Source of the DNA: Promethearchaeota archaeon
GTDB taxonomy: Archaea; Asgardarchaeota; Lokiarchaeia; Sigyniarchaeales; SOKP01
Reading direction: 5' to 3'
NCBI GenBank assembly: GCA_019894975.1
Contig: JAGXNO010000010.1
Location: 1 to 64,000, forward strand
DNA: 64,000 nt
In this document: one piece after another, positions 1 through 64,000 of the stretch
Layout: each line of letters begins with the position of its first letter
How positions within the stretch are numbered: the first letter of the stretch is position 1
Notes under the pieces: generated by a model
Seen by the model: only the letters and a program-made list of their open reading frames with translations
Databases searched by the model: none
Told to the model about the DNA's origin: nothing
Translations under genes and position numbers: made by a program

Positions 1-2
1 AA

Positions 3-203
3 GAAATTGGGCCAGTTTTTCAACCAGATGTCATTCAGTTTGCTGATGCGTTACCTAAAACCAGAAGTGGAAAGATAATGCGTCGAATTCTAAAAGCAAT
101 TGCAGCCTTATCAGATGTAGGAAATGTCACTACTTTAGCAGATCCTTCAGTAGTAGATACTTTACTCGAAGATAGAAAAAAGATGGATGTTGAAATAGGT
201 TAA
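3..203 (+). CDS. acs: Acetyl-CoA synthetase, C-terminal end (partial, runs off window start)
   Basis: Frame 3 reads [34 protein letters not shown]...[12 protein letters not shown]; [12 protein letters not shown] is the ACS A10 motif; stop TAA at 201-203. Confidence 0.9.
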
Positions 204-210
204 AACCTTA

Positions 211-229
211 TTTTTTTTTTTTTTTTTTT
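211..229 (+). terminator. Oligo-T tract, probable archaeal terminator of acs
   Basis: About 19 consecutive T beginning 7 nt after the stop codon. Confidence 0.6.
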
Positions 230-360
230 AGGATTTGAAAGATCTGAATGATTTTCTGATATTTGTCAGAAGAAAAATCAACTATTCTACTTTAAATTGA
301 AGTTGATTAGCAAAAATAGAGGAAAACGCTTAAATATCTGAAGATACCATATTTATAAAT

Positions 361-1740
361 ATGAAATTAAATACAAAACAATCTCTAATAATTTTCCTTT
401 CAATAGTTATACCTATTTCTTTGTTACTAACTTTTACAACAACCTGTAAAGCAGCAACAAATTCAGGTCTAATCTTTGCCTATAAAGAAACTGAAGGAAG
501 AACCTGGGGTGCTTGGGTTATGGATGATATTAATGGTGATGGCTGGCGGGAAATAGGTATATGTGGCGCTATTTATACGAAAGCCCTTGACGTAAATCCT
601 ACTCACGGTGGTCCGAAAGAGATTTGGGATCAGTGGGGATTACATCATGAAGTACTTTGGGGTTGTGATTCTGGGTTAGATGCAAATGGGGATGGTATTA
701 CGGAACAGTTAGTATTTGAAGCCGTTTGGAATAATCATTATCTACTTAATGGGGAGAATGGGGTTGCTTTAGATAGCCCCGATGAAGAAAATAGAAGAAA
801 TGGTTTTTATTGGCCTGTTATCGATTGTGGTTTCGGTTTAGACCACGATGTAAATGGTAATGGTGTTAATGATTATGTCATTACAGGTATAGATTATACC
901 CCAAGAGCTATTGTTCAGTGTATTGAAAGTATAAATGCCTCGTTGATTTGGGAATTTGAACTTTTGCAAGTTTCTAACGGGCTACGATCGATTAACATAA
1001 ATTCAACACAGCATATATTAATAATTTCAGGTTTTTTACAAGTATTAACAAATAAAGGGATTGAAATATGGAACAGATCTGGGGTTGGGTGGGGGCTCGA
1101 TATCATTCCAAACGGAGCCGGTTTTGGCTCAGATGCGATTATAACTACTACAGGCGCCGGGGTTACCTTGATAAATGCATCTGATAACACTATCATCTGG
1201 TCGAACATAATAAATTTGCACTCATTGCATTATGTGGGCGATATAAATAATGATGGATGGGGAGATTTTGGTGGTTTATACTATTCAGGAGATAAAGTTG
1301 GCGTTTGTTCAGGATTGGATGGGACATTAATCCGCAATCATACTGCTCAAAACCTTTTAAATTACATGCATGGAGTAATATTCTGCGGTGATGTGAATGC
1401 TGATGGATATGATGATTATGGAATTTTTGGGGATTTCTACCCCCATGAAGTATTTTCAGGAAATAATGGTTCTCAATTAATTTCGATCAGTGGACCACAT
1501 TTCCATGGCGCTGAAGAGATGTATATTGTTCCCGATATTAATGGTAACGGTACTCCTGATATAATGCTATTTGACGGGGGAATTGCTGCTGTTGAAGGAA
1601 GTTTCCAGGGGATGGTCAATTTAGATTTTGAAGAAGGAGGAGGAATTGAAATAGATGGACTTTCTGTTTCAATCATTATTTTTGTAGCAGTGGTGAGTAC
1701 AATCATAATTTCAAATAAAATCATTAAAACAAGGAGATAA
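361..1740 (+). CDS. Secreted/membrane-anchored FG-GAP (integrin-alpha-like beta-propeller) repeat protein
   Basis: N-terminal signal peptide, six DxNxD/NGxxD/E Ca-binding loops (DINGDGWRE, DANGDGITE, DVNGNGVND, DINNDGWGD, DVNADGYDD, DINGNGTPD), C-terminal TM helix and basic tail. Confidence 0.75.
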   Translation: MKLNTKQSLIIFLSIVIPISLLLTFTTTCKAATNSGLIFAYKETEGRTWGAWVMDDINGDGWREIGICGAIYTKALDVNPTHGGPKEIWDQWGLHHEVLWGCDSGLDANGDGITEQLVFEAVWNNHYLLNGENGVALDSPDEENRRNGFYWPVIDCGFGLDHDVNGNGVNDYVITGIDYTPRAIVQCIESINASLIWEFELLQVSNGLRSININSTQHILIISGFLQVLTNKGIEIWNRSGVGWGLDIIPNGAGFGSDAIITTTGAGVTLINASDNTIIWSNIINLHSLHYVGDINNDGWGDFGGLYYSGDKVGVCSGLDGTLIRNHTAQNLLNYMHGVIFCGDVNADGYDDYGIFGDFYPHEVFSGNNGSQLISISGPHFHGAEEMYIVPDINGNGTPDIMLFDGGIAAVEGSFQGMVNLDFEEGGGIEIDGLSVSIIIFVAVVSTIIISNKIIKTRR

Positions 1741-1769
1741 GAAGAAGGGATTTTATTACTTTTCAATTA

Positions 1770-2654
1770 CTACATTTTTAAAATCATTTCATATTGAGTC
1801 GTAAAAGATTTAAATCCAATTTTGGAAAACAGGTTCAATAACGCAGTATCCCTTTTATCAATATTAATAATGTTTAATTTCTCTATTTCTGGGACTTTTT
1901 CTATCAAATTTTTTATAAATTCAGTGCCAATATTCTGATTTCGATGATTTAGCTCCACTGCTATTTGAGTTATTCCCCCACTTGGTTCATAAACCATATA
2001 TCCAACCAATTTATCTTTTAAGAATGCACCGAGGTAATGAAAACTATTAGGAACTCTTTGAATTGATAAATCAGAATTCTGCCATGATGGTGAGTAATCC
2101 CAATATTTTTTTACCTTATTCCAGTTTAAATTAGTTATATCTCGAATATTATATCCCTTTGTCAAGTTACTTTCTTCCTTATCTTGAAATTTAGACTTAA
2201 CTTCTTTCACATCTGCTAGTAAACAATCAAATGCTCTTGTTATTTGAAAATCTCTTTTCTTATATAGGTTATAGGCCGCAATATTAGTTTGAATAACTTC
2301 AAGTAAGTACTGCTCTATATTTTCTGCTTTTAGTAAGGGTAAAAGATGAGTAAAAATTTGATTACCAAGACCTTTTTGCCGATAATTTGGAATAACCCCC
2401 GTACCACAATCGTAAGCTGTTAACTTTCCTTCCCAATTATCAACTGCATTTAATATAAATCCAACTAGATTTTCCCCATCGACTGCACCAAGAGATAAAT
2501 CGTACCTTACTCCTCTTCTAAGGTTAAGATATTTGAAAGAATCTATAGGAATTTCCATTGGTACTTCATAATCAGAAAATGCTTCATTATGGACATCTAA
2601 GATCTCTGATTCAGAAAATCTACTCAATTCGATAAACTTCATAATGGTTAACAC
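1770..2654 (-). CDS. Tandem GNAT N-acetyltransferase
   Basis: Two GNAT motif-A regions (GVIPNYRQKGLG; AVELNHRNQNIG). Confidence 0.85.
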   Translation of the reverse strand: MLTIMKFIELSRFSESEILDVHNEAFSDYEVPMEIPIDSFKYLNLRRGVRYDLSLGAVDGENLVGFILNAVDNWEGKLTAYDCGTGVIPNYRQKGLGNQIFTHLLPLLKAENIEQYLLEVIQTNIAAYNLYKKRDFQITRAFDCLLADVKEVKSKFQDKEESNLTKGYNIRDITNLNWNKVKKYWDYSPSWQNSDLSIQRVPNSFHYLGAFLKDKLVGYMVYEPSGGITQIAVELNHRNQNIGTEFIKNLIEKVPEIEKLNIINIDKRDTALLNLFSKIGFKSFTTQYEMILKM

Positions 2655-2675
2655 ATGAATTTTAAATTTGAATAA

Positions 2676-3128
2676 TTAGGAGATTAATAGTTTTTTTATA
2701 TGATTTTTCAAATCTAATTCTAATTTGGGGTTAGTAGGGTATCCTACTTTTATATTTCTAGATATTTCTTTGTTTAAAAATACTTCAAGTTCATTAATAT
2801 CTACTAATTTCTTCTCAAGTTTTTGAATTTCATCGCTACTTTTGATAACTTGAGACAAATACACATATTTTATAATGTTTGTAGCCTCCTCACGATTACT
2901 TGAGCCGATTACGAGGGTATTAGTATTCTCAAACAATACGCCTATATAGCTAAAAATATTGTTATTACCCCATTTCTCAATTTTATCTTTCAGAAAATCA
3001 AGAACACCAAGTATATCTAAAGGATCTTTATCCTTCTCAAGTTTAAAAAAGATTCCCGATTTTTCCTCATCTTCACATTTATCTATTAAATTTTTTATAT
3101 ATTCAAAAATTTGAGTTTCTGTTGACAT
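2676..3128 (-). CDS. Hypothetical protein
   Basis: 150-aa ORF, ATG start, co-oriented with the GNAT gene; no motif recognised. Confidence 0.6.
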   Translation of the reverse strand: MSTETQIFEYIKNLIDKCEDEEKSGIFFKLEKDKDPLDILGVLDFLKDKIEKWGNNNIFSYIGVLFENTNTLVIGSSNREEATNIIKYVYLSQVIKSSDEIQKLEKKLVDINELEVFLNKEISRNIKVGYPTNPKLELDLKNHIKKLLIS

Positions 3129-3283
3129 GGAATTGGTGTAAGGTTGTTAATTCATTATAATCTGGAATATAATTTAGGTTTTGTAATTTTTGAGATCAAT
3201 AAAAATAAATAAATCTATTTTTTTGTATATTTTTAAGGTGTTTCAGATTTTCATTCATTTGAATTAAAATCGTAAAAGTTTAG

Positions 3284-4963
3284 GTGAGAGTATTGAATCC
3301 TAATACTAAGCAAATTCTTAAAGAAATAGAATCAATGAATCCAGAAGAAGCAGTTAATTCACTCATGTCGATTTTAAGATCAGCAGAGTCCTGGGAAAGT
3401 AAAGTTAAAGTAGTGGAATTGTTATTAAAATTTCAGGATAATCATAAACTGTCTCTTCAGGAGTTTAAAACGGTATTTTTAGAAGATAGACACCCTCAAT
3501 TACGTTTAGCATTAATTGATTTAATAGCTAAATTTTATGTCAAGGATGGAATTTATTTTTTAAAAGACCAGTATAAGAACTGTAGTGATGGAACGGTTAG
3601 AAGAAATTTGATTGAAGTGGTTGGAAAGATAGATTTGAATGATTCAATCCCCTTCTTTATTGAAGCCCTAAGCGATACTAATATCGAATCTAAAAAATTA
3701 GCAGTTAACTTCTTAGGAAAAACAGGGAAAAAGGAAGCAATTGTACCCTTAATAGAGTTATTGCATTTTAGAAACGCAGAATTATATGATCTCTTGATAG
3801 ATGCTATTGTAAGATTAGGAAAAAAGGGAAATTTAGATACTATTTATGAGTATTCTAATACCGAAGACCCAAATATCAAAAGAGAAATACCTGTTGTGTT
3901 AGGAAAAATAGGGGACAAGCAAAGTGAGGATCTTCTAATTTTAAATTTAAAGGATACGAATCCCTCAGTAAGAAAGAATTCAGTCAAAGCCTTGGAAAAA
4001 ATCATAGAATTGAAGAATATTAAACATATTCTGGATCTTCTTGACGATCCCGAAAAAGACGTAAGAAAGGAGGTTATACGTGTTTTAGGAAATGTGGGGA
4101 GTAAACGAGCAGTAAAACCACTATTAGACATTTTAAAAGAAAAAGATATTAGATTCAGAAATCTTACTCGAAATGCTTTATATAAAATTTTATCAAAATC
4201 AAAAACTTATGACCTCCTTTACGAAGTTCTCAAGGGGAGAAATCTTTATGCCAGAAAAGAGGTTATAAAATTAGTGGGGATGCTAAAAGATTATGAAGCG
4301 ATTGATCTTCTTATTAAAACTTTTAATAGTAAAGTAGCTAGCATAAGAAGTTCTGCTTATAAAGCTATTCTTGAGATTTTAGATAGAAAACCTGACGATT
4401 TAATTATTTCAGGTTTAGAACATAATTCTTGGCAAGTTCGTATGTATTGTGTTAGAATTTTAGGGGAAATCGGAGATTCAAATACAATAGATGCAATTTT
4501 TAATTTACTTGAGGATGACAACGGAAGTGTTAGAAAAGCAGCTATTAGTAGTTTAGTCAATTTTGAGTCTGATAAGCTAATTAACGTAGCTAATCAAGCA
4601 ATTAAAAGTACAAATTGGAAGCATAGAAGAACGGGAGTAAAACTAATCATAAATATAGGTGGTAATGATTCAGTGAAATCTCTTATTTCCTGTCTTAACG
4701 ACGATGATATATATATTAAAAGTTGGGCTGCTATGGCTCTTGGAAAACTTAAAAATATTGAATCAATTGATCCCTTTATATCATTATTAAAAGAGACTGA
4801 TGATAAAATTCGGCTTTCAGCAGTCAAAGCATTAGGTGAAATAGGCAATAAAGAAGCAATAAATCCTCTTATCGAAATATTAGGAGATGATAATTGGGAT
4901 GTTAGGAAAGAAATTGAAATTGCCCTAAACAAAATTAATCCTGATTGGATGAAGAGTTTATAG
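3284..4963 (+). CDS. HEAT-repeat (PBS-lyase-like) protein
   Basis: About 31-aa repeats such as LKDTNPSVRKNSVKALEKI, LDDPEKDVRKEVIRVLGNVG, LGDDNWDVRKEIEIALNKI. Confidence 0.9.
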   Translation: MRVLNPNTKQILKEIESMNPEEAVNSLMSILRSAESWESKVKVVELLLKFQDNHKLSLQEFKTVFLEDRHPQLRLALIDLIAKFYVKDGIYFLKDQYKNCSDGTVRRNLIEVVGKIDLNDSIPFFIEALSDTNIESKKLAVNFLGKTGKKEAIVPLIELLHFRNAELYDLLIDAIVRLGKKGNLDTIYEYSNTEDPNIKREIPVVLGKIGDKQSEDLLILNLKDTNPSVRKNSVKALEKIIELKNIKHILDLLDDPEKDVRKEVIRVLGNVGSKRAVKPLLDILKEKDIRFRNLTRNALYKILSKSKTYDLLYEVLKGRNLYARKEVIKLVGMLKDYEAIDLLIKTFNSKVASIRSSAYKAILEILDRKPDDLIISGLEHNSWQVRMYCVRILGEIGDSNTIDAIFNLLEDDNGSVRKAAISSLVNFESDKLINVANQAIKSTNWKHRRTGVKLIINIGGNDSVKSLISCLNDDDIYIKSWAAMALGKLKNIESIDPFISLLKETDDKIRLSAVKALGEIGNKEAINPLIEILGDDNWDVRKEIEIALNKINPDWMKSL

Positions 4964-4974
4964 TCTAAAGCCCC

Positions 4975-5364
4975 TTAGAGAAGTGTTGATTTTATTTTCT
5001 GAATATATTCTTCTAAATTTTCTACAATAAGCCTAGAATTTGATTGCGCATTCAATATACATATCAAGAATGAATTTTTATTTACTTTAACAATAAATAT
5101 CGTTTCTTCATTTAATTCGGCAATAATTTTATTAACCTGCTGGTTTCCCATTGTTTCACTAAGTTCAGTAGCCCCCACTAACACAGAAGCACACATCGAT
5201 ACAAGTTCTTTACTATCAATGAAATTTTCAACATTTTCATCGATAAGTTCTCCGTCGCGTTTTGCTAAGAATACTCCTGTAAAATTACCTTGACTCCTTA
5301 AATCACTTAAAATATGAGCTAATTCCATTTTTTCTTCGGAATCTCCTTTTTTCAACTCTTTCAT
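4975..5364 (-). CDS. Roadblock/LC7 domain protein
   Basis: 129 aa; GVFLAKRDGELI...ELVSMCASVLVGATELSETMG pattern. Confidence 0.75.
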   Translation of the reverse strand: MKELKKGDSEEKMELAHILSDLRSQGNFTGVFLAKRDGELIDENVENFIDSKELVSMCASVLVGATELSETMGNQQVNKIIAELNEETIFIVKVNKNSFLICILNAQSNSRLIVENLEEYIQKIKSTLL

Positions 5365-5430
5365 TATTCTATTTGCTAAAATTTAGGATAATTAAATTAA
5401 TTAATTACCTAATTTAACTATTGAATATAT

Positions 5431-6837
5431 ATGGAATCAATAAACAAAGTTGAAAGCAACTTAATTAGGAGTATTCATCCGTTTATTGAAAAAGAACTAA
5501 GACCTTTCTTAAAAATTCCTAGCTATACTCGAAATAAACAAGGTATTAAAGAAGCTAAAGAATTCATCATATCATATATCAACGATTTTGCAGATGAAAT
5601 TTCAGAATATCAAGGAATAACTAATCCTTTAATTCTCGCTAACGTTGAAGGTAAAGCAAAAGATAAACTGTTAATATATATGATGTATGATACCCAACCA
5701 ATCAATAATGAAATTGAATGGATATCTAATCCATTTGGAGCAGAAATCCATACACTTGAATCACCTCTAGACATGTTAGGGGAGTGTATAATCGCAAGAG
5801 GGGCATATAATTCAAAGACACCCCTAATTAGTTTTTTAAATGTAGTAAGAGAATTTAAAAGAAGTAACGAGTTACCTATATCTTTACTGTTATTATTTGA
5901 TGGTGAGGAGGAAATTGGCTCACCTACTTTATTTAAATTCATCGAGGAGAAAAAAGAACTATTTAAAGACAGTACTGATGCATATTATCCTTCAACAAAA
6001 CAAGATTTAACCGGAAAATCAATTATTAAACTAGGATATAAGGGAATATTATCATTAACTATAACTGTTTCAACAAAAAATAAAGAACCACATTCTGCGT
6101 ATAGTGCGATGATACCAAATCCTGCTACAGATTTAATTTCTCTACTGGGTTCAATATATTCTAATGGTGAATTTCAAATTGAAACATTAAAGAAACCTTA
6201 TGAGATGACTAAAGAAGAAATATTGGTTCTTAATGAACTGATAAAGAAATTAGATCTTCAAAATATAAAAAAAAAAGTAGGAATTCAACAAACTCGTGAG
6301 AATGATCCAAAATCAGACTTCATTAACTACTTGTTTAATCCTACATTCAATATTTCTACTTTAAAATCTGGATTTTTAGAAGAAGGATCGAAAAATTATG
6401 TACCCAATAAAGCAATATGTAATCTAGATATTAGATTTGCCCACACTGCTTCTGCAAACAAGGTCTTCGAGGAAATTAAAGAAAAGATTGATGAATTCAC
6501 CAAATCATCTAATTCTAATATTGAATTAGTTAAACATATAGGGTATGAGAGTTCAAGAGTCTCAAAAGACTCCATTTTAGTAGAAAGTCTTATTAAAAGT
6601 GCTAATAAGTTAGAAGTTGAAACGGAAATATGGCCAATAAGTGCGGCTGCTGCTCCTCTCAGTAAAATTCAAGAAGGTTTAGGATTAAATTTCATTACGG
6701 GAGGATTAGGGATAGGAGGTTCAGCTCATTCTGCAAATGAATTTATACAATGTAGTTCCATTATCAATTCAAGGTTATCTTATTTTTATTTTTTACAAAA
6801 CTATTCCCAGTTAAACAAAGAAAGGGCTAAGGATTAA
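5431..6837 (+). CDS. M20/M25/M40 family metallohydrolase
   Basis: YDTQP...W.SNPF, ARGA, DGEEEIGS, C-terminal AHSANE. Confidence 0.85.
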   Translation: MESINKVESNLIRSIHPFIEKELRPFLKIPSYTRNKQGIKEAKEFIISYINDFADEISEYQGITNPLILANVEGKAKDKLLIYMMYDTQPINNEIEWISNPFGAEIHTLESPLDMLGECIIARGAYNSKTPLISFLNVVREFKRSNELPISLLLLFDGEEEIGSPTLFKFIEEKKELFKDSTDAYYPSTKQDLTGKSIIKLGYKGILSLTITVSTKNKEPHSAYSAMIPNPATDLISLLGSIYSNGEFQIETLKKPYEMTKEEILVLNELIKKLDLQNIKKKVGIQQTRENDPKSDFINYLFNPTFNISTLKSGFLEEGSKNYVPNKAICNLDIRFAHTASANKVFEEIKEKIDEFTKSSNSNIELVKHIGYESSRVSKDSILVESLIKSANKLEVETEIWPISAAAAPLSKIQEGLGLNFITGGLGIGGSAHSANEFIQCSSIINSRLSYFYFLQNYSQLNKERAKD

Positions 6838-7988
6838 TCAAATAATCCTGCTATACCTCTAGACTTCGGTTTAATCGCATTTTCCGAGCACAGTTCAGCA
6901 CAACAAAAGCAAGAAATACATTTTTTTCTCAAGAATATTGGATAACTATTTGGTTCAAACTCGATTGCTTCAGAAGCACAATTTTGAGCGCATTCACCAC
7001 ATTGTATGCATCTAGACTTTATTAATTCAGGAATTTTCTTAATAATTTTATATCCTATATGCCCTGACATATAAGCAATAAAACTTGTAAAACGATTTCC
7101 TGGAACCTTAAATTTAGGTGTTTGTTTTTTAGCTTCCTCAAGAGACATTCCTACAATTTCAATATCTTCTAAATTTCCAACCCCAAAATTGCGCTCTATA
7201 GCATTTCGAACATGAGGAACATTTTTAACTTTTAATTTTCCAATCTCACAAGCTATTAAATCTAATGCAACCTCATCAGTTCCAGCAAGAATTAGGTCCC
7301 ATTTTTTCATAGATCCTCCACCTGGTCCCATTCTGCCTTGCATAATTTCTTGAAGATCATAGACTATCAACCTATTTGGTTTATTTTTTACTATCCATGA
7401 AAAGTTATCAGCCAGAACTTCCCCAAATTGTTCAGTTGATTTCCCATATAAATGATAATGAGCCTTTAAACCTCCAGGAATTATTCCCCAATAGTTCTTT
7501 ATGGCACCAGTCATCGTTGCTTCAAGGTGCGATTTCAATCTTGGAAGATTTATCAAAATTTCACAATCTTTAACCGGTTTTGCAATGTGAATTTCTTTTA
7601 GTCTCAGAGCATCATCAATGGTTTCAATTAAGGGTGTCCCACTTTCAAAATCCACAAAATGTATACCATATGATTCACAAATTTCATAGATTCCAATTTC
7701 TTTAGCTACATCAGAACCAACCTTTTGAGACTGCCCTGGAGAGTCTCCTAAGTAAACGTTATTCATATTAACTCCAATATTTTTAAGATAAGATAATACT
7801 CCCTCAACAAATTCAGGTTGAGTGCAAGCATCTCTTTTGGTTGTTAATAAGTTTGGTTTTAAAAGAATGTTTTTTGATTCTGTAAAACTAAATTGAAAAC
7901 TTTTATCGATTAATTTGATAGCTCCTACTGAAGCTTCTGGAATACCATTATAATCATTTACGTTTATAATACTGATCTTGGTTGTCAT
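6834..7988 (-). CDS. DUF362 domain protein with C-terminal 2x[4Fe-4S] ferredoxin
   Basis: ILLKPNL, GDSPG, INLPRLKSH..MTGAIKNYWG; CIQCGECAQNC and CISCFCCAELC. Confidence 0.88.
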   Translation of the reverse strand: MTTKISIINVNDYNGIPEASVGAIKLIDKSFQFSFTESKNILLKPNLLTTKRDACTQPEFVEGVLSYLKNIGVNMNNVYLGDSPGQSQKVGSDVAKEIGIYEICESYGIHFVDFESGTPLIETIDDALRLKEIHIAKPVKDCEILINLPRLKSHLEATMTGAIKNYWGIIPGGLKAHYHLYGKSTEQFGEVLADNFSWIVKNKPNRLIVYDLQEIMQGRMGPGGGSMKKWDLILAGTDEVALDLIACEIGKLKVKNVPHVRNAIERNFGVGNLEDIEIVGMSLEEAKKQTPKFKVPGNRFTSFIAYMSGHIGYKIIKKIPELIKSRCIQCGECAQNCASEAIEFEPNSYPIFLRKKCISCFCCAELCSENAIKPKSRGIAGLFD

Positions 7989-8210
7989 TTTTAATCAAAT
8001 TTGAGAATTTACCAAGAAATAAATAGATAATCCAATATCATCATAATTTTGCCAGACAATACGAAAATAATTTAACATTTGTGTTTCTTTTTATCAAAAA
8101 CAATGATTTTTAAAAATTAAATCTATTATATTATAAAAAAATACTTAGTATCATATTTAACTGCAATATCTTTTTTTTAACAGATATTAGGAAATTAACG
8201 AGGAACTAAC

Positions 8211-8750
8211 TTGCAAGACGCTATGTTTAAGGTTTGTCTGTTTGGAGACGGTGGGGTTGGAAAAACCACTTTAATAAGTCGTTATCTTACGGATGTATTT
8301 AAAGGGGGTTCAGAAATTACTATCGGTGTGGATTTCCACATTAAAAAGATGGAAATTCAAGAAAAGCGAATTAGTTTACAAATTTGGGATTTTGCTGGTG
8401 AAGAACGATTTAGATTCCTATTACCCAGTTATGTATTAGGTGCTTCTGGGGGGATCTTTATGTTTGATATAACGAGGTACTCAAGCCTTCGAAATTTTCA
8501 AGACTGGTTGAATATCGTGAGACAAGGATATAAGGGGCCACTTGAACAAATACCTATTCTTATGGTTGGGAGTAAATTAGATCTCGAATACAAAAGAGCC
8601 GTTTCAAGAGATGAAGCATTTGAATTGGCTAAAAAAAATAATTTGTTTGGGTATATAGAGTGTTCCTCTAAAGATGGCCAAAATGTACAAGAGGTATTTC
8701 TCGAAATAGCGCGTATAATGATGAAAAAAGCTAAAATTATTACAACTTAA
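8211..8750 (+). CDS. Rab-like small GTPase (Ras superfamily)
   Basis: G1 GDGGVGKT, TIGVDF, G3 WDFAGEERF, G4 GSKLD, G5 ECSSK; no C-terminal Cys prenylation motif. Confidence 0.93.
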   Translation: MQDAMFKVCLFGDGGVGKTTLISRYLTDVFKGGSEITIGVDFHIKKMEIQEKRISLQIWDFAGEERFRFLLPSYVLGASGGIFMFDITRYSSLRNFQDWLNIVRQGYKGPLEQIPILMVGSKLDLEYKRAVSRDEAFELAKKNNLFGYIECSSKDGQNVQEVFLEIARIMMKKAKIITT

Positions 8751-8775
8751 ACCATTCAGAAGTATGAAATACCCT

Positions 8776-9630
8776 CTAACCTTGAAAATTTTTAAAAATT
8801 TCCGTTAAATTATTAATAATTAAATCGGGAAGTAAATTTGTATTGGGACTTTTTGAATTATTTACTTCATTTTTTAAACTTTCAATCATTTCCCTTGTGG
8901 TAACTCCAGTTAAAACCGCTAGAGTGGTAATATTAGCACGGTTTCCCGCTAATATGTCTGTATTTAATCTATCTCCAAAAATACATACCTTTTCTGGAGG
9001 GGTATTTGTATCTCTTAAGATTAATTCAATACCAAAAGGTTCAGGCTTACCAAAGATTCTGATTGGTTCATTATCAATACATATAGCTAAGGCATTTACC
9101 ATTGATCCTGCTCCGGGTTTGAGGCCATTAGCAACGGGTAAAGTAGCATCTGCATTGGTGGCATAAAATTTAGCCTTTCCCTCCAATATACATCTTTGAG
9201 CAATTGCTAATTTATTATAATTAAATTCTCTATCAAGACCAACGACTACAAAATCAATAGTAGTGTAATTAGCAGGATGTGATATAATTTTATGCCCTAA
9301 AGCAGTTAGCTCTTGCTTTAATCCAGTTTCTCCAATAACATAAATATTAGCTTCTTTTTTAATCCGCGTAATTTCTGAAGAGGCTATTGAAGCGCTAGTA
9401 TAAAAATCGGTAATTTTACTTTTAATATTAAAATCTTTCAATCTCTCAACATAAGTTTCCCTTGTTGCTGTCGAATTGTTAGAATTAAATACTACTTTAA
9501 TAGACAATTTTTTAAGCTCATTTATAACCTTATCTGCATTAGGGACTAGAGAATTGCCGCGATAAACGACTCCATCAAGATCAAATATAGCAAGTTGAAT
9601 GTTTTTCAACTCATCTATTAACTCAGCCAT
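8776..9630 (-). CDS. HAD-IIA (NagD-like) hydrolase
   Basis: FDLDGVVY, SNNS, ATNAD, GKPEP, GDRLNTDI motifs. Confidence 0.92.
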   Translation of the reverse strand: MAELIDELKNIQLAIFDLDGVVYRGNSLVPNADKVINELKKLSIKVVFNSNNSTATRETYVERLKDFNIKSKITDFYTSASIASSEITRIKKEANIYVIGETGLKQELTALGHKIISHPANYTTIDFVVVGLDREFNYNKLAIAQRCILEGKAKFYATNADATLPVANGLKPGAGSMVNALAICIDNEPIRIFGKPEPFGIELILRDTNTPPEKVCIFGDRLNTDILAGNRANITTLAVLTGVTTREMIESLKNEVNNSKSPNTNLLPDLIINNLTEIFKNFQG

Positions 9631-9662
9631 AATTCATATCTGTTATCAAATTTATTTTAGTA

Positions 9663-10811
9663 TTAAACCCAGCCAACTGGTAGTCCTAATAAAACTATAA
9701 AGATCTGAATTCCTATCGGTATGCATATAGGATTTAATATATTGTCAGCAGTGTATACCGGAAAATAATCGGTAATGAAGAATATAACTGCGCCAATAAT
9801 TGCATAAATCGGACCTACAATAATCAATCCAATAATATAAGCTACTAGCATTCCAGCTAAAAAACCTTCAAGAGATTTCGTGTCCTTGCTCTTAACTTTG
9901 ACTTTATGTTTTCCATACCTTCTTCCAATCAAAGCTGCTGCTGCATCTGATAAGCATGCAATAAGAATTCCAGTAAATACAGCTAAAATATGTAGTCCTG
10001 CCATATATAACATGTAAGCGAAAACAAATCCTGTAATAATATAGATTTGTGGTCCTGCAGCATTTTTTTCTTTCTTTCTTAGCATCGATTTAGTTAAAAA
10101 GTTGAAAACAGAGTATTCTGGTCCCCATATTATACGGATTAGGTCAGAAATTAATGCAAACATTAACGCACCGATTAGTGCCATCATTGTTAGTCCAATT
10201 ACGGCTTGGAAATCAGCTGTAGAATAAGGATAAAGAGATAAATCACCCCATAGAAGTTCATATGCAGGTTTTATATCATTGATTAGCTCAATAACACTAT
10301 CATTTACTATCCGTGTGACCGGGTAAAGGAGAGAGAAAAATCCAAAATAGGCCAGTACTATTAACAAGCCGGTTAAATGAAAACTCTTTCTTATCAATTC
10401 CATTTTAAAGGTGATTTCTTCACTCTCATATGGATTTTCTTTGGTCATTCTATCTACATACCTTCTTATGATAGGTTTTTTGCCACCCTCTAAGGTCTTA
10501 TCATGATTTTCTATTTGAATTTTCCTTTTTTCTCTTTTTATTATCATAGAAAAAATCAGATTAGTCAGCAATATAATACCGATCCACCATACCATGAACC
10601 CATTATACGGGTAAAGAAAAAATCTTAAAATAGAATTAACATATCCAAAAATCATAAAACAGATACCACAAATTATAGAAGAAACTCCCCCATATCTATT
10701 ACCTGCCTTATAACCCTTTCTTCCTATGTTAAATAGTAGAAACATAAAAATAAAGAATGATAGTGATAGAGTTACATTATAAATCGCATCTACTGCTGTC
10801 CAATAGTCCAT
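9663..10811 (-). CDS. CTP-dependent polyprenol/diacylglycerol kinase family membrane protein
   Basis: ELIRKSFHLTG, SDAAAALIGRRYG, KSLEG, DNI motifs; multiple TM helices. Confidence 0.8.
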   Translation of the reverse strand: MDYWTAVDAIYNVTLSLSFFIFMFLLFNIGRKGYKAGNRYGGVSSIICGICFMIFGYVNSILRFFLYPYNGFMVWWIGIILLTNLIFSMIIKREKRKIQIENHDKTLEGGKKPIIRRYVDRMTKENPYESEEITFKMELIRKSFHLTGLLIVLAYFGFFSLLYPVTRIVNDSVIELINDIKPAYELLWGDLSLYPYSTADFQAVIGLTMMALIGALMFALISDLIRIIWGPEYSVFNFLTKSMLRKKEKNAAGPQIYIITGFVFAYMLYMAGLHILAVFTGILIACLSDAAAALIGRRYGKHKVKVKSKDTKSLEGFLAGMLVAYIIGLIIVGPIYAIIGAVIFFITDYFPVYTADNILNPICIPIGIQIFIVLLGLPVGWV

Positions 10812-11132
10812 AATTAATCAGATGAATAATTTTATTAATTAAATAATTAATAACCTATTAAGTAATTTTTCTAAAAAATATTAAATGCCTCATTGAAACG
10901 ACAAAACTTTAAACTAGAACTACCAGTAAATTTGCAGATTCTAAGAATTTAAAATGTAAAATATCTTCTAAACCATTACCAAATAAAAATTTCAACCTAG
11001 ATTAATAAACAAATAATAATATAATTTAATAGAGAATAAGTAATACAAAAAATTAAAATAAGAAAATTATATCTATATTATTATATTGTAATTTAAGTCT
11101 ATAATTACTCTTAATCTAAATAACAGGAAAAA

Positions 11133-11510
11133 ATGACACAAATGGAAAATACAAGCGAGACCTTGGATGATATCCTCAAGAAGCTCCTCTCTGCAATCCC
11201 AGAAGTTAAGGCTGCGGCAATAGTTTCCGCAGAAGGATTGCCCATCGCATCAGCACTACCTCAAGGAATCGATGAAACTCGAATCGCTGCCATGACTGCT
11301 GCGCTTCTCTCCTTGTCCGAAAGGGCTGTTATCGAGATGGAGAAGGGCGAATTCGAGCAACTGTACGTCCGTGGAAACGAAGGATATCTTCTAGTTTTAC
11401 AAGCTGGACCCAATGCTGTACTAACGGTTTCTACAACGAAAGATGTCAGACTCGGGCTAATCTTTTTGGATTGTAAACGAACAACTGAAAAAATAGCCAA
11501 ACTCATTTAA
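11133..11510 (+). CDS. Roadblock/LC7 (MglB-like) protein
   Basis: AAAIVSAEGLPIASALP..DETRIAAMTAALLSLSERA..GYLLVLQAG..VRLGLIF. Confidence 0.92.
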   Translation: MTQMENTSETLDDILKKLLSAIPEVKAAAIVSAEGLPIASALPQGIDETRIAAMTAALLSLSERAVIEMEKGEFEQLYVRGNEGYLLVLQAGPNAVLTVSTTKDVRLGLIFLDCKRTTEKIAKLI

Positions 11511-11694
11511 TTCAAGTTCTCATATCTGTTAATTCTCTTTTTAAACATATCAAAACTCAAATTAGGAGTTCTTCAAGTTTTTCTGTAATTTCATTGAAAT
11601 TGAAAATTTTGTGAAATGTACTCATATCCTTAGGATTAACGAAATTTATAATACTTACTTCTTTCACAAAACTAAGATAATAAATGATTAAAAC

Positions 11695-12960
11695 GTGGTT
11701 CAAATAACGGACGAGAGCTTAAATAATTATATGTATGAATTCATAGTTAAAGTCTGCGATGATATAGGTCCAAGGGAGTCTGGAACTGAGCAAGAAATAC
11801 TCGCAGGCAACATGATAGAAGAGGAAATGAAGAAATTCTGCGATGAGGCTCATCAGGAGGAATACATAAGTAGCCCGCATGCATTTTTGGGGGGTATAAG
11901 GTATGGTGTCCTGCTTGTTTTCATATCGATAATTCTTTATTGGCTTTCTCTTTTGATTGATATTAATATAATTCAAATAAATAGTGTTTATAGCTTTATT
12001 TTCATGATAATAGCAGCCATTCTTATTGTGATAAGTGTTAGTTATTTTATTCTGGAGGTTATGAAATATCATGAAACTTATGATTTCTTGTTCCCCAAAA
12101 GAAAGTCAAATAATGTAATAGGAACGATAAATCCTACAGATGAAGTTAAAAATACTATAATTTTTTCAGCACATCACGATTCTGCTTTTGAATTTAATAC
12201 ATTCTATTATTTGAAAAAATTTGGGGTAATTATAATTAACGTTGGCTACATCGGAGTGGGGATAATCTTACTAATAATAGTTTTAAAAATAATCCTTCAA
12301 CTGCTATCTCTTGAATTTTTTGTTTTATTTTTTTCCTTTGGTTTTTTCTTCATTGCTTTTATCCCAATTATTATAGTGTATATCCTATTTCACTCATACA
12401 ATCCAGTTTTAGGAGCTTTTGATAATTTATCTGGAGTATCCATCGTATTAGGAATTGGTAAATTTCTATCAGAGAATAAAAACAATCCTGAGATTTTCCC
12501 CAAACATACTAAAATTTATCTGATTTCTTTTGCAGGAGAAGAAGCAGGTTTAAGAGGCGCAAAAAGGTTTGTGAGCGCTCACTATAATCAATTAAAAGAA
12601 GAAGGAACCATAGTCGTAAATATGGATGGTATTGGAAAAAAAGATGCTGTTTTCATCCTCGATAAAGAATCGGGAATTGGTGCAAAGCACGATTCAAAAA
12701 TATACGAGCCACTGTTCGATATAGCTAAAACATTAAACGCTAATCCACGGTTATCTCCTTTACCTTTTGGAGCAACTGATGGTGCAGCATTTAGTAAAAA
12801 AGGGATTCCTACAGCCTCGATAGGAGGGCTTGATTTAAAAGAAGGACTTCCCCCTTATTATCATACGAGACTCGATACTCCTGAAAATGTTGAGAAAGAA
12901 GCATTAGGTCAATTTGTTGAGATATGTATTGAATATCTGAAAGAAATAGATTCACAATAA
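11695..12960 (+). CDS. Membrane-embedded M28 family peptidase
   Basis: AHHDS, GAFDNLSG, GEEAGLRG, NMD, YHT motifs with TM inserts. Confidence 0.88.
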   Translation: MVQITDESLNNYMYEFIVKVCDDIGPRESGTEQEILAGNMIEEEMKKFCDEAHQEEYISSPHAFLGGIRYGVLLVFISIILYWLSLLIDINIIQINSVYSFIFMIIAAILIVISVSYFILEVMKYHETYDFLFPKRKSNNVIGTINPTDEVKNTIIFSAHHDSAFEFNTFYYLKKFGVIIINVGYIGVGIILLIIVLKIILQLLSLEFFVLFFSFGFFFIAFIPIIIVYILFHSYNPVLGAFDNLSGVSIVLGIGKFLSENKNNPEIFPKHTKIYLISFAGEEAGLRGAKRFVSAHYNQLKEEGTIVVNMDGIGKKDAVFILDKESGIGAKHDSKIYEPLFDIAKTLNANPRLSPLPFGATDGAAFSKKGIPTASIGGLDLKEGLPPYYHTRLDTPENVEKEALGQFVEICIEYLKEIDSQ

Positions 12961-12969
12961 TATTCAAGT

Positions 12970-13287
12970 ATGGGAATAATGTCCGAAAAGAATGCATTCT
13001 ATGCCGTAATCAAGCCCTATCGTCAGGATTTTATCACAAATCCTAAAGAAGAAGAGGATAAAATTATGGTGGATCATTTTCATTATCTAAAGACATTATT
13101 AGAGCAAAATAAATTATTTTTTGCCGGACCTACTTTGATTCCTGAAGATCCTTTTGGAGTTATCATCCTCCAAACTGAAACAGAAGAAGAAGCAAAACAA
13201 TTGCTTGAAAATGATCCTTCTGTTAAAACTGGTATTCAAAAAATTGTGGATCTAAGACCAATTAGATTATCATTAATAAAAGAATAA
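12970..13287 (+). CDS. YciI family protein
   Basis: HFHYLK...AGP...EEAKQLLENDPSV. Confidence 0.8.
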   Translation: MGIMSEKNAFYAVIKPYRQDFITNPKEEEDKIMVDHFHYLKTLLEQNKLFFAGPTLIPEDPFGVIILQTETEEEAKQLLENDPSVKTGIQKIVDLRPIRLSLIKE

Positions 13288-13299
13288 CGTTTCAATGAG

Positions 13300-14103
13300 T
13301 TATAGACCTAATTCTTTTATTGCTTCATCCACATCATAATTTTTATGCACAATTAAATAAAGTGCCCTTACAAACTTAGTTGGATCATCTGCTTGGAAAG
13401 CATTTCTTCCATATGCAACTCCAGCACCACCAACATCGATTGATTGTTTAGTAATTTCTAAAATATTCCTTATCCCTGCTCTTTCTCCTCCCGCGATTAT
13501 AACTGGCGCCATACAACCGTCAACAACTTCTTTAAAAGAGTCAGGATCTCCAGTCCAATTAGTTTTTACTATATCAGCGCCTAATTCCGCCGCAACTCTA
13601 GCAGCTATTTTCACTACACCCACATCTTGTTCATTCTCAATATTCTCACCTCTAGGATACATCATAGCGATGAGTGGCATTCCAAGATCTCGACATTCTC
13701 TTGATACTTTTCCTAATATTTCCAACATCTCGGGATCTGACTTTGTGCCAATATTGATATGAATCGATACCCCATCTGCCCCTAATTTAACTGCTTCTAA
13801 CACAGTGTTTACCAATACTTTATAATTCGAATCAGGGCTTATCGAAGTTGATCCTGATAAATGGAGGATTAATCCAATATCCGGACCATATCCTCTGTGA
13901 GCATATAAGGGAATGCCAATATGCCCCAATACTGCATTAGCACCCCCCAGGGCTACTTTATTAACGGCTTCTCCCAATTCTTTTTCAATTCCTTTGATAG
14001 GTCCCAAAGTTAAACCATGATCCATAGGTACAATAATTGATCTTTTTGTTTCTCTATTAATGATTCTTTCTAATCTAATTTTCTTACCAATATACCCAGA
14101 CAA
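13300..14103 (-). CDS. DhnA-type class I aldolase (ADH synthase AroA' or fructose-bisphosphate aldolase)
   Basis: PMDHG, AMMYPRG, AAELGADIVKT, IAGG, GRNAFQ; TTG start preceded by GGTGA. Confidence 0.88.
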   Translation of the reverse strand: MSGYIGKKIRLERIINRETKRSIIVPMDHGLTLGPIKGIEKELGEAVNKVALGGANAVLGHIGIPLYAHRGYGPDIGLILHLSGSTSISPDSNYKVLVNTVLEAVKLGADGVSIHINIGTKSDPEMLEILGKVSRECRDLGMPLIAMMYPRGENIENEQDVGVVKIAARVAAELGADIVKTNWTGDPDSFKEVVDGCMAPVIIAGGERAGIRNILEITKQSIDVGGAGVAYGRNAFQADDPTKFVRALYLIVHKNYDVDEAIKELGL

Positions 14104-14216
14104 ACTTAAATCACCTTTATTTTTTCATCCAAACTACAGATGCTATAGAAAGAAGTCAATGTAGCTTTAATAATTCTATCTTTTAACCTAGAAAAATAAC
14201 TCAGATTTAGAGAACT

Positions 14217-14858
14217 TCAGAGACGAAATATGAATAACCATAAAGATGTGATGATTGTGCTGAAAAAGTATAGAGCTAAAAAACCACAAGATATATACAC
14301 TAATCTTCTATAGACTTGAAAGTCAAGTAGTTTTTTTATTTTTATTTTCTCACTCCTTTTTACCGCTTTGTATAAATTGAGGGAATGATAGCCTATTACT
14401 GAAATAATTAGAAGATAAGGCACAACCCATTTATAAGGGAATCCTATGACTCTGATTACTAGCCCTGTGGTATAATCAACAATTAAAATCGTATCTGTAA
14501 GTATACTACTTACAACAATATTTCCATTCTCTAACATATCTGCATCATAAAGATTTGCAAACCAAGGAGATTTTATTTCTTTTACAATTTTTTGAGAATT
14601 CATGTCATAGACTAACAAACGATTGTTCCCTGAATCAGTTATCAATCTTAATTCATTTCCAATATCATCACAATCTCTAACCATTCTTAATCTTCCATAT
14701 GGAAATTCCAACTTCAATTCCCATACAACTTCCTTCGTTGTAGTATTTACTTCAATTATTCTATCATTTCTGGAATCGCAAATTACTGTATTTCCATTAT
14801 CATATCGATCAGGATTATGTTGATGGTTTAAAATTGTTAAATTATTAGGTTGACCAAA
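14217..14858 (-). pseudogene. 5'-truncated arylsulfotransferase-like beta-propeller membrane protein
   Basis: Frame extends upstream of the ORF-track start: FGQPNNLTILNHQHNPDRYDNGNTVICDSRNDRIIEVN...; no start codon before the in-frame stop near 14890. Confidence 0.6.
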
Positions 14859-14860
14859 GA

Positions 14861-15046
14861 ATTTTGGGGATAATTGGCGGTGCCTTATTTATTATTGCAC
14901 CAATTGTATTTTTTGCGGGTGTAGAAGCCGAATATCCTGGATATTTTGAATACTATCAAGTGAATGTTGCTCTAATTTTACCTTTCATTGCTGGAGCTTT
15001 AGGCATTTTTGCAGGGATAATGGGAATTATGGAAAAGCGTGGATAG
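14861..15046 (+). pseudogene. C-terminal fragment of a membrane protein
   Basis: ILGIIGGALFIIAPIVFFAG...LILPFIAGALGIFAGIMGIMEKRG*; begins mid-helix, followed by oligo-T. Confidence 0.5.
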
Positions 15047-15161
15047 TCCTAACTAAATCCTTTTTTTTTTTAAAAAATTAAACATAAACTATTAATTTTT
15101 TAGTGCATTCTATAAATTACTAGACTTCAATAAGCTACATTTATTTAATGGGTACATTCAA

Positions 15162-15755
15162 ATGTTTAAACTTTTTACAATTGAAGGGAAAATTGAAATA
15201 CCTCCATTCCTATTTGGTCAAGAAAAAACTATAAGCGCTAGAATAATCTTAAGCGAAGATTATGAAGGAATAATCACTCGTGATTATGGTTTTATCATTG
15301 CTGTTGTCGATGTACTTCAAGTTGGACAAGGTATTATCATACCAGGTAATGCAAACACTTTTCATGAGGTAGAATTTACAATACTTACTTTTAAACCAAC
15401 TGTTTCAGAAGTTGTGGAAGGAACTGTAGTAGAAATTGTTGATTTTGGCTCTTTTATAAGACTAGGGCCTTTAGATGGGTTAGTTCATGTATCTCAAATC
15501 TGTGATGATTATATATCTTATGAACAAGTTGGAAATCGATTTATCGGTAAAGAAACGGGAAAGATCCTCGAAGTGAATGATCAAGTGAGAGCAAAAATAA
15601 TTGCTGTTTCTTTAGGTACTGGGAGAAGTGGAAAACTTGGTTTAACTATGAGACAAAAGTTTCTGGGGAAAGAGGAATGGATTAAAAATGATATTGAAGA
15701 TGAATATACCAAAGAGGAGCCTGAAGTAAGTGAAGAGGAAGGGGCTGCAGAATAA
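15162..15755 (+). CDS. rpoE1: DNA-directed RNA polymerase subunit E' (Rpo7)
   Basis: S1 domain EVVEGTVVEIVDFGSFIRLGPLDGLVHVSQI; LTMRQKFLGK. Confidence 0.96.
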   Translation: MFKLFTIEGKIEIPPFLFGQEKTISARIILSEDYEGIITRDYGFIIAVVDVLQVGQGIIIPGNANTFHEVEFTILTFKPTVSEVVEGTVVEIVDFGSFIRLGPLDGLVHVSQICDDYISYEQVGNRFIGKETGKILEVNDQVRAKIIAVSLGTGRSGKLGLTMRQKFLGKEEWIKNDIEDEYTKEEPEVSEEEGAAE

Positions 15756-15783
15756 ATAAAGTGCAAATGATATAGGTGATAAG

Positions 15784-15972
15784 TTGAAAGATAAAGCATG
15801 CAAGAATTGTCATTTAATAACTAAAAACGAAACTGTTTGCCCAAAATGTAAAACTCATACTTTAAGCGAAGATTTCACTGGAGAGGTTATTATAATTAGT
15901 CCTAAAGAGTCTAAGTTCGCAGAATATCTCAAGATCCACTACCCCGGGAAATATGCTTTAAGGGTACGTTAA
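15784..15972 (+). CDS. spt4: Transcription elongation factor Spt4 (RpoE'')
   Basis: KACKNC...CPKC..LSEDFTG...PGKYALRVR; GGTGA upstream. Confidence 0.95.
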   Translation: MKDKACKNCHLITKNETVCPKCKTHTLSEDFTGEVIIISPKESKFAEYLKIHYPGKYALRVR

Positions 15973-16063
15973 AATCCAATAGTTCTTAATTCAATAAATT
16001 TTTCCTAATCCTAAGTTCTGAATAAACATTAAATAAAACTCCATCTTAATATTCTTGATTTAA

Positions 16064-16651
16064 ATGGATTACAACTTAAGAATTCCTCAGATTAAACGGA
16101 AATCATTTGCAGAACCACTTGATATTTTAATAGCTGGTACTAGAGAAGAAACAATTTTACAAGTAGAAAACATCTTTAAAGATTATATTAAATCTGGGAA
16201 AAAAATCAACTTTTATATTGTCGGAGATATTGTTGCTAAAGACTTCCTGTCTAATAATTTTTTAAAATCATTTATAAAAATCTGCATAATTGATGAAAAA
16301 ACCCAAAGGAATCAAATTAAAATCGACTTTGAAGACTTCTTTGAAGAAGATATAGAATTTCAGAATCCCGTTGGTACAATACAAAAAGGATGTTGGAACA
16401 TTTTTAAAGAATCTATTAAGTCTGGTAAAAAAACCCTGATTAAAATTATTGAAGGGGAGGAAGATCTACTTGTCCTTCCTCTAATTTTAGAGGTCCCTAT
16501 TAAAGAAAATGTAGGTAATTTTGCTTTTTATGGTCAACCGCCAATTACTGACTCTAATTTCGTGATTCCAGAGGGTATTGTGATTGTGGATATTGATGAA
16601 AATATTCATACCAAAGTTCAAAAAGTCATTGCGATGATGGAAAAATTCTAA
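16064..16651 (+). CDS. GTP-dependent dephospho-CoA kinase (DUF359)
   Basis: VGDIV, DEKTQR, NPVGTI, GEEDLL, YGQP; conserved position after spt4. Confidence 0.88.
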   Translation: MDYNLRIPQIKRKSFAEPLDILIAGTREETILQVENIFKDYIKSGKKINFYIVGDIVAKDFLSNNFLKSFIKICIIDEKTQRNQIKIDFEDFFEEDIEFQNPVGTIQKGCWNIFKESIKSGKKTLIKIIEGEEDLLVLPLILEVPIKENVGNFAFYGQPPITDSNFVIPEGIVIVDIDENIHTKVQKVIAMMEKF

Positions 16652-16804
16652 CTTTTAGTTAAAATCCTTCTTCCATTGAAATAAGGTTTCACTTTTATAA
16701 AAAGCAAAATTTTATTTTCTATCTATTCTTTTGAATTCTATAAATCATAAAGAATCTTGTTAAGATTTTTTAAATTTGAGCACACTAAGTAAAGAAGGTT
16801 CAAA

Positions 16805-17158
16805 ATGCCACTAAATATTGAGATTACGGAAGAAGAAAGGAACCCATTGATTGATAGAAAGGAAATTAAAATTCGAATTGATCATTTTGGTGCAAGTACT
16901 CCAAATCGGTTAGAAGTAAAGAAAAAGATTTCTGCAATGCAAGGATCTGATGAAAAACTAACCATAATTAAAAAACTAGAGACTCGTTTTGGTGCTTCTT
17001 ATACTCAGGGAAAAATTTACATCTATGATTCTGCTGAGGAACTCCAATTTTTTGAATCATTTCATATAAAAGTCCGCAATCTTGATAAGGAAAAGCGAAC
17101 TGAAATCTATCAATTAAAGAGGAGAAATGAACCTTATAAACATTTATTTGAAAATTAA
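16805..17158 (+). CDS. rps24e: 30S ribosomal protein S24e
   Basis: NPLIDRKE, TPNR, TRFG..GKIYIYDS; operon context. Confidence 0.93.
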   Translation: MPLNIEITEEERNPLIDRKEIKIRIDHFGASTPNRLEVKKKISAMQGSDEKLTIIKKLETRFGASYTQGKIYIYDSAEELQFFESFHIKVRNLDKEKRTEIYQLKRRNEPYKHLFEN

Positions 17159-17182
17159 TTAATGTAATGATGTTGCTATAAA

Positions 17183-17398
17183 ATGGATGCTTCAAAATAT
17201 TATAAAATCGAAGGAGATAAGTTAGTAAGAACTCATAGGTCATGCCCTAAATGTGGTCCGAGTTATTTTCTTGCCAACCATTACGATCGATCAAGTTGTG
17301 GGAAATGTGGTTATGCTGTATTTAAAAGAAAGGGTGCTACTAAAAGGAAAGCTGGTAGAAGGGCTCCTCGAAAACGTGTAAAGTCAATTGATGGATGA
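17183..17398 (+). CDS. rps27ae: 30S ribosomal protein S27ae
   Basis: YYKIEGDKLVR..CPKCG..FLANHYDRSSCGKCGY. Confidence 0.95.
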   Translation: MDASKYYKIEGDKLVRTHRSCPKCGPSYFLANHYDRSSCGKCGYAVFKRKGATKRKAGRRAPRKRVKSIDG

Positions 17399-17486
17399 GT
17401 CAATCCATAAATTAAACCTTATTTGATATTTATTTCTCATTATTTCACACTCATATTAAGAATTTTAAGGTTTCTAAAAGTATACC

Positions 17487-18509
17487 TTGGGGAAAGTAAT
17501 GAAAAAGTACTGTTTAGGTATTGAAAGTACCGCTCACACGTGGGGTGTGGGTATAGTTGATTTTGAAGGAGAAAATCATTCAATAATAAACGATACTTTT
17601 ATGCCTGAAAAGGGTGGACTTCATCCTGCCATGGTACGGGAGCACCACCTACACTGTTTTGCAGATGTAATTAATAAATCCTTATCGGATGCAAGATTAT
17701 CGCTTAGAGATATTAACTTAATTGCTTTCAGTCAAAGTCCCGGGTTGGGGCCTGTATTAAAAATAGGTGCTTTAGTAGCCCGGATGTTAAGTCAGATTTT
17801 GAACATTCCTCTTGTTGGTGTAAATCATTGCATAGCTCATGTAGAAATTGGACGATTAATGTGCAATATTAAAGATCCTCTGACTTTATATGTATCTGGA
17901 GGAAATACTATTGTTAGTGCTTATGAATCAAATAGATATCAAATTTTTGGTGAAACTCTCGACTTAGCAGTGGGGAATATGATTGATTCATTTGCTCGGG
18001 ATGCAGGATTAAGCCATCCAGGAGGTCCGAAGATTGAAAGTTTAGCATCAAAATCAGAAAAATATATTCAGCTCCCTTATGCTGTAAAGGGCATGGATCT
18101 TTCCTTTTCAGGATTATACACCGCAGCAAAGCGGTTATTAGAATCTCCGAAGTTCAATGATAAATATACCTTAAATGATGTTGCAAATTCACTACAAGAA
18201 ACTGCATTTGCCATGCTAACTGAAGTTACTGAACGAGCTCTCGCTCATACAGAGAAAAAAGAAGTTTTACTTACAGGTGGAGTAGCAGCAAATAAAAGAC
18301 TGCAACAAATGATTCAATATATATGCGATGAGCATGATACTCGTTTTGAAGCAGTCCCGTTAAAATTCGCTGGAGATAATGGAGTGATGATTGCATGGAC
18401 AGGAGTCCTAAGATATCTTTCTGAAGGAGGACACGAAATATCTGAAACAATAATTAATCCTAGAGAAAGAATGGATCAAATAACAGTTCCTTGGAGGATT
18501 GACAAATAG
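17487..18509 (+). CDS. kae1: KEOPS t6A threonylcarbamoyltransferase Kae1 (start possibly ATG 17499)
   Basis: LGIESTAHT, SPGLG, VNHCIAHVE, LYVSGGNT, GGVAAN, DNGVMIA. Confidence 0.96.
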   Translation: MGKVMKKYCLGIESTAHTWGVGIVDFEGENHSIINDTFMPEKGGLHPAMVREHHLHCFADVINKSLSDARLSLRDINLIAFSQSPGLGPVLKIGALVARMLSQILNIPLVGVNHCIAHVEIGRLMCNIKDPLTLYVSGGNTIVSAYESNRYQIFGETLDLAVGNMIDSFARDAGLSHPGGPKIESLASKSEKYIQLPYAVKGMDLSFSGLYTAAKRLLESPKFNDKYTLNDVANSLQETAFAMLTEVTERALAHTEKKEVLLTGGVAANKRLQQMIQYICDEHDTRFEAVPLKFAGDNGVMIAWTGVLRYLSEGGHEISETIINPRERMDQITVPWRIDK

Positions 18510-18511
18510 AC

Positions 18512-19186
18512 ATGAATTCTGAAATCTATAAAGAAAAGTTAATTCATAAAGGAGCTGAAGCAAGTCTGTATTTAGGTAAATGGTTTGATAAAAAGGTTAT
18601 TTTTAAGCATCGAATCCCAAAAAAGTATCGTATAGAGGAAATTGATAACAAAATCAGATTAGAAAGAACCCTTAATGAAGGTAGGGCACTAATCAGGGTA
18701 AAGAATTACGGGATAAACGTACCTCAAGTATATGAGATTGATCCTCAAAATGCGATTATAATTATGAGATATATAGAAGGAGAAAAACTGAAAAACCTGA
18801 TAGAAACCTTAAATATTACTAAAATGGAGAAAATTTTCAATGAGATTGGAATTATGGTAGCCATTTTACATAAAAATGGTCATATTCATGGTGATATCAC
18901 TACAAGCAATTTATTAGTTACAAATGAAGAAAATATATTTCTTATCGATTTTGGATTGCACGAATATTCCGATACTATCGAAGATAAAAGTGTGGATCTC
19001 CATCTTTTTAAAAGGGTATTGATCTCATCACACGGGAGTAACTATGAATTCTGTTTTAACGCTTTTCTTGAAGGATATCGATCAGAATATGAAAAATTAG
19101 ATTTTAATGAGTGTAAATCCATTATTAAAAACGTTAATGCTATTGAAACGCGGGGTAGATATGTAAAATCAGAAGATAGGAAATAA
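18512..19186 (+). CDS. bud32: KEOPS kinase Bud32
   Basis: KGAEA, HGDITTSN, IDFGL, VDLHL, RGRY. Confidence 0.95.
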   Translation: MNSEIYKEKLIHKGAEASLYLGKWFDKKVIFKHRIPKKYRIEEIDNKIRLERTLNEGRALIRVKNYGINVPQVYEIDPQNAIIIMRYIEGEKLKNLIETLNITKMEKIFNEIGIMVAILHKNGHIHGDITTSNLLVTNEENIFLIDFGLHEYSDTIEDKSVDLHLFKRVLISSHGSNYEFCFNAFLEGYRSEYEKLDFNECKSIIKNVNAIETRGRYVKSEDRK

Positions 19187-19521
19187 TTGCTTACTTGGAT
19201 TCTGTAATACTCTGTAAAAGAAGGAATTATTAACAGAAGGATGATTTTTTAATAAGAATAAAAATTGTTCAATCAATCTATTAATTATTCCCATTAATTG
19301 TTCATCTTAACATTTAAACAATCAAAATATATTATACCTAATATTCGAATCTTTAAATACTTTAAATAGGGATAAATAACTTTTTATACATACATTACTT
19401 ATAATATATTAGTAGAAAAGAGAGAAATTGTTTTAAGTATAGAATATATCCGCATTGCTAATTCACCCTTTCACTATTCAACATAGACGATTAGAAATTA
19501 ATATTGCTTGGAGTTAGACCT

Positions 19522-19731
19522 ATGACAGAAATTGGAAAGAAGAAAACTAAACCTAAAATGGTCAACATTACGATCAACTTACCTCAAATATATGATCAAA
19601 ATATCCAGAAACTTATAAAAATGAAACTTGTACCAAGCAGGTCTGAGGCTATTAGAATAGCATTGAGAGAATTTCTTCATAATGAATATAAAAATCTAAA
19701 ATTACTCGGATTTTTTGAAGATACTATGTAA
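19522..19731 (+). CDS. Ribbon-helix-helix (CopG-like) DNA-binding protein
   Basis: NITINLP...SRSEAIRIALREFL; ATG 19522 preferred over TTG 19504. Confidence 0.85.
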   Translation: MTEIGKKKTKPKMVNITINLPQIYDQNIQKLIKMKLVPSRSEAIRIALREFLHNEYKNLKLLGFFEDTM

Positions 19732-19873
19732 CTTTATCGGTATAGCTATTTCCTCCTAATTCTTTACGGATTTTTGTCATATTTCAATTCTACTTTAATT
19801 TTATGAGTTAAAATTTAATATGCATTTTTACTTAATTTTACTATAGGTAATTATAAACGGAAAAAACTAAACC

Positions 19874-20485
19874 TTGATCTTGATCTTATCAATTTACGAG
19901 AATGGACAAAGTAGGATTGTAAAAAAAAGTGATTTTAGTAATGTGAAAGTCTATTTAGTTGATGATTTTAAAACGATATACTTATGGTTTGGTTCAAAGT
20001 CCTCTAAAAGAAAGAGAGAGTTTGCTAGGAAAAAGGCAAACCTTCTAAACGATAAGCGAAAAGTTCCTGCCAACATCCAAGTTATTAATCAAGATAAAGA
20101 ATTTGGGGCTTTTCTTGCCATTATGGATGTTCTTAGAAAGGGCTTCGATGAAGACGTATCTTCGACAAAAAGAGAGGAATTAGAAATTGAAATTGAAGAT
20201 ACTCTAGAACTTATTGATTCTGGATTGGAAATGGATCTTGAAGCTGAAATAACTCTTGCGGCTCATAAAATTTCAGAAGATAAAGTTCCTTATGAAGAAT
20301 TATCTCGAAAATTAGCTGAATTACAACTTACTCTTTTGAGAGCTACTGGAAAACCATCAGAAAAAGAAATAACTAAAAAATGTAATGATATTCTTAAATC
20401 TTCAGCTACTTATGAGGAATTATGTTGGCTTGTTTCAGAGCTTAAAATTCTAGTTAATAAGAACCACCTAGAAAAAAAAAGCTAA
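19874..20485 (+). CDS. Single gelsolin-domain protein with repeated helical C-terminal module (1DGelX-like)
   Basis: VYLVDDFKTIYLWFGSKSS...IQVINQDKE..FL gelsolin pattern; two EIT...YEEL..L.EL repeats. Confidence 0.75.
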   Translation: MILILSIYENGQSRIVKKSDFSNVKVYLVDDFKTIYLWFGSKSSKRKREFARKKANLLNDKRKVPANIQVINQDKEFGAFLAIMDVLRKGFDEDVSSTKREELEIEIEDTLELIDSGLEMDLEAEITLAAHKISEDKVPYEELSRKLAELQLTLLRATGKPSEKEITKKCNDILKSSATYEELCWLVSELKILVNKNHLEKKS

Positions 20486-20510
20486 TTGTTTAATAAAAAA
20501 ATAGAAAAAC

Positions 20511-22268
20511 TTAGCTAATTGTGAGACTGATACCAATAGCGTTAGAGATTACAGCAGCAAAAAAGATTTGTATTATCGTAAAAGAAATAAATACAACAGG
20601 ATAAAAGCATTTTATATTTTCAAATATTTTGGTATTTTGAATTATAACCAGTACAAAAATAATAAATGTAAATAGCAATGAAGGAAAGTAGGATAACCTT
20701 TTAGTTAAGAACATTAAACTAATTAAAACCAATATGGTAGTTATCAAAATTACTCTATTTTTTGAACTCTTTGACTTCAAGAAATTTAATTGGGGATAAA
20801 TTATTTTTCTGAAAAGTAGCTCTATAGACATAAATATAGGAAATGCTAAATACCCGAGAATGAAATGAACCGCGAAATTTGATGGCCAGATGAAGCTAAA
20901 AGGATAATAAAATGAAAACATCATATAAATTGCTATTAAATAAACAGTACTTACCATTATAAATATAAGATATTTGAATTTGAAATGATTTTTTATATAT
21001 TTTAAAGAAAAGATCCTTCTCCTCTCAGCTTTGGATGCTTTTAGATATGAAAGGAATTTAACCAAGTAATATAATCCGACCATGTTCAGGGAAGCATATA
21101 ATACTCCTGGTAAACCAAAGAATCTTTCAAATAATACCCAATTACCTAAAAATACACCAATTAATAGAAAAACCTTCAAAATTTGCCTTTTTTTATTTAT
21201 ATCTGTCGTTAAAGTCTCAAAATCATAGGAAGACGATTTTTCAACTCCCTTTTCTTTTTTAAAGAATAATTTACTTGAAAGCGAGGTCAAATATATAACT
21301 GTAACAAAAAGTAAAACCAAATTGACTATAATCAAGATATAATTCCAATAAAATGTAATATTAATATGCCCATTTAGGGTTTCAGAATTAAAAAAATGAG
21401 ATTCAAACCAATTTATTGATTTTATAAGAACTCTATCTGAAAACAATTGATGAGCACCTCCAATCATAAAACCTTTCATTGTTATTAAAGAACAATTAGT
21501 TAATTCTTGAGCTTTTAAAGCATTTTCATTGAAATCTAAAATCTCATCATCAATATGATGTATAATTAAGAGATTTTCTGTATTTTCCTTATTTAATAAA
21601 TTGATAGGGATATAATCGATTAAATCCTCATTGTAGGCAAAACCATATCTTGGAGGTTCAAAATTTACCAACGGAGCTAAACCAACAATTACTTTGAATC
21701 TCGAATCTAAAGCTTGATTCATCAACACCACCATCCCCCCGAGGGAGTGACCAATCAACCCTATTTGTGTTAAATTCACATCGCTATAAAATGGTAAAGT
21801 TTCTAATTTATCTAATAGTTTAGAACAATCTTGTGCTAAAGCAGGAATACCTGTTATAGGATCAATATTATTTATATTTCCCCCGCTTTCTCCATGTCCT
21901 TGGTAATCTAATGCAGCAATATAAAACCCTCTCTTAGTAAATTCAACTGGTATCCTTAAGTCAAAATCTCGCTTGCTTCCGATTCCATGACAATAAATAA
22001 CCAAAGGTCTTTTTTCTTGAAAGTCTAATGTTTTTGAAGGGTAATATAAATTAGCATAAAGTCTTGCCCCAGATGATTCAAATTGAACCCTTTCATAATG
22101 GTTGTAGCTAATTTCTTTATTAAATTGTAAAATTGATAGAGATATAATGAGTAATATAATAAAGAGGAGTAAATTTTTTAAACTCTTTTGATCTTTATGA
22201 GTAAGTTCACCGATTATCATATAACCAGTTTCATCCATAACTGTTGATTGTTTGCGTGAGGCCATCAT
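20511..22268 (-). CDS. Alpha/beta hydrolase with C-terminal multi-TM domain
   Basis: HGIG, DYQGHGES, GHSLGG nucleophile motif; about 8 TM helices; true start uncertain. Confidence 0.82.
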   Translation of the reverse strand: MMASRKQSTVMDETGYMIIGELTHKDQKSLKNLLLFIILLIISLSILQFNKEISYNHYERVQFESSGARLYANLYYPSKTLDFQEKRPLVIYCHGIGSKRDFDLRIPVEFTKRGFYIAALDYQGHGESGGNINNIDPITGIPALAQDCSKLLDKLETLPFYSDVNLTQIGLIGHSLGGMVVLMNQALDSRFKVIVGLAPLVNFEPPRYGFAYNEDLIDYIPINLLNKENTENLLIIHHIDDEILDFNENALKAQELTNCSLITMKGFMIGGAHQLFSDRVLIKSINWFESHFFNSETLNGHINITFYWNYILIIVNLVLLFVTVIYLTSLSSKLFFKKEKGVEKSSSYDFETLTTDINKKRQILKVFLLIGVFLGNWVLFERFFGLPGVLYASLNMVGLYYLVKFLSYLKASKAERRRIFSLKYIKNHFKFKYLIFIMVSTVYLIAIYMMFSFYYPFSFIWPSNFAVHFILGYLAFPIFMSIELLFRKIIYPQLNFLKSKSSKNRVILITTILVLISLMFLTKRLSYFPSLLFTFIIFVLVIIQNTKIFENIKCFYPVVFISFTIIQIFFAAVISNAIGISLTIS

Positions 22269-22643
22269 TTATCACCAATTTTTTTAATTTCAAATATTGT
22301 GAAACCATTCTACTATTTAAATGTTTTTAAATTTCAAATTTAGTGAAAACATTTTAAACAACTCTATCATTTTCATTTTAGATAGATATTTTTTATTAAT
22401 TATAATACAGATAAGGTCTCAAATAAGAGGATGTTCACTACTAAAGAAAAAAATAACAAGGAGAGCTTTTAGTCATCAAATAGGGAAAAAAAATACTTAT
22501 TTTATAAATCTTAAATCAAAAAACTATCTAAAATATCAATAAAATCCGTATTTTTCCTCTCAAATGAATAAATGATGGAACAATAATTACCATATTTTTT
22601 TCCATTTAGTTGAAATTTGGGAATAGAATTAAAATTATTAACC

Positions 22644-23456
22644 TTAAGATTTTTTATACAAACCTAGAAAAATAACAATAAAAATAATCAAATCTACAAA
22701 TTCTACAACTATAAGATAGCTGGCGTTTTCACCAAGAAGACTTTGCATAATAGGTCTAAAGATATTTGAGATTAGATAAACGAAAAAACCAATCGTTAAG
22801 ATTTTAGGCTTTACAACCGAGAGTCGGTTTAATCTATACGCCAAATAAAAAATATAGACGATCCCTAACAGAGAGGGAATGAGCATCATAGGCAAGACCA
22901 TTCCTAATAGGGTAACATTTGGTATAATGAGCACTACTATTGATTCTATAGAGACAATAATGGTTATAAGTCGAGTTCTGAGAGTATTCATATATTTTTT
23001 ATCTTTTAATTTATTAAAGCGGTCCTCTAATCTAAAGAAAATTATCTCCATACCAAGATATACTAAAGGTGCTACTTCGAAAATGATGATAAAAAATCGG
23101 AATTTTAAAAATATTAACACAATATCATCATTAAACGTAAAGAAGGTAAGGTCCCACAGGAGATCAATTGTCTTCCCAAAAATGAGAATAAGGAAGAACA
23201 ATCCTAATAAGAACGGGATATCAGATAGATACTGGGCTTCTTGTTTGAACCATTTATGAAACAAGTAATAAGAAATAATTGATAAAATGATAATTCTAGC
23301 AGATATAATTAAGACAATCTGCAATGCTCCTTCATATTCAGCAAAAGCTTTTAATACGAGGGGTAAAGAAAACAGATATAAACAACATATGCATGTAATC
23401 CCAACTAATATACTTGAGAATAATAGTGTTTTATAAAGTCTTTTTGAAGCTGCCAT
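22644..23456 (-). CDS. Polytopic membrane protein, unknown function
   Basis: 270 aa with about 8 hydrophobic helices. Confidence 0.65.
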   Translation of the reverse strand: MAASKRLYKTLLFSSILVGITCICCLYLFSLPLVLKAFAEYEGALQIVLIISARIIILSIISYYLFHKWFKQEAQYLSDIPFLLGLFFLILIFGKTIDLLWDLTFFTFNDDIVLIFLKFRFFIIIFEVAPLVYLGMEIIFFRLEDRFNKLKDKKYMNTLRTRLITIIVSIESIVVLIIPNVTLLGMVLPMMLIPSLLGIVYIFYLAYRLNRLSVVKPKILTIGFFVYLISNIFRPIMQSLLGENASYLIVVEFVDLIIFIVIFLGLYKKS

Positions 23457-23545
23457 ACCAAGTGGTTTAACTTAAAATTTTTAAATTAAACTAAAATTTT
23501 TAAAATGAAAAGAATGAAAGTTAAAAAATTAATAAAAAAAATATT

Positions 23546-23797
23546 TTAAGATTTCCGACGCGTCCGAATCTTACGAGCTTCTCGTTCTACTTCTCTTAGT
23601 ATGAGTATATCATCCGTTCTTATAGGTCCTTTTACATTTCGGGTTAATATCCTATTTTTATCAGGACCGTCTAATATTCTCACTTTTATCTGAGTAATCT
23701 CACCTGTGAGTCCGGTACGTCCTATGATTTGAATTACTTGAGCCGGAATAGATAGGTCACGAACGTTAACACTCTTAGATTTTTCCAATTTAACCAT
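23546..23797 (-). CDS. rps28e: 30S ribosomal protein S28e
   Basis: [33 protein letters not shown]. Confidence 0.96.
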
Positions 23798-23815
23798 TTG
23801 GGTTCACCAAGATAA

Positions 23816-24187
23816 TTACTTCTTAATCTCTTCTAACTTTTTAATTACATCATTTACCGCGCTATCATTTCCTGTTCCAACGTTTTCTATACTAATGGCG
23901 CTTGCAGATACATTGATTCTCGCAGTATTTCCTAGTTCTTTTTTAGTTGATAAGTATCCATAAGGAATTCCTTTTTCCTCGCATAGAAGTGGAATGTGGA
24001 ATAAGATTTCCGGGGGAGTTACATCCTCAGCCATAATGATAAGTTTTGAAAGTTGTCTTTCAATTGATTTGGTAACTTCATTCATACCTTTCCGGATTTT
24101 AGAATCTCGAGATTCAGCAATTTTGCTTAAGGCGTTCTTTAGCTGATTTTTTAATTGATCAGGGATTTGAAATTTTATATATGAAAT
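23816..24187 (-). CDS. rpl7ae: 50S ribosomal protein L7Ae (extended to probable ATT start)
   Basis: Frame continues upstream of ORF-track ATG: (I)SYIKFQIPDQLK...KIRKGMNEVTKSIER..AEDVTPPEI; GGAGATGA 6 nt before ATT; 123 aa. Confidence 0.92.
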   Translation of the reverse strand: MSYIKFQIPDQLKNQLKNALSKIAESRDSKIRKGMNEVTKSIERQLSKLIIMAEDVTPPEILFHIPLLCEEKGIPYGYLSTKKELGNTARINVSASAISIENVGTGNDSAVNDVIKKLEEIKK

Positions 24188-24340
24188 TTTTAATCATCTC
24201 CTTCAAATATACTTTTAAATTAATATATTTTCATAATTCATCGATATTTGATATTATAATTAAGACACTATTAAAAATAAAATTTGGCATTTGAGATATA
24301 AAACCTAAAAATTTTTTTACCATGCTTCTTTAGTTAAATT

Positions 24341-24541
24341 ATGATTATTCCGATCCGTTGCTTTAGTTGCGGGAAATTAATAGCACATACCTATAAACCT
24401 TATTTAGAATATATCGAGAAAGGAGAAAGCTCAGAAAAAGCTTTTAAAGAGTTAGGACTTGAAAGGTGGTGCTGTAAAAGAATGATAGTTTCACACGTTG
24501 ATCTTATCGACGAATTACTTAAATTTCCTCGATTACAATAA
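24341..24541 (+). CDS. rpoN: DNA-directed RNA polymerase subunit N (Rpo10)
   Basis: MIIPIRCFSCGK...LGLERWCCKRM. Confidence 0.96.
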   Translation: MIIPIRCFSCGKLIAHTYKPYLEYIEKGESSEKAFKELGLERWCCKRMIVSHVDLIDELLKFPRLQ

Positions 24542-24685
24542 GGAAATCTTATAATCTTTAGACTTCCTTCAAAGCATTTTCGTAGAAATACTTCTACGGT
24601 ACGAATTGTTAGAGTAAAACTTTAAATTTATGCACATACAATTATATCAAAAAAAGATTGAAACATTCCAAATTGTATGCGAAAT

Positions 24686-24907
24686 TCAAAGTCTGTTCAG
24701 TTCTGCCCCAGCTATAACTTCAGTTCGCTTAAGTAGTAGATATTCCAAGCTTGTTCCTATTAAGAATAGAATAACCATAAAAAAAGATTTAAATATTGGA
24801 TTTTCTGTAGGATCAGGTACTATGGGATTTCCTAGTACATTAACAGTAATTGAAGCAAAAATGAATAAAATAAGAGAGAAACTAATTAGATAATGACGCC
24901 ACTTCAC
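24686..24907 (-). CDS. Small membrane protein (possibly truncated)
   Basis: Signal-like N-terminus, NPIVPDP linker, second TM; GTG start. Confidence 0.35.
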   Translation of the reverse strand: MKWRHYLISFSLILFIFASITVNVLGNPIVPDPTENPIFKSFFMVILFLIGTSLEYLLLKRTEVIAGAELNRL

Positions 24908-25068
24908 ACCTTATAATCGATTTTAATAGCTTAAAATTCTTTGTGTTAGAAATAAATTTCATTTAGAAATTACATCACAAATAAAATGGATTATAATCAA
25001 TCTATTGAAGAGAAAGAAATATTAAATTAAACAATATTAATCCTATAAAATTAAAAATACAATAAAAC

Positions 25069-25251
25069 TCATTGCTTTCCGTAATGTGCAGTCCATCTTG
25101 TTTTTCTTGCTTTTTTGTTATAGTCCAGCATTGATTTTTTGCATTTATTGGTGCAAAAGTTAAGAATTGTCCCATCTCGTTTAATAAACATAAATCCGCG
25201 ACCAATTGATATATCAAATCCGCAGAAACTGCATTTTTTAACCTTGACCAT
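25069..25251 (-). CDS. rpl24e: 50S ribosomal protein L24e
   Basis: CSFCG..GRGFMFIKRDG..FCTNKC..RKTRWT. Confidence 0.96.
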   Translation of the reverse strand: MVKVKKCSFCGFDISIGRGFMFIKRDGTILNFCTNKCKKSMLDYNKKARKTRWTAHYGKQ

Positions 25252-25273
25252 TGTAATTCATCTCGTAAAATAG

Positions 25274-25678
25274 TTATTCTTTTTCCTTCTTGAAAAGTTC
25301 GGCCTCGCCATACTTAGTCACCATGAGATTTATTAATGTCATATCATAGGTCACTTCGTTGCCTCTTACCGTTTTTCTCCTTTTTTCTCCCACCCTTCGG
25401 GGCTTATAGCCTATCCCGCGTTTTGAGACAAGAATCTTTTTCTTGACGGGACCATGTACATCTTTTCTCATCGGAAATCCACTAGAATCGCTGCCACCCG
25501 TAATACTAAACTCGTAATTTGGAAAGCCTATTAGCCCTCCATTGATGGTATCACCGATTTTCATCCCTTCAAATCTAAATTTTTTCTCATCAATCTCAAT
25601 AAGTTTAGACAAACCCTTCCCAGGGCCTTCTTTTCCACCGCTAATATTTAGCTTATATGCAATTTTCTCAGAAGACAC
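25274..25678 (-). CDS. rps6e: 30S ribosomal protein S6e
   Basis: ITGGSDSSGFPMRKDVHG..GEKRRKTVRGN. Confidence 0.96.
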   Translation of the reverse strand: MSSEKIAYKLNISGGKEGPGKGLSKLIEIDEKKFRFEGMKIGDTINGGLIGFPNYEFSITGGSDSSGFPMRKDVHGPVKKKILVSKRGIGYKPRRVGEKRRKTVRGNEVTYDMTLINLMVTKYGEAELFKKEKE

Positions 25679-25851
25679 GATGCATCAATAATCTTGAAAA
25701 CAAAGATTAAGTTCTAAAATGTATATTTTCATAAAAATTTTATGAAATTTGTAGGATTTAGATTTATTTTCTGAGGACTCACATTTTATGAAATTTATTT
25801 TAATCATAACAACCTATAAAAATTATATCAGAATTTCATGTAACAGCTATT

Positions 25852-26682
25852 ATGCAATTATTCGAAGTAATTGAGATAACAGAATTTCCATTCATGGAAA
25901 CTAAAGAAATTGTAGATGGAGTTGTAGTTAGTGATATTATTGGTGATCTCAATAATGGTAAGGTATTTTTACTTGTAGATCACGATACTAAAAGAATTTG
26001 GACTTATAACTCTCCCATGAGTTCAATTAAAATCCAAATATATGGTGGCATTTTAGCGGGAATGTTTCGGCAACAATTAAAATTGTTTTATAGAGTGTAT
26101 CCCTTGAATTTATATTCTCAGGATGATAAAGAATTTCAAGAATTAATGAATAAACAGTTAGGTCCTGGACGCGCGAAACCTATAGAAGAAAAAGAATTCT
26201 CAAAACCACTTCCAGATAAATACGTTATGGATTCTACAATACGAAGTCCTCAAATGAAGAAAGCAATTGATTATGTCAATCAATTTCCACAACCAGAAAA
26301 TTTAAGTAGAAGATTTATGATTATAGGGGGAAATATTTTCGCAGATGAAGAAATTACAGAAGCCTTTTTGAAAGGAGAAATAAATGTAATTAAACCTGTG
26401 AAATTAGGACGATTAAATAATGGTTTTACTTTCTTCAGAGATCACAATTATTCCACAAGATTAGTTATTAAAGATCGAAAAATACAAGGTATAGAATTAT
26501 ACATTAAGGAAGAAGATAAATCTCCTCCCTTAGTACTAAAGATACCCGTAATTTATGAAGAAAAATTAAGCAAACCTGGTTCTATGGAAAAGTTAATTAA
26601 AGCCTTTCAAATTCCAAACCACTTGCCTGAAGATAATAACAAAGAAGCTTTCCCTAAAGATGATACTACTAATCAATCCTAA
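25852..26682 (+). CDS. Hypothetical protein with possible divergent gelsolin-like N-terminal domain
   Basis: KVFLLVDHDTKRIWTYNSPMSS resembles the gelsolin core strands; otherwise unrecognised. Confidence 0.5.
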   Translation: MQLFEVIEITEFPFMETKEIVDGVVVSDIIGDLNNGKVFLLVDHDTKRIWTYNSPMSSIKIQIYGGILAGMFRQQLKLFYRVYPLNLYSQDDKEFQELMNKQLGPGRAKPIEEKEFSKPLPDKYVMDSTIRSPQMKKAIDYVNQFPQPENLSRRFMIIGGNIFADEEITEAFLKGEINVIKPVKLGRLNNGFTFFRDHNYSTRLVIKDRKIQGIELYIKEEDKSPPLVLKIPVIYEEKLSKPGSMEKLIKAFQIPNHLPEDNNKEAFPKDDTTNQS

Positions 26683-27994
26683 AACTTCAAAATCCTCTGA
26701 AGTTCAAAGACTTTATTTTCGAGAACCTAATTTAGGGTTGCTCTATTTAACAGCAATTTTAGACCAACACAATATCCCTATAGATATATTAGATCTCGAA
26801 CAGTTCTTAGACTTGAGTGAGTTAGAATTAAAACACCTAATTGAAGAAAAATCTAACAGTTATAAGATCTTCGGTATTACTTCTTTAACAAATACCTTCC
26901 ATTTAGCTCTTGATATTGCCAAAATAATAAAGGAACAAGACGAGGATAATATTATTGTAATGGGAGGCCCTCATGTCACCTTTATGTATAGAGAAATCTT
27001 AGAAAATGATATCAAAAATCAAAAATTGATTGACTTCATTTGTATTGGGGAAGCCGAAAACTCTTTTCTGCAGTTAGTTAATTTGTTAATCGGTTTAACA
27101 CCAAATAATGTTTCCTTAGAAAATATCGAAAATGAATTATCATCAATTCCAGGGATTGCTTTTAACGACTTAAAGGGAAACCTAATAGTTACTCAAGCTG
27201 CTGTTGAAACTAATTTAGAACTTTTACCTTTACCTGCACGGTATAAACTTTCTCATGAATATTATTATTATACAATTGCTAATGTGATTGTTAATAGAGG
27301 ATGTCCAAATCAATGTTCCTTCTGCTCAAGGCAAAAACTTTTCAAAAAAACTAAAATTAGAAGCACTACATCGATTTTGTCTGAAATTCGAGATATAATT
27401 TCTCTACAAACCTATAATTACATCAATTTTTACGATAACATTAATATAAATAATGAGTTTTTTAGAGATTTTTGCAATATTTTTATTAAAAACAAGTTAG
27501 AAATTCCATGGGGATGTGAAATTCGTGTAGATGTAATCTCCGAGGAAGATGCTCGCCTCTTAAAAAAAGCGGGTTGTCGATTAATCGCAACGGGGGTTGA
27601 ATCTGCAAGTATAGAAGTTTTACAAAAGAATTTTAAGTATCAAGATCCAGATCTGGTAAAGAATGGATTAATAAATTTGAAGAAGTTTAATATACCTATC
27701 CAAGCTTATTTTGTTTTAGGGTTACCTGGAGAAACTGAAGCTACGTTTAAACAAACTCTTGAATATATAGAGCAATTACCCTTAGAAAAGGGAGATAAAA
27801 TAGATTATTTCATAGCAACTCCCTATCCTGGTTCTCAATTATGGGATAAAAGAAAAAACTTTGAAATTAAAATTATTGAAAATGATTTCTCACGATTTGA
27901 TTGTAATCATATAATCTTTGAAACACCAGATTTAAATTTAATAAAATTAGAAAAATTATATTCTCTTGCAAAAAAGATTGAGTTGGATTTTTGA
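26660..27994 (+). CDS. B12-binding radical SAM protein
   Basis: PNLGLLYL, GGPHVT, GEAE, RGCPNQCSFC, GVES, GLPGET, TPYPGS. Confidence 0.92.
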   Translation: MILLINPKTSKSSEVQRLYFREPNLGLLYLTAILDQHNIPIDILDLEQFLDLSELELKHLIEEKSNSYKIFGITSLTNTFHLALDIAKIIKEQDEDNIIVMGGPHVTFMYREILENDIKNQKLIDFICIGEAENSFLQLVNLLIGLTPNNVSLENIENELSSIPGIAFNDLKGNLIVTQAAVETNLELLPLPARYKLSHEYYYYTIANVIVNRGCPNQCSFCSRQKLFKKTKIRSTTSILSEIRDIISLQTYNYINFYDNININNEFFRDFCNIFIKNKLEIPWGCEIRVDVISEEDARLLKKAGCRLIATGVESASIEVLQKNFKYQDPDLVKNGLINLKKFNIPIQAYFVLGLPGETEATFKQTLEYIEQLPLEKGDKIDYFIATPYPGSQLWDKRKNFEIKIIENDFSRFDCNHIIFETPDLNLIKLEKLYSLAKKIELDF

Positions 27995-28335
27995 AAAGGT
28001 GCTTAATTATTCCTAGTATTTTCACTGAAAATGTTATTCAAATAATCAAAAGTATTCCCAAAGGAAGAGTTCTCACTTATGGTCGTATAGCTAAATTAGC
28101 AGGAAATCCAAGAGCTGCTAGGCAAGTTTCATGGACTCTTCATTCTTCTAGTAAGAAATATAATTTGCCATGGCATCGTGTAATAAGTTCAAACGGGACA
28201 CTAGCAATGGTCTCAACGGAAGATAAACAATATCATAAAAAACTTCTAGAGCTTGAAGGTGTTAAGTTTACTGGAGAGTTTAAAATTGATCTGAAGAAAT
28301 ATCTCTGGGATATAGAATCATTTAACAATATTTAG
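27991..28335 (+). CDS. Alkyltransferase-like protein (ATL, MGMT family)
   Basis: IPKGRVLTYGRIA...PWHRV; Trp replaces the catalytic Cys of PCHRV. Confidence 0.88.
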   Translation: MKRCLIIPSIFTENVIQIIKSIPKGRVLTYGRIAKLAGNPRAARQVSWTLHSSSKKYNLPWHRVISSNGTLAMVSTEDKQYHKKLLELEGVKFTGEFKIDLKKYLWDIESFNNI

Positions 28336-28345
28336 ATTGAAGGCT

Positions 28346-28645
28346 TTACAGCTCAGATCTATGAGGTAAACATGTTGGAAATGTCCTAAAAAATAATGAA
28401 AATGCCGCATCTTCTTTTCCTTCTTTTATTAGATACTTAATGTTTTCGAGATTATCTTTCTGATTATTTATTATCTTAGGATTCATTCCAATCTTAACAA
28501 ATCGTTTGAATCTTTCATCTAAAAGTAAAGATATTCTATTTTCATCATCTTCTTTATAATTCTTAAAGTCTTTTCTGCATGCTATTACAACTTTCCCATA
28601 CTCTGGCTTTTTAGGGAATTTTCCTTCAGCAATCGTATATGTAAT
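28346..28645 (-). CDS. Unannotated 99-aa hypothetical protein, probable ATT start
   Basis: Open frame (I)TYTIAEGKFPKKPEYGKVVIACRKDF...FRTFPTCLPHRSEL*; GGGGTGA 7 nt upstream of ATT. Confidence 0.6.
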   Translation of the reverse strand: MTYTIAEGKFPKKPEYGKVVIACRKDFKNYKEDDENRISLLLDERFKRFVKIGMNPKIINNQKDNLENIKYLIKEGKEDAAFSLFFRTFPTCLPHRSEL

Positions 28646-28828
28646 TTTATTTTCACCCCTTCTATAAATAAAACTTAAATTTTTTTCTTTGATATAAATG
28701 TCAATTTGTATATATATAATTTTTGATTCTTAATTCATCCTTAGAAAAGAATTTGAAAAATTCTATGAAGATCCTTTTATAATATATTTCATAATCTCTC
28801 TTATTATTTCAAAAAAAGTAAAACTAAA

Positions 28829-29956
28829 ATGCCAGAATTTCAACCTTTTCTTATGGAGCGTTGGATGTCCAAATTTGAGCAAGAAGTTGAATTCAACTTA
28901 TCTGAAAGCGGTGTACATCCAATATTGCTCAGCGAATTACTAAAAGATGATCCTGATAATATTAATCAATTACTTGCAACGGATCTTAACTATCCACATG
29001 TTGAGGGAATCCCTGAATTAAGAGAAAATATTGCTGCTCTCTATAATGGTGCTAGTATCAATAATATTTTAGTAACAACAGGAGCGATCGAAGCCAATTT
29101 TAACGCAGTCCACACACTCCTTAGTAGAGGCGATGAAATCGTCATTATGCTCCCCAACTATATGCAAATATGGGGGATCGCTAAAAATTTTGAGTATAAA
29201 ATAAAAACATTCCACTTACGTGAAGAAAACGGTTGGTCACCAGATATAGATGAGTTGAATGAAGTTGTATCTAAAAATACCAAGTTAATAGCTGTGTGCA
29301 ATCCTAATAATCCTACAGGTTATATTCTTACTGAGAATGAAATGCAAGGAATTACGGACATAGCCGAACAGGCAGGAGCATGGGTTTTAGCTGATGAGGT
29401 ATATTCTGGAGCTGAACGACTAACTGATAATGAAACACCGTCTTTTTATGGACGATATGATAAAGTTATAGCAATTGGAAGTATGAGTAAAGCGTATGGG
29501 TTACCAGGATTACGCATTGGGTGGGCAGTGGCTCCTGTTGATACTATAAATAAAATTTGGGCTCGACATGAATATACAACTATTAGTGCTACGATGCTCT
29601 CAAATAAACTTGCAGCAATCGCACTCTCCCCTCAAGTCCGACCACGAATTATACAGCGCACTCGTAATTTTATTCGACAAGGATATCCGATCTTACAAAA
29701 TTGGATGGAAAGCCATGAAAATACATTTACTGTTGTGCCCCCACAAGCAGCTGCGATTGCCTTTGTTCGATATAATTTAGATATCAACTCAACCGAATTT
29801 GCAGAACGATTGCGTAAAGAAAAGAGTGTTTTTCTTGTTCCTGGAGATCATTTTGGAATGGATAAATTCTTTCGGATTAGCTATGGATTACCCTCAGATT
29901 ATCTTACCTCCGGACTAAATCGTATGCATGATTTAATTATGCAAATTAAGAGATAA
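28829..29956 (+). CDS. Class I/II PLP-dependent aminotransferase
   Basis: CNPNNPTG, DEVY, SMSKAYGLPGLRIGW. Confidence 0.93.
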   Translation: MPEFQPFLMERWMSKFEQEVEFNLSESGVHPILLSELLKDDPDNINQLLATDLNYPHVEGIPELRENIAALYNGASINNILVTTGAIEANFNAVHTLLSRGDEIVIMLPNYMQIWGIAKNFEYKIKTFHLREENGWSPDIDELNEVVSKNTKLIAVCNPNNPTGYILTENEMQGITDIAEQAGAWVLADEVYSGAERLTDNETPSFYGRYDKVIAIGSMSKAYGLPGLRIGWAVAPVDTINKIWARHEYTTISATMLSNKLAAIALSPQVRPRIIQRTRNFIRQGYPILQNWMESHENTFTVVPPQAAAIAFVRYNLDINSTEFAERLRKEKSVFLVPGDHFGMDKFFRISYGLPSDYLTSGLNRMHDLIMQIKR

Positions 29957-30124
29957 ATTTTAGACTCCTTTTTATTATTTAAGAGATAAACCAATCAATA
30001 ATTTTATTAATAGAAGATTAACTCTAGATAATTGTAGTGTTATCTCAAAAATACACTATTATAAATAAGTATTTTCCACAAAATTATAAAAAGAAAATTT
30101 AAATAACTATAAAAGGAAAAATAT

Positions 30125-31420
30125 ATGCCAAAATCAGATTACTTCATCGGAGAAGCCTTAATTGGAGAAGGCGCAGACCTCGCTCACATAGATTTGATAA
30201 TTGGTTCAAAAGATGGACCTGTAGGCATTTCTTTTGCTAATGCACTAAGCAACCCCTCAAAGGGTCATGGCGGTCTACTCGGAGCTATTCGCCCGAATTT
30301 AATAACTCGCCCTTATACAATCATTATTCCCAAAGTCACAGTTGGCGATCTGGAAGATGCTAATAAGATCTTTGGTCCTGCCCAAGCAGCAGTTGCGAAA
30401 GGTATTGCCGATGCCGTTGAAGAAGGCTTAATTCCTTTAAATAAAGTGGATGAATGGCTAATAATTGTTAGTGTGTTTATCCATCCTGCAGCTAAGGATT
30501 ATCGAAAAATTTATCAGTATAATTATGGCGCAACAAAATTAGCTATTCAGAGAGCCATAAAATCATATCCTCCAATTGAAAAGATATTTTATGATAAAGA
30601 TCGCGCTAAACACCCTGTTGCAGGGATACGTGTACCTAGACTCTGGCGTCCACCATACGTACAAGTAGCGTTAGACGCCCCGAATATAGAAAAGCAAATT
30701 AAAGTTGTAAAGCAACTACCAAAGAGTGATCGTATCATAATAGAAATCGGAACACCATTTCTTAAGAAATACGGGGTTGAATCGATTAAACAAATCCGAG
30801 AGGTTGCAAAAGAAAAATTCATCGTCGCTGATTTGAAAACATTGGATGTTGGTAAACTGGAAGTTGATTTTGCCTTTGATGCAACTGCTGACGCTGTTGT
30901 AGCAAGTGGTTTAGCTGCGACTGCCTCACTTGATAAGTTTATCCTAGAAGCACAACGAATGGGTATTCATGCTTTTGTTGATACAATGGAAGTTCAAAAT
31001 CCTATTGAGAAGTTAAGATCCCTAAAGCAAATTCCTGATGTCGTCATATTACACAGGGCAATAGATGTTGAGCAATCTGCAGCAGGAGATATATCGCATG
31101 ACGCAGCTCAAAAAGCCCGTTGGGGTTTAGTTCCAAAAATAAAAGAATTATATGCTAGTCAAAAGAAAGCTTCAGGAAAAGATAGAGTACTGGTCGCTGT
31201 TGCTGGAGGTATTGAGCCAAGAACTGCAACATATGCTTTAGAACAAGGTGCCGATATATTAATTGTAGGGAGATTCATTGCTTCTGCTAAAGATGTGGAG
31301 TTTGCAATGAGAAGAATACTTAATGTACTACCTGGTTATCAAGATATCGACTTAAAGAGAATCCACTCTGAAGATGATGATAACTCTGTGGAAAAAAGTG
31401 GCGGTCCCAAATGGGATTAA
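30125..31420 (+). CDS. fae-hps: Bifunctional formaldehyde-activating enzyme / 3-hexulose-6-phosphate synthase
   Basis: GEALIG..AHIDLIIG..FGPAQAAVAK..YNYGATK (Fae); QVALD, EIGTP, ADLKTLDVG, LHRAID, VAGGI (Hps). Confidence 0.94.
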   Translation: MPKSDYFIGEALIGEGADLAHIDLIIGSKDGPVGISFANALSNPSKGHGGLLGAIRPNLITRPYTIIIPKVTVGDLEDANKIFGPAQAAVAKGIADAVEEGLIPLNKVDEWLIIVSVFIHPAAKDYRKIYQYNYGATKLAIQRAIKSYPPIEKIFYDKDRAKHPVAGIRVPRLWRPPYVQVALDAPNIEKQIKVVKQLPKSDRIIIEIGTPFLKKYGVESIKQIREVAKEKFIVADLKTLDVGKLEVDFAFDATADAVVASGLAATASLDKFILEAQRMGIHAFVDTMEVQNPIEKLRSLKQIPDVVILHRAIDVEQSAAGDISHDAAQKARWGLVPKIKELYASQKKASGKDRVLVAVAGGIEPRTATYALEQGADILIVGRFIASAKDVEFAMRRILNVLPGYQDIDLKRIHSEDDDNSVEKSGGPKWD

Positions 31421-31552
31421 CTATTGAAGAAATTTCATAAGCCTTAATTTTTTTTAGATCTCTGTTTTTCTTTTGTATATTAATTCCTAACATAATTTAA
31501 ATTACTTCTAGTATATTTTAGTATAGTACATTAATATATTAGAGATTGATTT

Positions 31553-32113
31553 ATGGTTCAACACGATAAGGGAAGTGAAGCAGAAACTCTACCAAGACCT
31601 GGTTCAGCTCTCTATAATTTGAATCATCCTGATGAAAAAATAAAGGAAAAAACACTAAAAAAATATAAAAGGGTAAATAAGTTCTTAGTTCTTCCTTTAT
31701 ATAGACTAAAAATTTTACCACTTCTTGGATTTGGCAGGGTTTTTCTGATTTTAATAACAAAAGGGAGAATTTCTGGTAAAAAAAGAAGGACTCCTTTAGA
31801 GTACCATCGAATTGAGGGGATTATAACTATCTTTTCTGGAAGGGGGGAAGACTCTGGTTGGATGAAAAACATACGTGCTGCCTCTGAGTCGGTATGGGTT
31901 AAGCATGGTTTTCATTCATTTCATGCAAAAGTAGATTTTATACAAGATGAATCTGAAAAACTTAAAATTGTTAAATGGTATGTTAATAATCATAGTAAAT
32001 CCGCAAAGATGCTATTTGGTTGGAATCCCAAGAAAGATAATCCTGAAATTACGGATTTTTCTGAATTTTTGAAAATGATTTCAATTATCCGTCTTATTCC
32101 TAAAGAGAATTAA
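31553..32113 (+). CDS. Deazaflavin (F420)-dependent nitroreductase family protein (DUF385)
   Basis: LITKGRISGKKRRTPL...SGWMKNIRA. Confidence 0.8.
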   Translation: MVQHDKGSEAETLPRPGSALYNLNHPDEKIKEKTLKKYKRVNKFLVLPLYRLKILPLLGFGRVFLILITKGRISGKKRRTPLEYHRIEGIITIFSGRGEDSGWMKNIRAASESVWVKHGFHSFHAKVDFIQDESEKLKIVKWYVNNHSKSAKMLFGWNPKKDNPEITDFSEFLKMISIIRLIPKEN

Positions 32114-32118
32114 GAGAA

Positions 32119-33372
32119 TTATTTTTGCTTTTCTAATTTGAAAATTTTATCATTTTTTTTGACAGGTCTATCAACTGTTATTCCAATAGTCATCCTTTCC
32201 TTACTAGATGTGATGACTGGTGTTTCTGTTAGATTTCTTTTTTGTTTAATTTGAATAGATTTGACTTCTTGTCTCAGGTATGTGTCGGTATGAGTGCCAA
32301 TAATAAAGATTTCATCCTTTAACTTAAGATTTCCTGCCGTAAGTAAAATTTTGGCAGCTTTCTTTTCTGGGAAATAGTTCAAAACCTTACCTATCTCAAT
32401 TTTTTTATAGTTTGAAATGTTGCCATCAAATTCTCTTTGTATTTCTCTGCCCGTTGGTAATCCAAAATAAAATCCTGTGGAGAACCCGCGATTGTATACC
32501 TTATTCAACCTTTTAAGCCAATCTTTTACTTTATCTTGTGTGAAAGTATTTTCATAAAATGAATTAATTGCTTCACTGTAGCAAGAAGCTACCTCTTCAA
32601 CGTATATTGGATCTCTCATCCGACCTTCAATTTTAAAAGCGTCAATTTTTGCATTAATTAATTTTGGGATATGCTCAATCATACAGAGATCTTTTGCATT
32701 GATAAAAAAAACTCCATCATAGAGCAGTTCGTTACTTTGATCATCATATACTCGCCATCTTCTTCTGCATGGTTGAACACACTTCCCTCTATTTGCAGAA
32801 TAATCCTGAGATTGACAGAGTTCAGCAGAAAAGTAACATCGCCCCGATATTGATGTGCATTGCGCCCCATGAACAAAAGTTTCAATTTCTACTTTACTTA
32901 CCTTATTTTTAATTTCTTTAATTTGTTCTAATGATAGCTCCCTTGCAAGAATTAATCTTTGTGCTCCTAATGATTCATAGAATAATGCCGTACGAGAATT
33001 TGAAATATTAGCTTGAGTAGAAATATGGAAATTTAAACCCTTTTCTTTTACTAACTGGATTGCACTAATATCATGAATGATAACCGCGTCAATTTCTGCC
33101 TCTACAGCTTTATCCAGTATTTGCTCTAAAAGAGATAATTCATTTTCATATATCACTATATTAGTTGTCAAATAGGCGCGAATATTATTACTGTGACATG
33201 TTTTCACTATGTTGTTTAAATCATCTAATTTAAAATTGTCACTGTACATTCTCATGTTAAGAGATTCAACACCAAAATAAACCGCATCAGTTTTTCCGAG
33301 TACAGCATTTAAAGATTTATAGTTTTTTAAAGGAGCCATTAATTCGACTTGTTTTCCATCCATATTTTTCAT
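32119..33372 (-). CDS. U32 family protein (TrhP/PrtC-like)
   Basis: ELMAP, DAVYFG, HISTQ, LARELS, HGAQCTSISGRC, NRGKCVQPCR, KIEGR. Confidence 0.92.
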   Translation of the reverse strand: MKNMDGKQVELMAPLKNYKSLNAVLGKTDAVYFGVESLNMRMYSDNFKLDDLNNIVKTCHSNNIRAYLTTNIVIYENELSLLEQILDKAVEAEIDAVIIHDISAIQLVKEKGLNFHISTQANISNSRTALFYESLGAQRLILARELSLEQIKEIKNKVSKVEIETFVHGAQCTSISGRCYFSAELCQSQDYSANRGKCVQPCRRRWRVYDDQSNELLYDGVFFINAKDLCMIEHIPKLINAKIDAFKIEGRMRDPIYVEEVASCYSEAINSFYENTFTQDKVKDWLKRLNKVYNRGFSTGFYFGLPTGREIQREFDGNISNYKKIEIGKVLNYFPEKKAAKILLTAGNLKLKDEIFIIGTHTDTYLRQEVKSIQIKQKRNLTETPVITSSKERMTIGITVDRPVKKNDKIFKLEKQK

Positions 33373-33593
33373 GATATATTTCTTTCAAAAGAATTTAATT
33401 TGAGACTTTTCTTAATGAAACTAGTATATCATAATCTAAATATTTACTATTTTCAAAATTAAAACTTCTAATAATGGAGAAAACAAAATGAAATTGGTTT
33501 TTTTTGAAAATTTTACATTATTGGAAGAGGTTTTATGACTTTTTTAATCCTATCTTTAATAAGATTTTTATCTATTGACAAATTAAATCAAAC

Positions 33594-33612
33594 ATTAAAG
33601 TTCTACTTTAAT
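33594..33612. promoter_or_regulatory. Palindrome ATTAAAG-N5-CTTTAAT (identical copy at 34028-34046), candidate operator
   Basis: Perfect 7-bp inverted repeat retained in both duplicated promoters. Confidence 0.5.
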
Positions 33613-33641
33613 ATATATGACAAATAAGGAGATTGTTAAAT

Positions 33642-33869
33642 ATGCCAGATAAATATAATATCGAAATGACCTTAGGAGATCTTTTAGAAGATGAAGTTTC
33701 TGGAAAATTCCTAAGAGAAAATTTAAAACAACTCGTTGAGAGTCCTCAAGCTCAAATGGCTATGGGCTTTTCATTACGTCAAATTCAAGAATATGCCGAG
33801 CAAATGGCTCCAGGAACATTTACAAAGGAGCAGCTTGAAGAACTTGATAAGTCGTTAAAAGCACTATAA
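33642..33869 (+). CDS. Small acidic helical protein, copy 1
   Basis: MPDKYNIEMTLGDLLED...MGFSLRQIQEYAEQM; AAGGAG upstream; near-identical paralog follows. Confidence 0.8.
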   Translation: MPDKYNIEMTLGDLLEDEVSGKFLRENLKQLVESPQAQMAMGFSLRQIQEYAEQMAPGTFTKEQLEELDKSLKAL

Positions 33870-34072
33870 GATAGTGTATAATTATTCCTAATTTTCAATT
33901 TTTTTTTCACTTTTCTTATTCAAATTCAAGATAAAAACAAGTAAATTACTTTACTGGAAGAGGATTTAAGATTTTTTTTGATCCTATCATTAAAAAGATT
34001 TTTATCTATTAACAAATTAAATCAAACATTAAAGTTCTACTTTAATAGTTGACAAATAAGGAGATTGTTAAT

Positions 34073-34306
34073 ATGCCAGATAAATATAGTGTTGAAATGA
34101 CCTTAGGGGACCTTTTAGAAGATCCAGTTACTGAAAAATTCTTAAAAAGTCTTCCAGGAATGGCACAAATGATTGAAAGTCCACAAGCTCAAATGGCTAT
34201 GGGCTTTTCATTGCGTCAAATTCAAGAATATGCCGAGCAAATGTCCCCAGGACAATTTACTAAGGAGCAACTTGAAGAAATGGACAAAGGTTTAAAGGCT
34301 TTGTAA
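34073..34306 (+). CDS. Small acidic helical protein, copy 2
   Basis: MPDKYSVEMTLGDLLED...MGFSLRQIQEYAEQM; same upstream context. Confidence 0.8.
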   Translation: MPDKYSVEMTLGDLLEDPVTEKFLKSLPGMAQMIESPQAQMAMGFSLRQIQEYAEQMSPGQFTKEQLEEMDKGLKAL

Positions 34307-34857
34307 ATACAAGGACACTTCTAAAATTATTTCTAATTTTTTTTTTATTCATTTAATTTACTAATTAAATATCTCTATAGAACATTCTAAAACAGACCTT
34401 CGAAGTACACACTTATGGCAAGCTTAGTACATATTTTTATGATTAACCTCCTTCCTCTCCGGTCTTCAAACCTATTTACCCATTTCTTATATTTTGTCAT
34501 CCTTCTATCGTATTTCTGTTTGATAGGTTGTGTATTTTTCTTTCCCTTTTTATTTGCGTCATCATCACTAAGAGAAGGATTGAATCTTCTCATTATAATC
34601 TTCCATGATAGTAATAAAACTAACCTAAAAGAAGCGGATAGAAAAAAGCGACTTATTTCTAAAGAGAAAAATATAATTTTAATAAAGATCTGGGAGAATG
34701 TGAAGAAAACTAATTGGTTAAATGAAGTTATTAGGCAGATTGAAGAACAGACCGGTACAAGATTAACTCAGGAACAATTCCCTAAGTTTAGAAACTATCT
34801 TGGTAATTTAACTTCCAAGACTTAATTTTTTATACTTAAAATTATTTTGTTACTACA

Positions 34858-35478
34858 ATGAGCAGGAAATATCTCATTTGTCATCAGAAACAAAAGAAAT
34901 GTCCCTTTAGAATTCTTGATATACAATTAGATGTCTTTGGTTGTAATTTTTATAAGCAATATTGGCAAGTTTTTAATGAAGGAAACTCTTTTGGTGCAAA
35001 AGTTTTAGTTAATCGGGCCTGCGAATGGATAAAAAAAGAAGAGAGACGACTAGATTTCATTAGTAAGGGTGCTAGTAAAGAAACTATCAAGATGTTAGAA
35101 AATTTAGAGGTCGGGGACATGTTATTTTGGACAAACCGTGTAATATATGTAACACTGCTTGAGAAGCCAACCGAAATTAGTCAAATTGCACGACTCAAAT
35201 GTCGGAAATCTGATGGTAAAGTAATCGAAATTCCAGCATATAATCTCTGTAAAATCTCAAGTGGGACATTCTATGGGGAATACTTCATTGAGGGTGTCAG
35301 GAAAGAGAAAAAAGTACAAGAGCTTGAGTATAAAACAAATTTGTACGGATTTAGGACTGAGATTGAGAGAAGGGAAGATGGATATCTACTAAAAATCTAT
35401 GGGGATTCACAACGAGAAGTTGATGATTTTATATCCCTCTCTTTAGAACAAGATTTTGATATTTCTCCCTATATTTGA
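34858..35478 (+). CDS. Hypothetical protein
   Basis: 206-aa ORF with Cys-containing N-terminus; no family recognised. Confidence 0.65.
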   Translation: MSRKYLICHQKQKKCPFRILDIQLDVFGCNFYKQYWQVFNEGNSFGAKVLVNRACEWIKKEERRLDFISKGASKETIKMLENLEVGDMLFWTNRVIYVTLLEKPTEISQIARLKCRKSDGKVIEIPAYNLCKISSGTFYGEYFIEGVRKEKKVQELEYKTNLYGFRTEIERREDGYLLKIYGDSQREVDDFISLSLEQDFDISPYI

Positions 35479-35606
35479 ATTTGCACTTCTATAGAAAAAG
35501 TAAAAGAAAAGGCAAAAAAAAATATTTATAATATCTTGTGCTAGCTGATATAAACTCGTCTCTCTTCTTCGCATTCTTGTTTTTCGCTTATGGATTCTGC
35601 CAGAAA

Positions 35607-37862
35607 CTACTTTATGGGGCGACTATTAGCTTGAAATATAGGACCGATAAACTGGGAATATAAAACACTGTACGCAGTTTGATTAGATACGACAGCAATC
35701 ATTTCCGATTCTTTAGCAGAATGTGGACATAATATTACCTCTTCAGCATCACGAGTTAAGGCATAAAAATCTGCTGGTGTCTGTAATTGTCGAAATTGTA
35801 TGTTTCCAAGCTGCTTCATTTTGTTAATTATCCCTCCATATTTTTGCAGGTCCCAGTGGCTCGTTAGCATGAATCTTGCCGCTTTCTTCTGGAAAGCGTA
35901 TTCAGAAACCACTTGAAGGATTTCAGGAACGACAACCGGAGTCACAATGATAATTGAAGATTTAACTCTATATATAGCATCTTTCATAACAGATATCATC
36001 GCTTCTCTTCCAACAACCTGCCATGTAGTAATTTCTGCTATTTCTGGGATTGAACTTGAAGCGTTATGAATATCATTTAGTTTGTCTTCATTATTTTCAC
36101 CAAGCTCAGTGGCATCATCGATGGAGTTCATGAATTGTAAAGTGAAATCAGCGATTGCATCCTTAACATTTTGAATAGTATCTCGAGCAGTGTTTGATAG
36201 ACTATTTTGAAGAGTCTTTGCATTTGTTTCATATTTAGTCTTGTGATCTGCGAGCATACTGGCCAAATTATTGTCCATATCTTTGGCTTCGGCATCCCAT
36301 AATCGGATTTCACCGTCAATTTTATCTGACGAGTCACGTTTTCCTTCTGTGAATTTAGTTCCTACTTCTCGTAACCAGTTTTCCTTAATGCTTTTAACTT
36401 CAGTATCGAAATTTGTATAATGACGTAAACTGTTGTCTTTATGGATATTAATTGCATCATCGTGTTGTTTGTGATGTTGCTTTAGTGAATTCTCTAACGA
36501 GTCTTTTAATTTTAAGTTGGTATCGGAACAATCTTTAACACCCGTTTGTAGTGTATCATCCACTTCACCAGCTAAATCAGTAGCTAAATTTTCTAGTTGG
36601 GCATCTATAGTTTCTTTCGCTTTAAAATCAAGATCATTAGTTTCGTTTGCTAATCCATTATTTTCATTTACCATAATATCTGTTACATCAGCTTTAATCT
36701 GATCAGTGGTTCCTCGAGTGTTAGTAATATAATTATCACTTGTTTTGGAAAAATCTTCTTTCATGGGTTTCGTATATACTAAAATATTCTGAATGGTTGT
36801 TTCATGTCTTGCTTTATATTTCTTTTTCTTACCCATCCAGAGAAATCCTTTTTTAGCGATATCTTCAGAAAAGTCAGTAAACCTGTTAGCATGTTCGAGT
36901 AAGTTATCAATTAGAGTTAGAGTCATGCTTTTAAAATCATTAGTTTGATCTGTTAATATTCGATGTCTATCATCAACTGTAGCTTTTAAACTGGTTTGGA
37001 GAGTATCGGTAGTGTTTTTCACATGGTTCAATTGCTCTTTTAATACACTTGAAATCCTTTCTTTTAGATCTGAGACTACTCTATCCATACGTTCAAGATA
37101 TTTTTCTAAAATTTGCTCCATTCTAGGTTTAAGCTGATTAGCAGTAGTTTTATGTCTTTCTACATGTTCATCTAAATCTCTTTTAAGCTCTTTATCCAAA
37201 TCTTCAACTCTCGTTGAAAAATCATTTAATAAATTTGCAATTATTGTAGTTAAATTATCTTTAGTGCTATTTATTTCAGTTTCGTACTTGTTAATGTGGG
37301 TGGTTGAAATGTCGGTTACATTTGAATTTAAGGCATCCATAATTGAGTGTAGGTTGCTTTCAAGCGCTTTACTAGTTTCTGAAAAACGAATTGTTGCCTT
37401 ATCAATTGTATTTTTTTTAGTGGAGTTTTTTGAATCAGAATCTTCAAAAAAACTCTTAATCTGAGAGTCAACAGCGTGTTCTACTTCTCCTATACTTTTA
37501 TTCTGAATATCTTCAAGCTTTTCAAAACGATTTGATTGATCGGCCAAGATCGAATCTTTGATTTTGGCAATTTCATTTCTAAATACATCTGATTCATTAG
37601 TAAATAATTCGAAAAAAGGTTCTAAGGGAATAAATCTTGGTACAATTCCTTCTATTCTCTTTAAGAAATTCTTCTCCACTAACCAATCCGTAATTTCTGA
37701 AACAGTTTCGTAGGCTAAGTCTGCTTTTTCTACAGCTAAAGTCATAAATACTTCTGACATCGATGCGCGGGGAACTCTTAAATATGCTAAATACACATTT
37801 ATATGCTCTTCGCTAAATCCATATCGAGTAAATACTTCTTTAGTGAATTCTTTTAATGACAT
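35607..37862 (-). CDS. TrmB-like wHTH + long helical/coiled-coil region + TrmB/PLD-like C-terminal domain
   Basis: YGFSEEHINVYLAYL...LVEKNFLKRIEGIVPRFIPLEP; ~500-aa amphipathic region; VVGREAMISVMKDAIYRVKSSIIIVTP...TRDAEEVIL. Confidence 0.7.
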   Translation of the reverse strand: MSLKEFTKEVFTRYGFSEEHINVYLAYLRVPRASMSEVFMTLAVEKADLAYETVSEITDWLVEKNFLKRIEGIVPRFIPLEPFFELFTNESDVFRNEIAKIKDSILADQSNRFEKLEDIQNKSIGEVEHAVDSQIKSFFEDSDSKNSTKKNTIDKATIRFSETSKALESNLHSIMDALNSNVTDISTTHINKYETEINSTKDNLTTIIANLLNDFSTRVEDLDKELKRDLDEHVERHKTTANQLKPRMEQILEKYLERMDRVVSDLKERISSVLKEQLNHVKNTTDTLQTSLKATVDDRHRILTDQTNDFKSMTLTLIDNLLEHANRFTDFSEDIAKKGFLWMGKKKKYKARHETTIQNILVYTKPMKEDFSKTSDNYITNTRGTTDQIKADVTDIMVNENNGLANETNDLDFKAKETIDAQLENLATDLAGEVDDTLQTGVKDCSDTNLKLKDSLENSLKQHHKQHDDAINIHKDNSLRHYTNFDTEVKSIKENWLREVGTKFTEGKRDSSDKIDGEIRLWDAEAKDMDNNLASMLADHKTKYETNAKTLQNSLSNTARDTIQNVKDAIADFTLQFMNSIDDATELGENNEDKLNDIHNASSSIPEIAEITTWQVVGREAMISVMKDAIYRVKSSIIIVTPVVVPEILQVVSEYAFQKKAARFMLTSHWDLQKYGGIINKMKQLGNIQFRQLQTPADFYALTRDAEEVILCPHSAKESEMIAVVSNQTAYSVLYSQFIGPIFQANSRPIK

Positions 37863-38077
37863 AAATTTATCTCCATAATTGGTATAAAATTCAAATTAAA
37901 ATAATTTTAAGATGAATTCCTTATAAATATTTTAATTTGATTATCTTTAATAATATTTTCAAAATCATAATATAAAAACTTAGACTTCGATTTCTTAAAT
38001 TTAATCTAAAAGATGTATTAGAATCCTTCCAGATTTTTCCCTTAAAACCAAAAATATGGAGAATTACTCGTCAGTTC

Positions 38078-38578
38078 TTAAGTATCTTTTAAAATGATAC
38101 TTCTGGCATAATTAATTAGACCACCTTTAGATAAGATCTCTTCTATAAAAGAGGGCATCTTATTAACTTTAATTTCAACATCCTTAGAAAGATTCTTTAT
38201 CATCCCCTCATTAAATTTGATATCTATTTCATCGTCTGTGTTTATAAGCTCAATGTCAGAAAGCTCAATTATGGGGAGACCAATGTTTATCGCATTTCTA
38301 AGAAATATCCTTGCAAAAGAGGATGCAATTATACACTTAATTCCTGCAGATTTAAGGGCAATTGGTGCTTGCTCTCTACTTGAACCACATCCAAAATTCG
38401 ATCCCGCTACGATTATGGTATAATCGTGTTTATTTTTTTTCTCAATGAATTTTGCATCTAAATCTTCCATACAATGTTTAGCTAGATACTCAGGATCAGA
38501 AACCGTTAAGTATCTAGCAGGAATGATAAGGTCAGTATTTATATCCTTCATATCATATTTTATAACTTTTCCAATCAT
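38078..38578 (-). CDS. leuD: 3-isopropylmalate dehydratase small subunit (LeuD/HacB family)
   Basis: DINTDLIIPARYL, NFGCGSSREQA, SFARIFLRNAINIGL. Confidence 0.92.
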   Translation of the reverse strand: MIGKVIKYDMKDINTDLIIPARYLTVSDPEYLAKHCMEDLDAKFIEKKNKHDYTIIVAGSNFGCGSSREQAPIALKSAGIKCIIASSFARIFLRNAINIGLPIIELSDIELINTDDEIDIKFNEGMIKNLSKDVEIKVNKMPSFIEEILSKGGLINYARSIILKDT

Positions 38579-38588
38579 AAGATTCCCT

Positions 38589-39863
38589 CTATAAAGATTC
38601 TGGTGAAGTAATATACCCTTTTATGGCAGAGGCGGCAGCGATTGCAGGATTTGACAAATATATTTCACTTTCTGGATGTCCCATCCTACCAGTAAAGTTC
38701 CTATTTGTCGTCGATATCGCTTTTTCTCCAGCAGCTAGGATCCCCATGTGTCCTCCTAAACAAGGACCACAGGTAGGTGTTGAAAAAATTGCACCAGCGT
38801 CAATAAATATCTCAATTAATCCTTCCTTTAATGCTTGAAGATATATATTCTGAGTGCCTGGGATGACAATACATCTAACTTTGTGATGAATTTTTTGATT
38901 TTTCAAAATATTAGCAGCAATTCTTAAATCCTCTATACGACCATTTGTACAAGAACCTATTATTGATTGATCTATCTCCACCTTCATATTATCTACTTCT
39001 GAAATGGACTTGGAATTTTCAGGCAACGGAGGAAGTGCAACCTGGGGTTCTATATCTTTGCATTCAAATTCTATAATTTCACTATAACCAGCGTTTTTAT
39101 CACTCTCATAAATTTTATAATTAGTTTTTCCTACTTTTTCTAAGTAATCTCTCGTGATTTTATCAGGTGTTATAATTCCGTTCTTCGCTCCCGCTTCAAT
39201 TGCCATATTACACATTGTGAGTCTATTATCCATAGATAGGTTTTTAATAACATCTCCAGTAAACTCCATTGCTTTATAAGTCGCCCCATCAACTCCTATT
39301 TTGCCAATTGTATATAAAATTAAATCCTTTCCCGAAACCCATTTGTTCAAACTCCCAGAATAAACAAATTTTATCGATTCAGGTATTTTAAACCAGCACT
39401 TTCCTAATGCCATTGCAACACCCAAATCTGTGGAACCTACTCCAGTTGAAAAAGCACCAAGAGCCCCATAAGTGCAAGTATGAGAATCTGCACCAACAAA
39501 AGCCTCTCCAGGTCCTACCAAACCTTGTTCAGGTATGAGACAATGTTCAATTCCACCACGACCTACTTCAAAGTAATTCGAGATGTCATATTTGTAAGCA
39601 AACTCTCTAAGTGTTTCACATTGTTTTGCTGAGGCAATATCTTTATTTGGTGTAAAATGATCAGGAGTTAAAATTATCTTAGTTTTATCAAAGAGACTTT
39701 TATTTGATCCTTCAATCACTTTTTCAAACACTTCAATTGCAATAGGGGCTGTAATATCGTTAGCTAAGCATTTATCTATCTTGGCTAATATAAAATCTCC
39801 AGCAGTAGCAGACTTGTTTTCACAATGATCTCTTAAAATTTTCTCGGTTATTGTTAAGGCTAT
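38589..39863 (-). CDS. leuC: 3-isopropylmalate dehydratase large subunit (extended to probable ATA start)
   Basis: Upstream frame (I)[12 protein letters not shown]...NDITAPIAI; [35 protein letters not shown]. Confidence 0.92.
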
Positions 39864-39931
39864 GGGTATCTCCCCTTTTCAACACTCAAATTCTACCTAA
39901 TGATTAACTTATAAGAATACAAGAGTGTTTA

Positions 39932-41560
39932 TTAATTCTTAGATGCGTTTTTTTTCTTGAATCGCAACAATTTATTTAATCCTTTTAACAACGAGAGCAC
40001 AGAACTCATTACAATATCCTCATGGGTTGCACTTGCTTTTACAATGTGATTACTTTCAATATCCATAATTTCAATCGTTGAATGACCTAGGGCTTCAGTT
40101 CCTCCTGTTATCGCATCAATTTGATAATTCAATAATTTAATTTTACTCATAGGTTCAAAGCATTTAATAATTGCGTTGACTGATGCATCAACAGGTCCGA
40201 CCCCAATTGATGAGGCGACTTTTATGATACTATTTCCATTATCATCAATCTTTAAACGAACTGTAGATGTGGGTGTAATAGAGCCAGTTAAAACAGTTAA
40301 TTCTTCAAGTTTTACAAATTGATCCTCTTCGGGTAGTTCTCCGATAACATCTTTGAGTATTGCAAAGAAATCTTCTTCTTTAACCTCATGTCCTTTGTCA
40401 CCAAAAGCCTTAACATGCCCCATGATATTAGAAAATTGGTCATCCGAAGTATGAATACCTAAATCTTCTAATTTTGCCTTAAGTGCATGCCCTCCAGTAT
40501 GTTTCCCTAACTTTATCGATTGCTTAATAATGTCTTCTACATTATCGGTGCGTTTAATTCCTATTAATTCAGGTGTTATTGGTTCGTATGCACGAGCATG
40601 TTGAATCATTGCATGAGCATGAATACCTGATTCGTGTGCAAAGGCATTTTGACCAATTAGAGGAGTCAAACGTCCAATTGTGATTTTTCCCCCACATAAG
40701 CTTTCTACTAATTTTGCTGTTGGAAAAATCAATCTTGTATTTATATTCATCGGGATCCTATATAAAGCATATAGAGACATGGCAGTTTCTTCAAATGACG
40801 CATTTCCTGTTCTTTCTCCTAATCCTAATATTGTTGTTTGGGCTTCGGAAGCACCATTTTCAAATCCGGCTATTGTATTTGCCACACCCAAACCAAAATC
40901 ATTATGACAATGTACCGCAATCCTTACATCTTTAGGTAATGATTCATAATTTTTTCTCACGATATATCCATATGCAGTTGGAGATATTGTACCTACAGTA
41001 TCAGGAATATTTATTCGAGTAGCTCCGCTTTCGACAGCAGCTTGATTCACCTTAATTAAATAATCTAAATCTGTACGTGTCGCATCTTCAGCTGAAAATT
41101 CAATTTCAGAATAATGTTCTTTTGCATAAGAAATCAATTCTATAACACTATTAAGAACTTCTTCTCTCGTCATTTTAAGCTTTTCTTTTAAGTGTAAGTC
41201 CGAGGTTGCAATAAATACATGTATCGAATCCATATCTGCTTCAATAACCTTATCAATATCAACTTTTTTAATACGAGCTAACCCTATTATTTCTGAATCT
41301 AACCCTAGCTTAGAAATCTCCTTACAAGCTTCAAAATCACCCGGAGATATTACTGGAAATCCCGCTTCAATAACATCAATACCCAATGCATTTAATGATT
41401 GGGCTATAGATATTTTTTCTTTAAGAGCAAAACTAATTCCTGGCGTTTGTTCCCCATCACGAAGTGTCGTGTCGAAGAAGTATGCTTTTTTGGGCAGGAT
41501 TAAATCTCCTCGAATTTTTTCCATCATATCGGAAACCATTATATCACTTTTTTCATTCAT
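39932..41560 (-). CDS. leuA: 2-isopropylmalate synthase (LeuA/CimA family) with allosteric domain
   Basis: DTTLRDGEQTPG, HCHNDFG, GERTGNA, HESGIH, GVGPVDA; cimA cannot be excluded. Confidence 0.85.
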   Translation of the reverse strand: MNEKSDIMVSDMMEKIRGDLILPKKAYFFDTTLRDGEQTPGISFALKEKISIAQSLNALGIDVIEAGFPVISPGDFEACKEISKLGLDSEIIGLARIKKVDIDKVIEADMDSIHVFIATSDLHLKEKLKMTREEVLNSVIELISYAKEHYSEIEFSAEDATRTDLDYLIKVNQAAVESGATRINIPDTVGTISPTAYGYIVRKNYESLPKDVRIAVHCHNDFGLGVANTIAGFENGASEAQTTILGLGERTGNASFEETAMSLYALYRIPMNINTRLIFPTAKLVESLCGGKITIGRLTPLIGQNAFAHESGIHAHAMIQHARAYEPITPELIGIKRTDNVEDIIKQSIKLGKHTGGHALKAKLEDLGIHTSDDQFSNIMGHVKAFGDKGHEVKEEDFFAILKDVIGELPEEDQFVKLEELTVLTGSITPTSTVRLKIDDNGNSIIKVASSIGVGPVDASVNAIIKCFEPMSKIKLLNYQIDAITGGTEALGHSTIEIMDIESNHIVKASATHEDIVMSSVLSLLKGLNKLLRFKKKNASKN

Positions 41561-41596
41561 TATTTTTGACCTTCTTAAATTTCTTTATTTCTTAAC

Positions 41597-41654
41597 AATC
41601 CTTTTACCGTTGTGAGAAAAGTAATGTAAATTAATCCTCACAAGGAAAAGGATT
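41597..41654 (-). promoter_or_regulatory. Long RNA hairpin between the leader ORF and leuA
   Basis: AAUCCUUUU-CC-UUGUGAG ... CUCACAA-C-GG-U-AAAAGGAUU, 18 bp in three segments. Confidence 0.7.
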
Positions 41655-41776
41655 TATAATAATAAGTTTAAATCTAATTCACGTAAACACAATCCTAGTG
41701 AGGAATAACACTTCGAAATATTTCTTAAGTTAGATTCGAGTGATGGGTGAAGTGTTCTCATTCTCAATAATCTCAT
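41654..41776 (-). CDS. Putative leu operon leader peptide (40 aa, 13 Leu)
   Basis: MRLLRMRTLHPSLESNLRNISKCYSSLGLCLRELDLNLLL*; directly upstream of leuA on the same strand. Confidence 0.65.
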   Translation of the reverse strand: MRLLRMRTLHPSLESNLRNISKCYSSLGLCLRELDLNLLL

Positions 41777-41967
41777 AGTATTGTATTTTATAAAATAAAT
41801 TGCTTGTAGTTTTAAAAATATTACGATAAATTCTTCTCAAATTCTTATTAATTCTGACAGAATCCTTAGTACAAATTTAAATAAAATTATATGGGGAACT
41901 TTATTCCTTAACGCTTTTTATACCAATCTCATTTTATTCATTTAGAAACAATTTGGTTTAAATAAAA

Positions 41968-42648
41968 ATGAGAAAAGCAAATAAAATATTAATTGGAACC
42001 TTTGCTTTAATGATACTATTTACCATAGTAAGCATAAATACGGCGGTTGCTGCAGATACATCAGTTGAAGTAAATGATGATCATTATCAAGCAAGAATAC
42101 AAGCAAATAACAGTGTAATGTTTACATTTCGACAGAGGACAAGACTTTCATTTAGTTCAACAGTGAACATGGATGTAGATATTAATTGTGATGCTTTAAG
42201 AATTGGTGTGAAATCGTTCGAAATTGAAGTTGATTGCGATCAAGACATGGCAATGAACATGACTTGTACTGAAGAACAAGCTGAATTAGGATTATTGTTG
42301 GGAAATAGAACCACAGTACGAAACCGACATAGATATTTGTACCAGGAAGGCTTTTGTATTTCACTACAATGTAATTACTCCGGTGATTTTCAAGCTAAAC
42401 TAAAAATCGAAGCAAACAATCAAAATCGCATGGGAACATGGGCATACTATGACGAGGTTTCAGAGGAATGGGTTTCAGTTCCAACCTCCATAGAAGACGG
42501 TTATTTAGTTACTGAGACAGACCATTTTTCCTATTGGACTATATTAATCCCTGAATCCGATAATAATTTCGTATTTTACATCGGTTTAATTGGTATTGTA
42601 GGGATTATAGCCGTAATATCAGTTATATATCTTAGAAAACGAGATTAA
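41968..42648 (+). CDS. Membrane-anchored surface protein
   Basis: Signal peptide, beta-rich ectodomain ending WAYYD..W..VPT..TETDHFSYWTI, C-terminal TM and RKRD. Confidence 0.75.
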   Translation: MRKANKILIGTFALMILFTIVSINTAVAADTSVEVNDDHYQARIQANNSVMFTFRQRTRLSFSSTVNMDVDINCDALRIGVKSFEIEVDCDQDMAMNMTCTEEQAELGLLLGNRTTVRNRHRYLYQEGFCISLQCNYSGDFQAKLKIEANNQNRMGTWAYYDEVSEEWVSVPTSIEDGYLVTETDHFSYWTILIPESDNNFVFYIGLIGIVGIIAVISVIYLRKRD

Positions 42649-42725
42649 AAGCAAAGAGAAGTTTAAATATTTTTTTTTTATTTTTTAGATAAACATATGT
42701 AGGAATAATAATAACATAAAAATAA

Positions 42726-43988
42726 TTGACTCATAAAAATAAAATTAACAGGGCAAGGCGCAAAGTAAGCCTAGTATTATCATTTGTTATCCTCTTTGAG
42801 ATAACTTTATTTTTAACTAATGGCTTTGCAAGAGTAGAAAATGTCCCAGAATTTTGGAAAACGGACACTGTAAATCCCGATGAGTTTGTATCTTATCGTT
42901 TTCCAAACGATATAATCTTTGATATTAATACAACTTCGAAGATTGAACTATCTATACAATATGAAACCAGAATTAGCAATCGTCAAGCCTTTTTTTCATT
43001 TAACCATAATGAATCAATTTCTTTAAATATAACATCAAAGACAAGCATGAAGAATTTTGGCTTACCCAATATACCTAGCGCACCCAAAAAAGGAAGTTTT
43101 CAATTAAGATATCAATATAATTGTATTTTTAGAATACAGTCAAACTCTTCACTTGAGAATTTCACTATAAGATATCGCAAAACACATCAATTCGGATTAA
43201 ATTCGAAAATAAACTATTCCGTAGCTATATTTGAAGCAAGTCAAGAAGCATGGGAATTAGTTGAAACAGAAGAAAAATTGAATCAATCCAGTGCTGAATT
43301 GTATTTAGAGAGCCCCCTTCCGGAAATTGAAAGTCAGACTGAATATTACGTAACCGTCTTTGAGTTCACAACAGCACCATTTGATTGGACTTGGTTAATT
43401 TTCACGATTATGATAATTGGGGCCAGTATACTATCAGTGGCATTTCTTATATCAAAAAAAGACTATTTCCAATATTTGAGAAAAAGAACTGTATCCATTG
43501 AAAAAGGAGCTCACAGATTATCTTTAGATAAGGTGTTAGAAAATGAAAATAGAAACAAGATTATTGAACTCATTTTAAATGAACCTGGTATCCATTTCAA
43601 CGAATTACTAAGAAAAACAGGTCTTGCTGCAGGGAATTTAGTTTGGCATCTTGATATCTTACAGACATTTAAAATAGTTGGTAAAAAGCGAATAGGTAAC
43701 TTTATCGCTTATTTCCCTTATTATCAGAAGAATCCAATTTCTAATGTAGATTTGAAACTTCAAAAAAGTAAACTTACCTTAGAAATACTAGAAATGATCG
43801 AAAATGAACCTGGTACATGGAATAATTTGATTACGAAAAAATTCAAGGTCGACCATAAAACAATCCATTATCACTTGAGCAAGTTACAGGAACTTGGACT
43901 TATTAAATTAGAAAAAGAGGGAAGAAAAAACAAGATTTATCCAAATTTTGATTCTGATTACTATAAACACAAGAACAACGCCAAGTAG
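42726..43988 (+). CDS. Membrane-bound regulator: ectodomain + TM + tandem winged HTH
   Basis: Signal peptide, TM near aa 222-243, VLENENRNKIIELILNEPGIHFNEL..GNLVWHL, second HTH KTIHYHLSKL. Confidence 0.82.
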   Translation: MTHKNKINRARRKVSLVLSFVILFEITLFLTNGFARVENVPEFWKTDTVNPDEFVSYRFPNDIIFDINTTSKIELSIQYETRISNRQAFFSFNHNESISLNITSKTSMKNFGLPNIPSAPKKGSFQLRYQYNCIFRIQSNSSLENFTIRYRKTHQFGLNSKINYSVAIFEASQEAWELVETEEKLNQSSAELYLESPLPEIESQTEYYVTVFEFTTAPFDWTWLIFTIMIIGASILSVAFLISKKDYFQYLRKRTVSIEKGAHRLSLDKVLENENRNKIIELILNEPGIHFNELLRKTGLAAGNLVWHLDILQTFKIVGKKRIGNFIAYFPYYQKNPISNVDLKLQKSKLTLEILEMIENEPGTWNNLITKKFKVDHKTIHYHLSKLQELGLIKLEKEGRKNKIYPNFDSDYYKHKNNAK

Positions 43989-44089
43989 AATAGATTACAA
44001 AATCTCTTTTTTACACTTTTTTTAATTTGAGAATTATAAGTTATTTTAGTAGCATTTTTAATAGATTTTAGATATAAGAAGATCAAATT

Positions 44090-44617
44090 TTGAGTTTTTC
44101 AGGAAAAATTATAATGATTGAGCCTAAAGCATTTTTAGAATTAATTAAGGAGAGAAGAAGTATTAGAGCATTTTTAGATAAACCAATTCCAGAAGAAGAA
44201 ATAGAAATGATTCTTGAAGCGGGACGTTGGGCACCCTCTGCTTCCAATAGACAACCTTGGAATTTTATCCTCATCAAGAATAAAAATATTCTAAAGGAAT
44301 TAGCAAGGGTTACCGGTTATGGTTATTTTATTGCTGAAGCTTCATTTGCCGTAGCTATTGTAGGGAAAACAAAAGTAAGCGGTAACTGGTATGTAATCGA
44401 TACTTCCTTAGTTTCAATGAACATGATGTTAATGGCCTGGTCTTTAGGAATAGGTACTTGTTGGATTGGATCAATGAATAAAGATAAAGCAAAGCAATTA
44501 TTAGGGTTAGGTAAAAACGACTATTTGTTAACAGTTCTTCCTTTTGGGTATATCCAAGGAGGTATACCAGAACCTACTTACCGGCACCCTCTTAAGAATA
44601 TCATTAAGGAACTATAA
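44090..44617 (+). CDS. Nitroreductase family protein (start likely ATG 44114)
   Basis: RRSIRAF, WAPSASNRQPWNF, SLGIGTCWIG. Confidence 0.92.
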   Translation: MSFSGKIIMIEPKAFLELIKERRSIRAFLDKPIPEEEIEMILEAGRWAPSASNRQPWNFILIKNKNILKELARVTGYGYFIAEASFAVAIVGKTKVSGNWYVIDTSLVSMNMMLMAWSLGIGTCWIGSMNKDKAKQLLGLGKNDYLLTVLPFGYIQGGIPEPTYRHPLKNIIKEL

Positions 44618-44669
44618 CTTTAGTAGTTCTAAATGAGAGATATAAATAAAAATAATTTAATTTTCGATT

Positions 44670-45182
44670 ATGTTCGTTAAAGTAACAATAATAGGGGATA
44701 CCCACGTAAAATCTATTAATGAAATACCTAATGAGATGATAAAGGAAATAAAAAAGTCTGATTGGGTAATACATGTCGGTGACTACACCTTTGTAGATGT
44801 TTTACATGGCTTAATTGAATTAAAGGGGAATTATTTTAGGGGTGTTTATGGTAATGCTGATCCAAAACCGATTTGGGATAAAGTACCTTTAAAAGAAGTT
44901 ATTGAAATTAAAGGGAAAAGAATTGGAATTACACATCCTGCGAGTGGTGGTTCACACGAGAATATACAAACCAAAGTTATAGCAGAATTTAAGAACGATA
45001 ACGTTGATATTATAATCTTTGGTCATACTCATAAACCTAGTATTCATTATAAAGAAAATCTCATAATTATAAATCCTGGAAAGGGTTATTTAGAGAAAGC
45101 TTACTATGGACCTTCTACTACCATTGCTATCCTTGAAATCGATGATGATATTCGAGCAAGTATAAAAGAAATCAGGGCCTAG
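44670..45182 (+). CDS. YfcE/MJ0936-type metallophosphoesterase
   Basis: GDTH, HVGD, GNAD, FGHTH, NPG. Confidence 0.9.
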   Translation: MFVKVTIIGDTHVKSINEIPNEMIKEIKKSDWVIHVGDYTFVDVLHGLIELKGNYFRGVYGNADPKPIWDKVPLKEVIEIKGKRIGITHPASGGSHENIQTKVIAEFKNDNVDIIIFGHTHKPSIHYKENLIIINPGKGYLEKAYYGPSTTIAILEIDDDIRASIKEIRA

Positions 45183-45222
45183 AATTGAATTATCCATGAA
45201 TTAACTCAAATAAGCCATTTAA

Positions 45223-45512
45223 TTATATTATAAATATAGCAATAGCTATAACTGTTACCCATTCGCCAATGATCTTAACTTTAGCTGTTTTAGTAATGTT
45301 TTTCGTTTCAATAGTTGTTCCGTTAATTTTTAATATTTCTTGCTTTCCTTTAAAATCAGATTACAAAATGGGGGAATGATTGAAGAAACTTTAACAATAC
45401 TGAATCTTTCAATGCCTGCATCTCTTAATGCTTCTTCAAATGAGCGTAATTCTGAATTTCTCGAGAATCCTGTTCCTTTAACAAAAAATATCTTCTTTGG
45501 TACAAAACTCAT
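45223..45512 (-). pseudogene. pdaD: Pyruvoyl-dependent arginine decarboxylase with internal deletion and frameshift
   Basis: N-part [37 protein letters not shown]; other frame gives C-terminus [33 protein letters not shown]; middle missing. Confidence 0.8.
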
Positions 45513-45603
45513 GTTTTTTTTTAAGGATTAAAGGTTGTGTGTTCAACTTATTTACTTTTAATGATTATATACTATTTAAAATTTCTAACATATTAGTTAA
45601 CTT

Positions 45604-46593
45604 ATGTCGCATTTTCAAAAAGAAGATTATTTAAAAAAGAAAGTCTTTCCTATTGATGTTAAAGCAATACAAAATATTGATGATCTTTTAACATCTCTTA
45701 AGAGGTGTGGATTTCAAGGGAGAAATTTGGGTATTGCTCTTGATATCCTTTACAAGATGGTAAGTTCAGATGATATTTTAACAGTTTTAACTTTAAGTGG
45801 CGCAATGGTCCCTGCGGGAATGGGAGAAATAATTAGCGCTTTAATAGAGAACAAACTGATTGATGTATTAATTAGCACTGGTGCTAATATAACTCATGAT
45901 TTGATAGATTCAACATGCAATATAGGACATTATCTAGGAGATCCTAATGTAGATGACACTGAATTGTTTAATTTTAGAATAAATCGAATTTATGATATTT
46001 TTCTTCCTGAAAGTAGTTATGATATAGCCGATAAGCAATTATTTGAGATTATTGAGAAAATATATGAAACAAAAAATATACATGAAACTCCATCTAATTT
46101 TCTGAAAAAAATAGGAGAGGAATTACCCAATCGATGTATCTTATCAGTAGCGGCTAAAAATGATATCCCCATATTTGTCCCTGCTTTTTCAGATTCAGAA
46201 TTTGCATTAAAACTGTTAAAATATGAATATTATAATGATTATGATTTTCAATTTGATATTTTAGAGGATGTAAAAAATTATGCTGATATTATTAGAAAAT
46301 CAAAAGAATATGGCTCTATAATAGTAGGTGGGGGTGTTCCAAGGAATTGGGCGCAACAGATATTTCCAATGTTAGATGAATTTGATAATATTGAAAGACT
46401 TGGTTATAACTACTCAGTTCGTATACACACCGCAACAGAATATGATGGGGGGCTTTCAGGAAGTACGTTTTCAGAAGCAAGGTCTTGGGGTAAATATGAT
46501 TTAGAATCCAAACATGTAAGTGTCTGGTGTGACGCTACAATCGCTTTACCGATTTTAATTTCAGGATTATTCCAACGATTGAAAATAATTTAA
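45604..46593 (+). CDS. dhs: Deoxyhypusine synthase family protein
   Basis: GFQGRNLG, STGANITHD, GGGVPRN, GGLSGSTFSEARSWGK, DATIALP. Confidence 0.88.
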   Translation: MSHFQKEDYLKKKVFPIDVKAIQNIDDLLTSLKRCGFQGRNLGIALDILYKMVSSDDILTVLTLSGAMVPAGMGEIISALIENKLIDVLISTGANITHDLIDSTCNIGHYLGDPNVDDTELFNFRINRIYDIFLPESSYDIADKQLFEIIEKIYETKNIHETPSNFLKKIGEELPNRCILSVAAKNDIPIFVPAFSDSEFALKLLKYEYYNDYDFQFDILEDVKNYADIIRKSKEYGSIIVGGGVPRNWAQQIFPMLDEFDNIERLGYNYSVRIHTATEYDGGLSGSTFSEARSWGKYDLESKHVSVWCDATIALPILISGLFQRLKII

Positions 46594-46599
46594 AAATTT

Positions 46600-47904
46600 T
46601 TAATTATCCTCTAGTTTTATAGCATTGTTTAAAAGACTATAAGCTTTTTCTCTCTCATTTTCTTCAAGCGAGCAATCTGTTATCTTCCAAAATCTATATT
46701 CATGATTAAAATAAGCAGCACAATTGTTTCTTATCTTTTCAGGGCAGTTTGTAATTTGCCAGCACTGAAATTTTCTACTTTCAAAGATTTTATGGATTTT
46801 CTTAGGGAGTCTCTTGTAATTGAAATCTGTTTCTTTTAGATATGAGTCTAAATTATTTGAGTTATAAGTGTTCCAGAATAATACTTTTCTATCCTTATTT
46901 TCTCTATCTGCTAAATAATCGAACATAGCAGCCATAGCTTTTCCTGTATAGGTAGTATCTAAATGAAACCCTTTGTCTTTCCCTTCTAATTCGTAAATAC
47001 TATCTACTGCATTTTGACTTTTTATTGTTTTTATTCCATATCCCGAACCTAAATATCCTCTAATAAAATCAAAATCATTTTCGCTTATTTTGATTCTTGG
47101 AATTTCTGTGTCTCGTTTGTGCAAAAACTTGATTGCTTTATTTGCATTTCTAGTAACGGTAGATGGATTTGCAGTCATATTGGTATAAACAGCTACAACA
47201 TTGATTTTTGAATTTAATCCTGATAACTTGCATCCTGCAATTAAACCCGCACTAGAACCCGTTGATGCTCCAGCAATAAAAATTTCATCTGGTTCAGGAA
47301 TTTGATTTCTATCTATTTGTTCTTTTAATTCAAAAGCAGCATTAATAAAACCTAAAGTCCCTAAAGATGTTCCAAAACCAAAAAGAGGTGATCCTCCTGG
47401 AAGCATAAAATAATATTTTGGTTTGCGTATTTGAAATAATAAAGTTTTTATGAAAGTAGTAATATCACTTCCAACGGGATGAAATTTTGCGCCAAAATAA
47501 TCGAATAATAGTAATGAACGTTGTACATGCCAAGTTATTGGTTGAGAAAATAGAAATATATCGCACCTTAAGGGTAAATCCAATTCTTTACACATTATAG
47601 CACAAGCTAATCCATGATTAGTACCAAATCCTCCAAAAGTAATAATCCCTTTCTTTTTTTTTTTTACTACATCCCCAAAAATAAATTCAAACTTTCGGAG
47701 CTTATTTCCCCCATAAATGTGATGGCTTAGATCATCTCGTTTAATGTAAATTTGACCACTGGTGAGATAGAAATGTTGTTCTAATTTATTTAATCTCTCT
47801 ACAGGTGTGGGTGTATTAGTAAGTAAAGGGATCCAAGGAACTTTTTCCTTTAATTTTGGATATATTTTGAATAAGATAGGTTCTGTCCTTTGCATATTTA
47901 TCAA
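46600..47904 (-). CDS. ACC deaminase / D-cysteine desulfhydrase family PLP enzyme with C-terminal Cys-Trp module
   Basis: PTPV, IKRDD, GGNKLRKFEF, TNHG, LDTTYTGKA; tail CWQITNCP...C.AY. Confidence 0.85.
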   Translation of the reverse strand: MINMQRTEPILFKIYPKLKEKVPWIPLLTNTPTPVERLNKLEQHFYLTSGQIYIKRDDLSHHIYGGNKLRKFEFIFGDVVKKKKKGIITFGGFGTNHGLACAIMCKELDLPLRCDIFLFSQPITWHVQRSLLLFDYFGAKFHPVGSDITTFIKTLLFQIRKPKYYFMLPGGSPLFGFGTSLGTLGFINAAFELKEQIDRNQIPEPDEIFIAGASTGSSAGLIAGCKLSGLNSKINVVAVYTNMTANPSTVTRNANKAIKFLHKRDTEIPRIKISENDFDFIRGYLGSGYGIKTIKSQNAVDSIYELEGKDKGFHLDTTYTGKAMAAMFDYLADRENKDRKVLFWNTYNSNNLDSYLKETDFNYKRLPKKIHKIFESRKFQCWQITNCPEKIRNNCAAYFNHEYRFWKITDCSLEENEREKAYSLLNNAIKLEDN

Positions 47905-47919
47905 AATTAAAACAGATTA

Positions 47920-48819
47920 TTAGGATAATATGTATCCGTTGTTTTTCATGATTATTAAACCGTTTTTAAGAAACTTTTCGAAATGTTTTTCTATCATAAC
48001 TAATTCTGATATAATTTCGAAATTTTCATAGGTATATCTTCTATATATTAAATTTTTACCCTTAAGGTCAATTGGTCGAATATGTTTCTTCTCAGATAAA
48101 TTAGATAATATCCTTTCATCTCTCTTGAAAATAACCGATTTAAAATTGTCTAACTCAGATAGAATGTTATTCTTACCATATACAGGATTTTTATGGCCTA
48201 ACACAACAGTTTCTGCCCCCAAATCTTTAAGTTTGTCAATAGAATTTTCATATTCCATCAAATTAGAGTCAATACTTGCATAATATGGAAATCTTGTTAA
48301 ATCCATATCCCCAAAAAATGCAATTTTTGAATTAAGCTCAATAAATCCACAGTGACCCGCTGTATGGCCTGGACTATGGATTACTTTTAATTTTAAAGAA
48401 TTACCTATTTCAATAATTTCATTGTCTGCAATAAATGCTGATATTTTGGTATTTTGCATTCCAAACATGTCAAATAAAGTTTTAAATTCTTCTCCTGCCT
48501 TTTCACCTTGAACTCTATAATAGGGAAACATTTGTGTTATATCTTCAATAGGAATTTTATCTTTTTCATGACAAATGAATTTTGCACTAGGAAATAAATT
48601 ATTACCAGATATATGATCCTCGTGCCAATGACTTAGTACTACGGTTTTGATTTGAAAATCTTTTTGGATTTTTCTTAAACGTCGCCCTGAAACTCCTGTA
48701 TCTATTAAGGTGTTTCCAACAAGTAATGAGTGAGAATACGGATAATTTCCCTTTCCCTCTCCTTCTATAAAATAGATATTTTCAAACTCCTCAGATAATG
48801 TTTGTATAAAGTCTTGCAT
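47920..48819 (-). CDS. MBL-fold metallohydrolase
   Basis: IDTG, SHWHEDH, HSPGHTAGH, FGD, LGH. Confidence 0.9.
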   Translation of the reverse strand: MQDFIQTLSEEFENIYFIEGEGKGNYPYSHSLLVGNTLIDTGVSGRRLRKIQKDFQIKTVVLSHWHEDHISGNNLFPSAKFICHEKDKIPIEDITQMFPYYRVQGEKAGEEFKTLFDMFGMQNTKISAFIADNEIIEIGNSLKLKVIHSPGHTAGHCGFIELNSKIAFFGDMDLTRFPYYASIDSNLMEYENSIDKLKDLGAETVVLGHKNPVYGKNNILSELDNFKSVIFKRDERILSNLSEKKHIRPIDLKGKNLIYRRYTYENFEIISELVMIEKHFEKFLKNGLIIMKNNGYILS

Positions 48820-49033
48820 CGTGATTCATAGTAGTAAAAATTTGAGAAATTTAAACGATTTAGCTTTCTTAAAGTTTGGGATTAAACTCAAGCAAATTGA
48901 TAATTCTTAATTTTTACCTTTGGTTTCTTAACGAATAATTCTAATTTCTTGTTGGACTAAATTGTAGGAGTTTTTATGGTTCTAGAGAAAATGATGATTA
49001 AGATAAATCAAATAAAAATACACATACCAAATT

Positions 49034-49201
49034 ATGTATTATTTGTGCCCAAATTGCTCTTCAAACAGAAAACCAAAGGTTATCAACTATTTTCCCCCTA
49101 TAACTGCTAAATGTTTAGAGTGCGGATACATGAATCTAGAAAATAAGTTTATAAAAGAAGAAGAGCACAGTTTCAATCAACAACTCAATTATTCTCTTTG
49201 A
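49034..49201 (+). CDS. Unannotated 55-aa zinc-ribbon microprotein
   Basis: MYYLCPNCSSNRKPKVINYFPPITAKCLECGYMNLENKFIKEEEHSFNQQLNYSL*; two CxxC pairs. Confidence 0.7.
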   Translation: MYYLCPNCSSNRKPKVINYFPPITAKCLECGYMNLENKFIKEEEHSFNQQLNYSL

Positions 49202-49239
49202 GTTATTCTATTTATTCTTTTTTTTATTTTAAAGGTATA

Positions 49240-50715
49240 TTAATAACTTTTAGCGATATACACAGTACATCCCGCGGGTTTTCCACATATCAGACAAGTA
49301 GCAAATTCATGTTTTTCCTCATCAACTCGTTTACCTCGTACTTCTCCTCCAATTTCTTTCTCTACTATTTCAGCACACTTTAACGCTTCCATATCAATTG
49401 AACAAAATCCACAACAAACTATTTTTCCATTATCAATTGCTTTAATTGCAGCATCTTTTTCATATACTAGTTCTACTTGAGATTCGAAGTCTGTTAAGGA
49501 TTTTTCCTTTATTTCTTTAGTATAATTTTGAGCAATTTCATCAATTCTCTCGATCAGATTTTCCTCTTTTATTTCAAATCTCTTTCCGTCATGCCTTTTT
49601 ACAACAATAACCTGCTGTTTTTCTATATCTCTTGGTCCTATTTCGATTCTTATAGGTACACCTTTCAATTCCCAGGTATAAAATTTATTTCCCACAGACT
49701 CATCTGAATCATCGATTTTAATAACATATTTGTCTTTGAAGAGATCGTAAATTTCCTTTACTTTATCCAGCACTATTTTTTCTTTTCCCTTAAAAATAAT
49801 GGGGATAATAACAATCTGAACCGGGGCTAAGTCGAAAGGTAATACTAAACCATTGTCATCACCCAAATAAGCAATCATCGCTCCATAATTCCTACTTTGA
49901 GAAGGACCATAACAGGTCTGATAACCATATTTCTCTTCACCATCAGTATCGATAAATTTTACATTAAAAGCTTTTGAGAATTTCTGACCTAACAAATGAG
50001 TAGAAGGCAACTGTAAGACTTTTCCTGATCCCATTAATGCATCTGCTGCATATGTGTGAACAGCACCTGCAAATTTATCCCATTCTGGTCTTTGAAAGAA
50101 GATTATGGGGATACAACACTCATCCCGAAGAATTTGATAAGTTGATTCCATATCTTCTTTTACTTGCTTCATTGCATCTTCCATTGTGGCAAACACATTA
50201 TGGGATTCAATCCAATGAAATTCTCTACCCCTAAAAAATGGTCTTGTCATTTTTCCTTCATATCTCCAGACTTGACATGAGAGATATCTTTTAAAGGGGA
50301 GATCTTTATAACTTCTTATCCACATAGAATACATTTTGTATAATGCTGTTTCGCTTGTTGGCCGTAATGCTAAACGTTCAGTTAGTTTGCCTGAACTTCC
50401 TGCTTCAGTAACCCAAAATACCTCTGGGGCAAACCCTTTAACATGTTCTGCTTCTAATAAGAAATTTGATTCAGGAATTAGCGAAGGCATTGTAAGGGGG
50501 AGATGATCTTTCTTGTCTAACAAATCCTCTGTCTTTCTATACATTCTTCTAATTGTAATCGTTGCCCATTCACGGTATACAACGAATCCTTTAATATTAT
50601 ACCTAATATCAGCTAATTCTGCTTTAGTAATCAATTCTGTGTACCAACCGGAAAAATCTTCTTCCTTTGATACAGTTATTCCTATTATTGGAACTTCCTT
50701 CTTCTTTTTTGCCAT
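49240..50715 (-). CDS. proS: Prolyl-tRNA synthetase (archaeal/eukaryotic type)
   Basis: EAEHVKGFAPEV, LRPTSET, R.REFHW.E.H, HLLGQKFSKAF, C-terminal C..CGKPA..AKSY. Confidence 0.97.
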   Translation of the reverse strand: MAKKKKEVPIIGITVSKEEDFSGWYTELITKAELADIRYNIKGFVVYREWATITIRRMYRKTEDLLDKKDHLPLTMPSLIPESNFLLEAEHVKGFAPEVFWVTEAGSSGKLTERLALRPTSETALYKMYSMWIRSYKDLPFKRYLSCQVWRYEGKMTRPFFRGREFHWIESHNVFATMEDAMKQVKEDMESTYQILRDECCIPIIFFQRPEWDKFAGAVHTYAADALMGSGKVLQLPSTHLLGQKFSKAFNVKFIDTDGEEKYGYQTCYGPSQSRNYGAMIAYLGDDNGLVLPFDLAPVQIVIIPIIFKGKEKIVLDKVKEIYDLFKDKYVIKIDDSDESVGNKFYTWELKGVPIRIEIGPRDIEKQQVIVVKRHDGKRFEIKEENLIERIDEIAQNYTKEIKEKSLTDFESQVELVYEKDAAIKAIDNGKIVCCGFCSIDMEALKCAEIVEKEIGGEVRGKRVDEEKHEFATCLICGKPAGCTVYIAKSY

Positions 50716-50783
50716 TGAAAACCATGTAATAAAATACTTTAAAAGTTAAAAATTTTATGAGTAAACCACCAAAAATCACATTT

Positions 50784-51770
50784 TTAGACTACCGAAGGAT
50801 TTCTAAGATCATTTAAGATTATCTCTAAATCTTGATATAGTCTTGGATAAAGCTTGGCAAATAAACGATACCAATCAATCCCAATCATTCCCCCTGCAAG
50901 AAAACAAAGAAAAAATCCTATAAAGACTATAGTTTCATGATTTAAATTGAAAATCTCCTTAGGCAAGAAATCAGTTCCATGAATAAACATGTTCAAAGCA
51001 AAAGAGTTTAATAAAATTCCAAAAGGATAATATAATCCTCTTGGAGATTTAAAAAAATGTATAGAATCTTGAGCAATTTCGTTGAATACAGGTGATATTT
51101 TACTTACTGGTTGAATTCGACGTGTTTCAATGAATTTTAACCTAATAACGTCTCTTCTATCCCTTAAAACTAAAAAACTCCCACTAAATAGAAACAAAAA
51201 AAGCAAAATCATGTCAAGTGCGAGAAAAATTCTTAACTTCCTCTTTAATACTTCATGTTGGATCATTAGCAAGCGAATTATCCAAAAAATGAATGCTATA
51301 AAGACAAATATTATCCCAACAAAACCCTCATGTACATGATAATTTTTAATAATCTTCCATTTTCTATTAGGATTAGAATTATTCCTGATGTATTTAATAA
51401 TATACAGATTTAATCCTGGAGATAAAATAGAAAGACTTAATATAGCAGAGATATGCCTTATAGTTGTCCAATTCCACCAACCGAGCTCGATCTTAAAAAA
51501 TTCAAGGAAATAAATACCAATCCATAATAGGGTTCCAATGGGGGCAATTATATTAAAGATCTTGATGTATAAATTGAAATCAATTAAAAATGTTAACAAA
51601 TAAAAGAAAGAGATAAAAAAAAAAATGGTTATCATCCAATTGACTTGTACATCAATAGAATACCATTCAAATTGTTGATTATAATAGAAAAAATAAAAGA
51701 TAATAAAAGAACTCGAAACTAGTAAAAAACAAAGAATCACTATTTTTAGACCAAATAAATATCTCTTCAT
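50784..51770 (-). CDS. Polytopic membrane protein, unknown function
   Basis: Multiple TM helices; YHVHEGFVG motif. Confidence 0.65.
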   Translation of the reverse strand: MKRYLFGLKIVILCFLLVSSSFIIFYFFYYNQQFEWYSIDVQVNWMITIFFFISFFYLLTFLIDFNLYIKIFNIIAPIGTLLWIGIYFLEFFKIELGWWNWTTIRHISAILSLSILSPGLNLYIIKYIRNNSNPNRKWKIIKNYHVHEGFVGIIFVFIAFIFWIIRLLMIQHEVLKRKLRIFLALDMILLFLFLFSGSFLVLRDRRDVIRLKFIETRRIQPVSKISPVFNEIAQDSIHFFKSPRGLYYPFGILLNSFALNMFIHGTDFLPKEIFNLNHETIVFIGFFLCFLAGGMIGIDWYRLFAKLYPRLYQDLEIILNDLRNPSVV

Positions 51771-51884
51771 TGAACCTAATAATACAACTAATAATACTTA
51801 ACTATAATTAGTTAAATTGATTTAAGAATGTTTTACAAAGAAGAGATCTGGTAGAGAATAATAGGAAGTAAATATGTTATTAAT

Positions 51885-52625
51885 CTAATCAGGAAGAAGT
51901 TTTGCATCTGTAATAACAATTTCATTTTTAATCACAGATTCATAGTTTTTTGAATCCAAATACTTCTTAATTTCTTCCCCTATTTTTGCTAAATCCCTAA
52001 AATCTTGGTCTTCACTTATCTCGTACATTATAATCGACTTTGCAGATTCTAAGTCTTCTTTGCTTAATGTATCTTCAACTGATATTACGACTGAAACAGC
52101 ACCGGCTACTAATGCTATCTTTTTGATTTCCTCCTCCAAGGAACCAAATGTAAAGTAATTCCTACTTTTTCTTTCAATTTTTTCTATCAACACTTTTTCT
52201 AAATTCTGCCGTGAATTTTGATCATAGAAGGCAGTCAATTCTTGAGTGCAAATATTTCTGTATTTCCCAGAAATCAGGTCATTTTTGTCATGAATAAATT
52301 CTATTAATTTATCATAATACTCTTGGTCAATCTTGTGGAAGTTTTCAATATTTCTTACTAAATCTGTTAAATAGAAAATCAAATCATAATAAAATTTCAA
52401 GGTAGAATTAATATCTAGCTTATCATCCATCGCTTTTATTTCAGGATAATACTTTTTGAGTATAAGGTTGATGTTATGATTAAAATCAGCACATAATTTA
52501 GCAATTTCGTTGATATTCTTCACCGATTTCTTATTTAATTGAGAAAGGAGATTCTCATCTAAGTTTAATAACTCTTCAAATACTTCCTTAATTTTTGAAT
52601 TATATTTTTTTTCTATGTAGCTCAT
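51885..52625 (-). CDS. Hypothetical protein
   Basis: Helical soluble ORF; ATG 52625 (MSYIEKK) has an SD-like AAGGGT, alternative start 52652. Confidence 0.62.
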   Translation of the reverse strand: MSYIEKKYNSKIKEVFEELLNLDENLLSQLNKKSVKNINEIAKLCADFNHNINLILKKYYPEIKAMDDKLDINSTLKFYYDLIFYLTDLVRNIENFHKIDQEYYDKLIEFIHDKNDLISGKYRNICTQELTAFYDQNSRQNLEKVLIEKIERKSRNYFTFGSLEEEIKKIALVAGAVSVVISVEDTLSKEDLESAKSIIMYEISEDQDFRDLAKIGEEIKKYLDSKNYESVIKNEIVITDAKLLPD

Positions 52626-52745
52626 ACCCTTATAAATTAGATAAAAATACATCTATATAATGTTATTCATTCGCTTATCTCTGAGAAATAGCTAAATATA
52701 ATCATTAAATTGATATAAACTTCTTCAGAGATTTACTTTTACAAG

Positions 52746-53966
52746 TTAAAGAATGAATAATTTCGTCGCTTCCATAACAGCTCCACTGATGATTGGAACC
52801 GAAAAATTATCATTTACTCCAATAGGGAGTAATTCGATCAATGGTGCAGCAATCCCGCCAGATAATAATACAATTAAGGGTATATCAATTGTTGTGTAGA
52901 GGATAAATCCAAATAGTATAACTGATCCTATAAAGGCAAGAGTTCCTTCAAGAGTTTTTTCAAATATCTTATGTCGGCCATATGCTAATCCAAATACTTT
53001 ACCAAACATATCCCCAAATACTAGAAAAATTAGGGCAGCTATAGCGATTTCAATCTCAAAAAATAGCAAAATAATAAAAGTGGACATGAGAAATATTGTC
53101 ATTGACGAAAATTTATTTTTCTCATTTTTTCTATAAATTGCTTTTGTCTTTTCTGTTAGTAAAACATTGGTTTTTTTATGGACAAATCTAAAGATGTCAA
53201 GAGCTATAAAGCATAGACTCACAATTCCTATAACTGCAAGACCAAGCTGAACATCAATAAAATAGAATATTAGAAATAACAATGATACGGGTCTTATTGC
53301 AACCCTCCACCAATTTGCTAAAAATTCTTCATCAGTGATCACTAATTTTTTTTCTGTGATTACTTTATACATCCCAATACTACCAATATGGATGAGAATT
53401 ATCACAAAAAATAAGTTATACCCACTTGTAGGATATATTAAAAACACAGAATAACCAAGCAATGGAAACAACACTGCTGGCAATAAGCTTCCTGATTTAG
53501 AAATATAAGTAAAAATTGTTACCAATATTAACAAAAAGATAATCACATAAAAAATATTGAAGCTGACAGTTAAATAATTTACAAGATAATATAGCAATAT
53601 TCCCGTTGCTGTAGCATTACCTTGACCTCCCTTAAAGTCTAAATAAAAGGGAAATACATGCCCCACGATAGCTGCTAATCCACTAACTTGGATGAAAATA
53701 AAATCTGCACCCAGAGAATATGCTATTAACATCGCTAGCAGTCCCTTTAACGTATCATATAAAGCCGTTGGGATCGCATAACTAAGACCCAGAACCTTAA
53801 ACGCATTTGAAGTTCCTGCATTTTTCGTACCTTCTTCTCTTATATCAATACCTTTTACCTTACCAAAGATAAAAGCGGGTAATATTCCACCAAGGACATA
53901 GCCTATTAATATACTTAATACTCCTATTATAATATCGAAAAAGTTCATAAACCAACACTTTTGCAA
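52746..53966 (-). CDS. plsY: PlsY-type glycerol-3-phosphate acyltransferase fused to a CTP-dependent kinase-like (DGK1/phytol kinase) domain
   Basis: GYVLGGI, DIREEGTKNAGTSN, DTLKG, GHVFPFYLDFKGGQG.AT; C-part FGDMFGKVFG..YG, KTLEG, NDN. Confidence 0.82.
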   Translation of the reverse strand: MQKCWFMNFFDIIIGVLSILIGYVLGGILPAFIFGKVKGIDIREEGTKNAGTSNAFKVLGLSYAIPTALYDTLKGLLAMLIAYSLGADFIFIQVSGLAAIVGHVFPFYLDFKGGQGNATATGILLYYLVNYLTVSFNIFYVIIFLLILVTIFTYISKSGSLLPAVLFPLLGYSVFLIYPTSGYNLFFVIILIHIGSIGMYKVITEKKLVITDEEFLANWWRVAIRPVSLLFLIFYFIDVQLGLAVIGIVSLCFIALDIFRFVHKKTNVLLTEKTKAIYRKNEKNKFSSMTIFLMSTFIILLFFEIEIAIAALIFLVFGDMFGKVFGLAYGRHKIFEKTLEGTLAFIGSVILFGFILYTTIDIPLIVLLSGGIAAPLIELLPIGVNDNFSVPIISGAVMEATKLFIL

Positions 53967-54144
53967 ATAGTATGAACTAATTTAAACATATATGGTAGAA
54001 TGGAATATAAAATAAAAAAAGAAAAAAATTTTATTCTTATTGCGTGGCGTATGATTAATTCATATTAAATTTCAGATTTCTTTCAAAAAAAAGTTAAAAT
54101 TTTTCTATGTAGTATTAATTACTGTACTTTAATAAATCTATTAC

Positions 54145-55002
54145 GTGGTGCTTATGAAAGAATATAAAACTTTAAAAATTGAAGAACGAGAAGAGGGAAT
54201 CTCTATTATAACTCTTAACAGACCTAAAAGGCTGAATGCAATTAACTTTGAATTAATAGAGGAGTTTAATGATTATTTAGATTATCTAGAAAATAATTAT
54301 GAAATCTATGTTGTTATTTTAATTGGTGAAGGACGGGCGTTCTCAGCGGGACTCGACTTAAAGGGTATTAATTTACTAAGTAATAATGAGCTGGCCAAAA
54401 ATGATCCTAGATTCAAATATCTTAAAACAGAAGACTCGATTAAAGTTGGTCATATATTTCAAAAACGTTTAACTCAGATGATGATTAAACTGAGAAAAAT
54501 TCCCCAACCTGTAATAGCGGCAGTCAAGGGCCCTGCTTATGGAGGTGGTTTAGCTTTTTCATTAGCCGCTGATATACGGATTGCCGGAGAAAGTGCAGTC
54601 TTCTGTAATGCTTTTATAAAAATTGGTGTATCCGGGGCGGATTGCGGAAGTACATATTGGCTTCCCCGCATAATTGGATTCTCAGACGCTGCAGAAATCA
54701 TTTATACAGGAAAGGATGTTGACGCTCAAGAAGCTAAACGAATTAGACTTGTTTCAAAAGTAGTGCCTGATGATAAAATACTTGATGAAGCCCTAAAAAT
54801 CGCAAAAAATATGCTAAATAAAAGTGTTTTAGGTCTTCGATTAACCAAACAAGCATTAAATATTAATATCGATGCACCCTCTCTAGAAGCGGCAATTGAG
54901 CTAGAAAACCAAATTCAGAACGTAGCCAGTCAGTCAATTGATGCAGAAGAGGCAAGAGTAGCGTTTTCCGAAAAGAGAGAACCAAAGTTTAGTAAGTGGT
55001 GA
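54145..55002 (+). CDS. Enoyl-CoA hydratase/isomerase
   Basis: LNRPKRLNAI, AFSAGLDL, PVIAAVKGPAYGGG, DIRIA. Confidence 0.92.
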   Translation: MVLMKEYKTLKIEEREEGISIITLNRPKRLNAINFELIEEFNDYLDYLENNYEIYVVILIGEGRAFSAGLDLKGINLLSNNELAKNDPRFKYLKTEDSIKVGHIFQKRLTQMMIKLRKIPQPVIAAVKGPAYGGGLAFSLAADIRIAGESAVFCNAFIKIGVSGADCGSTYWLPRIIGFSDAAEIIYTGKDVDAQEAKRIRLVSKVVPDDKILDEALKIAKNMLNKSVLGLRLTKQALNINIDAPSLEAAIELENQIQNVASQSIDAEEARVAFSEKREPKFSKW

Positions 55003-55341
55003 AATTTTATAGATTAAATCAATACTAGTGAAGATTTTGATCAAGAGAATTTCTAAAGATGAGTATTTTTTGAAGATAGCGGAAGTTGTAAACTTCGAGA
55101 AGAAATGTGAAATGCTAAGTTGTTAGGATTAAAAAATAAAAGAAAAATTTTAAAATCTTATGAATAGGAGGATTAGTGATTTTTCGGTCTAAGTTTATGG
55201 GTTGTAAACTATAATACTAAGAATGTTTAGAGGGTGTAAACTTTAAAATTAAGAAATAAAAGAAAAAAAAATAATAAAAAAATCTTGTTCTAATTGCTCG
55301 GTTTTGTTAAGTCTTTCAGTAGATTGTCCAATTCACTCAAA

Positions 55342-56274
55342 TCACTGAAGCTTGTTCTTGATTTGTTTAGAACGGCTGCGAAGTGTCACTTCCGTAACCT
55401 TTGCCACTTCAGATACTTCTGCTTGTGTCTTGCGGAAATTTCCAGCTTTGGCTGCCATGTAGATTACGCTTGCGGCTAAACCTTTTGGATCTTTTCCAGT
55501 TCGGAGCAGTCCGTTTTTTGAAGCTTCCACCAACATGTTAATCGCTTTTTTCTGAGTTTCCATTGGCAATCCGAGGTCGTTCCCGAACCGAAATACCAAT
55601 TGTTCAGCCGTTATCGGCTTATACTTAAGTGCAAGCTCCGGCAACACATCTTTAACAACCATACCTAATGAACGGTGTACAGTTCTTCTTGGGGTCATGG
55701 AGGCTTCGCATACTTCTTCAAGTAAGCGAGGGAACTCGTGGACACGAATTGCGGCGTATAAGGATGCTGCAATGAAGCCGTCAATGCTTCTCCCCATGGT
55801 TAATTTTTTCTTCGCGACAACACTGTAAATTTTCCATGCAGTTTCTTTAATATATTCTGGAATGTTCATTTTGCTTGTAAGCATTTTAAGCTTGGGCTTT
55901 GCTTCCCAGAAATTTCTTTCAATGCTGGAAATTAACGAGTTTTGAATTTTGGATAACCGTGAAAACAATGTTTTACCACGGGCATTAATCAAGCGACCCT
56001 TTGAATCAATTTTACTGTTAGGAAGCATAGTACGTGGTCCGAACTCACGCCATCGGGGTTCAGTACGTCTACGTTTGTTTACCTCTTCGACTGTGTATGC
56101 TCTACGCTCATTTCCTACTAGATTGCGTCCAAGAATCATACCACAATTTGTACATACAGCATCTCCATCTTGTGGTTCAATACAAGGGGTATCGCAACAT
56201 TGAGAATCTGAACTACTGCGTTCCTCTTCCGAATTCACTTTTGTAGAGCGAAGTCTGTCTTTATAATAACTCAT
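55342..56274 (-). CDS. tfb: Transcription initiation factor IIB
   Basis: Zn ribbon VCTNCG; cyclin repeats GRSIDGFIAASLYAA and GKDPKGLAASVIY..VTEVTLR. Confidence 0.93.
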   Translation of the reverse strand: MSYYKDRLRSTKVNSEEERSSSDSQCCDTPCIEPQDGDAVCTNCGMILGRNLVGNERRAYTVEEVNKRRRTEPRWREFGPRTMLPNSKIDSKGRLINARGKTLFSRLSKIQNSLISSIERNFWEAKPKLKMLTSKMNIPEYIKETAWKIYSVVAKKKLTMGRSIDGFIAASLYAAIRVHEFPRLLEEVCEASMTPRRTVHRSLGMVVKDVLPELALKYKPITAEQLVFRFGNDLGLPMETQKKAINMLVEASKNGLLRTGKDPKGLAASVIYMAAKAGNFRKTQAEVSEVAKVTEVTLRSRSKQIKNKLQ

Positions 56275-56622
56275 TTTTCTTCACTTGTGTTAATTCTTTT
56301 TGTTTTGATTGATGTAGTAATCGATGTTTGATCTATTTTCTACATTCTTTTTTGTGTTACAATATTCATGAGATCATTTATGTATAAAATTCTATCAATT
56401 ATAAAAGATAAATGATCTGATCTTATTATATAAGATACTTTAAGTTAGTCATGCATATATAAGCTTTTGTATAAGATTTTGCTACGCATAACAGAACGGA
56501 CAAAATATGGGCAAAGAGTGGGAAATCAAAAAAAATTATAAAATATAAGCCTTTAGATTTTAGTTGTAATTCTCAGAGATCATTATAGAAAAATCTAAAT
56601 GTCTTAAGAGAGTTGAAAATAT

Positions 56623-57084
56623 ATGGCGAATTTAAAAAAACAAGCTGATTCATTGGGTTTAACAAAGCTTCCTAAATACACATTTTACTGTCAACCAAAA
56701 GGAATTAAGAAAAAATTCTCAACAACTAAACCGAGATTCATTTATTCTATAGAAGACTATTTGAAAGGTCTTGATCAATCCGTTCAAGAAGGAGATTCTG
56801 GAAGTGCAAGAACAGTAAAATCCCACATTTTAGCACCTCAAGCAGGTTTATTTCTTGAAACAATATCTAAAATTGCTGGTTTCTCTGCTATGAGTGCCGA
56901 TAATTATGTGAGCGAAATAAATATTTACACTGAAAACACAGATTTGGTAAAAAATATTGTTAAGATTCTGAATAACCAATGGGAAGATGGAATTATTCCT
57001 CACATTGACTTTAATAAAATCCAAAAGAAGTTTGGCGTTAAACGAGATGATGTCATTAATGCCTGGAATTCATTTCTCCAATAA
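56623..57084 (+). CDS. Hypothetical protein
   Basis: 153-aa ORF with ATG start and oligo-T downstream. Confidence 0.62.
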   Translation: MANLKKQADSLGLTKLPKYTFYCQPKGIKKKFSTTKPRFIYSIEDYLKGLDQSVQEGDSGSARTVKSHILAPQAGLFLETISKIAGFSAMSADNYVSEINIYTENTDLVKNIVKILNNQWEDGIIPHIDFNKIQKKFGVKRDDVINAWNSFLQ

Positions 57085-57195
57085 AATTTAAAATGAATCC
57101 TAAAAAATTAATTATTAAAGTTATTTCTATTTTTTTTTTCTATTATTACATCGATTAAATTAGCATTTCTCGATATTTAGATTTGGGCATCTAGT

Positions 57196-58980
57196 TCAAT
57201 GGTAGAGATACATGAATCGTTCCATGAAATATAAGAAAATTTGGTTGTAATACCCTGAAAAGTAAAAATCAGAAGCATGTCCTGCCATCGGAAGCCAGAG
57301 GATTGCACATTCATCATTCCCTTTGGAATTATACGTATCTCTTATATTTTCTGAGATACTAAAGTAATTTAAGATATCATGAGTACCTTGAAAGATTAAG
57401 CATGGAGGACTGGTCTGATTAATAAGTTTTTCAGGATGCTTAAATTCACCACTTCCGCTTATCCCAAAAAACACCATTTGGCCGTTAGCTGGATAGAATG
57501 GTACTAAACCTTTAATTGTGAGATTCGCGCCAAAAATTTCTGTATAATTATTACTTGCGATCGCTAATGCTACTGCGCTTGCTAAATGACCTCCTGCTGA
57601 GCCCCCGCTTAGAAATACAGAATCTAGGTTCGCACCATATTCAGTTGCATGTAAGGTGAGATATTTCGTAAACTCCCCAATGTGGCGCATCATATCATCT
57701 ATATCAAAATTTCCCTTTTTGTAATCAGGAGTAAGTGGATCGAATTCAAAAAGGAGATTAGAATCAAGTCCATATTGGATATCGAACACGACATATCCTT
57801 GAGCAGCAAAATATTTATTCATCTGCAACATATTCATCATTCCTTTATCACCAGAAACCCAACTACCTCCATGAATTCTAATTATGGTTGAATTTTCACC
57901 AGGGAGATCTTCCCTTCCGCTTAATGGTGTATATGCATCAAAATAGAGTCTTATCCCTTCGTCATTATAGAATAAAGTGTTTGTTTCAATTTTGCAGTCT
58001 TTTGGTTGTGTTCCTAAAAAATAGCCTGTCAGCGAAAAAGGAGTTCTTAGGAAATATTGACTAGCTGAGGAGGGAATTCGATCTTGCCAATCGTTCCCAA
58101 AAGCGCTTGTAAATGACTTCCTAGCATTAATTACTGTGAAATTGGTCATTAATACGGGCATTAATAAGCATCCCGATACAAAAAAACCTAAAATTGCCGT
58201 CCGATAATATTTTTTAGTAGTTCTTTTACGACCTTTTAACTTTAGAAGTAAAATTGTATTGGCTAGAAATATGAGAGAAAAGAAAATTCCAAATTGACCA
58301 GAAATAATTGCAATAAAGGTTGTAACTACTTCAAATGAACCAAAGATAATTACAACTGCAAATAGTATACCTAGAATGAACGTAATCCTGGAGACAATGA
58401 CCAGTATTTTTCTTGTTATTCTTTTAGTTCTTAAATATTTTCTTGTATTTGGTATATTGAAAGAGTGGTTAAGAAGTAATAAATCTATATTAGATAGTTT
58501 TACTATGTTGAATAGAGCAAAAGAAAACCCATAAATTAGAATACTAAAATAACCAAAGTAAGTTAACATATACGCTCCTAATGTGTCAATTAAATTATTT
58601 GAATAAATTACAGATAAGAGTAAATTTCCTAACATCATACAAGGAATAGCAAAAATTATGACAATTAAAAACACATAACTCATCCCGCGTGTTTTAACTC
58701 TTAATATATTCCTTTTGTGAAGATTAAAATAGATATAAAGTAAATTTTCAAATAAGGTTATTGTCAGAATGACTCCAAAAATATCCCATAATATTGAATA
58801 GGTTGGATTTAAGATATATAATATCCCTAATACTATACAAAATAAATTGAGAATGATAGTTAAGTAGCTAGTGACGATAATGTTCCTTAATTTTACTGAG
58901 TTTGTTGCTTCCTTCATTATTTTGGTGATAATATAATAATCTGCCCCTGATGATCCTAATATCTTTTGGAGATATTTCAC
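57196..58980 (-). CDS. Membrane-bound esterase (HSL-like alpha/beta hydrolase with N-terminal TM domain; start may be ATG ~58917)
   Basis: IHGGSW, GGSAGGHL, FQGTHD, GH catalytic motifs. Confidence 0.85.
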   Translation of the reverse strand: MKYLQKILGSSGADYYIITKIMKEATNSVKLRNIIVTSYLTIILNLFCIVLGILYILNPTYSILWDIFGVILTITLFENLLYIYFNLHKRNILRVKTRGMSYVFLIVIIFAIPCMMLGNLLLSVIYSNNLIDTLGAYMLTYFGYFSILIYGFSFALFNIVKLSNIDLLLLNHSFNIPNTRKYLRTKRITRKILVIVSRITFILGILFAVVIIFGSFEVVTTFIAIISGQFGIFFSLIFLANTILLLKLKGRKRTTKKYYRTAILGFFVSGCLLMPVLMTNFTVINARKSFTSAFGNDWQDRIPSSASQYFLRTPFSLTGYFLGTQPKDCKIETNTLFYNDEGIRLYFDAYTPLSGREDLPGENSTIIRIHGGSWVSGDKGMMNMLQMNKYFAAQGYVVFDIQYGLDSNLLFEFDPLTPDYKKGNFDIDDMMRHIGEFTKYLTLHATEYGANLDSVFLSGGSAGGHLASAVALAIASNNYTEIFGANLTIKGLVPFYPANGQMVFFGISGSGEFKHPEKLINQTSPPCLIFQGTHDILNYFSISENIRDTYNSKGNDECAILWLPMAGHASDFYFSGYYNQIFLYFMERFMYLYH

Positions 58981-59151
58981 AGATGAATATATTCTTATAA
59001 GCCCTGATTCTTGTTCGAATCAAGGTTTGAAACTTTTATAATTAATAAGAAGTGTTATATAAAAATTTAACAAAAAAGATAAATATTTAAACAAAAAATC
59101 TCTTTTAAACAAATCTACTTCAAATTAGGGAGGAATCCCTTTTTACCATAA

Positions 59152-60900
59152 TCAATCTTCATTTTTTTCCCTTTTCATATGAATAATTTCTCGAGCTTTT
59201 TCAAAAATTTCAGAAGTCTTTATTCCAGCAGGACAAAGAGTATCACAAAGACCACATAACGTACAGGTTTGCAGGATCTTTGTTATGAAATCATTTAATT
59301 CCAGTTCTCCATGAGCTAGACCATTCAGAATACTAAGCCTACCTCTTGGGCTATAAGGTTCAATTAAATGATATATTCTAGAGGGACATTTAGTAATACA
59401 GAAACCACATCTCATACATTTTAACTCTAATAATTCTTCTGATTTATTTTTAAGATTTCGTTTGTGAATATGTTTTTTAAGGGATCTACTATCTCCTTTT
59501 CCTATTCCAGGGTTTAAAATTCTATTAGGATCAAAAAAACTCCTAATGTCAGCCATTAGATTTACAACATCTTTACCATGTTCTAATTCGAGATATGGGG
59601 TTTTTACTTTCCCAATTCCATGTTCTCCCGTTAAAGTGCCCCCTACAGGAATAATTATTTCCTTATATAAATATTCAACTGCATTTTCAAAATCTTTTAC
59701 GTCTTCTTCATCATTTTCGTTAAACAAGAAAGTAGGATGTAAATTTCCTTCCATATGACATACTGTAGCAACCAGTAAGTTTTTAGCATTAATTGCTTTA
59801 GGGATTTGCTCAATTTTTGTAATAACTTCTGAAAAGTCAGATAGTTGTATGGTACAATCCTCAACACAAGTATTTGGTCTAATTCTAGAAAGTGCAGGGA
59901 GATTAGATTTTCTTGCAAGAATTAATCTCTCCCTTTCTTCTTCTGTGTTAGCAATTTTATAATAAATTGGATTATGTTGGATAATGAGATCAAGCAAAAT
60001 TGAGAATTTACCTTCAACCTCCTCGTAAGAATCCCCATCCACTTCTGCTAATAATACATAACCGTTAGGAAAATCAAGAAATTCTTCCCCTAAAAATTCA
60101 GTTACTGCTTCTAACATTAGTTTATCCATAAATTCTAACAAATTTGGCACAATTCCCCTTTTTCTTATATCAATAACGGCATCTCTTAAATCATCAACAT
60201 TTTCAAAAATATAAAAACCGAGTTTCCTTGAATTTGGTAATGGTCGAATTCTTAATCCAATTTTAGTAATAACTCCTAAAGTTCCTTCAGAACCAATAAA
60301 AAGCTCTTTTAAATTATAAGAAGATACTGATTTAAGTACTTTGGTTCCCAAATTTAGAATCTTGCCATTAGGTAAGACTACTTCCAAATATAACACATAA
60401 TTTTTAGTAACCCCATACTTAAATGCTTGAATGCCACCCGCGTTGCTGGCAACCATCCCTCCAATGGTACAAACTGAGCTTGAACCAGGATCTGGGGGGA
60501 AAAAATATTTATAAGGTTTTAACTGCTCATTTAATTCATCACATATTACTCCAGGTTGGACTTCTACTAAGTTGTTGACTATATCAATATTTAGTATACT
60601 ATTCATTTGAGTTAAATCTAGTACAACACCACCATAAGGAGTTAAAGAGCCTGAGGATAAACTCGTTCCACTCCCACGAGGTGTTATCGGAATTTTATTT
60701 TTATTAGCCAACTTTAGAATCTCAGAAATTTGCTTTGAATTTTGAGGAACTAAAATTAGATCTGGTACCCATTCTTTATTGAAAATAAAACCACCGAAGG
60801 TATATGACCATCTGATTTCAAATTGAGTAAAGAAGTAATTTTCTCCTACAATTTGTTTAAATGTTTCAAGTAAAGAACTAGAGATTTTGTTGTAAATCAT
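59152..60900 (-). CDS. FAD-linked oxidase (GlcD/D-lactate dehydrogenase-like) with C-terminal 2x[4Fe-4S] domain
   Basis: PRGSGTSL, PPDPGS, GSEGTLG, GNLHP, GEHGIG, NPG; CMRCGFC and CTLCGLC...CP. Confidence 0.9.
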   Translation of the reverse strand: MIYNKISSSLLETFKQIVGENYFFTQFEIRWSYTFGGFIFNKEWVPDLILVPQNSKQISEILKLANKNKIPITPRGSGTSLSSGSLTPYGGVVLDLTQMNSILNIDIVNNLVEVQPGVICDELNEQLKPYKYFFPPDPGSSSVCTIGGMVASNAGGIQAFKYGVTKNYVLYLEVVLPNGKILNLGTKVLKSVSSYNLKELFIGSEGTLGVITKIGLRIRPLPNSRKLGFYIFENVDDLRDAVIDIRKRGIVPNLLEFMDKLMLEAVTEFLGEEFLDFPNGYVLLAEVDGDSYEEVEGKFSILLDLIIQHNPIYYKIANTEEERERLILARKSNLPALSRIRPNTCVEDCTIQLSDFSEVITKIEQIPKAINAKNLLVATVCHMEGNLHPTFLFNENDEEDVKDFENAVEYLYKEIIIPVGGTLTGEHGIGKVKTPYLELEHGKDVVNLMADIRSFFDPNRILNPGIGKGDSRSLKKHIHKRNLKNKSEELLELKCMRCGFCITKCPSRIYHLIEPYSPRGRLSILNGLAHGELELNDFITKILQTCTLCGLCDTLCPAGIKTSEIFEKAREIIHMKREKNED

Positions 60901-61055
60901 TTTGATATTTGATTAATACTAAAATTAACTTTTATAATATTTTCTTTCTCAATTTAATTTAATATTTCATAAAATAATTTTAAAATTAATCATTAGTTAT
61001 TTTAATAAGAAAAAAAATTTATGAATAGAAATTTATCATTTACAAGGGAAATTTT

Positions 61056-61442
61056 ATGGGAAAAATTCTAAGAGATTTATATATTTTAACTGTTAGTGGC
61101 ACTACTGTTTATAGTCGAGTAATTGATCCAAGGGTTAATCCTCAATTATTTGGTGCTCTCATGAGTGCTTTAAATACATTTGCTGAAAAACTTACTGATG
61201 AAGGGATGTCTGATTTTGAATTAAGCAATATACGTTTTTCAATTGTAAAAAAAAATAAATTTCTTTTTATTGCGAGTTCTTCTAAGAAAGTAAAATCAAA
61301 AAAAATATTCGCGGAATTAAGAGAGATATCAGACAAATTCTTCGAATTATATCCCGCAGAAACCTTAAAAAAATGGGATTCTGACGTGGGACTCTTCGAA
61401 ACCTTTGAACACGCCATTAAGGATTCGTTAGAGGATAAATGA
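61056..61442 (+). CDS. Longin-like domain protein
   Basis: LYILTVSGTTVYSR..PQLFGALMSALNTFAEKL..FSIVKKNKFLFIA..LREISDKFFELY. Confidence 0.7.
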   Translation: MGKILRDLYILTVSGTTVYSRVIDPRVNPQLFGALMSALNTFAEKLTDEGMSDFELSNIRFSIVKKNKFLFIASSSKKVKSKKIFAELREISDKFFELYPAETLKKWDSDVGLFETFEHAIKDSLEDK

Positions 61443-61557
61443 GCTGAAAGAGTTTTGTTTTTTTACATCAAATCTCTTCATTCACGATTTTTTGATTTTT
61501 GTTTTTATAACCATAAAAGATTTAAGATAAAAAAGATATGGTAATAATGATTAAAGT

Positions 61558-61914
61558 ATGAAAGAAGTTGAAAGCGATAAAACTACTATAAAAAGGGAAG
61601 GAACTATAGATCAAACAAGCAACACTGAAAGTTCAAGAGACTTTAGTTCAATTAACAATAGCAAATTTGTTCCCTCAAGTAATATTGATTTTCTTATAAA
61701 AAGAATATCAAATCCCGCATTCTTAGGTTCAATTCACTTGAAAAAGGAAATGAATCCAAATTTTCATCATATAGAAAATATGATAGCTAGTGAGTATGAG
61801 TCAAAATTGACACAATCTCTAAAAAATACGATTTTCAATCCCATCACAAAGATATTGATAATCTCAGCAATCGTGTTTAATATTTTTTGGTTTCTCTCAT
61901 TATATCTTCTATAG
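61558..61914 (+). CDS. Tail-anchored hypothetical protein
   Basis: Polar N-terminus, single TM helix at the extreme C-terminus. Confidence 0.55.
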   Translation: MKEVESDKTTIKREGTIDQTSNTESSRDFSSINNSKFVPSSNIDFLIKRISNPAFLGSIHLKKEMNPNFHHIENMIASEYESKLTQSLKNTIFNPITKILIISAIVFNIFWFLSLYLL

Positions 61915-62047
61915 ACAGAAAGAAATTAAAAAGCAATAATTCCCCTTTGAATATTTTCTTTATTATAAATTTAAAAGATATTTATATCTATCAAGATTAG
62001 AATTTATAACTTAAATTTGAAATTATAAATAAAAAGGTAATTCGTGT

Positions 62048-63520
62048 TTGATTTACGATGTTATAATTATAGGAGCTGGGGTAACTGGGTGTTGTATAGC
62101 ACGTACACTTTCAAAGTATGATCTAAATATATGTGTGCTAGAGAAAGAAGCGGAAATCGCTTCTGGTGCAACTAAAGCTAATTCTGGTGTGGTTCATGCA
62201 GGATATGCTGCCCAAAGAGAGTATACCAAACGACACCTATGCATCAAAGGAAATAAATTATATTCTCAAGCAGCTGAAGAATTAAATTTTCCGTTTAAAA
62301 GAATTGGTTCGTTTGTAGTCGCATTAGAAGATGAACAAATTAAAGGATTAGAGGAAGAAAGAAAAAAAGGTGCCGAAGATGGTATTCCCGGTCTAGAACT
62401 AATATTAGATAAGAAACGAATACATGAAATGGAACCAAATCTGACTGAAGATGTTGTAGGTGTTCTACATGCCTCTACCGCGGGACTTGTAAGCCCATAT
62501 GAATTAACATTTGCACTAGCGGATAACGCTGCAACAAATGGTGTAAAATTTTTCAGAAACCAAGAAGTTGTAAAAATCAAACACCAAGATTATATTTTCA
62601 CAGTAAGAACTTATCAGGGAGAATTTCAGACAAGAAATCTTATTAATGCAGCAGGGCTCTATGCATCGAGGATTTCTAGGATGCTGGGTTTGGATTATTT
62701 TAGATTAATGCCCAGAAAGGGAGAATATATCCTATTTGATAGAAATGCAATTCAACTTAATAAAATTCTTTTCCCAACACCCACCAAAATATCAAAAGGG
62801 ATTTTAGTATGCCCAACGTTGCATGGAAACACTTTTGCCGGACCCAATGCGCAAAATTTAAATGATCCTGAAGATCTTTCCACTACTACTGCTGGTTTAA
62901 AAGAAATTTTGGAGGGAGGGAGAAAATTAGTCCCAAATCTTCCTCTAAGAAGTGCAATTAGAAATTTTGCCGGATTAAGAGCAGTACCGGATACATATGA
63001 TTTTATAATAGATAATACTGATATCTATGGGTTTATAAATGTCGCAGGAATTTTATCTCCGGGATTAACAGCAACTTTTGCAATTGCTGATAAAATTGTT
63101 GAGTTCCTTGAACTTCTGGGAGTACAATTAACTCTTAAAGAAGATTATAATCCTAATCGTCCTAAACCAGAAAGATTTAAAGATTTCAAGAGGCAAGAAC
63201 TTGATAAAAAAATTCAAGAGGATCCAAGGTGGGGAAGAATAATCTGCCGTTGTGAAACAATCCCTGAAAAAGAAATCGTTGACGCTATCCATGCTCCTGT
63301 TGGATCAACCACAGTTGATGGCATTAAATTTCGCTGTCGACCTGGTATGGGAAGATGTCAAGGAGGATTCTGTCGTCCTCGAGTTATTGAAATACTTTCA
63401 AGGGAACTAAATATCCCTTATGAAGATATCACCAAAAGAGGAGAAGACACTAATATTTTAGTAGGGAAAACCAAAGATTTAGCGTTAAAAAATTTATCTA
63501 GAGGTGTGGATACCGATTGA
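62048..63520 (+). CDS. FAD-dependent oxidoreductase, glycerol-3-phosphate dehydrogenase-like, with BFD-like [2Fe-2S] domain
   Basis: IGAGVTG, ATKANSGVVHAG, SPGLTA, ICRCE, GMGRCQGGFC. Confidence 0.88.
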   Translation: MIYDVIIIGAGVTGCCIARTLSKYDLNICVLEKEAEIASGATKANSGVVHAGYAAQREYTKRHLCIKGNKLYSQAAEELNFPFKRIGSFVVALEDEQIKGLEEERKKGAEDGIPGLELILDKKRIHEMEPNLTEDVVGVLHASTAGLVSPYELTFALADNAATNGVKFFRNQEVVKIKHQDYIFTVRTYQGEFQTRNLINAAGLYASRISRMLGLDYFRLMPRKGEYILFDRNAIQLNKILFPTPTKISKGILVCPTLHGNTFAGPNAQNLNDPEDLSTTTAGLKEILEGGRKLVPNLPLRSAIRNFAGLRAVPDTYDFIIDNTDIYGFINVAGILSPGLTATFAIADKIVEFLELLGVQLTLKEDYNPNRPKPERFKDFKRQELDKKIQEDPRWGRIICRCETIPEKEIVDAIHAPVGSTTVDGIKFRCRPGMGRCQGGFCRPRVIEILSRELNIPYEDITKRGEDTNILVGKTKDLALKNLSRGVDTD

Positions 63521-64000
63521 ATACCTATGAAGTGGATGTCGCTGTAATTGGTGGTGGCTCAGCCGGCTTAGCGGCGGCAATAGTAGTAAAAAAAGCGAAT
63601 TTAGATGTCCTAATTTTAGAGAGAGATAAAGAATTAGGAGGAATTACACTCCAATGCATTCATAATGGGTTTGGTCTTCATGAGTTTGAAGAAGAATTAA
63701 CCGGACCGGAATATATTCAACGATTTATCAATCAAGCTATAGAATTAGATATTGCCTATAAATTAGATACTATGGTTGTAGAAATAACTCCAGAGAAAGT
63801 TATTTACGCTGTGAACAATAAAGAAGGACTTATAGAAATTAAACCTAAAGCAATAATATTAGCTATGGGTTGCCGTGAAAGAACAAGAGGTGCAATTAAC
63901 ATACCTGGTTTTCGTCCGTCTGGGATATATACTGCAGGACAAGCTCAAAGATTTGTTAATATTGAAGGATATCTACCGGGTAGAACTTATGTTATTTTAG
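63517..64000 (+). CDS. NAD(P)/FAD-dependent oxidoreductase (partial, runs off window end)
   Basis: TTG overlapping the previous stop; VAVIGGGSAGLAAA..LGGITLQCIHNGFGLH.F.EELTGPEY..LAMGCRERTRG. Confidence 0.88.
   Translation, partial: MNTYEVDVAVIGGGSAGLAAAIVVKKANLDVLILERDKELGGITLQCIHNGFGLHEFEEELTGPEYIQRFINQAIELDIAYKLDTMVVEITPEKVIYAVNNKEGLIEIKPKAIILAMGCRERTRGAINIPGFRPSGIYTAGQAQRFVNIEGYLPGRTYVIL

Follow-up and report, generated by a model that had tools for sequence, protein, structure and literature searches.

The window that we analysed is a 64,000-nucleotide stretch of a contig from a Promethearchaeota archaeon (GenBank JAGXNO010000010.1). Its minus strand carries the tightly packed genes leuA, leuC and leuD. 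A short leucine-rich open reading frame (uORF), two predicted RNA helices (P1 and P2) and promoter-like elements lie 5′ of leuA. The features are as follows:

38078–39878, minus strand: leuC and leuD (Pfam Aconitase and Aconitase_C)
39932–41560, minus strand: leuA, 2-isopropylmalate synthase with the LeuA allosteric domain (Pfam HMGL-like, HCS_D2 and LeuA_dimer)
41561–41596, minus strand: A-rich 36-nt spacer, holding the leuA Shine–Dalgarno (SD) sequence AGGT at 41572–41569
41597–41654, minus strand: hairpin P2, a predicted fold (5′ arm 41654–41635, loop 41634–41619, 3′ arm 41618–41597)
41614–41621, minus strand: pyrimidine/U-rich run CUUUUCUC at +35 nt (counting from the first stop-codon base of the uORF), spanning the P2 apex and the upper part of its 3′ arm
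41654–41776, minus strand: the leader uORF in its long form of 40 codons, with the stop codon TAA at 41656–41654
41657–41698, minus strand: Leu-rich tail, the last 14 codons with 8 Leu (CTA, TTG and six TTA), the presumed stalling zone
41707–41756, minus strand: helix P1, pairing 41756–41749 (codons 2–5 past the conserved AUG) with 41714–41707, just 5′ of the Leu-rich tail
41786–41795, minus strand: second A/T-rich, TATA-like block, conserved in a 15-sequence alignment (A1)
41810–41819, minus strand: TATA-like element 1 (ATTTTTAAAA), nearly invariant in A1

The leuA product scores 577 bits against the NCBIfam model NF002085, for a cut-off of 517. The open frame of leuC runs from 39878 to 38589, with an uncertain start codon and the SD sequence GGGGAG, and leuD occupies 38578–38078. 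Both are probably co-transcribed with leuA, and there is no second leader ORF in the gap between leuA and leuC.

Judging from its sequence, TATA-like element 1 is the probable promoter of the leader–leuACD transcript. Heptamers of the form TTTWWAW cluster between −65 and −51 from the uORF ATG (55 leaders anchored there), and a second cluster is found in the same leaders between −40 and −31. The second TATA-like block in the window lies approximately where transcription would be predicted to start if element 1 is a TATA box. A transcription start 3′ of the uORF, which the original prediction of a leucine-sensing attenuator had named as a point against itself, is not indicated: the sole conserved promoter-like elements are 5′ of the uORF. 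We also considered a promoter within the 36-nt spacer, as a TATA-like block is centred approximately 20 nt before the leuA ATG. This was rejected because the block is too near for an mRNA containing that ATG; the later Met8 is not conserved.

The leader ORF and its conservation

The uORF reads as originally described. On the minus strand 41776–41654 encodes 13 leucines in 40 codons, 8 of them among the last 14, and ends TTA TTA TTA TAA. The concern that such a composition arises by chance in AT-rich DNA can be set aside, as the Leu content far exceeds that of random AT-rich ORFs; genome-wide, just 5 of 7677 ATG-initiated ORFs of 30–60 amino acids are equally Leu-rich. Alignment with relatives places the conserved start at the second of the in-frame ATGs (41761–41759), giving a product of 35 codons (MRTLHPS...LNLLL). 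This is likely to be the true start, because it is aligned with a start codon in the relatives. SD-like tetramers before the uORF cluster at −15 to −13 in 28 of 55 relatives, and the element is degenerate in the window. On inspection by eye we rejected a frameshift that would carry translation into the hairpin, a stop codon being met within approximately 10 codons in both shifted frames.

We compared 65 Promethearchaeota leuA loci (LeuA identity of at least 63%), which host 58 distinct leaders. Every one of the 65 has a Leu-rich uORF of 25–40 codons, as the prediction had anticipated for orthologous leaders. Leucine accounts for 66.5% of the last 14 codons and 82% of the last 7 across the 58 leaders, and these codons turn over synonymously among TTA, TTG, CTT and CTC. 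In most loci the uORF ends 87–100 nt 5′ of leuA. The identity of the stop codon varies (TAA, TAG or TGA), while it keeps a fixed offset from P2 (mean 1.6 nt), whether or not an extra codon follows the Leu run; the onset of the hairpin ranges from −3 to +5 nt relative to the stop in the 58 distinct leaders. The tail-plus-P2 motif is single-copy and present in 15 of 54 same-genus genomes, and it is found immediately 5′ of leuA in all six of these 15 for which the position of leuA is known.

Given that the ORF is conserved and its C-terminus hydrophobic, the product could be a functional Leu-rich micro-protein, e.g. a membrane peptide, whose ORF simply shares a transcript with leuA. We regard this as extremely unlikely. 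The non-Leu residues of the tail are polar (S, N, D, E and H), with I, V, F, A and M each at or below 2% across the 58 leaders, unlike a membrane helix. Furthermore, the N-terminal half is free to vary among orthologs and the motif is confined to where leuA is.

The original prediction also proposed a search for His-, Trp- or Ile-rich uORFs before other biosynthetic operons. A uORF with an Ile run, followed by a hairpin, precedes ileS in the same genome and in 13 same-genus relatives, but only leuA and ileS stand out. No matched leader was found in this genome at both leuS copies, valS, the second ileS or the two LeuA paralogs. The ileS hairpin starts 8–10 nt past the uORF stop and is therefore a poorer fit to the stop-abutting geometry.

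We hold it to be very probable that a leader ORF specific for leucine, located in cis to leuACD, is the sensor. The fuller statement, that the leader of this Asgard archaeon is a cis-acting leucine-sensing leader peptide controlling the operon, we consider likely.

Helices and alternative pairings

A hairpin had been predicted at the uORF stop codon, and P2 is indeed present there. It has 20 bp and a predicted free energy of −22.1 kcal/mol, and its first base is the final A of the TAA stop. Genome-wide, less than 1% of 78-nt stretches 3′ of stop codons fold at −20 kcal/mol or below. The median z-score of P2 across the 58 leaders is −3.4. The hairpin sequence occurs once in the genome, ruling out a genomic repeat. 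Owing to misalignment, RNAalifold found no consensus when all 58 hairpins were aligned with MAFFT, and a covariance model (CM) was used instead. Among 14 close sequences 82.8% of the cells are paired, compared with 44–64% when the register is slid, and 10 pairs are compensated; in 41 CM-aligned leaders the figures are 82.4% and 45–57%, with 81 G.U cells. The sequence of P2 differs between clades and the pairing is retained. Pyrimidines make up 77% of its outer 5′ arm and purines 72% of its outer 3′ arm. No Rfam family was matched, with cmscan at E-values up to 10 returning only a chance snoRNA match of 17 bits.

The further helix that had been noted upstream, AACACUUC/GAAGUGUU (41756–41749 with 41714–41707), is present and conserved as P1. 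Here 85% of the cells are paired, compared with 27–50% in slid controls, and the AU to GC swaps stand at 7:6. Other clades have the same helix with a different sequence. Cognate P1 duplexes average −9.65 kcal/mol, compared with −7.15 kcal/mol for non-cognate ones, and 48 nt (IQR 44–52) separate the end of the 3′ strand from the uORF stop. The covarying helices that the prediction called for in orthologous leaders are thus seen in both P1 and P2.

The proposed switch between folds fared less well. The alternative pairing of the leader coding region with the 5′ arm of P2 (41704–41698 with 41641–41635, and 41696–41691 with 41654–41649) can form in the window, where it is adopted once the 3′ arm is blocked (−25.7 kcal/mol, compared with −42.5 for the minimum free energy fold), but it is not conserved. 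In 15 close leaders this register is paired in 60% of the cells, compared with 59–66% when slid, and 159 of 500 shuffles reach 60%, which does not bear out the claim of mutually exclusive folds. Duplexes between the coding region and the 5′ arm barely beat shuffled or non-cognate ones (z −0.66). No conserved antiterminator/terminator helix pair was found among the registers tested. A candidate ‘antiterminator’ pairing between the 3′ strand of P1 and the 5′ arm of P2 was weak (z −0.88).

Two helices conserved with covariation, and no alternative fold, are also what one might see if the 5′ UTR formed a structure that binds a protein or ligand, or one that stabilizes the mRNA, with the ORF being incidental. 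We think this very unlikely. The frame of 25–40 codons is kept in 58 distinct leaders despite a sequence of approximately 27% GC, leucine is retained through synonymous changes, and the position of the stop codon is fixed while its identity varies. Moreover, the ileS leader has isoleucine instead of leucine, and the Rfam match that a known element might have given is absent.

Output of the leader

As originally noted, no U-run follows P2 in the window and both U4 tracts (41649–46 and 41620–17) lie inside the hairpin. An intrinsic terminator, i.e. a hairpin followed directly by a U-run, is absent, and the A-rich spacer comes after P2. There is no run of five or more Ts at a fixed place among the 58 leaders, 18 of which have one anywhere; ordinary gene ends of the same genome have such runs 10–30 nt past the stop. 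U4 tracts, which the original prediction suggested P2 may mask as signals for aCPSF1/FttA-type termination, are found inside P2 in only 38 of the 58 leaders, compared with 26 expected. Pyrimidine-rich blocks lie inside P2 at +5 to +19 and +30 to +44 from the uORF stop, and the longest pyrimidine run, in 51 leaders, has a median start of +36 (IQR 34–37.5) and a median length of 8 nt. A distance of approximately 36 nt past the stop is roughly one coupled ribosome–polymerase length.

We propose that the conserved promoter gives a transcript opening with the 35-codon ORF, P1, the Leu tail and P2, with leuA 36 nt further on. Under a shortage of charged tRNA-Leu, the first ribosome would stall in the tail, clear of P2, and keep P1 open; P2 would fold during transcription and leuACD would be expressed. 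When leucine is plentiful, the ribosome would reach the stop codon, where its leading edge would open the base of P2 with RNA polymerase still close downstream. This may expose pyrimidine/U-rich RNA and favour an early end to the transcript, by termination or cleavage that probably depends on aCPSF1/FttA. P1 would then close across the uORF start, and therefore there would be approximately one decision per transcript.

The output is probably an RNA-level, factor-dependent decision, because leuA, leuC and leuD are closely spaced without a second leader, because aCPSF1 binds U4 tracts and its Lokiarchaeota orthologue does so alike (PMC8716108), and because the predicted P1 helix, which covers the start of the uORF, points to co-transcriptional sensing in a single round. 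The specific route, with P2 opened at the stop and termination or cleavage following when leucine is plentiful, is offered tentatively. A ribosome at the stop would be expected to open just a few of the approximately 20 bp of P2, which counts against it, as does the presence of U4 inside P2 in only 38 of the 58 leaders. Termination also has no need of the fixed 36-nt distance between P2 and leuA.

That distance, 32–43 nt in most leaders with a TAGGT motif at −13 to −9, speaks in favour of the same sensor having a translational output. In the manner of ermC or the mycobacterial poly-cysteine short ORFs, a stalled or terminating ribosome could change how readily the small subunit reaches the leuA start. 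It might unmask that start, permit standby binding on the 3′ arm of P2, which is SD-like, or cause steric occlusion across the P2 base. The mycobacterial ORFs are a terminator-free precedent, in which a ribosome stalled on a leaderless short ORF blocks a duplex that hides the ribosome-binding site (RBS) of the next gene (Canestrari et al., bioRxiv 10.1101/834739). The purine-rich outer 3′ arm of P2 resembles an SD sequence and the 5′ arm an anti-SD, and the family mean for the unpaired probability of the leuA SD and AUG rises slightly over the three ribosome states (0.46, 0.49 and 0.56, the last with the ribosome stalled in the tail). In the window, however, this value is 0.72 in all three states, and masking of the leuA RBS is not predicted; the original prediction had named control of leuA initiation as a possible output. 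A pairing between the Leu tail and the leuA RBS was rejected at z +0.26 against shuffled sequences, with cognate and non-cognate duplexes equal. Furthermore, leuC and leuD would need control of their own and a second leader is absent. We consider a translational output improbable.

Returning to termination, the RNA-level reading can be stated more broadly. This would be an archaeal type of ribosome-mediated attenuation without a terminator hairpin and U-run, in which the position of the lead ribosome against a stop-abutting hairpin sets termination by aCPSF1/FttA (or by the polymerase) at the pyrimidine/U-rich run, and the design would be reused with Ile codons for ileS, an Asgard amino-acid ‘ribulon’. 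In its entirety this is speculative and rather unlikely.

Relation to known leader peptides

The classical comparison is with enterobacterial leuL (Rfam RF00512), trpL, hisL, pheL, ilvL and ivbL. Like these, the archaeal leader has a short ORF before an amino-acid biosynthetic operon that is packed with codons for the product, a conserved RNA structure 3′ of the ORF and a logic that requires transcription and translation in one compartment. However, its host is an archaeon and it matches no sequence or model, the Rfam Leu_leader included. The Leu run is at the extreme C-terminus and abuts the stop, the post-stop hairpin lacks a U-run, no conserved antiterminator/terminator pair was found and a helix covers the uORF start. 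The mycobacterial poly-cysteine ORFs are similar in having an amino-acid run and no intrinsic terminator, and in sensing supply via ribosome pausing. Unlike them, the archaeal leader has no predicted RBS-hiding duplex and its uORF is apparently SD-led, not leaderless.

The bacterial tnaC–tnaA and mgtL–mgtA systems are Rho-dependent leader-peptide attenuators. Whether the pyrimidine-rich site at which the termination factor enters is exposed depends there on where the ribosome stands on the leader ORF, and no terminator hairpin with a U-run is required. In the archaeal leader the factor would be aCPSF1/FttA rather than Rho, with U4 in P2 in 38 of 58 leaders.

Leader-peptide attenuation is the textbook proof of coupling between ribosome and RNA polymerase in bacteria, and Asgard archaea are the closest prokaryotic relatives of eukaryotes. 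We found no published leader-peptide attenuation in archaea in the literature searched. If true, an amino-acid-matched Asgard leader would show that transcription–translation coupling is used for regulation there. The leader would offer a compact system, open to mutation, for testing how ribosome position is read by archaeal termination (aCPSF1/FttA, Spt4/5). It would also mean that leuA and ileS are regulated by the supply of charged tRNA in organisms whose cultivation is very difficult.

The leucine-rich leader of leuACD

A leucine-rich short ORF (uORF) and a long hairpin at its stop codon had been predicted upstream of leuACD. Both are present in the window.

Features of the leuA leader
41776-41654, minus strand: leader ORF (uORF), 40 codons, reads MRLLRMRTLHPS...LDLNLLL
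41654-41597, minus strand: hairpin P2, 58 nt, 20 bp, -22.1 kcal/mol, beginning on the final base of the uORF stop codon
Downstream of P2, minus strand: leuA, HMGL-like and LeuA_dimer, NF002085 577 bits (cut-off 517)

The uORF has 13 Leu codons, eight of them among the last 14 (the Leu tail), and ends TTA TTA TTA TAA. Its start is most likely the second ATG, at 41761. Downstream of leuA, leuC and leuD follow with small gaps and no second leader. The open frame of leuC extends upstream to 39878 (39870-39878, minus strand), with no ATG, GTG or TTG close to the conserved N-terminus; leuC may have an unusual start codon, because a strong Shine-Dalgarno sequence, GGGGAG, precedes ATA codons here.

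The host genome is 3.9 Mb long with a GC content of 31.6%, and Leu-rich ORFs might be expected by chance in AT-rich DNA. Among all 7677 genomic ATG-ORFs of 30-60 aa, 70 contain at least 32.5% Leu, eight have at least eight Leu among their final 14 codons and just five satisfy both. For the 78 nt that follow ordinary stop codons the mean folding energy is -6.9 kcal/mol, with fewer than 1% at -20 kcal/mol or below. In a genome-wide scan of short ORFs with a terminal amino-acid run, the strongest post-stop hairpin was that of the leuA leader. P2 is not a repeat in this genome.

LeuA searches of related genomes and GTDB species genomes gave 98 loci. The Leu-rich uORF is conserved in 65 loci (58 distinct leaders), which are all the readable ones whose LeuA identity is 63% or more except L012, and both flanking helices covary. 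Outside the readable set, P2 was found by covariance model at a further locus with masked bases, L009; in more distant Asgard families (loci L014-L017) the uORF is absent at leuA. Most of the uORFs stop 87-100 nt short of leuA, and their C-terminal runs can be as long as seven or eight Leu.

The composition of the tail points to leucine as such, not hydrophobicity, as the conserved property. Over the 58 leaders Leu makes up 66.5% of the last 14 codons and 82% of the last seven, and the other tail positions are mainly S, N, D, E and H, with I, V, F, M and A at no more than 2% each. The tail codons are a mixture (TTA 69%, TTG 14%, CTT 9%, CTC 4%), therefore Leu has been retained across synonymous change.

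Within the genus leuA is patchy, being present in 7 of 24 sampled genomes, and many members may be leucine auxotrophs. Of 54 genomes examined in the genus, 15 carry the leader motif (Leu tail plus P2), always as a single copy and, in all six with a known leuA position, directly upstream of leuA. Sampled genomes of the genus without leuA had no match to it.

Two helices around the ORF

P2 is found in 58 of 58 leaders, with 40-67 nt, 15-27 bp and an onset from -3 to +5 nt relative to the stop. It folds better than dinucleotide shuffles (median z-score -3.4). In 14 close sequences 82.8% of cells (base-pair positions by sequences) are paired, against 44-64% when the pairing partner is slid, with compensatory changes at ten pairs and a score matched by none of 500 shuffles. 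Trained on the same 14 sequences, a covariance model locates the site in distant clades; for 41 distinct leaders aligned to it, an alignment that is itself model-fitted, 82.4% of cells are paired against 45-57% slid. These include 81 G.U cells, which suits an RNA of this strand better than a palindrome in the DNA. Cognate arms pair at -19.4 kcal/mol, and at -10.7 with arms from distant clades. The stop varies (TAA, TAG or TGA), and the first stable helix starts a mean of 1.6 nt beyond it, both in leaders with an extra codon after the Leu run and in those without. The hairpin therefore follows the stop, not the Leu run.

The second helix, P1, joins the bases right after the conserved AUG to a segment ending 48 nt (IQR 44-52) before the stop, where the Leu tail begins; in the window 41756-41749 can pair with 41714-41707, as predicted. 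Paired cells make up 85% in the close clade (27-50% slid), with AU-to-GC swaps at 7:6, and other clades rebuild P1 from other sequences (CUUCAAA/UUUGAGG, ACUCAAA/UUUGAGU, GCCAC/GUGGA, AUCCA/UGGAU). Cognate duplexes average -9.65 kcal/mol and non-cognate ones -7.15.

When leaders are anchored on the uORF ATG, SD-like tetramers concentrate at -15 to -13 and TATA-like heptamers at -65 to -51 and -40 to -31. A transcription start downstream of the uORF is thus not suggested by sequence, as the only conserved promoter-like elements lie upstream of it.

The original prediction also held that the 5′ arm of P2 can pair alternatively with the leader coding region. This can form in the window but is not a conserved feature: 60% of cells are paired, compared with 59-66% in slid controls, and as many as 159 of 500 shuffles do as well. 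Duplexes of coding region with 5′ arm, and of the P1 3′ strand with the P2 5′ arm, gain at most weakly over controls.

Possible output of the leader

The observations establish that leuACD has in cis a conserved leucine-specific ORF flanked by two RNA helices. With a ribosome stalled in the Leu tail, P2 would be free to fold and P1 would be held open; a ribosome that had reached the stop would open P2 at its base, with the polymerase still nearby. Since P2 would refold once the ribosome departs, the 'off' signal would have to be read immediately, favouring co-transcriptional termination or cleavage over steady-state masking.

Several features fit a co-transcriptional event without proving it, namely the tight leuA-leuC-leuD spacing, the closure of the uORF start by P1 and the pyrimidine-rich blocks in P2. 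The polarity of the P2 arms is conserved, with 77% pyrimidine in the outer 5′ arm and 72% purine in the outer 3′ arm. A second pyrimidine/U-rich run begins 36 nt after the stop (IQR 34-37.5; 41614-41621 in the window, and orthologous sites). About 36 nt is close to the shortest ribosome-to-polymerase spacing in bacterial coupled complexes. The run may mark a site of pausing or termination, or may simply be a by-product of hairpin geometry.

U4 tracts lie within P2 in 38 of 58 leaders (26 expected). Runs of T5 or longer occur in 18 of 58, at no fixed place; in ordinary genes of the genome they are enriched 10-30 nt past the stop, without hairpins there. The termination factor aCPSF1 (FttA), including a Lokiarchaeota orthologue, binds U4 tracts (PMC8716108), and competition between FttA and the ribosome on Spt5 has been hypothesized (PMC11616081). 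Both fit a co-transcriptional output, again without proving it.

The main rival is a translational effect on leuA, which better accounts for the fixed 36-nt spacer (P2 ends 32-43 nt before leuA in most leaders) and has a precedent in mycobacterial poly-Cys ORFs (10.1101/834739). Pairing between the Leu tail and the leuA ribosome-binding site is not above chance, and predicted accessibility of the leuA SD and AUG barely shifts with ribosome position (0.72 throughout in the window; family means 0.46, 0.49 and 0.56). A full-text literature search and the passages available from candidate papers yielded no leader-peptide attenuation in archaea.

Related leaders

In the same genome (assembly G000) the scan of short ORFs with a terminal amino-acid run also found an Ile-run uORF upstream of an isoleucyl-tRNA synthetase (ileS) paralog (TIGR00392, 825 bits).

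G000:C91:25586-25663 (L099:287-364): Ile-run leader ORF (...TSIIIIR); the ileS gene follows at L099:482-3370

Thirteen further genomes of the genus share the uORF, there ending ...NMIKIISTIIII; a conserved hairpin starts 8-10 nt past its stop, with a T6-T9 run about 50 nt beyond the hairpin in most relatives. The uORF-start region has two possible partners: its segment GUGGAUGUGGAUG can pair either with AUCCAC, immediately ahead of the Ile run, or with CCACAUCC, which lies in the loop of the hairpin.

Two leuS and two ileS copies occur in the assembly (contigs C146, C98, C91 and C142); these may be paralogs or two co-binned strains (contamination 8.55%). A 45-codon ORF with the Leu runs LLLL and LLLLLL (G000:C104, ~37991-38128, minus strand) lies 169 nt upstream of the gene for peptide chain release factor aRF1 (37821-36541), and may be there by chance.

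Short ORFs also precede leuA in Altiarchaeota (L090, L095, L097, L098) and in a GC-rich Euryarchaeota MAG (L092), all distant archaea. The ORFs end in ...GNPxLxLLLLLRLRA or ...FLLSLRLLLVG, and a hairpin sits at the stop codon or spans it. The leucine leader may thus reach well beyond the Asgard archaea. A Leu run at leuA and an Ile run at ileS are the specificity that a gauge of charged tRNA would predict.
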